A stretch of 29,035 nucleotides of DNA from Candidatus Auribacterota bacterium. Lineage in GTDB: Bacteria; Auribacterota; UBA6266. A program made the translations under genes and the position numbers. The notes beneath the pieces are model-generated. The model was not told the origin of the DNA. It searched no databases and worked only from the letters and a program-made list of their open reading frames with translations. Below are positions 1 to 29,035 of the stretch, piece by piece (position 1 is the first letter of the stretch; every line of letters begins with the position of its first letter). The stretch is from assembly GCA_023136205.1 (NCBI GenBank), contig JAGLRQ010000019.1, positions 1-29,035 of the forward strand, in the 5' to 3' direction.

Positions 1-819
1 ATATTTGATACGATGCACCCAAACAGAATAGTGGTCGGCGTTACAAGCAGAAAAGCCGCAAATAAAATGAAAGAATTATACAAAACCCTTAAAGCTCCGA
101 TGATAATTACTGATATAAAGAGCGCGGAGCTTATTAAACACGCCTCCAATGCCTTTCTCGCGTTGAAAATATCCTTTGTTAATGCTCTTTCAAACGTTTG
201 TGAGAGAAGCGGCGCCAATGTTGAAGAAGTTGCTGTTGGAATGGGACTGGATAAAAGAATAGGCAAAGCTTTTTTGAAAGCGGGTATTGGATACGGCGGT
301 TCCTGTTTCCCCAAAGACGTATCTGCCTTTATTAAGATTGCCGAAGATTTAGGGTATGATTTTTCTCTTATCAAAGAAGTTGAAAAGATCAATCAACTTC
401 AGAAAAAACTTTTTGTGAAGAAAATTACAGATACCCTGTGGGTGGTTAAGAACAAAGTTATCGGGATATTAGGGCTTGCCTTCAAACCGAATACGGATGA
501 TATGAGAAATGCTCCTTCGATAGACATTATTAATATGCTTAAAAAAGAGGGGGCAAAAATAAAGGTATATGATCCTCAGGCGATGAAAACAGCGCGCGCG
601 GTGTTAAAGGGGATTACATACTGTAAAGATCCCTATGAAACCGCAAAAGGGAGCGACGCGCTGGTTGTGCTTACAGAGTGGGAGGAATTCACAAAACTTA
701 ATATTAAGAAGATAAAAAAATTATTAATTCAGCCGATAGTTATTGACGGTAGAAATATATTTGAACCAATTGAGATGATTGAGGAAGGATTTATTTATAA
801 GAGTGTGGGAAGGGAATAG
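1..819 (+). CDS. ugd: UDP-glucose 6-dehydrogenase, C-terminal part (5' end lies outside the window)
   Basis: The reading frame is open from base 1. It contains the catalytic-cysteine motif GIGYGGSCFPKDV and the C-terminal UDP-binding region LGLAFKPNTDDMRNAP, both typical of the UDP-glucose/GDP-mannose dehydrogenase family. Confidence 0.85.
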   Translation: MFDTMHPNRIVVGVTSRKAANKMKELYKTLKAPMIITDIKSAELIKHASNAFLALKISFVNALSNVCERSGANVEEVAVGMGLDKRIGKAFLKAGIGYGGSCFPKDVSAFIKIAEDLGYDFSLIKEVEKINQLQKKLFVKKITDTLWVVKNKVIGILGLAFKPNTDDMRNAPSIDIINMLKKEGAKIKVYDPQAMKTARAVLKGITYCKDPYETAKGSDALVVLTEWEEFTKLNIKKIKKLLIQPIVIDGRNIFEPIEMIEEGFIYKSVGRE

Positions 820-842
820 AGAATGGTATATAAAGGAGGATT

Positions 843-2135
843 ATGGATCTTAGTAAAAAGATATCTGAAGGTTCCGCGAAAATAGGGATTATGGGCCTTG
901 GTTATGTGGGTCTGCCCCTTGCTGTTGAATTTGGCAACGCAGGCTTTAAGGTTACAGGTATAGATATTGACCGCGGTAAGGTAGGGAAAATAAACAAGGG
1001 AGTATCCTATATAGGTGATGTGGATTCGAAAGAGCTAAAAGCTTTAGTCAGAAAAGGTTTGGTTAAAGCAACCACGGATTTTTCTGTTTTGAAAAATATT
1101 GATGCTGTAATAATCTGCGTTCCGACTCCCCTGAGAAAAACAAGAGATCCGGATATGTCTTATATAATTTCTTCCGCGGAGAAGATTGCAAAGTACCAGC
1201 ATAAAGGCCAGCTCATTGTTTTGGAAAGCACAACCTATACCGGGACATGTGAAGAGATTATCCTTCCGATACTGGCGGAAGGCGGATATGAAGCCGGAAA
1301 GGATTTCTTCATGGCTTTTTCTCCTGAGAGGGTTGACCCGGGTAACAAAGAATATGGGACAAAGGATATTCCAAAGGTAATAGGGGGGTTAACAAAAAAA
1401 TGTTTAAAAATGGCGCAGGCGCTTTATGGCAAGGTTATTGTAAAGATAGTTCCTGTTTCATCCATACGTGTGGCCGAAATGGTAAAGCTTCTTGAAAACA
1501 CATTCAGGGCAGTTAACATAGGCCTTGTAAATGAAATCGCGATGATGTGTGACAGGATGGATATAGATGTGTGGGAAGTAATAAAAGGGGCAGCAACCAA
1601 ACCTTTTGGTTTTACACCGTTTTATCCGGGGCCCGGAATCGGGGGGCATTGTCTTCCCATTGACCCGCTTTATCTTTCATGGAAGGCAAAGAGCTTTGAT
1701 TTTGAAGCGCGTTTTATTGAACTGGCATCACAAATAAATTCTTATATGCCGTATCATATTGTTAATAAGCTTATTGAGGGGTTAAATAAAAGAGGTAAAT
1801 GTCTTAAAAAATCGTCCATATTGATTCTCGGAGTTGCGTATAAAAAGAATGTTGGTGATACGAGAGAGTCGCCCGCCATTGATATCCTTAGAAAAATTAA
1901 GGAAGCGGGAGCAAGGGTTAACTACTGTGACCCGTTTGTCCCTGAAATCAGGCTCGAAAAAGGGCCGGTTAAAGGCAAAAAGGTTTCCAGGAGACTTCTG
2001 GAGAATGCGGATTGTGTTTTGATACTTACAAACCATGACTGTTTTGATTATAAACTGGTAGTAAAACATTCAAAGTTCATTTTCGATACCAGAAATACAA
2101 TAAAAAATTCAAATAATAAAATATTGAAGCTCTAA
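843..2135 (+). CDS. Nucleotide-sugar 6-dehydrogenase, UDP-N-acetylhexosamine type (WecC/WbpA/TviB-like family)
   Basis: AGGAGG lies upstream of the ATG. N-terminal Rossmann motif IGIMGLGYVGLPLA. Catalytic motif GPGIGGHCLPIDP, the GGHCLP variant typical of the UDP-ManNAc/UDP-GlcNAc dehydrogenase branch. C-terminal LGVAYKKNVGDTRESP. Confidence 0.85.
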   Translation: MDLSKKISEGSAKIGIMGLGYVGLPLAVEFGNAGFKVTGIDIDRGKVGKINKGVSYIGDVDSKELKALVRKGLVKATTDFSVLKNIDAVIICVPTPLRKTRDPDMSYIISSAEKIAKYQHKGQLIVLESTTYTGTCEEIILPILAEGGYEAGKDFFMAFSPERVDPGNKEYGTKDIPKVIGGLTKKCLKMAQALYGKVIVKIVPVSSIRVAEMVKLLENTFRAVNIGLVNEIAMMCDRMDIDVWEVIKGAATKPFGFTPFYPGPGIGGHCLPIDPLYLSWKAKSFDFEARFIELASQINSYMPYHIVNKLIEGLNKRGKCLKKSSILILGVAYKKNVGDTRESPAIDILRKIKEAGARVNYCDPFVPEIRLEKGPVKGKKVSRRLLENADCVLILTNHDCFDYKLVVKHSKFIFDTRNTIKNSNNKILKL

Positions 2136-2156
2136 AGTATATACAAGGGAGGAAAA

Positions 2157-3098
2157 ATGTCTCTATATCTTATCTCCGGCGGTGCCGGTTTTATCGGTTC
2201 GAATATAGCCGGGGAACTGGCCGCAAAAGGCGAAGATGTGAGGATCCTTGATAATTTTCTGACGGGTAAGAAGGAAAATATCAAAAGTTTTGCTGATAAA
2301 GTTGAAGTGATGGAAGGGGATATAAGAGACCGGCGTGTTACGGACAAAGCTGTCCGGGGAGTTGATTTTATACTCCATCAGGCGGCATTAGCTTCTGTCC
2401 AACGGTCGGTTGAAAACCCTTTTACCACAAATGAAATAAATGTTACCGGCACCCTGAATCTTCTTCTTTCCGCGAAGGAACAGCAAGTTAAAAGGTTTGT
2501 TTTTGCTTCTTCTTCTTCAGTTTATGGAGATTCAGAGACGTTGCCTAAGCATGAAAATATGATTCCAAATCCACTTTCCGGCTATGCCTTGTCGAAACTT
2601 GCCGGGGAGCATTACTGTAAAATTTTTTACGAGCTTTACGGGCTTAAGACAATAAGCCTGAGGTACTTTAATGTTTTTGGCCCCCGCCAGGATCCCCATA
2701 GTGATTACGCGGCGGTTATCCCTCTTTTTATAACCGCCATTATTTCCGGCAAACAGATGGTTATTTACGGTGATGGGGAGCAGTCCCGTGATTTTACCTA
2801 CATTAAAAATGTGGTGGATGCGAATTTAAGGGCCTGCCTTGTTTCCGAAGAAGCGGTTGGGAAGGTTTATAATATAGCCTGCGGCGAAAGATATACATTG
2901 AACGAACTTTTAAAGGTTCTTTCAAAGGTAGCTTCTAAAGGCGTAAACCCGAGATATGATTCTCCGCGGATGGGAGATGTAAAGCACAGTCAGGCTTCTA
3001 TTAAAGAGGCTGAAAAACTGCTCGCTTTTACTCCTTCTCTTGGATTTGAAGAAGGGCTGAAAAAAACGTTTGAATGGTACAAAAAAGAAAAGAGTTAA
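2157..3098 (+). CDS. NAD-dependent nucleotide-sugar epimerase/dehydratase (extended SDR, WbpP/TviC-like 4-epimerase family)
   Basis: GGGAGG RBS. GGAGFIGSN glycine-rich NAD motif. SSSSVYGD and the catalytic YALSKLAGE (YxxxK). Confidence 0.85.
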   Translation: MSLYLISGGAGFIGSNIAGELAAKGEDVRILDNFLTGKKENIKSFADKVEVMEGDIRDRRVTDKAVRGVDFILHQAALASVQRSVENPFTTNEINVTGTLNLLLSAKEQQVKRFVFASSSSVYGDSETLPKHENMIPNPLSGYALSKLAGEHYCKIFYELYGLKTISLRYFNVFGPRQDPHSDYAAVIPLFITAIISGKQMVIYGDGEQSRDFTYIKNVVDANLRACLVSEEAVGKVYNIACGERYTLNELLKVLSKVASKGVNPRYDSPRMGDVKHSQASIKEAEKLLAFTPSLGFEEGLKKTFEWYKKEKS

Positions 3099-3114
3099 AT
3101 GAGGTTAAATTACT

Positions 3115-4221
3115 ATGTCAATTCCATTACTTGATTTGAAAGCCCAATATCTTTCCATAAAAAAAGAGATAGATAAAGCGGTGCAAAATGTTCTTAATAG
3201 CGGTAAATTTATTCTGGGCCCTGAAGTAAGTAAACTTGAAGAAGAAATTTCAAAATTTTCTAATACAAAGTACGCGGTCAGCTGTGCATCAGGGACCGAC
3301 GCCCTGCTTTTGTCGTTGATGGCTTTTGATCTTAAGCCGGGAGACGAGGTTATTACAACCCCTTTTACCTTTTTTGCCACAGTCGGTTCAATCTCGAGGT
3401 TGGGAGCAGTTCCCGCGTTTGTGGATATTGATCCGGCTACGTTTAACATTAATCCGGATCTTATGGAAGAGAAAATTTCAGGAAGAACCAGAGGCATTAT
3501 ACCCGTGCATCTTTTCGGGCAAATAGCGGAAATGAATCCCATTGTAAAGATTGGTAAAGATAAAAACCTTTTTGTAATAGAGGATGCCTGTCAGTCCATT
3601 GGAGCAGTGTCTTTTGATAAAAAAGCCGGTGAAGCAGGAGATACGGGTTGTTTCAGCTTTTTCCCCAGTAAGAACCTGGGATGTTTTGGGGACGGGGGAA
3701 TGGTTACAACAAACAGGGAAGATTTGGCCGCGAAAATCAAAATGCTCAGGGTTCACGGCGGTAAAGACAGATACTATCATGATTTTGTAGGGATAAACAG
3801 CAGGCTGGATACCCTTCAGGCCGCGATCCTTCTTGTAGAGTTAAAGCACCTTGAGGAATGGACTAATATCAGAATAAAGAATGCTAAGCTTTACAATAAT
3901 GCGTTTAAGGATATTGATGGAGTTACGCTTCCCGTAATAGGCCGGAACAAGTACCATGTATTTAACCAGTATACAATCAGGGTTAAGAAGCGCAATGGGC
4001 TTATTCGGGAATTGGAGAAACGTGGAATAGGATTCGGTATCTATTATCCCCTGCCGTTGCATTTACAGAAATGTTACAGGTATTTAAACTATAAAAAAGG
4101 TGATTTCCCCGAATCCGAAAAAGCTGCCCAGGAGGTTATCTCTCTTCCTGTTTATCCGTTTCTCTCAGATGACATGAGAAATGAGGTTATCACAGCGGTA
4201 AAAGATTACTTTGGAGCATAA
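3115..4221 (+). CDS. DegT/DnrJ/EryC1/StrS-family PLP-dependent sugar aminotransferase
   Basis: Family-typical start MSIPLLDLKAQY, then GxxFILGPEV. SFFPSKNLGCFGDGG contains the PLP-binding lysine. RVHG and NSRLDTLQAAIL motifs are present. Confidence 0.9.
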   Translation: MSIPLLDLKAQYLSIKKEIDKAVQNVLNSGKFILGPEVSKLEEEISKFSNTKYAVSCASGTDALLLSLMAFDLKPGDEVITTPFTFFATVGSISRLGAVPAFVDIDPATFNINPDLMEEKISGRTRGIIPVHLFGQIAEMNPIVKIGKDKNLFVIEDACQSIGAVSFDKKAGEAGDTGCFSFFPSKNLGCFGDGGMVTTNREDLAAKIKMLRVHGGKDRYYHDFVGINSRLDTLQAAILLVELKHLEEWTNIRIKNAKLYNNAFKDIDGVTLPVIGRNKYHVFNQYTIRVKKRNGLIRELEKRGIGFGIYYPLPLHLQKCYRYLNYKKGDFPESEKAAQEVISLPVYPFLSDDMRNEVITAVKDYFGA

Positions 4222-4224
4222 TGA

Positions 4225-4971
4225 ATGAAAGATGAGATAAGAGAAGAACTTGCCGGACTGACTCAAAATGTAGGGAAGTATCTCAGGCAGAAGAAAGAAA
4301 ATGGTGAAAAATGGATAGCTTCTTCTGCGAAAGATATCGATAATGGCCGGAAAGTTTCTGAATATAAAAGTGGTTCTCTTTTTGAATCCGAGGTTTTAGA
4401 TGCTGATATAAGTTCTGTAAAAAATCTTGGTGTGCTTAAAGAAATGGTTGAAAAATGCAGGAAATGCCCTCTGGGATCTTTAAGAAATAATTCTGTTTTT
4501 GGGGAGGGTAACTACTCTGCCGATTTGATGTTTGTGGGTGAAGCCCCCGGCAAGGATGAAGATAAGCAGGGAAGGCCTTTTGTCGGCAGGGCCGGTAAGC
4601 TTCTTACTGAGATAATATCCAAAGGCATGGACATGCGGAGGGAAAATGTTTTTATCGCGAATATCCTGAAATGCAGGCCTCCTGAAAACAGAAATCCTAT
4701 GCCTGATGAGATAGAATGTTGTGAGCCATACCTTATAAGACAGATAGAGCTTATAAAACCTAAAGTTATCTGTACTCTTGGAAATTTTGCTTCCCGGACA
4801 CTCATAGGAGTGAAAGATGGAATTACAAAGCTCCGGGGCACCTTTTTTGATTATCACGGGATTAAGTTGATGCCCACCTTCCATCCTGCCTATCTGCTCA
4901 GAAACTATTCAAAGCAAAACAGAATTTACGTTTGGGAAGATATGAAAAAAATTCTTAAAGAATTAAAGTGA
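4225..4971 (+). CDS. Family-4 (4Fe-4S) uracil-DNA glycosylase with an N-terminal extension of about 80 aa
   Basis: CRKCPL ... GEGNYSADLMFVGEAPGKDEDKQGRPFVGRAGKLL ... KCRPPENRNP ... ECCEPYL ... HPAY match the family-4 UDG motifs and the cluster cysteines. The start is 3 nt after the DegT stop. Confidence 0.85.
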   Translation: MKDEIREELAGLTQNVGKYLRQKKENGEKWIASSAKDIDNGRKVSEYKSGSLFESEVLDADISSVKNLGVLKEMVEKCRKCPLGSLRNNSVFGEGNYSADLMFVGEAPGKDEDKQGRPFVGRAGKLLTEIISKGMDMRRENVFIANILKCRPPENRNPMPDEIECCEPYLIRQIELIKPKVICTLGNFASRTLIGVKDGITKLRGTFFDYHGIKLMPTFHPAYLLRNYSKQNRIYVWEDMKKILKELK

Positions 4972-6576
4972 TTCAATATTCAAATCAACGTGCTCTGTAA
5001 GTTTTTCCTTGTCGGCGGGAGATATTTCCTGGAAGTGTATAGCGAAACTCATGCTTTCAAAAATACCTGTGAGGGATGGTATAAATCTTATTATGGGGCC
5101 GCACGCTATCAGGGGCGCGGTGTTTCCCGGCAGGTGTATTTCAAGTTCGGCTAATGTTCCCAGGAGCAGGTTCCCTTTTTTATGGATTGGGACCTGAACA
5201 ACTGCTCCGGCGACGCTAAGGTTAGAAACAATTGAAGGAATTTTTTCCGGCATCAGATCTCTATCTGTTTGCGCGAGTACCTTAAGGTTTGCGGGAAGAT
5301 CTGTATTTATTCTCGCGTATTTTCTTTTATATTTTTTCAGGCCGGTTTCGTTATCAGCGCTTATGTCCTGTCTTGGAGGGCCGGGGTTTACTGCTTCCAT
5401 TTCTTTTAGAAGCATTTGTGCTTTTATATTATTTTCATCAATTTCCAGTAAGCCTTTGCAGATGGCCTGGGATTTTTCCATATTTCCTTCTCTAAAATCT
5501 TTTTCGGCAAGTTCTTCTGAGGCTTCGACAATTCTTATGTCAATATCGGGAAAATCAGGTTTTTCATTTGCTATGGTACTGAAGTGATTTAATGCTTTTT
5601 CATATTCTTTAGTGGACATAAATATATTTCCAAGCCAGTAGTGTGCTTTGGTATTATGACTGTCTATTTCAAGAGCCTTGTGGTAGAAATCTTTTGCCGC
5701 TTCAATATTTTTTTGCCCTTCCATTTTCCTGTAAATATCGCCCAGACGGTTATATAAGCTCGCGCAGTTCTTGTTTATTTTCAGAGCCCCCTGATAAAAT
5801 TCTATTCCTTCTTTCATACTGCTGCCCTTTTTTATGAAACAGCATATGTCTCCGAGAGCTACGTAAGCAGGGAAGTGGTAATCCATCTTAGGCGGCTTGA
5901 GGAGATATTTTGTTTTCTGAGTGCTGACAATGGATAAAAGTATTTTCTCGGCGATATCGTAACAATCGTTACTGATACAGAAAATACTTGCCCTGTACAG
6001 GAGGTCGGTGTACTGGGTGCCGAGGGCTTTACAGATTTCATATACTTCCGCACTGTCTTCTTCTGAAACGATGTAGCATTTTCCGAGTTCTTCCATTATT
6101 AACTGGTCTCTTAAACCAAATTTTTTAAATGCTTTTTCACACCAGAATTTATACTCTTCAGACCTGTATTTTTGATATGGAGTCCATTCTGTATAAAAAT
6201 GGTTTATTAGCATTGATAAGATTTGAGGGGTATCCTTATCTATCTGAATAAGGTTTTTGATGCATTGAATAAAATTATCGTTTAAGTTTGTGATTTTAGA
6301 AGAGACATTATTAATTAACTGCTCGTATTTTTCTATATCTAATCCATATCCAATAGATTTAAGAAGAGCGAGGAAAGAATCTTCATAATTGCCTTTTGTC
6401 AGTTCAATTTGAGAGTTAGCGGCATACACTTCGGCAGCATATGGCCCGGCAGGGGATGGATTTTCTTCGATTTCCCTGATTAATTCAGAGCAGTATTTCT
6501 CTCCAGACGGAAATTCCTTAGCTTCAAGAAATTTCTCAAGCTTCTGTAACTTTCGTTTTTCAGCCTTATCCCTCAT
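4963..6576 (-). CDS. TPR-repeat protein with a C-terminal PilZ (c-di-GMP-binding) domain
   Basis: TPR-like stretches (for example EGIEFYQGALKINKNCASLYNRLGDIY, AKDFYHKALEIDSHNTKAHYWLGNIF, YEKALNHFSTIA). The last 121 aa or so (about 4966-5330) carry both PilZ signature motifs: RKYAR (RxxxR) and NLSVAG (D/NxSxxG). Confidence 0.75.
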   Translation of the reverse strand: MRDKAEKRKLQKLEKFLEAKEFPSGEKYCSELIREIEENPSPAGPYAAEVYAANSQIELTKGNYEDSFLALLKSIGYGLDIEKYEQLINNVSSKITNLNDNFIQCIKNLIQIDKDTPQILSMLINHFYTEWTPYQKYRSEEYKFWCEKAFKKFGLRDQLIMEELGKCYIVSEEDSAEVYEICKALGTQYTDLLYRASIFCISNDCYDIAEKILLSIVSTQKTKYLLKPPKMDYHFPAYVALGDICCFIKKGSSMKEGIEFYQGALKINKNCASLYNRLGDIYRKMEGQKNIEAAKDFYHKALEIDSHNTKAHYWLGNIFMSTKEYEKALNHFSTIANEKPDFPDIDIRIVEASEELAEKDFREGNMEKSQAICKGLLEIDENNIKAQMLLKEMEAVNPGPPRQDISADNETGLKKYKRKYARINTDLPANLKVLAQTDRDLMPEKIPSIVSNLSVAGAVVQVPIHKKGNLLLGTLAELEIHLPGNTAPLIACGPIIRFIPSLTGIFESMSFAIHFQEISPADKEKLTEHVDLNIESL

Positions 6577-6660
6577 CTAAAAACCCCGTGATTTATAGTA
6601 ACATTGAGTTGTCCAAGCCGTCAAGTGTTTAGCCTATGGCCGCCGGCGCTATTTTGATAT

Positions 6661-6688
6661 TTGACAATTTTAAAATCAAGGTTATCAT
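6661..6688 (+). promoter_or_regulatory. Candidate sigma70-type promoter for the 6748 gene
   Basis: TTGACA (6661-6666), a 16-nt spacer, then TATCAT. A purine-rich leader and AGGAGG (6738-6743) follow. Confidence 0.4.
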
Positions 6689-6747
6689 TGATCATAAAGA
6701 AAAAGGGCAAAAGCAGAAAAAGAAAAGTAAAAAAAGCAGGAGGTAAT

Positions 6748-7752
6748 ATGAAAAACAGGGCTATTAATGTATCCTCTATTGTTTTTGTGGTATTTATGTT
6801 TCTTCTTTCAACAGTATCGTACGCGGCTGAAAAGCTTTCTAAGGAAGAGGAAATGCAGAATCTACATGCTACAGCTCTTTTGTCGCTTACGAATGAAAAT
6901 TTAGCAAGCGCTGAAAAATCTTTTAATTCAGCGGGAAAAATTGCCATTTCTATTAAATCCTGGCCCGGATGCGTGGAATCCGGTTACGGACTTTTAGCAT
7001 GTAACAAACCTGAGGACGGAATAAAGTTTTTTGAGAAAGCGAATAGTTTTTCATCCGAAAAAAATGACTGGCGCGGATGCCTTTCAGCGGGCGTTGTACT
7101 GGTAAATCTTCCGCCTGGCCTTGGCACGTATAACAAGGGGATAAGTTTTCTTATAAATGCCAGGACAGTCTCGGAAAAAACAGAAGACTGGCGCGGATTA
7201 ATTGAAACCGCAAAGATTGCCGTAAAAGTAAAAGATGTTGAACTGGCTTCCGCCTGTCTTAAGTCCTCTAGAAGAATAGCTGAAAATGAAGAGAGCAGTT
7301 CGGGTTTGAGGGAATCCGCTCGTTTGTTTAAGCAGATTGGAATGAAAGGGGAAGCCAAAGAGTGTTACGAGCTTGCGAAAAATTTTAAGGATGATTCAAA
7401 GCAAATAGTTCCTCCTCCTCCGGGCTGGAAAGCAGCGGGGGAAACCGTTGCGGGGCCTAAAGAAATTTCACCTGAAACCCAGAAGGCCCTCAGAGCGTCT
7501 GCCGATATGCAGATAAAGGAAAATCTCGCTTATGAAAAACAGCAGGAAAAGCTTAAGGTGGAAAAACAAAAGATAAGTGCCGAAAGATACCGGTATGCTA
7601 ATACGTACACCCCGTATTACAGCTATCCTTTCCCTTCTTCCCGCCGTTGGTCTCCGTTCGGTTATACTTATATCAGCAATTGGGCCAGTACCAGATTAGG
7701 CTTCTATTATCAAACCGGCGGAAGTTATTACCGGCTTAACTATTGGAGATAA
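6748..7752 (+). CDS. Secreted protein of unknown function (helical W-x-G repeats, Pro-rich linker, Tyr/aromatic-rich C-terminus)
   Basis: I chose the ATG at 6748, 4 nt after AGGAGG, rather than the TTG at 6661 given in the track. Signal-peptide-like N-terminus MKNRAINVSSIVFVVFMFLLSTVSYAAE. Repeated motif KSWPGCVESG / NDWRGCLSAG / EDWRGLIETA. I recognise no family. Confidence 0.65.
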   Translation: MKNRAINVSSIVFVVFMFLLSTVSYAAEKLSKEEEMQNLHATALLSLTNENLASAEKSFNSAGKIAISIKSWPGCVESGYGLLACNKPEDGIKFFEKANSFSSEKNDWRGCLSAGVVLVNLPPGLGTYNKGISFLINARTVSEKTEDWRGLIETAKIAVKVKDVELASACLKSSRRIAENEESSSGLRESARLFKQIGMKGEAKECYELAKNFKDDSKQIVPPPPGWKAAGETVAGPKEISPETQKALRASADMQIKENLAYEKQQEKLKVEKQKISAERYRYANTYTPYYSYPFPSSRRWSPFGYTYISNWASTRLGFYYQTGGSYYRLNYWR

Positions 7753-7831
7753 AAAAGCAGTGAACAGCTTAAAAGCCGTATAGGGATTAACAGGATTAAG
7801 TCCCCGATAGGGGCAGAATTTATGATTTTTT

Positions 7832-7866
7832 ATACTCAATACTCAATACTATATACTGTATACTAT
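7832..7866. repeat. Five tandem copies of the heptamer ATACTNN
   Basis: Read directly from the sequence: atactca atactca atactat atactgt atactat. It sits in the convergent intergenic region just beyond the priA stop. Confidence 0.85.
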
Positions 7867-7876
7867 CGTTTATTTG

Positions 7877-10090
7877 TTACATAAGATTTAAGGGATCTAC
7901 ATCAACGGCTATCGCAATTCCCTTGCTCTTTTTAAGTTTTGCTAATACGTTTCTCGCGCATTTATGAAGAGCTGAAACAGATTTTCCCTTTATCATAACC
8001 TGCCACCTGAATTTTGTTTTTGACCTGGAAATTGCGCAGGGGCAAGGGCCAAGGACATTGATACCGGGTTCAATGTGTTTTTTAAGAAGAAATGTGAGTT
8101 TTTCAGCTTGTTTTGAAACGGCCTTTTCGAATTTGCCTGAAATTACAAAGTTTATAATATGGGCAAAAGGCGGGTAGTTCAGTTCTTTCCGAAATTCCAG
8201 TTCCTTTTCGGCAAAGGCTTCATAGTTTTGGAAAGACGCGGATTTGATTGAATAATGTCCCGGCAGACATGTTTGAATTATAACTTTTCCGGGAACAGAT
8301 CCCCTTCCTGCTCTTCCCGCTGCCTGAGTAAGCAGTTGAAAAGTTGTTTCAGAAGACCTGAAATCCGGAAATGAAAGAGATAAATCCGCGAAAATTATAC
8401 CTACAAGGGTTACGTCAGGGAAATCAAGCCCTTTTGCTATCATCTGTGTTCCTACCATTATTTGATACTTCTTGTGTTTAAATTCCGTAAGGAGTTTTTT
8501 ATGAGCACCCTTGAAAGAAGTAGTATCCGAATCCATTCTCAAAACCTTTGTTTTGGGAAAGAGCTTTTCAATATGGTGTTGAACTTTTTCTGTGCCGAGC
8601 CCAATTTGAAAAACCTTTTGGCCTTTGCATGACGGGCATATTTCCAGTAGCCTTTTCTGGTATCCGCAGAGGTGGCACATAAGCATATTTTTGGATCTAT
8701 GATAGGTCATCGAAATACTGCAACTCTTACATTTTATGGTTTCCCCGCATTTCGGGCATATCAGGGAGGCGGAAAACCCTCTTCTGTTTAGAAAAAGTAT
8801 GGATTGTTCTCCGGCGGCAATTCGTTTGTCAATTTCACCTGCCAGTTCCTGAGAACATGAAAGTTTTATATTCTGGCGGTCTGAACGCATATCAACAACT
8901 TCAATATCAGGAAGGGCTCTGCCGTCAACTCTTTTATTAATGTTAAGAAGGGAATATTTTCTTTTGCTAACATTATAATAAGATTCAAGTGACGGGGTAG
9001 CGGAGCCAAGGACAACAACGGCTTTTTCAAGTTTTCCGCGCACTACGGCCAAATCCCTGGCGTTGTACCTTGGCTGTTCCTCCTGTTTATAACTTTTTTC
9101 ATGTTCTTCATCCACTATGATTAACCCGAGATTCTTTACCGGGGAAAATATTGCTGAACGCGCGCCTATTACAATCCTGGCTTTGCCGCTTCTGATTTGT
9201 TTCCACTGGTGTGAGCGTTCGCCGGCAGACAGGGCGCTATGGAGAATCGCCAATGGTTCTTTTACTCTCTGCCTGAACCTGTCTATAGTCTGGGGTGTAA
9301 GTGATATTTCAGGAACAAGGACAACAGCGCCTTTATCTTTCTTTATGGCTGAATTAATGGCATTTAAGTAAATTTCTGTTTTTCCGCTGCCGGTAACCCC
9401 TTTGATTAAAAAGGTTTTAAAAAGCTCTTTGTCTAAAGCGTTATTTATTTTGGATAAGGCATATTCCTGTTCATCGGTAAGGGTTAATTCACTGCTCTTT
9501 GGATAGTCGAATATGATTTTACCTTCTTTTAAAGGAGATTTTTCAATAAGTGAGAGGTGTCCTTTACTTATAAGTGAAAAGAGGGAGCTTCTTGATGCCT
9601 TTGCCGAAGAAATAAGCCTGTTTATTTCAAAACCCTCCGCCGAATTTAAAGAAGAGAGGATTACGTGTAATATGGAAGCCTGTTTTGGGGACCGTTTTTC
9701 AATTTTTTTAAGAACATTCTTTAGCTCTTCGGGTTTTAAATTAGGTGTTACGTATAAGTTTTTGCGCCATCCTTTATTGCTCCTTACCCCGGGCGGGAGA
9801 AGGGATTTTATGACTATGCCGATAGGGGAAAGATAGTAATCGGATATCCACCGGGCAAGCTTAAGTATATTTTTCGTTAATATGGGAAATTCATCAGGAA
9901 CATCTTTTATTTCTTTTAGTTCTTTCAGCCTGCTTACTTTTGACAGGGATATAACATATCCCCTTACAGTTTTGTTCCTGAACGGGACTGAGACCATTAT
10001 ACCCGGTGAGATTTTGTCTTTTAATCTATCGGGAATAATATAGTCAAATTCTTTTTCTACAGGAATTTCAAGCACCACTTTTGCAATCAT
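7877..10090 (-). CDS. priA: Primosomal protein N' (replication-restart helicase PriA)
   Basis: Walker A GVTGSGKTE, DEEHE box, and the cysteine-rich zinc region CPKCGETIKCKSCS...CHLCGY...CPSCKG. Length 737 aa. Confidence 0.95.
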   Translation of the reverse strand: MIAKVVLEIPVEKEFDYIIPDRLKDKISPGIMVSVPFRNKTVRGYVISLSKVSRLKELKEIKDVPDEFPILTKNILKLARWISDYYLSPIGIVIKSLLPPGVRSNKGWRKNLYVTPNLKPEELKNVLKKIEKRSPKQASILHVILSSLNSAEGFEINRLISSAKASRSSLFSLISKGHLSLIEKSPLKEGKIIFDYPKSSELTLTDEQEYALSKINNALDKELFKTFLIKGVTGSGKTEIYLNAINSAIKKDKGAVVLVPEISLTPQTIDRFRQRVKEPLAILHSALSAGERSHQWKQIRSGKARIVIGARSAIFSPVKNLGLIIVDEEHEKSYKQEEQPRYNARDLAVVRGKLEKAVVVLGSATPSLESYYNVSKRKYSLLNINKRVDGRALPDIEVVDMRSDRQNIKLSCSQELAGEIDKRIAAGEQSILFLNRRGFSASLICPKCGETIKCKSCSISMTYHRSKNMLMCHLCGYQKRLLEICPSCKGQKVFQIGLGTEKVQHHIEKLFPKTKVLRMDSDTTSFKGAHKKLLTEFKHKKYQIMVGTQMIAKGLDFPDVTLVGIIFADLSLSFPDFRSSETTFQLLTQAAGRAGRGSVPGKVIIQTCLPGHYSIKSASFQNYEAFAEKELEFRKELNYPPFAHIINFVISGKFEKAVSKQAEKLTFLLKKHIEPGINVLGPCPCAISRSKTKFRWQVMIKGKSVSALHKCARNVLAKLKKSKGIAIAVDVDPLNLM

Positions 10091-10241
10091 AACGTTTGAA
10101 TGGTATCATACTTTACTTTTTGCTTTAATCTTTTTTCTTGATGTAAAAAGTTTTACAATCTAGAGCCTAAATCTTCCCTATTTTTTTTGCTTCCTAACTT
10201 CCACGACTACAAGAACTTACGAAATGCTCAAAAATTCCCCC

Positions 10242-10270
10242 TTGACATTTATTTGTTTTTGTAAAAAATA
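10242..10270 (+). promoter_or_regulatory. Candidate promoter for the lectin-RHS cassette
   Basis: Perfect TTGACA at 10242-10247, followed 16-17 nt later by an A/T-rich -10-like element (AAAAAT / AAAATA). This would give an untranslated leader of roughly 170-180 nt before the ATG at 10449. Confidence 0.35.
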
Positions 10271-10448
10271 GTAGTACCCATCTGTGATAAAATCAACGTT
10301 TGGCTAATGTTTTATGTATTTGGAATAATCCATCTAAGCTAAAGAAAGTTTTTTAAATGTTACCTAAAGGCTGCACTAAACCTTTCCGCTTTACACCCCA
10401 AGTAAAAATTATAATATCGGCCTTTACTTAAATCACAAGGAGAGCATT

Positions 10449-12692
10449 ATGTGTTTTTTAAAACGATTAATAATTTTAACTGTCTTTTCCTTTTTGATAG
10501 CCCCATTGTCTTCCGCCCAGGAAAACTTAATTCTGGATGCCGGATTTGAACAATCTCCTCATTCTTCCGGGGTAAACTGGAAGGATTGGGGGCCGGGAAC
10601 AAAAGATTTTGACAATACAGAGGAGGTTCATTCGGGAACTGAATCTTATAAACTAACGGTATCTGTTTCAACTTATATGTGGGCAAGTGATATTGCGTTA
10701 CAGGAAAATATAACAGACTTCCTGGTTGGAGACAGTTTTGAAGCAGAAGCCCATTTATTAATACCGGAATCTAATCCCCTTACTGAAGATATAGAAACCT
10801 ATTTAGAGGTTGTATTTTATGATGGGCAGGGTATAAACGCGGAAAACGAAGTCGGCAAGTTCCAATCTCAGAAATACGGCTATGGCCAGGCTCAGAGTCA
10901 GTGGGTAAAACTTGAAATAAGCAATGTTGTTCCCCTTGGGGCTCAGAATTGCAAACTTCAGCTCGTGGTTTTACATTTACCGGACGAGCAGGGGCAGACA
11001 GGTAACTATTCAGGGGTAGTATATTTTGATGATGTGAGTTTAATTAAAACAATATCAAAGAAGACCACGGCTGTTTCTTCTTCAGATGAAAATTTTAACT
11101 TAATGGCAGAGAAAACTGTAGACAACAATATTGCAACCCGCTGGGCATCCGCTCATACAAATAGCGAATGGATATATCTTGATTTAGGTTCACCCCGCGC
11201 CTTTGACACCGTTAAATTGAGCTGGGAGACAGCTTATGCTGCAAGCTATGAGATTCAAATTTCAAATGATGCTCAGAATTGGAGCACTATTTATACTGAA
11301 AATTCGGGTAACGGAGGTGAAGACGTAATTCACCCTGGAGAACAAACTGCCCGATATATCAAGATGAAAGGCCTTATCAGGGGTACAGAATGGGGTTATT
11401 CTCTCTGGGAATTTGAAATTTCCAAATCCGCGGCTTCTTCATCGGAGTCTGCCGGGTTAGAAGCTTATAGAGCCGCGGATGGTGATATGAATACTCGCTG
11501 GGCATCAGCATTTAGTGATAATGAATGGATATATATTGATTATATGAACTCCAGGGCGTTTGACACTATTGAGTTAAACTGGGAGTCCGCGTATGGCCGC
11601 CAGTATGAAATTCAAGTCTCAGATAATGGTATCAACTGGACAAATATTTATACTGAAACAAACAGTAATGGCGGTGTAGATATAATTAATGTCGATAAAC
11701 AAAGCGCCAGATTTGTCAGAATGAATGGCATTTCCAGGGCAACGCCTTATGGATATTCTCTCTGGGAATTCAAAACCATGATGCGGATGACAGCAGTTTC
11801 TTCCTCTGATGAAAATTTATATTTAACGGCTGATAAAGCTATGGATGGCAACTTTAATAGCCGCTGGTCATCAGCATTTACTGATAATGAATGGATCTAT
11901 ATTGATCTTAGTGCCCCCCGCAGTTTTGATACGGTTAAATTAACTTGGGAAACGGCTTACGGATTGGCTTATGAGATACAAATTTCAGATGATGCCCAAA
12001 ACTGGAATACAGTTTATACAGAAACTTCAGGTGATGGGGGCGAAGATGTCATTTTCCTTGGGACGCAGACCGCCCGATATGTCAAGATGCAGGGTATTCA
12101 AGGGGGCACGGAATGGGGCTATTCTCTCCGGGAATTTGAAGTGTTAGGAACAACCACTGTTTGCGGCTATGAGAAAAGAATTAACTGCGGAGGTGAAGTT
12201 TACACTGCCCGGAACGGTGATTTTTATGCCGCTGATCAACAATATTCAACTCAAAACGGCTGCGGATATGTTGACGGAAACTGGGCTAGTACTTCTGATT
12301 CCATAGAAGATACGGAAGATGATATTCTTTATCGGTCAGAACGCTACAATGTAGGCGAATATAAATTTGATGTTCCGGATGGAACTTACACGGTTACTTT
12401 AAAATTTGCTGAAACCTATTTTACAGGCGCGGGAAAAAGAGTATTTAGTGTCTGGATAGAGGGAGAGCAAGTTCTGCAGAATCTAGATATTTATGCTGCG
12501 GCAGGCCATGACACTGCTTTAGACAAAGAATTTACTGTAAAAATTTCAGATGGCCAATTGAACATTACCGCTCTTGCCGCAAGAGACTGTGCTAAATTTT
12601 CAGCTATATCAGTTGTCGGCGGGCGTGATGTAACACCTCCAAATTTGACAATAATATCACCGAATAACGGAGCAGTTATATATCAGGATTAA
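10449..12692 (+). CDS. Secreted multi-lectin protein: CBM4_9-like module, three F5/8 type C (discoidin/CBM32-like) domains, malectin domain. No catalytic domain is seen.
   Basis: AAGGAGAG RBS. Signal peptide MCFLKRLIILTVFSFLIAPLSSA/QE. NLILDAGFE...HSGTESYKL...VYFDDVSL resembles CBM4_9. Three repeats carry TRWAS...EWIY(L/I)DL...FDT(V/I)KL.WE.AY...YEIQ(I/V)S.D..NW...Y (discoidin). The C-terminus INCGG...YAADQQY...RSERYN...YKFDVPDGTYTVTLKFAETYF...KRVFSVWIEGE is malectin-like. Confidence 0.85.
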   Translation: MCFLKRLIILTVFSFLIAPLSSAQENLILDAGFEQSPHSSGVNWKDWGPGTKDFDNTEEVHSGTESYKLTVSVSTYMWASDIALQENITDFLVGDSFEAEAHLLIPESNPLTEDIETYLEVVFYDGQGINAENEVGKFQSQKYGYGQAQSQWVKLEISNVVPLGAQNCKLQLVVLHLPDEQGQTGNYSGVVYFDDVSLIKTISKKTTAVSSSDENFNLMAEKTVDNNIATRWASAHTNSEWIYLDLGSPRAFDTVKLSWETAYAASYEIQISNDAQNWSTIYTENSGNGGEDVIHPGEQTARYIKMKGLIRGTEWGYSLWEFEISKSAASSSESAGLEAYRAADGDMNTRWASAFSDNEWIYIDYMNSRAFDTIELNWESAYGRQYEIQVSDNGINWTNIYTETNSNGGVDIINVDKQSARFVRMNGISRATPYGYSLWEFKTMMRMTAVSSSDENLYLTADKAMDGNFNSRWSSAFTDNEWIYIDLSAPRSFDTVKLTWETAYGLAYEIQISDDAQNWNTVYTETSGDGGEDVIFLGTQTARYVKMQGIQGGTEWGYSLREFEVLGTTTVCGYEKRINCGGEVYTARNGDFYAADQQYSTQNGCGYVDGNWASTSDSIEDTEDDILYRSERYNVGEYKFDVPDGTYTVTLKFAETYFTGAGKRVFSVWIEGEQVLQNLDIYAAAGHDTALDKEFTVKISDGQLNITALAARDCAKFSAISVVGGRDVTPPNLTIISPNNGAVIYQD
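11064..12149 (+). repeat. Three tandem coding repeats of about 360 bp, each encoding one discoidin domain
   Basis: Repeat units are about 11064-11426, 11427-11786 and 11787-12149. Units 1 and 3 are visibly closer to each other (TTAVSSSDENFNL / MTAVSSSDENLYL; DAQNWSTIYTENSGNGGEDVI / DAQNWNTVYTETSGDGGEDVI) than either is to unit 2. Confidence 0.85.
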
Positions 12693-12705
12693 AAGGAGAT
12701 AGCGC

Positions 12706-15700
12706 ATGAAATTATACATAAAAATCTTTCTATTTTTTATTTCGGTTTTCTTGATAAATGATTTTGTTTTAGCTGAAGAAGATAATACATATAGTTTGCT
12801 TCCCCAGAATGCGTATGGGGTATTGGATATTCATGGCGCCCCGATACCACCAAAAAATCCAAAAGATTTACTGCAGGTGGATGTTCCTCATGAAGATACT
12901 GTCCGTGTTAATCTTTCAACCGGCAAACTGACTGTGAAAACAACTGAGTTTGATGTGCCATGCAGGGGACACGATAAAGAGTTGGCTCTGAGTTTTAGCC
13001 GGACATATGGTACCGGAACAGTAACTGGTGAAAATTTATTAGGGGTCAGTTGGAAAACAAATCATGATGTTACCATGCATGTTTTTGCCAACTATGATCG
13101 TGAGACCGGTGAACCTGTCTACAGATTAATCAATATTTCCACCAATAAAGGCCATACCCAGTTCCAGTGCTTTGTTCATGACATAGATTACTATCAGCCT
13201 ATGGGAAGGTCCAGCAGGCAAACGAAACTATTTGAAGGTGAACCTGAACCTAAAAGGCTTGACGATCCTTACCCAATTACCTATGTATGGCGGACAAAAC
13301 ACGGCATGAAATATTATTTTGAGCCCTATTATATCTACCTTACTTCCGGGCAGGTTGATGTGGAATCTGTAGATTATAGATTAAAGAAGATGGAAGATAG
13401 GAACGGGAATACGCTGGAATACACTTACCTATGCCATGGAGGTAAACTTGGTGAGGCTGTGGAGGCAACACCTGTTACTAGAATTGATGATGGGACACCA
13501 GGTATTGATGTTACTGAGTTTGGGTCCAGCATTCTTCGTGAATTGAGGACTTTCTTTGCTGTTGACCTTGAGTATGTTTCTGAACAAGCAGCCGCAAAAT
13601 TCTTTGCAATAAGAAACAGGAGGCCTTCTAGGCTGACAGATGTAGCTACCGGAAGGTATATAGAGTTTACATATTATCCCAGTTTTAGTGTTGATGATAT
13701 AAAAAAAGGGTTACTGCAAACAGTAACCGATCCTGCAGGCAATGAATACAATTTTGATTATATGGAGGTTAGCCATCCAGTTGGAAGTCACCCGTACTTG
13801 TATACTGTTCAGAAACCCGGCTTATCTAATTCTGCAATGTACGCACGTTCTTATTTTGGTGACCTTTCAAGCATGACCGATCCCCTGAATAACACGATTA
13901 ATGCAAAATACGATGTTAGACTGAGAGTTTACCGCGTTACCTTATCCAATGGTACATACTTTGATTTGGATTATTTCGATATCAATTCTCCTCTAAATGT
14001 CCATGTAACATATAGTGACCGTCCCAATGTAAAATTGGTTTATAAATTTGATCATGAAGGCAGATTAAATGGCTTGGAGACATGGGAAAACGAGGTAAAG
14101 ATATGGTATGAGTGGTACTCCTGGGAGAATTCGCGAGGCCCTCAGTTTTTCACTAATCTTTTAAGCGCAGGTGAAAGCGGCTGCGGCTCGCCTTATTTGT
14201 GGACATATGAAGGTGATAGCGAGAACCCTGTAACACATTCCATACCCGGCAATAGGAAAAAGCTCTATACGTATAATGAATTTCATAAGGTAACTAAAGA
14301 AGAATTAACCAGATGGTCAACAGGAGAAGTTTTAAAAGTAACGGATTTTGTTTATGACGTTAACGGAAACCTTACCTCAAAAATCGAAGATTCCGGAGGC
14401 CCCAACGAAATAATAACAAATTATGCTTATGATGAATTTGGAAACAGGACAAGTGTTACGGATCCCAATGGAAATACAACAACATTTACTTATGATGATT
14501 GCGGCAATGTTTTAACATCTACGGATCCTGAGGGAAATATTACATCTTACACATATGATATAAACGGCAATAAATTATCTGAGGCCGATGCCCGAGGTAA
14601 CGTTACAGCTTACGAATATGATGCTTTAAACCGTCTTGAAAACATTACCTTTCCCGCGGAGGATGGTATTCTTGAGCCGCCTCTAAAAACATATGTATAC
14701 GATGATAACAGTGATGTTAAATCTATAACCGACGAAAATGGAAACACAACCGAATATCAGTATGACAGTAACACCCGGTTGTATAGAGAAATAGACCCTC
14801 TGGGTTATTTTGTGGAGTATGGATATGACAGTACTGGAAATGCCGTTCTTAAGAAGGACAAAAATGGTAAATCAATTTTATACGGCTATGACGCGTTAAA
14901 CAGAAAGGTAATCGAGGCAGATTGTCTCGGTGAAACCACTACATATTCCTATGGGGATCTTTTTACAAGATGTGGTTCGGCTATGTTCGAAGGTTCTTCG
15001 TTTAATCCAACAGCTATTACAGATAAAAGAGGAAATATTACTGAGTATCAATATAACAACCGTTACTGGCTGCAGTTTATCAGGTATCCGGGTATTGAAG
15101 GGTATGAAGAACATTTTGAATACGATGTTTTTGGGAATAAGACCCTATGGATAGATCCAAACGACCGGTTTTGGAGATATTATTATGACAACGTAAACCG
15201 TCTTGTAAAACAGACAGATCCTGTAAACTACGATATCCTTTATGGGTATGATAATAACGGCAATAAAACAAGCGAAACCGATAAGAGAGGAAACATAACA
15301 AATTTTGAGTATGATGGAAACAACAGGCTTAGGAAGGCAATCGACCCTTATTTTGAATATACTGAATATTTTTATGATGGAGTTGGGAACAAGATATCCG
15401 AGCGGGATAAAAGGGGAAACTATACTAATTTTACCTATGATAAACGCAATCGTTTAGAAGAAGTTATAACAGAACCTGAAACAGGTGTTACATACACAAA
15501 AACTTACGAATATGATGATAAAGGCAATAAAACCGCTGAAGTAGATGAAAACGGCAACAGGACTGAATATACCTATACGACGCGTGACGAACTCTGGACA
15601 CTAAAAGATGCTTATAATAACAGTATTTCATACTTGTATGATGCCAATGGAAATAAGGATTCCGAAACGGATAAGAAAGGAAATACTACGGCTTACTTAT

Positions 15701-15918
15701 ATACAAACCGCAATGAACTTTCAAGTGTTACAGATCCTCTGGCCAATTCAATAAACTACACTTATGATGAAAACGGAAATAAGCAAACTGATACAGACAA
15801 AAGAAATCTGACAACTAGCTTTGGCTATGACGAAAGAAACCTTCTTATTTCAGTAACAGACCATGAGGAGAACATCAGCTCTTTTACCTACGATGGAAAC
15901 AAACCCTCTTCTTCATGA
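12706..15918 (+). CDS. RHS/YD-repeat protein, N-terminal ORF (signal peptide plus first part of the shell). Probably the 5' part of one frameshifted gene.
   Basis: AAGGAG lies 7 nt upstream and the gap to the lectin gene is 13 nt. Signal peptide MKLYIKIFLFFISVFLINDFVLA/EE. RHS-type N-terminal strand VNLSTGKLTVKTTEFDVPCRG...LSFSRTYGTG. Many YD repeats follow (YAYDEFGNRTSVTDPNGNTTTFTYDDCGNVLTSTDPEGN...). Confidence 0.85.
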   Translation: MKLYIKIFLFFISVFLINDFVLAEEDNTYSLLPQNAYGVLDIHGAPIPPKNPKDLLQVDVPHEDTVRVNLSTGKLTVKTTEFDVPCRGHDKELALSFSRTYGTGTVTGENLLGVSWKTNHDVTMHVFANYDRETGEPVYRLINISTNKGHTQFQCFVHDIDYYQPMGRSSRQTKLFEGEPEPKRLDDPYPITYVWRTKHGMKYYFEPYYIYLTSGQVDVESVDYRLKKMEDRNGNTLEYTYLCHGGKLGEAVEATPVTRIDDGTPGIDVTEFGSSILRELRTFFAVDLEYVSEQAAAKFFAIRNRRPSRLTDVATGRYIEFTYYPSFSVDDIKKGLLQTVTDPAGNEYNFDYMEVSHPVGSHPYLYTVQKPGLSNSAMYARSYFGDLSSMTDPLNNTINAKYDVRLRVYRVTLSNGTYFDLDYFDINSPLNVHVTYSDRPNVKLVYKFDHEGRLNGLETWENEVKIWYEWYSWENSRGPQFFTNLLSAGESGCGSPYLWTYEGDSENPVTHSIPGNRKKLYTYNEFHKVTKEELTRWSTGEVLKVTDFVYDVNGNLTSKIEDSGGPNEIITNYAYDEFGNRTSVTDPNGNTTTFTYDDCGNVLTSTDPEGNITSYTYDINGNKLSEADARGNVTAYEYDALNRLENITFPAEDGILEPPLKTYVYDDNSDVKSITDENGNTTEYQYDSNTRLYREIDPLGYFVEYGYDSTGNAVLKKDKNGKSILYGYDALNRKVIEADCLGETTTYSYGDLFTRCGSAMFEGSSFNPTAITDKRGNITEYQYNNRYWLQFIRYPGIEGYEEHFEYDVFGNKTLWIDPNDRFWRYYYDNVNRLVKQTDPVNYDILYGYDNNGNKTSETDKRGNITNFEYDGNNRLRKAIDPYFEYTEYFYDGVGNKISERDKRGNYTNFTYDKRNRLEEVITEPETGVTYTKTYEYDDKGNKTAEVDENGNRTEYTYTTRDELWTLKDAYNNSISYLYDANGNKDSETDKKGNTTAYLYTNRNELSSVTDPLANSINYTYDENGNKQTDTDKRNLTTSFGYDERNLLISVTDHEENISSFTYDGNKPSSS

Positions 15919-18607
15919 AACAACTTATACTTACAATAGCTTAAACCGCCTTAAAACAAATACCGATGCCGAAAACAACGCAATAACCAACTATTATGAT
16001 GAAAACGGTAATCTTTCGGCGGTTATGGACGCGAATGGCAAGGTTACTTTTTATGAATACGACAAATTAAATCAGATTATAGAAGTTGCGGACCCTGAAA
16101 ATGGCAACAGTGGAGCGATAGAATACAGCTACGATGAAAATGGCAATAAAATTTCCATGAACGACCAGAGAACAGAAGACAATATTACAACTTATGAATA
16201 TGATGCTTTAAACCGTCTTATAAGCAATATAACTCCGATGTGGAAATTAACTACCTATGAATACGACGGAGTCGGCAACAGGATAATCCAGGAAGACGCG
16301 AATGGGGATACTATAACTTATACATATGATAAGCTGAATAGACTTGAACAAAAAACCTATATTGATTCTACCACTGTTACATATGTCTATGATGAAAATT
16401 CCAACCGCACGCGAATGGTTGACGGCACAGGAGTATATAACTATGAGTATGATGAGTTAAACCGCCTAATCTCGGAACAGTCACCCAGCGGGACAAAAAG
16501 TTACTCTTACGATGAAAATGGAAACCGCGATTTTCTTGGATATTCAGGCGGAAATATATTTTATGAATATGACACTTTAAATCGCCTGTTTAGAATAACA
16601 GATGCGGATGGAGAGATTACTCAGTATGAATACGATGATGCCGGAAGGGTGATAAAAACTGTTTATCCGAATGAAATTCAGACAGGTTATAGTTATTTTG
16701 ACAACAACTGGTTAAAAACATTAACTTCGCTTTTTAACGCTGTAAACATTTTTGATATTGAATACACTTATGACAATGTCGGCAACAAGATTTCAATGAT
16801 AGAAAAACATGTCAGCCCGGTTGCCCTTACTTCGTATGAATATGATAATTTATACCGGTTAACACAAGTAACTTATCCCGACAGTCTGATTGAAACCTAT
16901 ACCTATGACGCGGCAGGAAACCGTCTCACAAAAAGTAATGGCGCCTCCAATGAGGTGTATGTTTACAATGATGATAACGAATTAACAACAAGGCATGTTT
17001 TTGGCCAGGGAACAGGCGAGATAACAGTTACAGGAACAGTTAGAGATGACATAAAAGTTGACAGGGTGATAGTTAATGGTATTTCGGCGGTAATAGAAGG
17101 AGATAATTTTCATCAAACGATTTCTGTTACAAGCGGACAAAACACTATAACTGTAGCAGCTTATGACACATCGGGAAACAATGTCGCGAAATCACTGAGT
17201 ATTACCTATTTAGCATCGGGTGATGATATGTATAATTATGAGTACGACACTAATGGAAACACAACCAAAATAACAAAGAACAATGAAGATACTATCTTTA
17301 GTTATGATTATGAAAACAGAATGATTGGGGCAGTTACTCCTGCGGGAGCGCAAATAACATATGCTTATGACGGAGATAAGAGAAGGTATTCGAAAACTGT
17401 CGATGGAACAACTACTAAATTCCTCTATGACGGTATAAACATTCTTGCCGACCTTGATGGAAGCGGAGCAATTACAAAAGAATATACCCAGGGTCTTGGG
17501 ATAGATTCATTGATTAAAGCAACGGATGGAGAAAATCCCGAATACTATCATTCTGATGCTCTCGGTTCAACAAGGGTTATAACTAATGCAAATGGAAATA
17601 CAGTAAAAACCTACGATTACGACGCTTGGGGTAAAGTAACAAACGAAACCGGTTTATCAGAAAATGAATATACCTATACCGCAAGAAGAGTTGAAGATGA
17701 ATTAAACTTAATGTATTATAGAGCCAGGTTTTATGATACGGAAACAGGAAGATTTTTGCAGAAAGATCCTTTGACCGGCGGCCCTGATGATCCGAGGATT
17801 TGTTACAAAACTAATATTTACTCGTTCTTTGACAGAGTAATAACTGAAAGTATCAAATCCTTAGACCCGCATAATACTAATAGGTATGTTTACTGTAGGA
17901 ATAATCCGATTAATTACACTGATCCGTTGGGATTGGAAATAATTACCGGACTGGCAGTATATTTCACAGCGCTGACAACTTCTCCTGATTTTTATACAGA
18001 CTGTCAAATGCTTTCTCAGTCCTTAGCCGAAGGTGATTATGTAGGCGCTACCGGTGATTTGGTTGGGTTGGCAATACCTGCTGTGTCAAGCGCAATGACT
18101 CGACCGGCTGCAAAAAACGGCGCAAGGTTAGGCAAAAAAGCTTTGTCGGGTATTGCTGAAGGATTTTCAAAACTTGCGGAGAAGTTTGCGACTAAGTTTG
18201 GAGATGATGTTACAAAAGCAGTTACAAGAAATATTGATGAAGCTACTCAGGGAATTGCAAAAGGGAAGAAACTGCTAAATAAAGCAGATGATGTGGCGGG
18301 AAAAGGTCGAACGGTTATTGGTAAAATGGATGATTTGAACAAACCTGGTGCATTGAAAAAAGGGGAGAAATTATTAGATTTGCCAGATATGGGAAGCCCT
18401 AAAGCAAACTGGAAACAGAACGCTAGCAAATTACGTAAAACAATGAGAGAAGGAAAACCAATTAGAGATGCTTCAGTGACTAACAAAGGAAACTTGAGAA
18501 GCAATACAGGATTTTTACGGCCCGAACGAAATCTATTAGAAAATAAAGGGTGGAAATATAATAAACGACCAAGGTTATGGAAACCTCCTAGGAAAAAGTT
18601 AAAATGA
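15863..18607 (+). CDS. RHS/YD-repeat protein, C-terminal ORF: shell repeats, Ig-like insert, RHS repeat-associated core, DPLGL boundary and a variable C-terminal toxin domain
   Basis: YD repeats run throughout. The core region is YHSDALGSTRVITNANGNTVKTYDYDAWGK...YYRARFYDTETGRFLQKDPL...NRYVYCRNNPINYTDPLGL. The ATG at 15863 has no RBS and lies inside a repeat, so it is probably not an independent start. Confidence 0.85.
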   Translation: MRRTSALLPTMETNPLLHETTYTYNSLNRLKTNTDAENNAITNYYDENGNLSAVMDANGKVTFYEYDKLNQIIEVADPENGNSGAIEYSYDENGNKISMNDQRTEDNITTYEYDALNRLISNITPMWKLTTYEYDGVGNRIIQEDANGDTITYTYDKLNRLEQKTYIDSTTVTYVYDENSNRTRMVDGTGVYNYEYDELNRLISEQSPSGTKSYSYDENGNRDFLGYSGGNIFYEYDTLNRLFRITDADGEITQYEYDDAGRVIKTVYPNEIQTGYSYFDNNWLKTLTSLFNAVNIFDIEYTYDNVGNKISMIEKHVSPVALTSYEYDNLYRLTQVTYPDSLIETYTYDAAGNRLTKSNGASNEVYVYNDDNELTTRHVFGQGTGEITVTGTVRDDIKVDRVIVNGISAVIEGDNFHQTISVTSGQNTITVAAYDTSGNNVAKSLSITYLASGDDMYNYEYDTNGNTTKITKNNEDTIFSYDYENRMIGAVTPAGAQITYAYDGDKRRYSKTVDGTTTKFLYDGINILADLDGSGAITKEYTQGLGIDSLIKATDGENPEYYHSDALGSTRVITNANGNTVKTYDYDAWGKVTNETGLSENEYTYTARRVEDELNLMYYRARFYDTETGRFLQKDPLTGGPDDPRICYKTNIYSFFDRVITESIKSLDPHNTNRYVYCRNNPINYTDPLGLEIITGLAVYFTALTTSPDFYTDCQMLSQSLAEGDYVGATGDLVGLAIPAVSSAMTRPAAKNGARLGKKALSGIAEGFSKLAEKFATKFGDDVTKAVTRNIDEATQGIAKGKKLLNKADDVAGKGRTVIGKMDDLNKPGALKKGEKLLDLPDMGSPKANWKQNASKLRKTMREGKPIRDASVTNKGNLRSNTGFLRPERNLLENKGWKYNKRPRLWKPPRKKLK
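15895..15918 (+). other. Frame discontinuity inside the RHS gene (the +1 frame is needed to continue)
   Basis: Frame 1 reads FTYDGNKPSSS*, with the stop at 15916-15918. The next frame reads ...NPLLHETTYTYNSLNRL and continues the YD repeats. Deleting one base from the ggaaacaaaccc run (15895-15906) joins the two frames seamlessly. Confidence 0.8.
17936..18604 (+). other. RHS C-terminal variable domain (223 aa after DPLGL), the predicted toxin, family not recognised
   Basis: It starts directly after DPLGL (17921-17935). I see no HNH/GHH/AHH, deaminase (C/HxE...PCxxC), ART or Walker A motif. It contains GDYVGATGDLVGLAIP, which could be a pre-toxin TG-like segment. The tail KRPRLWKPPRKKLK is very basic. 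Confidence 0.6.
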
Positions 18608-19203
18608 ACAAAAGAACCGAACTTAATTTTGCGAAAGAAGTAATATCTACTTTCGATTTTTTGACGAAAGAATATAATTTTCGTTTAGTAGGAACAGATT
18701 GTTTATACGTAGTTAGATATGAATCTAATTTGGTTTTTATTAATATCTATCACGAAAAGATATCATATGAATTAGGATTTTCAATAGGATTATTAAGTGA
18801 TAAAGAAAAAAGAGGATATACTATTGATGAGTTGGTTAGGTTGAAGGATTTGGGAGCGGAAAAACAACCGATATTTTTTCAAGCCAGTACAAAAAAGGAT
18901 GTAAAACATTGTATTCAGGAATTATCTAAGCTTGTTAAACAAAATGGAGGCTTAGCTTTAAAAGAAGATCGTAGTGTATTTGTGCATCTTGATCGTATAA
19001 GAGAGGATTTGGGAAGCAAACAACAGAGAGAATATGAGCTAAGACAAGTTAGAAAAGAAGCACAAGAATTCTGGAAAAAGAAAACATATGATAGATTGAT
19101 AGAATTATATAGCTCTATTTTTGACGATTTAACTCAGTCAGAGATTAAAAAATTGATTTATGCTAGAAACCAGTTAAAAAAAATTGGGCTTAACAAATTG
19201 TAG
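18604..19203 (+). CDS. Candidate cognate immunity protein (199 aa, cytoplasmic, no recognised family)
   Basis: Its ATG overlaps the RHS stop (ATGA at 18604-18607). It sits immediately 3' of an RHS toxin domain. It has no signal peptide or TM segment. Its composition is markedly AT-rich. Confidence 0.6.
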   Translation: MNKRTELNFAKEVISTFDFLTKEYNFRLVGTDCLYVVRYESNLVFINIYHEKISYELGFSIGLLSDKEKRGYTIDELVRLKDLGAEKQPIFFQASTKKDVKHCIQELSKLVKQNGGLALKEDRSVFVHLDRIREDLGSKQQREYELRQVRKEAQEFWKKKTYDRLIELYSSIFDDLTQSEIKKLIYARNQLKKIGLNKL

Positions 19204-19229
19204 TGAAAAGGGAAAAGAGGGGAGAGATA

Positions 19230-19868
19230 ATGAAAGCATTGAAGATTACTGTATTTATTCTGGCTTTACTTGTTCTTGCGACACAGGTTGCTCGACATGT
19301 ATACGTGCGATATCTCGAACCAAGGACGTCGGTTTTGGATAAGTTTGAGGAAACTGAAACAAAGAAGGTAATTCAAAGGGCAACGACCCTTTCTGAGCTT
19401 GTAGAGGAATATGATCCTGCTAGGAAACGCGTTGATCAGCTTGATAAAGAGATGCAGATAGAATTGTCTAAAAAGAATAGCGATGATTATTATATGTTTG
19501 AAGAAAAGTGGAAAGAGGATTATAAGCAAGAATACCAACAGGAAGAAGAACTAAAGTCGGCAATTCAGGATTGGGAGGAAAAAAGCAAAGAAATCCGAGA
19601 GCTATACGTATTCTGGGCGTTCGGATTGTTCTTCTTTGCAATTGGCATATTTATGCTAAAGAAAGGTTTCAACTGGATTGGCATGGCATTTATTATTCCT
19701 GGTATTGTCGAGATGATTTGGTGGACAAGCCCCTCATTTCGTTTTGCAGGAAGCCCTCTTGAATTCGATCGACTGCTTAATAATAAGTTGGGGTTCACCA
19801 TTGTTACACTTGTCGTATTTATAACTGTGTGGTATTTTAGTGAATCAAAAAGAAAAAAGAATCTCTAA
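19230..19868 (+). CDS. Multi-pass membrane protein of unknown function with an acidic, coiled-coil-like segment
   Basis: The ATG at 19230 is preceded by AGAGGGGAG. The track start at 19203 is a GTG that overlaps the previous stop by one base. Hydrophobic segments: ITVFILALLVLATQV, LYVFWAFGLFFFAIGIFML, WIGMAFIIPGIVEMIWW, LGFTIVTLVVFITVWYF. Confidence 0.6.
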   Translation: MKALKITVFILALLVLATQVARHVYVRYLEPRTSVLDKFEETETKKVIQRATTLSELVEEYDPARKRVDQLDKEMQIELSKKNSDDYYMFEEKWKEDYKQEYQQEEELKSAIQDWEEKSKEIRELYVFWAFGLFFFAIGIFMLKKGFNWIGMAFIIPGIVEMIWWTSPSFRFAGSPLEFDRLLNNKLGFTIVTLVVFITVWYFSESKRKKNL

Positions 19869-20220
19869 CAAGAAGAAAAGAAGACGCTTCTATTAAATAA
19901 CTTCTTGACGCCAAAATCCCCCATGCGGATGAATATCTGGTGTATTTTTTTTAATAATGCGGTTGTATTATAACCCTCCCAGAGTAGCTCTGTTTTTAAA
20001 TTATTCAGATCAAATAAGGGGAAGGCAAGCAAGGCACTTTCATTCGGCACATCCGATAATCTAGGGATTATCCGACGTGTTTTTCTGTCACAAAAGCTGC
20101 TAAAAGAAAAAGCATCTTTTGCGCCAGAAAAATACCCTCACTCCGTTAGACATAACTGGTTATGTCTCCTTTTATAGAACATTTTCTCTGACCCGAGTTT
20201 TTATCACACTACATTTTCTC

Positions 20221-21358
<1,138 letters not shown>

Positions 21359-21373
21359 AAAAGGAGATTTACA

Positions 21374-21715
21374 ATGATGAATGTTTTACATTGTGCAGCT
21401 ATGGCTGCTCCGGGTGGTTCGGAACAGGGCGGAGGCGGAATGCAAACTCTTATAATGCTTGGCTTGCTGTTTGCTATTTTCTATTTTCTTCTGATACGGC
21501 CTCAGAAAAAACAGCAGGAGAAACACAAACAGCTGGTTGAGTCTTTAAAAAAAGGCGATAAGGTTATAACCAATGGTGGAGTACACGGTATAATCTCAAA
21601 TGTAAAAGATAAAACTTTTACCGTTAAGGTTGATGAAGGAACCAAGCTTGAGATAAGCAAAGGAAGTATATCGACGGTTATAAAGAAAAAAAGCGAGGAA
21701 GCAAGCAAAGAATAG
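21374..21715 (+). CDS. yajC: Preprotein translocase subunit YajC
   Basis: AGGAG RBS. TM segment plus LLIRPQKKQQEKHK, then KGDKVITNGGVHGII. The Gly/Ala-rich N-terminal extension resembles that of E. coli YajC. Confidence 0.85.
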   Translation: MMNVLHCAAMAAPGGSEQGGGGMQTLIMLGLLFAIFYFLLIRPQKKQQEKHKQLVESLKKGDKVITNGGVHGIISNVKDKTFTVKVDEGTKLEISKGSISTVIKKKSEEASKE

Positions 21716-21746
21716 CAATTAACTAAACATCTGGAGTATAAAGGAA

Positions 21747-24302
21747 ATGAGAAATGTTACATGGAGAGTAGTTCTTATTGCAACAGTTGTATTACTGACA
21801 TTGCTGTTGATTTACCCGACATTAAAATGGAGTTCCTATTCTGAAGCGCAAAAAGTAGAACTGGCGGGAGACTCCCTTGCCGGAAAACTCGGAGCATGGA
21901 AAGAAGAAGCAAAAAACCTCAAGGATGCTTCCGGTTTTAGTAAGTTTAAATTTGCGGTCAAGAAATGGTGGCAGGGTAATAATAATATGGTTATGAATTT
22001 GGGCCTTGATCTTAAAGGCGGCATGGATGTTACTCTCCAGATAAAGACAGAGGGAGAAGAAGTTTCTCCTGAAATTATAAACAGGACACTGGAAGTTATC
22101 AGGAACAGGGTTGACGGTATGGGTGTTACGGAACCTGAAATCATCCAGGAAGGTGTTGACAGAATCTCGGTTAAGATACCGGGCATTAAAGATCCTAAAA
22201 GAGCTCTTGACCTGATTGGTAGAACGGCGAAGATGGAGTTTCAGCTTGTCGCGGAAGACAGTTTAACAGAAACAGTGCTTGCCAGATTATCAGAGGTAAA
22301 AGATCTTACCGCGTATATTGATGTGACGACCAGTCAAACCAGAGAGGGAGCCGTATTTAAAACACTTAGAGTTGAGAATGAGGATACGGGATATGTTTCC
22401 AGGCTTTTAAAAAGCGAAGAAGCTCAAAAGCTTGTCCCTGAAGGGTATGAGTTTTTGTTCCGCAAAAAAGACAAGCCTGATGAAAAATATAAATTACTGT
22501 ATCTTGTTAAAAAAGATCCTGCTATTTCAGGAGAAATGCTTACTGACGCGAATGTCGGGCATGACAGGTTATTGAATCCGGAGGTGCATTTAGATTTTAC
22601 TACCGCGGGATGGCGCAGGCTTGCAAGCGTTAGCGGTATAGCAGAAAGCAAATATAAAAAGGAAAAAATAGTAAGCCGCCTCGCGATTGTTCTGGATAAG
22701 GTAATTTATTCAGCTCCGCTGATGAAGCAAAAACTTTTACGCAACGCTTCTATTACTGGTAATTTCACAAAGGACGAAGCAAATGACCTCAGGATAATTT
22801 TAAAGTCAGGAGCTCTGCCCGCAAGTGTGGTTATCTTGAGTAACAGGGTTGTGGGCCCTTCACTGGGGATTGACTCCATAAGGAAGGGTGTAAAGTCCGC
22901 TCTTATCGGGCTTGTCCTTGTTGTAGTTTTTATGCTTGTTTATTATATGTTTTCAGGGTTTGTAGCTGACTGCGCTTTGTGTTTGAACATTTTGATAATA
23001 TTTGCCGCGCTTGTCGCGTTCGGCAATACATTAACGCTTCCGGGTATAGCAGGTGTCATACTTACGATCGGTATGGCTGTGGACGCTAACGTGTTGATAT
23101 TTGAAAGAATAAGGGAAGAACTTTCAATAGGCCGGCAGTTGAGAACGGCTATTGTAAACGGCTATGATAAAGCTTTCCTAACAATTTTAGACGCTAATGT
23201 TACGACTTTCATTACCGCCGCGGTACTCTTCATATTCGGCACGGGCCCAATTAAAGGTTTTGCTGTAGTTCTTATGATAGGAATAGTTGCATCTATGTTT
23301 ACTGCTCTTTTTGGAACCAGAACCCTTTTTGAAATCATGATGCGGGTAAAAAAATTCCATCAGCTTCATATGCTTAAGTTCTTTTCAAAGCCCAATATTG
23401 ATTTTATCGGTAAGAGAAAAATTGCTTACGCAGTATCGCTGGCTGTAATAGTTACGGGTATGGGTTTCTTTGTAAACAGGGGATCGGATAACCTCGGAAT
23501 AGAATTTACTTCCGGCAGTGAGACTCAAATACAATTTTCAAAAAATGTGGCAATTGAAGATGTAAGGCAAGCGCTTTTGGCAGGAGGAATAGAAGATGCG
23601 AGGGTGCAATCCTATACAGACAGGGAATCCGGCAACAGCGGTATTTTTGTTAAAAGCTCTCAGACAAATGAAGTATCAGATAAAACACTGGCCGCTCTTA
23701 AAAAAGCCTTCCCGAATGACGGGGTAACTTTTGAAAGTTCTTCATCCATAGGCCCTGTCGTCAGCAAAGACCTTAAAAGAAACGCTTTCATAGCTATGAT
23801 CTTATCTTTATTCGCGATTGTTGCCTATGTCTGGTTCAGGTTTGGGTTGAAATTTGGTATAGCAGCTGTAACGGCGCTGATACATGATGTTCTTATTACT
23901 CTCGGTATCTTTGCTATTTGCGGGCGGCACATCTCTCTTCCTGTTGTCGCCGCTATACTGACATTAATCGGATATTCTCTTAACGATACTATTGTTGTGT
24001 TTGACAGAATAAGGGAAGATATCCGGTTGATGAGGAAAGCTTCCTATAAAAATATATTGAACGCAAGCATGAATCAAACGCTTTCAAGAACAGTTCTTAC
24101 ATCTCTTACGACTCTGATAGTGATTGTTCTTCTGTTTATATTCGGGGGTGAAAACATTAATGATTTTGCGTTGGTTCTTCTTATAGGCGTGATAGTCGGA
24201 ACATATTCTTCGATATTTGTGGCAAGTTCCCTTTTGTATGACTGGTATAAAAAGAGCCATCATGGTGTTACGGCTTCCGTAAAGGTATCAAAGAAAAAAT
24301 GA
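21747..24302 (+). CDS. secDF: Fused protein-export membrane protein SecDF
   Basis: 851 aa. SecD-like periplasmic and TM regions (LGLDLKGG, VVGPSLG, GMAVDANVLIFERIREE) are followed by a SecF-like half (IGYSLNDTIVVFDRIRED). Confidence 0.93.
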   Translation: MRNVTWRVVLIATVVLLTLLLIYPTLKWSSYSEAQKVELAGDSLAGKLGAWKEEAKNLKDASGFSKFKFAVKKWWQGNNNMVMNLGLDLKGGMDVTLQIKTEGEEVSPEIINRTLEVIRNRVDGMGVTEPEIIQEGVDRISVKIPGIKDPKRALDLIGRTAKMEFQLVAEDSLTETVLARLSEVKDLTAYIDVTTSQTREGAVFKTLRVENEDTGYVSRLLKSEEAQKLVPEGYEFLFRKKDKPDEKYKLLYLVKKDPAISGEMLTDANVGHDRLLNPEVHLDFTTAGWRRLASVSGIAESKYKKEKIVSRLAIVLDKVIYSAPLMKQKLLRNASITGNFTKDEANDLRIILKSGALPASVVILSNRVVGPSLGIDSIRKGVKSALIGLVLVVVFMLVYYMFSGFVADCALCLNILIIFAALVAFGNTLTLPGIAGVILTIGMAVDANVLIFERIREELSIGRQLRTAIVNGYDKAFLTILDANVTTFITAAVLFIFGTGPIKGFAVVLMIGIVASMFTALFGTRTLFEIMMRVKKFHQLHMLKFFSKPNIDFIGKRKIAYAVSLAVIVTGMGFFVNRGSDNLGIEFTSGSETQIQFSKNVAIEDVRQALLAGGIEDARVQSYTDRESGNSGIFVKSSQTNEVSDKTLAALKKAFPNDGVTFESSSSIGPVVSKDLKRNAFIAMILSLFAIVAYVWFRFGLKFGIAAVTALIHDVLITLGIFAICGRHISLPVVAAILTLIGYSLNDTIVVFDRIREDIRLMRKASYKNILNASMNQTLSRTVLTSLTTLIVIVLLFIFGGENINDFALVLLIGVIVGTYSSIFVASSLLYDWYKKSHHGVTASVKVSKKK

Positions 24303-26005
24303 GATGGCTCTATCCGGAAGTAGATGAAGCTAAAGCCCGAGAGCTTTCTTACAGATGTAAGTTTTCACCGCTTTTTTCGAAACTCCTTCTTCGTATCGGG
24401 TTAACATCCGAAGAGGACGTAGAACAATTCATTTCACCCTCGTTGAAGAATCTATCGGATCCCTATATTCTGAACGGAACGCGGAGCGCCGCTCAGAGAA
24501 TAATAAAAGCGGTAAAAGAGAAAGAGAAGATAGCGGTCTACGGGGATTACGATGTAGATGGGATTACGGCTACAGCTTTGCTCATCAGGCTTTTAAATCA
24601 GGCCGGTTCTGATTGTTTCTTTTTTATTCCCAACAGATTTGATGAAGGTTATGGAATTAACGAAGACGCGGCTAAAGAGATTGTATCCAGGGGAGCGCGC
24701 CTTGTCATAAGTGTTGACTGCGGAATTAAAGCCTTCGGCCCGGATGAGATTTTTGCCTCTTCGGGTGTGGATTTTATTCTTACCGATCATCATGAACCTT
24801 CCGATTCTATTCCTCGCTGTTTTTCTGTGATCAATCCAAAGCTTCAGGCTGATTTGCAAGATACGAGAAACCTTGCCGGTGTGGGTGTCGCTTTCAAGCT
24901 GGCGCATGCAATAGTTAAATACGCGAAGGAAACAGGGGAGAAGAGTTTTAATGATGTGGACTTAAGAGAATTTTTGGACCTTGTAGCTCTTGGTACTGTT
25001 GCGGATATTGTTCCACTTACCGGTGAAAACAGAATTCTTACCTTTCATGGATTAAAAAAACTTGAGAATTCATCAAACAGGGGAATCATCAGTTTGATAG
25101 ATATCCTGGGCCTTAAAAAGCCTTTTAAAAGCTACGATATCAGTTTCAGGATAGGCCCCGTTCTTAACGCTGCCGGAAGAATTGAAGATGCCAATAAATG
25201 TGTTGAACTTCTTGTATGTCACGATAAAAAACAGGCGGTTGAAATTTCAGGGATTTTACAACAGCATAATATTTGTAGAAGAGGAGTAGAAAAATCCATT
25301 GTTGATGAAGCTGTGCAGCTGGTTAATAAATTAAAGGAAAGGAGTTTGTTAGGCAAGGCAATTGTATTAAAAAACGAAAAATGGTCAACAGGTGTAATCG
25401 GCATTGCCGCTTCAAAAATCTCCAAGCTTTTTCACAGGCCGACAATTATATTCGGCAGGGAAAAAGATTTGTGGAAAGGTTCCGCCAGGAGCATAGAGGG
25501 TTTTAATTTAATAGAGGCCCTGCGGCTTTTTGAGGATTATTTTGAGTCTTACGGGGGCCATGAAATGGCCGCGGGGCTTTCCGTTTCGAAAAACAACTAT
25601 AAACGTTTTAAAGAAAATTTTGAGGATTATGCTGATAAAAAAATATCCGAAGAATCTTTGATTCCATGCATGAACGTGTCTGCTGTCGCGGAGCATAGTG
25701 AAATAAACGAAGATTTCGCGAGTGAACTCAAATCAATGGAACCATTCGGTTCGAAAAATCCCGAGCCTTTGATTGTTGTAAAAAATGTTAAATTAGCCGC
25801 GGATGCGGGTATTGTTGCCGGAGAGCATCTAAAGTTCAGGGTTTCGCTGAACGGCAGGATGTTTGACTGTATAGCTTTTGGCAAAGCGCGGGAGTTTAGC
25901 GGGTTGAAAAAAGGAAGCCTTCTGAACCTGGCCATAAGAATACGGGAAGACAATTATTTAAATAGACACAGAATACAATTCGTAGTGCAGGATATAAAGA
26001 ATTAA
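24299..26005 (+). CDS. recJ: Single-stranded-DNA-specific exonuclease RecJ
   Basis: DHH-family motifs GDYDVDGITA, SVDCG, TDHHEP, GTVADIVPL and GGHEMAAG. Its ATG overlaps the secDF stop (ATGA at 24299-24302). Confidence 0.93.
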   Translation: MRWLYPEVDEAKARELSYRCKFSPLFSKLLLRIGLTSEEDVEQFISPSLKNLSDPYILNGTRSAAQRIIKAVKEKEKIAVYGDYDVDGITATALLIRLLNQAGSDCFFFIPNRFDEGYGINEDAAKEIVSRGARLVISVDCGIKAFGPDEIFASSGVDFILTDHHEPSDSIPRCFSVINPKLQADLQDTRNLAGVGVAFKLAHAIVKYAKETGEKSFNDVDLREFLDLVALGTVADIVPLTGENRILTFHGLKKLENSSNRGIISLIDILGLKKPFKSYDISFRIGPVLNAAGRIEDANKCVELLVCHDKKQAVEISGILQQHNICRRGVEKSIVDEAVQLVNKLKERSLLGKAIVLKNEKWSTGVIGIAASKISKLFHRPTIIFGREKDLWKGSARSIEGFNLIEALRLFEDYFESYGGHEMAAGLSVSKNNYKRFKENFEDYADKKISEESLIPCMNVSAVAEHSEINEDFASELKSMEPFGSKNPEPLIVVKNVKLAADAGIVAGEHLKFRVSLNGRMFDCIAFGKAREFSGLKKGSLLNLAIRIREDNYLNRHRIQFVVQDIKN

Positions 26006-26229
26006 TATTTTTTTACCTTACCCGCGCTCAGGCACTTGGCACATACCTTTATCGTCTTTACGGTCTTATTTACAACTGCTTTTACGTTCTGCAGGTTAGG
26101 GGTAAAGACACGCTTTGTATTGCCGGTTATCTTTTTTCCTACCCCGCCTTTTTTCTTTGCGAGGCCTCTTCTTGTAATTGTCCTGCCTGTTTTTGGGCCC
26201 TTACCGCATATTTCACAAACTTTAGACAT
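26002..26229 (-). CDS. rpmB: 50S ribosomal protein L28 (zinc-ribbon, Cys-containing form)
   Basis: I start at the MSKVCEICGK ATG (26227-26229), preceded by GGAGG, not at the longer track ORF. The protein has ...TGNTKRVFTPNLQ... and cysteine pairs CEIC / CAKC. Its stop overlaps the recJ stop. Confidence 0.9.
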   Translation of the reverse strand: MSKVCEICGKGPKTGRTITRRGLAKKKGGVGKKITGNTKRVFTPNLQNVKAVVNKTVKTIKVCAKCLSAGKVKKY

Positions 26230-26272
26230 TTTTATTCCTCCAAAGAATATTTTCATTTTTAAAATTCGCAAA

Positions 26273-26300
26273 ATTATAGCACAGGGAAAAAGGGATGCAA
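26273..26300 (-). promoter_or_regulatory. Candidate rpmB promoter with extended -10
   Basis: On the minus strand: TTGCAT (26295-26300), a 16-nt spacer ending in TGC, then TATAAT (26273-26278). Confidence 0.5.
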
Positions 26301-26368
26301 GAAGAATTTTTGGGTTTTATAATTTATCTCTGTAAAAAGTTATGTCAATTCTGTTAAATTAGAGCGGT

Positions 26369-28423
26369 ATGAAAAACTCTTTACAAGATGAAGTCCGGTA
26401 TTTAAAAGGGGTTGGCCCCGAAAGGGCGAAACTGCTTAACAGCCTGGGCATAGAGGTTACCTCAGACTTACTTAATTATGCGCCAAGGCGGTATGAAGAC
26501 AGATCAAACTTTCGGAAGATAGGCGGCGTTAAAGAAGGCGAACATGTAACAATAGAAGGGGAGGTAAAAGCTTCGGGCCTGCGGAGAGCCCGCGCCAGAA
26601 TGGAATTTGTTACAGTTGCCTTTACGGATGGGACGGGAACTATCTACGGTGTCTGGTTCAACCAGCCTTATATGAAAGATCTTTTTAAAATCGGGCAGAC
26701 AGTAATTTTAAGCGGTAAAGTGACAAAGTATAAGAAGCTGCAGTTGCAAAACCCGGAATATGAAATAGTCCTGGATGAGCAATATGACCTGATAAACACG
26801 GGGCGGATAGTTCCGATCTACCCGCTTACTGAAGGAATATCACAGAGGGTTATAAGACGGATAGTAAAAAACTGCCTGGATTCGTATCTCGATTTAATAG
26901 AGGATCCGGTTTCTGAATCAGTTAAATCCAGAAGGTCTCTTATGGATTTAAAAGATGCTTACTATAACCTTCATTTTCCCGAGTCTGTGCAAAAAGCCAA
27001 AGATGCCCTCAACTGCCTGGCTTTTTATGAATTGTTACTTCTTGAGTTGTTTATTCTCGGCCGCCGTAAAAGTGAAGCTAAAAAGGCCGGGGGGGTTTCA
27101 CATAATATTGAAGGAAGATTAATAGCCGATTTTATAAAATCACTGCCTTTTAAACTTACACAGTCTCAGCTCAAGGCTCTCGTGGCCATTAAGAGGGATA
27201 TGGCAAACTGCGGGAGGATGAATCGTTTGCTCCAGGGCGATGTAGGGTGTGGCAAAACAGTTGTGGCGGCGTGTGCGGTGCTTATTGCCGTTCAGAGCGG
27301 AAGGCAGGCCGCATTCATGGCTCCTACGGAAATACTTGCTGAACAGCATTATAAGGCGCTTAAAAACCTGCTAGGTAAACCGGGAATAAAAACGTGTTTG
27401 GTAAAGGGCGCAATGAAGGAATCGGATAAGAAAAAGGTACTGAGAGACATTTCTTCAGGAAGTGCGGATTTAATTGTAGGAACGCATGCACTTATACAGG
27501 AAGCAGTTACGTACAAAAGCTTAAGTTTATGCATTATTGATGAGCAGCACAAATTCGGTGTTGTTCAAAGGGAAAAACTTATTAAAAAGGGGGTTTTTCC
27601 GGATACGCTGGTAATGACCGCGACTCCTATACCAAGGACACTTGCAATTACGGTTTACGGTGATATGGATGTATCGGTTATTGATGAAATGCCCGCGGGA
27701 AGAATCCCTGTAAAAACATACGCGGTGAAAAGTGGAAAATTGCGGAGTGCTTACAATTTTATAAAAAAACAGGTGTCGCTTGGAGGTCAGGCTTATATTA
27801 TATATCCGCTTGTAGAGGAATCTGAAAAATTAAGCCTTAAGTCGGCTGCGAAAATGTATAAAGAACTTTCTCAAGGGTGTTTTAAAGAATTAAAAACCGG
27901 GATGATTCATGGAAGGATCCCCGCTCAGGAGAAAGAAAGAATAATGGATTTATTCAATAAAAATATAACAAAGATATTGATTTCCACAAGTGTTATAGAG
28001 GTAGGCATAGACAATCCCCGGGCAACCGTAATGCTTATAGAACATGCTGAACGTTTTGGTTTGTCCCAACTGCATCAGTTAAGAGGCAGAGTCGGAAGGG
28101 GGAAAATGCAGTCGTACTGTATCTTGTGCTCGGATTCGAATTCCGAAGAATCTGTCAAAAGGGCAAAAGCAATGGTAAAGACAAATGACGGGTTTAAACT
28201 TGCGGATCTTGACCTTAAAATGCGCGGCCCCGGTGAGTTTTCCGGGACCAGACAGCATGGCGTATCAGACCTTAGGATTGCCGATATAGTAAGAGATAAG
28301 TCGATTTTAAGGCTGGCCCGTTCTGATGCTAAACTGATTTTAAAGCAAAATAAAGACGAATATAAAAAGCTTATTGAAGCGGCTGAAGGAAGGTTTAGTG
28401 AGGGTAATAAGCGGGACAGCTAA
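26369..28423 (+). CDS. recG: ATP-dependent DNA helicase RecG
   Basis: LKGVGPERAKLL...APRRYEDRS wedge-domain start, Walker A GDVGCGKT, DEQHKFG box, TATPIPRTL and QLRGRVGRG. Confidence 0.95.
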   Translation: MKNSLQDEVRYLKGVGPERAKLLNSLGIEVTSDLLNYAPRRYEDRSNFRKIGGVKEGEHVTIEGEVKASGLRRARARMEFVTVAFTDGTGTIYGVWFNQPYMKDLFKIGQTVILSGKVTKYKKLQLQNPEYEIVLDEQYDLINTGRIVPIYPLTEGISQRVIRRIVKNCLDSYLDLIEDPVSESVKSRRSLMDLKDAYYNLHFPESVQKAKDALNCLAFYELLLLELFILGRRKSEAKKAGGVSHNIEGRLIADFIKSLPFKLTQSQLKALVAIKRDMANCGRMNRLLQGDVGCGKTVVAACAVLIAVQSGRQAAFMAPTEILAEQHYKALKNLLGKPGIKTCLVKGAMKESDKKKVLRDISSGSADLIVGTHALIQEAVTYKSLSLCIIDEQHKFGVVQREKLIKKGVFPDTLVMTATPIPRTLAITVYGDMDVSVIDEMPAGRIPVKTYAVKSGKLRSAYNFIKKQVSLGGQAYIIYPLVEESEKLSLKSAAKMYKELSQGCFKELKTGMIHGRIPAQEKERIMDLFNKNITKILISTSVIEVGIDNPRATVMLIEHAERFGLSQLHQLRGRVGRGKMQSYCILCSDSNSEESVKRAKAMVKTNDGFKLADLDLKMRGPGEFSGTRQHGVSDLRIADIVRDKSILRLARSDAKLILKQNKDEYKKLIEAAEGRFSEGNKRDS

Positions 28424-28961
28424 AGGTATAACACTTGAAGCTCCAAGAGGGAGTCTTGTCAGGCCTACTCTGGACAGGGTTAAGGAAACAATATTCAATG
28501 TAATAGCAAAGGCTGTTAATGGCGCGAACGCGCTTGATTTGTTCGCGGGCACCGGCCAGTTAGGCATTGAAGCGTTGAGCAGGGAGGCTAATGCTTGCGT
28601 TTTTGTAGAAAGATCCGGACAAGTTGTAAAAATCCTAAAATCAAACCTTGAAAAAACTTCGCTGGCCGGCAATGCTCATATTTTGAAATGTGACGTTTTT
28701 GAAGCACTGAATATCCTAAAAGCAGGAGAAAATAAATTTGACATAGTTTTTGCGGATCCTCCTTACGCGGGAAATTTTTTCAAAAAAACAAATCTGTTGA
28801 AAAGCGGTCTGCTGTGTGATATCATGACGAGAAATTCCCTTTTTATCGTAGAGCATATTAAGGAACTTGCCATTGATCCCGGAGGGGGATTTGAATTAAG
28901 AAGGAAACTTGATTTTGGCCAGACAGGAGTAAGTGTTTTAAAAAGGAAGTATGATGAATAA
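28398..28961 (+). CDS. rsmD: 16S rRNA (guanine966-N2)-methyltransferase RsmD
   Basis: RVISGTAKG...[32 protein letters not shown] and VFADPPY. I chose the GTG at 28398 (after GAAGGAAGG) because it gives the canonical N-terminus. The track start at 28374 is a TTG and remains possible. Confidence 0.85.
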
Positions 28962-29035
28962 GAAAGCTATTTATGCCGGAAGTTTTGACCCGATAACGTA
29001 TGGACATATTGATGTTATCCATAGAGCCTCGAAGA
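28951..29035 (+). CDS. coaD: Phosphopantetheine adenylyltransferase, 5' end (runs off the window)
   Basis: It translates to [28 protein letters not shown], which contains the GSFDP..GH nucleotidyltransferase motif. It overlaps the rsmD stop. rsmD-coaD is a widely conserved gene pair. Confidence 0.85.

What the first reader, a model, noticed from the sequence alone, without database searches (positions are those of the whole stretch)
10242..19868. Four-gene lectin + Sec-dependent RHS + toxin/immunity + membrane-protein cassette between priA and the tgt operon
The four genes are co-directional and packed like an operon. The lectin stop at 12692 and the RHS ATG at 12706 are separated by 13 nt containing AAGGAG. 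The RHS stop and the next ATG share ATGA at 18604-18607. The next gene begins 0-27 nt after the TAG at 19201-19203. Both large proteins have classical cleavable signal peptides. The RHS protein has no PAAR, VgrG, LXG, TPS/haemagglutinin or TcB/SpvB-type N-terminal module, and nothing else in the window encodes T6SS, T7SS or Tc components. The upstream partner consists only of glycan-binding modules. My inference is that the lectin acts as a dedicated targeting or adhesion subunit for an encapsulated RHS toxin, by functional analogy to receptor-binding TcA with the TcB/TcC cocoon. To my knowledge that pairing is not a described delivery mode. The flanks are core genes and tgt-yajC-secDF is a conserved operon, so this looks like an accessory insertion.
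Basis: partly seen in the sequence, partly recalled or inferred. Interest (0 to 1): 0.85.

Follow-up and report, generated by a model that had tools for sequence, protein, structure and literature searches.

The report
Secreted RHS toxin locus with lectin partner
An uncultured Candidatus Auribacterota bacterium carries a known kind of bacterial toxin locus (a signal-peptide RHS "cocoon" toxin plus its immunity gene) in which the sugar-binding part is a separate upstream gene rather than part of the toxin protein, and the toxin gene is broken by a frameshift in every assembly that covers the site.

Summary
The cassette is real and the gene junctions are as described. The RHS gene, however, is not one ORF. 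A +1 frameshift at about 15901-15918 splits it into 12706-15918 and 15863-18607, and every assembly covering the site shows the same split.

It is a Sec-type RHS/YD polymorphic toxin locus from a Candidatus Auribacterota (Aureabacteria) MAG. The RHS protein has a signal peptide, a long YD shell, an Ig-like insertion, an Rhs core with DPLGLE, and an uncatalogued ~100-aa toxin domain. Homologues of the next gene follow the same toxin domain on unrelated contigs, so that gene is the cognate immunity gene.

The upstream gene encodes a secreted lectin (3x CBM32/discoidin plus malectin). A CBM_4_9 domain was not detected. Lectin-13 nt-RHS is conserved in three diverged copies, all from this lineage. 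It was not seen in 78 other RHS loci.

Sec-exported RHS toxins, and discoidin domains fused into RHS proteins, are already described. In one metagenomic RHS the discoidin module sits at the shell site where this RHS carries its Ig-like insertion. The lectin as a partner acting in trans is therefore plausible. The TcA analogy and the claim of an undescribed delivery mode are overstated.

Verdict: a new variant of a known kind, probably inactivated here.

The parts
10242..10269 (+). Promoter-like site (TTGACA, 16 nt spacer, AAAAAT) upstream of the lectin gene.
   Evidence: It is a consensus match only; 39 such sites were found in the region against 33.9 expected.
10449..12692 (+). Secreted lectin, 747 aa. 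It has a signal peptide (aa 1-24, SSA|QE), an unassigned N-terminal domain (aa ~25-205), 3x F5/8 type C (CBM32/discoidin, aa ~205-566) and a malectin domain (aa 577-711).
   Evidence: The closest solved structures are the chitosan-binding CBM32 modules 4zy9/2rv9 (E 7e-33) and malectin 2jwp (E 3e-17).
12624..12689 (+). C-terminal 22-aa tail of the lectin (RDVTPPNLTIISPNNGAVIYQD). It resembles the first strand of a Glucodextran_B/Big-type Ig-like domain.
   Evidence: appending the tail to the RHS Ig-like insertion extends the Pfam match from profile positions 19-80 (43.7 bits) to 1-80 (55.0 bits); the chimera aligns colinearly with the intact Ig domain of P0003; the tail is conserved in all three copies.
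12693..12705 (+). 13-nt spacer containing the AAGGAG ribosome-binding site.
   Evidence: The same 13-nt spacing occurs in L001, L005, L009 and L014.
12706..15918 (+). RHS ORF1, 1070 aa. It has a signal peptide (aa 1-23, VLA|EE), a weak DUF6531 match (aa 68-125), a region that is hypervariable between copies (aa ~101-400) and YD/RHS repeats.
15857..15918 (+). +1 frameshift window (overlap of frames 1 and 2). The most likely cause is a 1-nt insertion in AAACCC at 15901-15906, which would restore ...FTYDGNKPLLHETTYTYNSLNRL....
   Evidence: The sequence is identical in L005, L008 and L009, and all cluster members are split.
15863..18607 (+). RHS ORF2, 914 aa from the first ATG and with no signal peptide. 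It holds the remaining YD shell, the Ig-like insertion, the Rhs core, a linker and the toxin.
17015..17209 (+). Ig-like (Glucodextran_B-type) insertion in the YD shell. It is ORF2 aa 385-449, or aa 1437-1501 of the repaired protein.
   Evidence: In L007, RHS copies carry an Ig + discoidin module at the equivalent position.
17618..17938 (+). Rhs-associated core domain ending in the autoproteolysis motif DPLGLE.
   Evidence: TIGR03696, E 2e-18, ORF2 aa 586-691; sequence; profile hits to TcC, RhsA and teneurin cores.
18302..18604 (+). C-terminal toxin domain of ~100 aa, alpha+beta, with no Pfam family. The conserved pattern is VIGK..DL...GE..L.LPD.GSPKANW.QN..LR..M..G.PIRD.S...N.GFL.AERNLL.N.GW.
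   Evidence: 11 homologues, several on RHS-core proteins; no Pfam hit at E<=10; pLDDT ~90; no similar solved fold.
18604..19203 (+). Cognate immunity protein, 199 aa, cytoplasmic, with no Pfam family.
   Evidence: homologues at 32-34% identity lie directly downstream of the homologous toxin domain in L093 and L094.
19230..19868 (+). Membrane protein, 212 aa from ATG 19230 (221 aa from GTG 19203). It has three hydrophobic segments and a central coiled-coil-like region. Its membership in the cassette is unproven.
   Evidence: No homologue lies next to the related toxin/immunity pairs.
19980..20005 (+). Terminator-like hairpin followed by a T run, inside the 390-nt gap before tgt.

Best explanation
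This is a Sec-type RHS/YD polymorphic toxin-immunity locus of a Candidatus Auribacterota bacterium. Its glycan-binding (adhesion or targeting) module is encoded as a separate, translationally coupled upstream gene instead of being fused into the RHS protein.

Shown:
- The lectin and the RHS N-terminus both look like Sec substrates.
- The RHS protein (about 1966 aa if read through) has a YD shell, an Rhs core ending in DPLGLE, and a ~100-aa toxin domain shared with other RHS-core proteins.
- Homologues of the next gene follow that same toxin domain on unrelated contigs, so the next gene is the cognate immunity gene.
- The lectin-RHS pair is co-inherited in three diverged copies.

Inferred:
- After Sec export, the lectin supplies in trans the role that discoidin modules play in cis in other RHS proteins. 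It would bind surface glycans, either on target cells or on the producer, and so hold the cocoon at a cell surface.
- The toxin would be released by core autoproteolysis and act in the cytoplasm, since the immunity protein has no signal peptide.
- How the proteins cross the outer membrane, and how the toxin enters a target cell, is unknown.

In the sequenced population the RHS gene carries a +1 frameshift at about 15901-15918. The toxin arm is therefore most likely inactive, or made only at a low level by ribosomal slippage.
For: - Domains.
- Signal peptides, by heuristic and by conservation.
- The toxin domain is shared with 11 proteins, several of them RHS-associated.
- Immunity homologues sit downstream of the homologous toxins.
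- Lectin-13 nt-RHS occurs in three diverged copies, and one MAG (GCA_023139245.1) holds two of them.
- Cis fusions exist. L007 RHS copies carry an Ig + discoidin module between the positions equivalent to residues 1406/1417 and 1501/1510, exactly where this RHS has its Ig-like insertion at 1437-1501. P0017 combines 3x discoidin, fn3, an Rhs core and a toxin. One of 25 signal-peptide RHS relatives has F5_F8_type_C in cis, and others have CBM, PKD or Big modules.
- Literature: PMC3482391 and PMC13018210.
Against: - The frameshift is present in all assemblies. ORF2 has no signal peptide and no evident ribosome-binding site.
- There is no direct evidence that the lectin and the RHS protein interact.
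- The pairing is found in only one lineage, so co-inheritance could reflect operon inertia.
- More distant lectin homologues sit next to glycosidases, not RHS genes.
- The route across the outer membrane is unknown, and the rest of the genome could not be searched for T6SS or T2SS genes.
Confidence: 0.55

Rival explanations
1. The locus is a decaying relic. The +1 frameshift inactivates the RHS toxin, so only a signal-peptide-bearing 1070-aa shell fragment is made. The lectin, the immunity gene and the membrane protein persist for other reasons, for example as an orphan immunity gene protecting against kin that still carry the toxin. This can be true together with the best explanation, which describes the ancestral function.
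For: - The frameshift is identical in at least four assemblies from several samples.
- No ribosome-binding site precedes ATG 15863 or ATG 15893, and ORF2 has no signal peptide.
- NCBI annotates two separate RHS proteins.
Against: - Both halves are otherwise intact over 1070 and 914 codons, and the immunity gene is intact, so any inactivation is recent.
- The shift site AAA-CCC-U contains a CCC-N proline codon context. From my own knowledge this context is prone to +1 slippage, so some full-length product is possible.
- No intact allele was available for comparison.
Confidence: 0.5
2. The lectin is an independent secreted glycan-binding protein, for example for polysaccharide foraging or adhesion. 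It merely shares a promoter with the RHS gene, with no physical or functional partnership.
For: - The closest non-orthologous lectins (P0003, P0004) lie next to a GH116 glycosidase that carries a discoidin domain, not next to RHS genes.
- Most homologues are glycoside hydrolases with CBM32 modules.
- No lectin neighbour was found at 78 other RHS loci.
Against: - The 13-nt coupling is retained in three copies although the RHS N-terminal region has diverged to 45-63% identity.
- The pair occurs twice in one MAG.
- Discoidin modules are fused into RHS proteins elsewhere at the equivalent shell site.
- The lectin has no catalytic domain.
Confidence: 0.25
3. The RHS protein is delivered by a dedicated contractile or specialised system (T6SS, T7SS or Tc-like) encoded elsewhere in the genome, and the N-terminal hydrophobic segment is not a Sec signal.
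For: Most characterised Gram-negative Rhs effectors depend on T6SS (PMC8765631 and PMC8636562, listed). The rest of the genome could not be inspected.
Against: - No PAAR, prePAAR, VgrG, LXG, TPS or SpvB/TcdB module was found.
- The N-terminus has a classical n-h-c signal-peptide layout and is conserved in all three copies.
- About 30 of the nearest RHS relatives in many phyla also start with signal-peptide-like sequences.
- Sec/T2SS RHS toxins are a recognised class.
Confidence: 0.07

Closest known systems
Sec/T2SS-class RHS polymorphic toxins, for example Bacillus subtilis WapA (class defined in Zhang et al. 2012, PMC3482391)
   Same: An N-terminal signal peptide, RHS/YD repeats, an Rhs core with a DPxGL cleavage motif, a variable C-terminal toxin and a downstream immunity gene. 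There is no PAAR, VgrG or LXG module.
   Different: WapA carries its cell-wall-binding anchor in cis, and its host has a single membrane (own knowledge). Here the host belongs to the PVC group, which I presume has two membranes. The RHS protein has no recognisable anchor or adhesion domain apart from an Ig-like insertion, and the glycan-binding module is a separate gene.
RHS toxins with discoidin, RicinB or bulb-lectin domains fused in cis
   Same: Discoidin (F5/8 type C) modules are combined with an RHS shell or core and a toxin. In L007 the module is inserted at the shell position equivalent to the window's Ig-like insertion.
   Different: In the window the lectin is a separate polypeptide with its own signal peptide, encoded 13 nt upstream. 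It contains malectin and an unassigned N-terminal domain in addition to discoidin.
Bacterial teneurin-like proteins (TLPs; Raoelijaona et al. 2026, PMC13018210)
   Same: Sec-targeted YD-shell proteins that encapsulate a polymorphic C-terminal toxin, with adjacent immunity genes and N-terminal adhesion or anchoring modules. Their delivery mechanism is unknown. The YD region of this RHS matches the TLP structures 9ifo and 9pt5.
   Different: The defining FN-plug, NHL propeller and TIP domains were not detected here. Auribacterota is not among the six phyla reported. The adhesion module is in trans.
Tc (ABC) toxins: receptor-binding TcA plus the TcB-TcC cocoon.
   Same: An RHS cocoon with an aspartyl-autoprotease core encapsulating a toxin (one search hits TccC3 and YenC2 cores), plus a separately encoded partner proposed to bind the target surface.
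   Different: The lectin has no TcA-like pore or translocation channel. The RHS protein has no SpvB, FG-GAP or TcdB_mid elements. Both proteins here carry Sec signal peptides, whereas Tc components do not (own knowledge).

Membership tests
RHS/YD-repeat polymorphic toxin | Multiple RHS/YD repeats forming a shell | tested here: met
   PF05593 gives E 1.7e-63 (ORF1) and 2.4e-51 (ORF2), and TIGR01643 also matches. There are matches to solved Rhs, Tse5, Tre23 and TLP structures.
RHS/YD-repeat polymorphic toxin | Rhs-associated core domain ending in a DPxGL autoproteolysis motif | tested here: met
   TIGR03696 gives E 2.1e-18 at ORF2 aa 586-691, and the sequence reads ...NYTDPLGLE.
RHS/YD-repeat polymorphic toxin | Variable C-terminal toxin domain followed by a cognate immunity gene | tested here: met
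   The toxin domain is shared with 11 proteins. Immunity homologues follow it in L093 and L094. Toxicity itself was not tested.
RHS/YD-repeat polymorphic toxin | One continuous reading frame from the N-terminus to the toxin | tested here: not met
   There is a +1 frameshift at 15857-15918, identical in all assemblies.
Sec-dependent (T2SS-class) polymorphic toxin | Cleavable N-terminal signal peptide, with no other trafficking domain | tested here: inconclusive
   An n-h-c layout with VLA|EE was found by a hydrophobicity heuristic and is conserved in three copies. No other trafficking domain was found. No trained predictor or experiment was available.
T6SS-dependent Rhs effector | N-terminal PAAR/prePAAR or VgrG-interaction module, with T6SS genes in the genome | tested here: not met
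   No PAAR or VgrG domain is in the protein or the window. Whole-genome T6SS content is not testable with these tools.
Tc (ABC) toxin complex | A TcA pore-forming subunit, plus a TcB with SpvB, FG-GAP propeller and TcdB_mid regions | tested here: not met
   The lectin contains only CBM32 and malectin domains. The RHS protein has no SpvB, FG-GAP or TcdB domains.
Bacterial teneurin-like protein (TLP) | FN-plug + NHL propeller + YD-shell superfold, with a TIP domain at the N-terminus | tested here: inconclusive
   YD-shell matches are present. No NHL or FN-plug was detected by Pfam in aa 1-565. No structure model of the N-terminal region could be made.
CBM32/discoidin + malectin lectin | F5/8 type C and malectin glycan-binding folds, a signal peptide and no catalytic domain | tested here: met
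   PF00754 x3 (E 1e-63) and PF11721 (E 3e-33) match. There are matches to solved CBM32 chitosan-binding modules and to malectin. Glycan binding itself was not tested.
   No Pfam family matched aa 1-217 at E<=5, and there was no solved-structure match in that region.

The most novel reading that the evidence does not exclude
The lectin docks onto the RHS cocoon by completing a split Ig-like domain. Its conserved 22-aa C-terminal tail (TPPNLTIISPNNGAVIYQD) would supply the missing first strand of the Glucodextran_B-type Ig-like insertion in the YD shell, by donor-strand complementation. That would rebuild in trans the shell-inserted Ig + discoidin display module that other RHS proteins (L007) carry in cis at the same position.

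The evidence allows this reading but does not require it:
- The tail and the insertion together give a full-length 1-80 profile match at 55.0 bits, against 43.7 bits for positions 19-80 from the insertion alone.
- The chimera is colinear with the intact Ig domain of P0003.
- By eye, at least one unrelated RHS (P0134) has a similar insertion that also lacks the first strand.
- The tail could instead be a remnant of a truncated domain.
Probability: 0.12. Interest if true: 0.7.

Novelty: new variant of a known kind. Interest (0 to 1): 0.4.

Why it matters
How Sec-exported RHS/YD cocoon toxins reach a target without a T6SS, T7SS or Tc injector is an acknowledged open question. PMC13018210 says this explicitly for bacterial teneurin-like proteins. 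A locus where the glycan-binding module is a separate, co-inherited protein would allow targeting and toxin encapsulation to be separated experimentally. The match between the Ig-like insertion site here and the site where other RHS proteins insert discoidin modules points to a common external display position on the shell. The value is limited: the toxin gene is frameshifted in every assembly covering the site, the organism is uncultured, and the pairing has been seen in only one lineage.

Tried and rejected
- **Wider family of the RHS N-terminal region.** Scans of genome contigs and metagenome contigs with an alignment of three N-termini found nothing. An exhaustive HMMER search of 1.84 billion representatives found only P0121, plus three weak YD-repeat hits. 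The pairing could therefore not be tested outside this lineage.
- **Split-Ig test by AF2.** A single-sequence model of the tail + insertion chimera had pLDDT 36.6 and is uninformative.
- **Comparison of Ig-like insertions across other RHS loci.** phmmer found no similar insertion in the 78 loci. A site-spanning alignment was confounded by the repeats.
- **Synteny and accessory insertion.** A PriA-based metagenome scan returned only relatives at <=48% identity (best segment), with no tgt, yajC, secDF, lectin or gene-4 homologue nearby. There are no flanking direct repeats, tRNA genes, Rfam families or integrase.
- **My own discoidin and malectin profiles.** They found nothing in the 78 RHS loci. 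They are narrow, however: they missed the one F5_F8_type_C domain that Pfam detects in cis in one relative. The negative result therefore applies only to close homologues of this lectin.
- **CBM_4_9 in the lectin N-terminus.** Not detected.
- **Programmed frameshift.** No Shine-Dalgarno-like stimulator lies at the right distance and there is no long homopolymer. It is kept only as a low-probability option.
- **Literature on Auribacterota.** The Ace Lake paper mentions no secretion systems, RHS proteins or lectins.

Full report
**Observation.**
- The lectin stops at TAA 12690-12692. Thirteen nucleotides follow (AAGGAGATAGCGC), then the RHS ATG at 12706.
- The RHS stop and the next start overlap in ATGA at 18604-18607.
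- TAG lies at 19201-19203. The fourth gene starts at GTG 19203 or, more plausibly, at ATG 19230 behind GAGGGGAG.
- Coordinate 10242 is the -35 hexamer of a promoter-like match. The lectin ORF starts at 10449.

One important feature was missed: the RHS gene is not one ORF. Frame 1 ends at TGA 15916-15918 and the protein continues in frame 2. The two frames overlap only at 15857-15918. Removing one base from AAACCC (15901-15906) restores a normal YD repeat...FTYDGNKPLLHETTYTYNSLNRL....

**The frameshift is real in the population.**
- L005 comes from another sample and differs from the window by 6 SNPs and no indel over 7618 nt. It is identical across the frameshift site.
- L008, L009 and the 90%-cluster members are all split into 1070 aa plus 904 or 914 aa.
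- NCBI annotates two RHS proteins, MCK4946911 and MCK4946912, in a Candidatus Aureabacteria (Auribacterota, PVC group) MAG.
- ORF2 has no signal peptide and no convincing ribosome-binding site.

**Domains.**
- Lectin: Pfam gives 3x F5_F8_type_C and one Malectin domain. The nearest solved relatives are chitosan-binding CBM32 modules and malectin. The N-terminal ~200 aa match nothing, so CBM_4_9 is not confirmed.
- RHS protein: RHS/YD repeats in both halves, a weak DUF6531 match near the N-terminus, a Glucodextran_B-type Ig-like insertion (repaired residues 1437-1501), an Rhs_assc_core ending in DPLGLE, and about 225 further residues.
- No PAAR, VgrG, LXG, TPS or SpvB/TcdB module is present. The rest of the window holds sugar-nucleotide enzymes, UDG, a TPR-PilZ protein, priA, tgt, yajC, fused secDF, recJ, recG and rsmD.
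- Both the lectin and ORF1 begin with a K/R n-region, a strongly hydrophobic h-region and a small-residue cleavage motif. The RHS signal peptide is conserved in all copies. This rests on a heuristic, not a trained predictor.

**Toxin and immunity.**
- The last ~100 aa form a domain found at 41-64% identity in 11 other proteins. Several of these carry Rhs-core sequence upstream of it.
- The domain has no Pfam family, even at E<=10. AF2 models it confidently as a small alpha+beta domain. No solved structure resembles it.
- In two unrelated contigs, the gene directly downstream of a homologous toxin is 32-34% identical to the window's 18604-19203 product. This supports a cognate immunity protein. 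It lacks a signal peptide, which implies a cytoplasmic target.
- The fourth gene (three hydrophobic segments) has no counterpart at those loci, so its membership in the cassette is unproven.

**Is the lectin linked to the RHS gene?**
- Within the lineage, yes. L001 has the lectin (80% identical), then 13 nt, then an RHS gene (66% identical), with queA upstream.
- L014, from MAG GCA_023139245.1, has a malectin C-terminus (93% identical), then 13 nt, then P0121 (64% identical).
- That same MAG also holds a window-type copy (P0138 with P0146). The pair therefore exists either as two paralogues or as two co-binned strain variants.
- P0121 and the L001 RHS are 75% identical, so there are three distinct versions.
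- Divergence is mosaic. RHS residues 1-100 and beyond 500 are 72-90% identical between copies, while residues 101-400 drop to 45-63%.
- Outside the lineage, the RHS N-terminal 520 aa has no detectable relatives.
- The next-closest lectins (P0003, P0004) neighbour a GH116 glycosidase, not an RHS gene.
- In 78 RHS loci from reference genomes, no close homologue of this lectin lies within 10 kb. Ten upstream neighbours scanned with Pfam were heterogeneous: a U32 peptidase, CstA, a PKD/T9SS-tail protein, FG-GAP, one weak CBM_4_9 match and several unknowns.

**What is already known.**
- About 30 of the RHS relatives that have complete N-termini begin with signal-peptide-like sequences, across Chloroflexota, Clostridia, Bdellovibrionota, Acidobacteriota and other groups. 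An RHS protein with a signal peptide and no injector module is therefore common.
- Zhang et al. 2012 list Sec/T2SS as a trafficking class for RHS toxins. [quoted passage not shown]
- Bacterial teneurin-like proteins are Sec-targeted YD shells with adhesion modules and immunity genes. Their delivery mechanism is stated to be unknown.
- Among 25 signal-peptide RHS relatives, individual members carry F5_F8_type_C, CBM_4_9, a cellulose-binding domain, PKD, Big or cadherin modules in cis.
- P0017 fuses 3x discoidin and 2x fn3 directly to an Rhs core and toxin.

**A structural clue.**
- In L007, three RHS copies carry discoidin domains embedded in the shell; the one copy read in full has Ig-like, 2x discoidin, Ig-like.
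- Mapping onto the repaired window RHS places that module between residues 1406/1417 and 1501/1510. The window's Ig-like insertion lies at 1437-1501. This shell position therefore appears to be a display site for glycan-binding modules.
- The lectin ends 22 residues after its malectin domain with TPPNLTIISPNNGAVIYQD. This looks like the first strand of a Glucodextran_B/Big-type domain.
- The RHS insertion matches the Pfam profile only from position 18-19, even when its native upstream residues are included. Tail plus insertion matches positions 1-80 at 55.0 bits, against 43.7 bits for the insertion alone. That equals the score of the intact domain in P0003. The chimera is colinear with that domain.
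- The tail is as well conserved as the folded domain: 19 of 22 residues in L001 against 76% identity overall.
- This raises the possibility of docking by strand complementation. The evidence is thin. A single-sequence AF2 model of the chimera was uninformative. By eye, at least one unrelated RHS (P0134) has a similar insertion without a first strand. The tail could also be a remnant of a truncated domain.

**Most likely mechanism.** This is a Sec-type RHS polymorphic toxin with its immunity gene. The adhesion or targeting lectin is encoded in trans and co-exported. It binds surface glycans and so positions the cocoon. The toxin is released by core autoproteolysis. The steps shown are domain content, the toxin-immunity pairing, and co-inheritance of the lectin and RHS genes. 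The steps inferred are the lectin-RHS interaction, the direction of binding (target or producer), crossing of the outer membrane, and entry of the toxin. In this population the toxin arm is probably inactivated. Low-level +1 slippage at AAA-CCC-U is conceivable (own knowledge of CCC-N slippage) but unsupported.

**Accessory insertion.** This was not demonstrated.
- There are no flanking repeats, tRNA genes or integrase.
- G+C content falls to 0.33-0.36 over the toxin and immunity genes. That is typical of exchangeable toxin modules.
- In E. coli, queA-tgt-yajC-secDF is one operon (own knowledge). The queA upstream of the L001 lectin is therefore compatible with the cassette lying between queA and tgt in that genome, that is, at a conserved position rather than through independent mobility. 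The L001 contig ends before this can be checked.

**Verdict.** The locus is a new variant (trans-encoded lectin) of a known kind (Sec-exported RHS toxins with glycan-binding modules), probably non-functional here. Interest is moderate.

Noticed in passing
window 13006-13905 (RHS ORF1 aa ~101-400): Divergence between RHS copies is mosaic. Residues 1-100 and beyond 500 are 72-90% identical between the window, P0121 and L001, but residues 101-400 are only 45-63% identical. This may be a surface under diversifying selection or a recombination patch.
   Followed up: partly
window 10455-10618 and 11644: All six SNPs between the window and L005 fall in the lectin gene. Five lie in the signal peptide or the first domain, and none is in the RHS gene.
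   Followed up: no
L014 and the GCA_023139245.1 contigs holding P0138/P0146 and P0141: One MAG holds two different lectin-RHS copies: a window-type copy (>=90% identical) and a second copy whose RHS is 64% identical. These are either paralogous loci or co-binned strains.
   Followed up: partly
L007 7110-21746: This is a metagenomic contig with about three tandem, frameshift-ridden RHS copies, each with discoidin modules embedded in the shell. It lies next to divergently oriented secretin genes (Secretin, Secretin_N).
   Followed up: partly
L006 3117-6834: P0017 combines 3x discoidin, 2x fn3, an Rhs_assc_core and a C-terminal domain, apparently without a YD shell. An overlapping 96-aa ORF follows it and may be an immunity gene.
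   Followed up: partly
window 18302-19203; L093 4745-5624; L094 4646-5554: This toxin domain and its immunity family are both absent from Pfam. In L093 the pair sits beside a phage-type integrase, and in L094 beside a DDE transposase and further RHS fragments.
   Followed up: partly
window 17939-18300: About 120 aa lie between DPLGLE and the toxin domain. They are predicted helical at low confidence, include moderately hydrophobic stretches, and give a weak SseC-like match (E 0.003, below the Pfam cutoff). This could be an entry or translocation segment.
   Followed up: no
window 19869-20257: The 390-nt gap upstream of tgt has a terminator-like hairpin at 19980-19992. It has no Rfam match, and no preQ1 riboswitch in particular.
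   Followed up: partly
window 6661-7752 (+) and 4963-6576 (-): A 363-aa ORF with a TTG start matches no Pfam family. Next to it, on the opposite strand, is a 537-aa TPR + PilZ protein.
   Followed up: no
L001 456-1484: In the 80%-identical relative, the gene upstream of the lectin is queA rather than priA. Both neighbours of the cassette in the two genomes (queA and tgt) are queuosine-pathway genes.
   Followed up: partly

Follow-up and report, generated by a model that had tools for sequence, protein, structure and literature searches.

The window (the whole stretch of 29,035 nucleotides that was analysed) carries an RHS gene whose product ends in a 223-aa tail, and this gene is followed at once by a gene for a 199-aa protein. 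The question raised by the locus is what the tail is and whether the two genes work together. We are highly confident in assigning them as a toxin and its immunity protein. It is also probable, at a lower level of confidence, that the conserved part of the tail and the downstream gene form a toxin-immunity module of an uncurated family, in which the toxin is an enzyme that acts in the cytoplasm. The best explanation for the 223-aa tail is that it is the cargo of an RHS polymorphic toxin exported through Sec.

Architecture of the RHS locus

10449..12692, + strand: secreted protein of 747 aa carrying a malectin domain and three F5/8 type C (discoidin) domains
12706..15918, + strand: N-terminal RHS/YD-repeat part, 1070 aa, from the ORF and its translation
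15889..15918, + strand: 1-nt frameshift dividing the RHS gene, from the ORFs and translations
15863..18607, + strand: C-terminal RHS part, a 914-aa ORF with YD repeats, an Ig-like Glucodextran_B insert, the RHS core, the linker and the putative toxin domain
17921..17935, + strand: DPLGL, closing the RHS core; local sequence ...YTDPLGLEIITG...

The RHS toxin ORF is interrupted in the window and was called as two overlapping ORFs with a shift of 1 nt near 15895-15905. A Sec-type signal peptide (MKLYIKIFLFFISVFLINDFVLA) opens the translation of the first ORF, which according to the ORF calls ends prematurely at the frameshift. The RHS protein seems to be exported by this signal peptide. The RHS protein of the window comes without PAAR, VgrG or another marker of injection. 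Among the Pfam families on the called genes, TEN_YD-shell was present on both RHS ORFs, together with RHS_repeat on the 1070-aa product. In the 914-aa ORF, RHS_repeat was found in 11 stretches (E=2.4e-51), Glucodextran_B at aa 387-448 (E=1.1e-9), and PF03527 RHS at aa 561-595 with E=4.5e-5, which is under the gathering score. The translated junction reads ...NPINYTDPLGL, then EIITG.... DPLGL is where characterised RHS proteins undergo autoproteolysis, and cleavage would presumably occur here as well. The gene of the 747-aa protein ends 13 nt upstream of the RHS gene. Its product may be an accessory or binding factor, and its membership of the system is uncertain.

The frameshift parts the signal peptide and the N-terminal shell from the cargo, and the RHS locus could be read as a decaying remnant in this genome. 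There would then be no delivery, and the immunity gene alone would still be useful. The two overlapping RHS ORFs with a 1-nt shift between them are consistent with decay, as are the identical split gene calls in other assemblies of the same organism (L001 and L003), but these assemblies possibly come from one sample and hence are not independent. The shift also lies within an A-rich run (AAACAAACCC), a place prone to assembly or sequencing errors, and the deletion of one A from GGAAACAAACCC restores the reading as ...FTYDGNNPLLHETTYTYNSLNRL.... Neither half, of 1070 and 914 codons, contains other stop codons, and both the toxin ORF and the immunity ORF are intact, with coupled translation. Decay of the locus is a doubtful reading, and the frameshift could be a sequencing error.

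The tail consists of a linker and a conserved domain

17936..18298, + strand: linker of ~121 aa, not conserved in the family alignment
18299..18589, + strand: conserved putative toxin domain of ~97 aa, from homologues, conservation and alpha/beta models

After DPLGL, the ORF at 15863-18607 continues for 223 codons (17936-18604) up to the stop at 18605-18607. The original prediction took this sequence for the effector of the RHS protein, with no recognisable toxin signature. The analysis agreed on both points, the tail being the variable part of the protein. The tail contains 0 His and 1 Cys, and HExxH, P-loop, CxxC, [HC]AE and HH-type motifs were all absent in regex checks. It has two parts, a weakly conserved linker of ~120 aa and a strongly conserved domain of ~97 aa at tail residues ~122-218.

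Hydropathy placed two hydrophobic Gly-rich segments in the linker, at tail aa 1-17 and 35-56, and these are followed by a Lys/Ala-rich helical stretch. The median linker was 109 aa in 56 relatives, and the DPxG[LW] junction was present in 56 of the 86 long relatives. Some relatives end their linker with ...PG.TG.G, and the window has ...PAVSS at this place. The first ~60 aa had been proposed as a PT-TG-like linker, which had to be given up. The linker is ~120 aa long, and a PT-TG identity was rejected for lack of a match to the Pfam PT-TG profile for the tail (E<=1) and for the window linker and five relatives (E<=5). The best Pfam match of the tail was SseC on the linker (E=0.0025), which at 17.9 bits was below the cut-off of 30.2 and was taken as compositional, caused by amphipathic and hydrophobic helices.

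For the remaining ~97 aa, conservation and models support the proposal of a discrete alpha/beta domain in the last ~95 aa, with D/N/R/E at conserved positions. The motifs of the domain are VIGK..DL..GE..LP..GSPKANWxQN..LR..M..GxPIRDAS..NTGFLRxERNLL..GW.Y..W.PP. The invariant residues, with their codons in the window, are W44 (18410), N47 (18419), R52 (18434), D63 (18467), E82 (18524), R83 (18527) and W91 (18551). N43 is near-invariant (at least 90%), R or Y/F occupies position 62 and E or D position 29, and the conserved columns contain no His. The family divides into two subfamilies, and all seven invariant residues are kept in both. Two AlphaFold models gave a small alpha/beta fold with moderate confidence (pLDDT 75 and 79). 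The predicted order is strand-strand-helix-strand-(hairpin)-helix-strand-strand, and the conserved polar residues are predicted to lie at strand ends and helix starts.

Distribution and carriers of the domain family

The tail had 60 homologues with E values from 1e-10 to 1e-32, and an exhaustive profile search (E<=1e-3) gave 1070 clusters at 50% identity for the domain family. These numbers indicate that the feature is far beyond chance. The family match always reaches the extreme C-terminus of the protein. The family is present in at least 12 phyla and comes mostly from uncultured environmental bacteria. Related loci were gathered with a trimmed 8-sequence alignment, and the phyla represented among the 80 loci include Elusimicrobia, Acidobacteria, Actinobacteria, Firmicutes and Proteobacteria. 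No match to the family was found on plasmids and phages by tblastn. Across phyla, the mean column identity of the domain is 58%, and the immunity protein has diverged to 21-39%. The median pI of the toxin is 9.8, compared with 6.8 for the immunity protein.

The search for the domain on other delivery modules, which had been proposed as a check, was run, and the domain was found on several types of carriers. These are Sec-type RHS shells, TcB/TcC-like fusions (SpvB + TcdB_toxin_midN + RHS), PT-HINT proteins (P0087, P0096 and P0117), short proteins with only a signal peptide, and orphan cassettes. The Tc-type carriers suggest that the target is common to many cell types. One locus (L005) has tandem cassettes. 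Another (L085) encodes a 1762-aa protein with an immunity gene, has a duplicated cassette adjoining a PT-HINT fragment, and also holds a known Tox-REase-5/Imm52 cassette.

The downstream gene behaves as a cognate immunity gene

18604..19203, + strand: candidate cognate immunity gene, 199 aa, whose start overlaps the toxin stop as ATGA
19203..19868, + strand: predicted membrane/coiled-coil protein, 221 aa, abutting the immunity gene

The 80 loci are independent, and a homologue of the 199-aa gene was found directly downstream of the domain in 77 of them by phmmer and in 79 by profile. The downstream homologues align over their full length, and across the family the stop and start codons of the two genes often overlap. 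The 199-aa protein has no signal peptide and no TM segment, and is predicted to be cytoplasmic. Judged from sequence and gene order, the gene at 18604-19203 behaves as the cognate immunity gene, the role that had been expected of it. In the immunity protein, Glu56 and Glu180 are nearly invariant. A related Auribacterota strain has an immunity gene with 89% identity to that of the window (P0185). The immunity family was built from the ORFs of the loci, and a word-indexed search gave near-identical copies only. The 199-aa family had no Pfam match, and its profile gave nothing significant against PDB.

The gene at 19203..19868 had tblastn homologues in L001-L004, which are the window's own lineage, and in 0 of 80 other loci, and it belongs to no Pfam family. 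It was rejected as a conserved component of the system, being restricted to this lineage, and is probably outside the conserved module.

Taken together, the following course of events may be proposed. After export, the RHS shell would cleave itself at DPLGL and free the tail, and the hydrophobic linker may aid the passage of the effector through the target membrane. The effector would then work as an enzyme in the target cytoplasm, with a putative active site formed by N43/N47, R52, D63, E82 and R83, plus W44 and W91. The immunity protein would bind the toxin 1:1 and thereby shield the producer, and Glu56 and Glu180 are its candidates for plugging the Arg-rich site.

Relation of the domain to known families and folds

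The original prediction saw no recognisable toxin signature in the tail, and HMM and fold searches agreed in placing it in no recognised toxin family. The tail had no significant match in Pfam, NCBIfam, PADLOC, PHROGs or the PDB sequences. A single-sequence search of the PDB sequences with the toxin domain gave nothing significant, the family profile gave nothing against PDB even at E<=10, and 50 family members had no consistent Pfam match at E<=1. Foldseek searches with the two models against PDB (twice) and BFVD gave best E values of 0.6 to 1.6 and TM <= 0.42. The weak neighbours, all non-significant, include PTS EIIA-Man, GT-B Rossmann domains, phosphatases and arginase.

Several motif-based candidates were rejected. 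Toprim domains have the motifs hhVEGxxD / DxD, in which strand 1 is followed by a conserved Glu and strand 3 by DxD. A Toprim reading of VIGKxxD ... DAS lacks the catalytic Glu and the second Asp, the corresponding positions being V-I-G-K (Ile, or Phe/Lys in subfamily 2) and D-A-S/D-S-Y, and none of 50 family members matched the Toprim Pfam. PD-(D/E)xK was ruled out as there is no conserved (D/E)xK after D63, ART R-S-E by size and secondary structure, and GIY-YIG by the lack of a conserved Tyr. The carriers of the Pandoomain Tox1-24 families are W10XG proteins of Bacillales, to which these families are specific.

The domain family could be the same as Ntox36 of Zhang et al. 2012 (type Gloeobacter violaceus gll0213, gi 37519782). 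That paper predicts for Ntox36 a BECR fold, made of an N-terminal helix and then a meander of four strands, and an RNase activity that needs neither histidine nor metal. It characterises the family by the absence of conserved His, by an Asn conserved in the N-terminal region and by the motifs N, [RY] and [DE] (PMC3482391). Ntox36 was mentioned in no other paper that we found and is absent from Pfam and from experiments. The domain studied here likewise has no conserved His, with N47 invariant and N43 near-invariant. Position 62 (R or Y/F) and position 29 (E or D) would also fit, compared by motif description only, and the carriers with HINT, RHS or a signal peptide and the phyla named above are in agreement. 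However, three weak positions poorly describe the near-invariant motifs NW..N, LR, PI.D, FL.AER and GW, and the mapping of [RY]/[DE] is ambiguous by description: positions 62 and 29 vary, and D63 and E82 are invariant. Neither a cyanobacterial locus nor a FilH/T5SS carrier was present among the 80 loci and about 220 proteins. Zhang et al. give no immunity protein for Ntox36, and the linkage here is 79/80. The predicted topology, at moderate model confidence, does not look like a helix with a 4-strand meander, and no BECR structure was among the Foldseek matches. We consider the identity with Ntox36 rather unlikely.

The proposal of a new toxin family stands in one sense, namely that the family is uncurated. 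It does not stand in the sense of rarity; the family is very large, so "new" means uncurated rather than rare, and the family may coincide with Ntox36. A stronger reading, which is somewhat doubtful, is that the domain represents a new fold and/or catalytic solution, a His-free Asp/Glu/Arg/Asn enzyme on a minimal alpha/beta scaffold, and that its immunity partner is also new. If this were true, the cassette would be among the most widespread polymorphic-toxin cassettes without a curated model, structure or experiment, and its activity could lie beyond the repertoire of nucleases, NADases and ADP-ribosyltransferases.

Possible activity of the domain

For the chemistry of the putative enzyme, we tentatively suggest, as the likeliest option, the cleavage of nucleic acid without histidine. 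Nucleases predominate among polymorphic-toxin tails (PMC3482391). The domain could be a metal-independent RNase with a Glu/Asp base and two Arg stabilising the transition state, or a Mg2+-dependent nuclease acting via D63/E82/N47.

The domain may instead be a nucleotide- or NAD(P)+-consuming enzyme with a minimal Rossmann-like beta-alpha-beta unit, and not a nuclease. The analogy with Rossmann folds is drawn from general fold knowledge. Phosphate would be held by the Gly-rich loop (G38-S-P-K) that opens helix 1 and the ribose hydroxyls by Asp63, the last residue of the following strand, with Glu82 as the catalytic residue. The predicted succession of strand 29-31, the G38 loop, helix 40-57 and strand 61-63 ending in D63 is consistent with this arrangement, every weak Foldseek neighbour has a three-layer alpha/beta fold that handles nucleotides or phosphate, and an NADase would fit the invariant Glu, two Arg and Trp. 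However, these structural matches are all non-significant (TM<=0.42), the domain is far smaller than the NADase toxins TIR, Tse6/TNT and ADP-ribosyl cyclases, and 0/50 members matched Pfam TIR, ART or ARC. This activity is improbable.

It is very improbable that the domain is a non-enzymatic toxin which blocks an essential conserved cytoplasmic machine, such as a ribosomal or replication component, with the invariant residues as its binding surface: for a toxin, its sequence is exceptionally well conserved, unlike that of the immunity protein, and neither a catalytic signature nor a fold match was found, but the conserved Asp, Glu, two Arg and two Asn are a typical active-site set, and injected polymorphic toxins, of which few molecules are delivered, are overwhelmingly enzymes (PMC3482391; general knowledge).

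Comparison with known systems

The preferred reading, an enzymatic toxin with its immunity protein, concerns an abundant family, and its 1070 clusters in at least 12 phyla make it a good target for study. Polymorphic toxin tails have been a repeated source of unfamiliar enzyme chemistry and of tools, among them DddA base editors, (p)ppApp synthetases and new DNase folds. The domain is short and highly conserved, and is therefore tractable, and a well-defined immunity partner makes work on toxicity, neutralisation and co-crystallisation straightforward. A profile made from the family alignments could annotate thousands of hypothetical genes and flag orphan immunity genes in metagenomes.

RelE and colicin E5 are His-independent, metal-independent RNases, and barnase-type RNases use Glu and Arg. 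Like these toxins, the domain is small (~100 aa), basic and putatively acts in the cytoplasm, and by analogy its conserved Arg and acidic residues could be a transition-state stabiliser and a general base. It shows no sequence or Foldseek similarity to them, and in its models the main helix is preceded by two strands and another conserved helix lies between strands. With Ntox36, the family shares the absence of His, the N-terminal Asn, a set of phyla including Elusimicrobia, and the association with RHS, HINT and Sec. It differs in its far stronger motifs, and no cyanobacterial or FilH members turned up here.

PT1 and PT7 are novel-fold DNase domains with PIM immunity proteins of 117-122 aa, and they need catalytic His (H44/H48 and H47/D37, respectively) (Nachmias et al., bioRxiv 10.1101/2021.10.19.465003). 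The window's domain resembles them as a short, unannotated C-terminal domain with an adjacent immunity gene, and PT1 and PT7 were likewise found through shuffling and synteny, with novel folds (bioRxiv 10.1101/2021.10.19.465003). Unlike them, the family described here lacks His and is paired with an immunity protein of about 200 aa. All nine families PT1-PT9 were rejected, as the family-specific catalytic residues and the partner PIM were not found; PT2-PT6, PT8 and PT9 were unfit by taxonomy, fold prediction or immunity partner.

The last comparison is with RHS/YD systems, that is, WapA-like Sec-exported RHS proteins and the TcB/TcC cocoon. The window differs from these in that its effector and immunity families are uncurated and its RHS gene is frameshifted. 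It shares with them the YD-repeat shell, the core ending in DPxGL, a variable C-terminal effector and a downstream immunity gene, and orphan cassettes occur in its relatives.

RHS gene and its C-terminal tail

Features of the RHS locus
10449-12692, + strand: secreted protein of 747 aa carrying a malectin domain and three F5/8 type C (discoidin) domains; 13 nt separate it from the RHS gene downstream
12706-15918, + strand: RHS ORF 1, 1070 aa, overlapping RHS ORF 2
15863-18607, + strand: RHS ORF 2, 914 aa, with RHS repeats in 11 stretches (E=2.4e-51), a Glucodextran_B insert and an RHS-core match
~17021-17206 (aa 387-448 of ORF 15863-18607), + strand: Ig-like module of the Glucodextranase domain B type (E=1.1e-9), an insertion among the RHS repeats
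17936-18298, + strand: linker, ~120 aa, with two hydrophobic, Gly-rich stretches
18299-18589, + strand: conserved, probable toxin domain, ~97 aa, the C-terminal part of the tail
18604-19203, + strand: probable immunity gene, 199 aa, starting inside the toxin stop codon (ATGA), with no signal peptide or TM segment
19203-19868, + strand: predicted membrane/coiled-coil protein, 221 aa, adjoining the immunity gene

The RHS gene is divided into its two ORFs by a single-base frameshift at 15889-15918, in an A-rich run in GGAAACAAACCC. Deletion of one A there gives a perfect RHS repeat, ...FTYDGNNPLLHETTYTYNSLNRL. The window comes from a Candidatus Aureabacteria/Auribacterota MAG, and other assemblies of the organism, which may be from the same sample, have identical split gene calls. 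The 747-aa protein might bind carbohydrate and act as an accessory or targeting factor of a Sec-exported RHS toxin. The G+C minimum of the window lies in the toxin/immunity region 18001-19500 (0.357 vs 0.39-0.43 in the flanking housekeeping genes priA, tgt, yajC and secDF), which would fit a cassette that is variable or acquired.

RHS ORF 2 reads ...NPINYTDPLGL, followed by the 223 residues of the tail (17936-18604). The tail contains no His and one Cys. HExxH, P-loop, CxxC and [HC]AE motifs were absent in a motif check, and there was no significant match in Pfam, NCBIfam, PADLOC, PHROGs or PDB sequences. Therefore, the tail was correctly described in the original prediction as having no recognizable toxin signature. 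Among 5.8 billion proteins searched, 60 homologues (E 1e-10 to 1e-32) were recovered, and almost all of them aligned to only 42-50% of the query. BLAST mapping showed that the common part was tail residues ~122-218, reaching the C-terminus of every hit. This indicates that the tail consists of a linker of ~120 aa and a domain of ~97 aa. Such a linker is typical, as the median distance from the DPxG[LW] junction to the domain was 109 aa in 56 relatives. The original prediction was essentially right overall, save for a linker of ~60 aa, half the mapped length, and a tentative pre-toxin TG suggestion; PT-TG was unmatched by the linkers of the window and five relatives, even at E<=5. The motif ...D..GF.GYD.YR.L.DN......N....L..LGGDL.GLA.PG.TG.G was common to the linkers of several relatives (L073, P0164, P0030, P0091) and was hit by no Pfam model. 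In the part of the window linker considered here (17936-18100), ...GDLVGLAIPAVSS is retained without the TG. This motif may mark a pre-toxin or translocation element not yet modelled.

Conservation and predicted structure of the probable toxin domain

The alignment of the domain had a mean column identity of 58% and near-invariant motifs: VIGK..DL..GE..LP..GSPKANWxQN..LR..M..GxPIRDAS..NTGFLRAERNLL..GW.Y..W.PP. A divergent subfamily (GGLNLFKWG...PI[YF]DSY...FLNAER) shrinks the set of universally conserved residues. With tail residue 116 as domain residue 1, W44, N47, L51, R52, I61, D63, F78, E82, R83, L86, G90 and W91 were invariant, and G14, G28, G38, N43, M55, P60, G70 and L79 showed at least 90% conservation across the sequences. 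The median pI of the domain, 9.8, is basic. Two AlphaFold2 runs, with 50 sequences and with 38 sequences including both subfamilies, gave models with pLDDT 75.3 and 79.1 and pTM 0.64 and 0.68. The predicted secondary-structure order was identical in both: strand 10-13, short helix 16-19, strand 29-31, helix 40-57, strand 61-63, a small hairpin, helix 79-88, and strands 92-94 and 99-101.

Distribution and carriers

Across 1.84 billion cluster representatives, an exhaustive profile search gave 1070 proteins at E<=1e-3 (849 at E<=1e-10). In all of the best 150 of these 1070 matches, the domain sat at the C-terminus. A scan with one genome per species confirmed 98 loci, 80 of which were retrieved. 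The 80 loci belong to Firmicutes, Myxococcota, Elusimicrobia, Acidobacteriota, several classes of Proteobacteria, Planctomycetota, Gemmatimonadota, Actinomycetota, Deinococcota, Chloroflexota, Armatimonadota, Verrucomicrobiota, Bacteroidota and Campylobacterota, and include cultured isolates such as Cellulomonas composti, Photobacterium halotolerans, Dyella subtropica, Sphingomonas sp. and Desulfosporosinus sp. The family was unmatched in plasmid and phage collections. NCBI attributes one homologue, P0009, which lies on a 1.2-kb contig, to a Nitrososphaera sp. (archaeal) MAG; mis-binning and a real archaeal occurrence are both possible.

RHS/YD proteins make up the long carriers, and most of these have Sec signal peptides. 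Two have the TcB/TcC architecture (SpvB + TcdB_toxin_midN + RHS), and three contain PT-HINT. Many carriers are only 150-215 aa long, with a short spacer between signal peptide and domain, and orphan domain proteins of 80-130 aa also occur. Fusion to other delivery modules, raised earlier, was found for these types, and no PAAR, VgrG, LXG, WXG or filamentous-haemagglutinin carriers were seen among those examined. The short signal-peptide members lack an RHS shell and would be secreted toxins in their own right. In five proteins of ~200 aa (P0010, P0024, P0026, P0038, P0051), the spacer after the signal peptide ends in ...APFGEI before the domain. The P0010 signal has an RR motif (SNRRATIP) and might be a Tat signal.

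Probable immunity partner and cassette arrangement

An ORF of 180-230 aa lay directly downstream of the domain in almost every one of the 80 independent loci. It was homologous over its full length to the window immunity protein in 77 loci by phmmer and in 79 by the family profile, L083 being the sole exception, which bears out the predicted partner gene. The immunity homologue is divided into two adjacent ORFs in L027 (4198-4944) and L052 (4102-4915), by frameshifts or decay. The immunity family was unmatched in Pfam and PDB. Its divergence is far more rapid than that of the toxin, with members sharing 21-39% identity with the immunity protein of the window, and F17, E56, A156, L176, E180 and A187 are nearly invariant. 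The protein at 19203-19868 has no Pfam family, is restricted to the window's own lineage, and was absent beside the pair in the 80 other loci.

A short Firmicutes contig (L005, 3-3192) carries two toxin-immunity cassettes in tandem, an orphan array. On a 1-Mb contig (L085, 1-16645, GCA_964269015.1), a 1762-aa protein ends in the domain, and the immunity gene comes next. The cassette is present a second time after a PT-HINT fragment, with integrase and primase genes on its flanks, the cassette having been duplicated together with an HTH-primase-integrase block. A known Tox-REase-5/Imm52 cassette lies ~7 kb downstream. This layout suggests that an integrative element has driven an exchange of cassettes. 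The recombining C-terminal cassette, the obligately linked downstream gene and the known toxin cassettes in the loci together show that the domain and the downstream gene are a polymorphic toxin-immunity pair by genomic definition.

Putative function

All functional statements are based on comparative genomics and moderate-confidence models. The RHS shell would be exported by Sec and cleave at DPLGL, and the hydrophobic linker would help the effector to enter its target. The cytoplasmic nature of the immunity protein implies that the effector would act in the cytoplasm. The conserved polar residues appear in the models at strand ends and helix starts, the usual active-site places of alpha/beta enzymes. 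The domain is basic, and given its invariant Asp, Glu, two Arg and Asn without His, Cys or Ser, we tentatively favor phosphodiester chemistry on nucleic acid, by a metal-independent Glu/Arg-type RNase or a Mg2+-dependent nuclease. The Gly-loop-helix-strand-Asp arrangement suggests a nucleotide- or NAD+-consuming enzyme, which we consider unlikely. A non-enzymatic inhibitor is very improbable.

Comparison with known toxins

None of the nine PT toxins of Nachmias et al. (bioRxiv 10.1101/2021.10.19.465003) fits the present family, whether judged by taxonomy, by catalytic residues and predicted fold, or by the immunity partner. In the toxin table of Zhang et al. 2012 (PMC3482391), only Ntox36 resembles the present family. 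It is described there as having no conserved His, a conserved N-terminal Asn, motifs N, [RY] and [DE], a predicted BECR fold, and associations with T2SS/T5SS, HINT, RHS and FilH, with no immunity protein listed. A literature search did not find Ntox36 in further papers. Compared by these descriptions only, the two families share the lack of a conserved His and the conserved N-terminal Asn. However, the strong near-invariant motifs, the tight immunity linkage, the apparently non-BECR topology of the moderate-confidence models, and the lack of cyanobacterial or FilH members among those seen here argue against identity with the Ntox36 of that table, which we regard as doubtful.

The toxin family is notable for its abundance, conservation and clean immunity pairing, and it would be of greater interest if its fold or chemistry turned out to be new. 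No curated family matches the effector, and the architecture is that of a standard RHS polymorphic toxin. Overall, this toxin family is at least uncurated and uncharacterised, and it belongs to a well-known kind of system.
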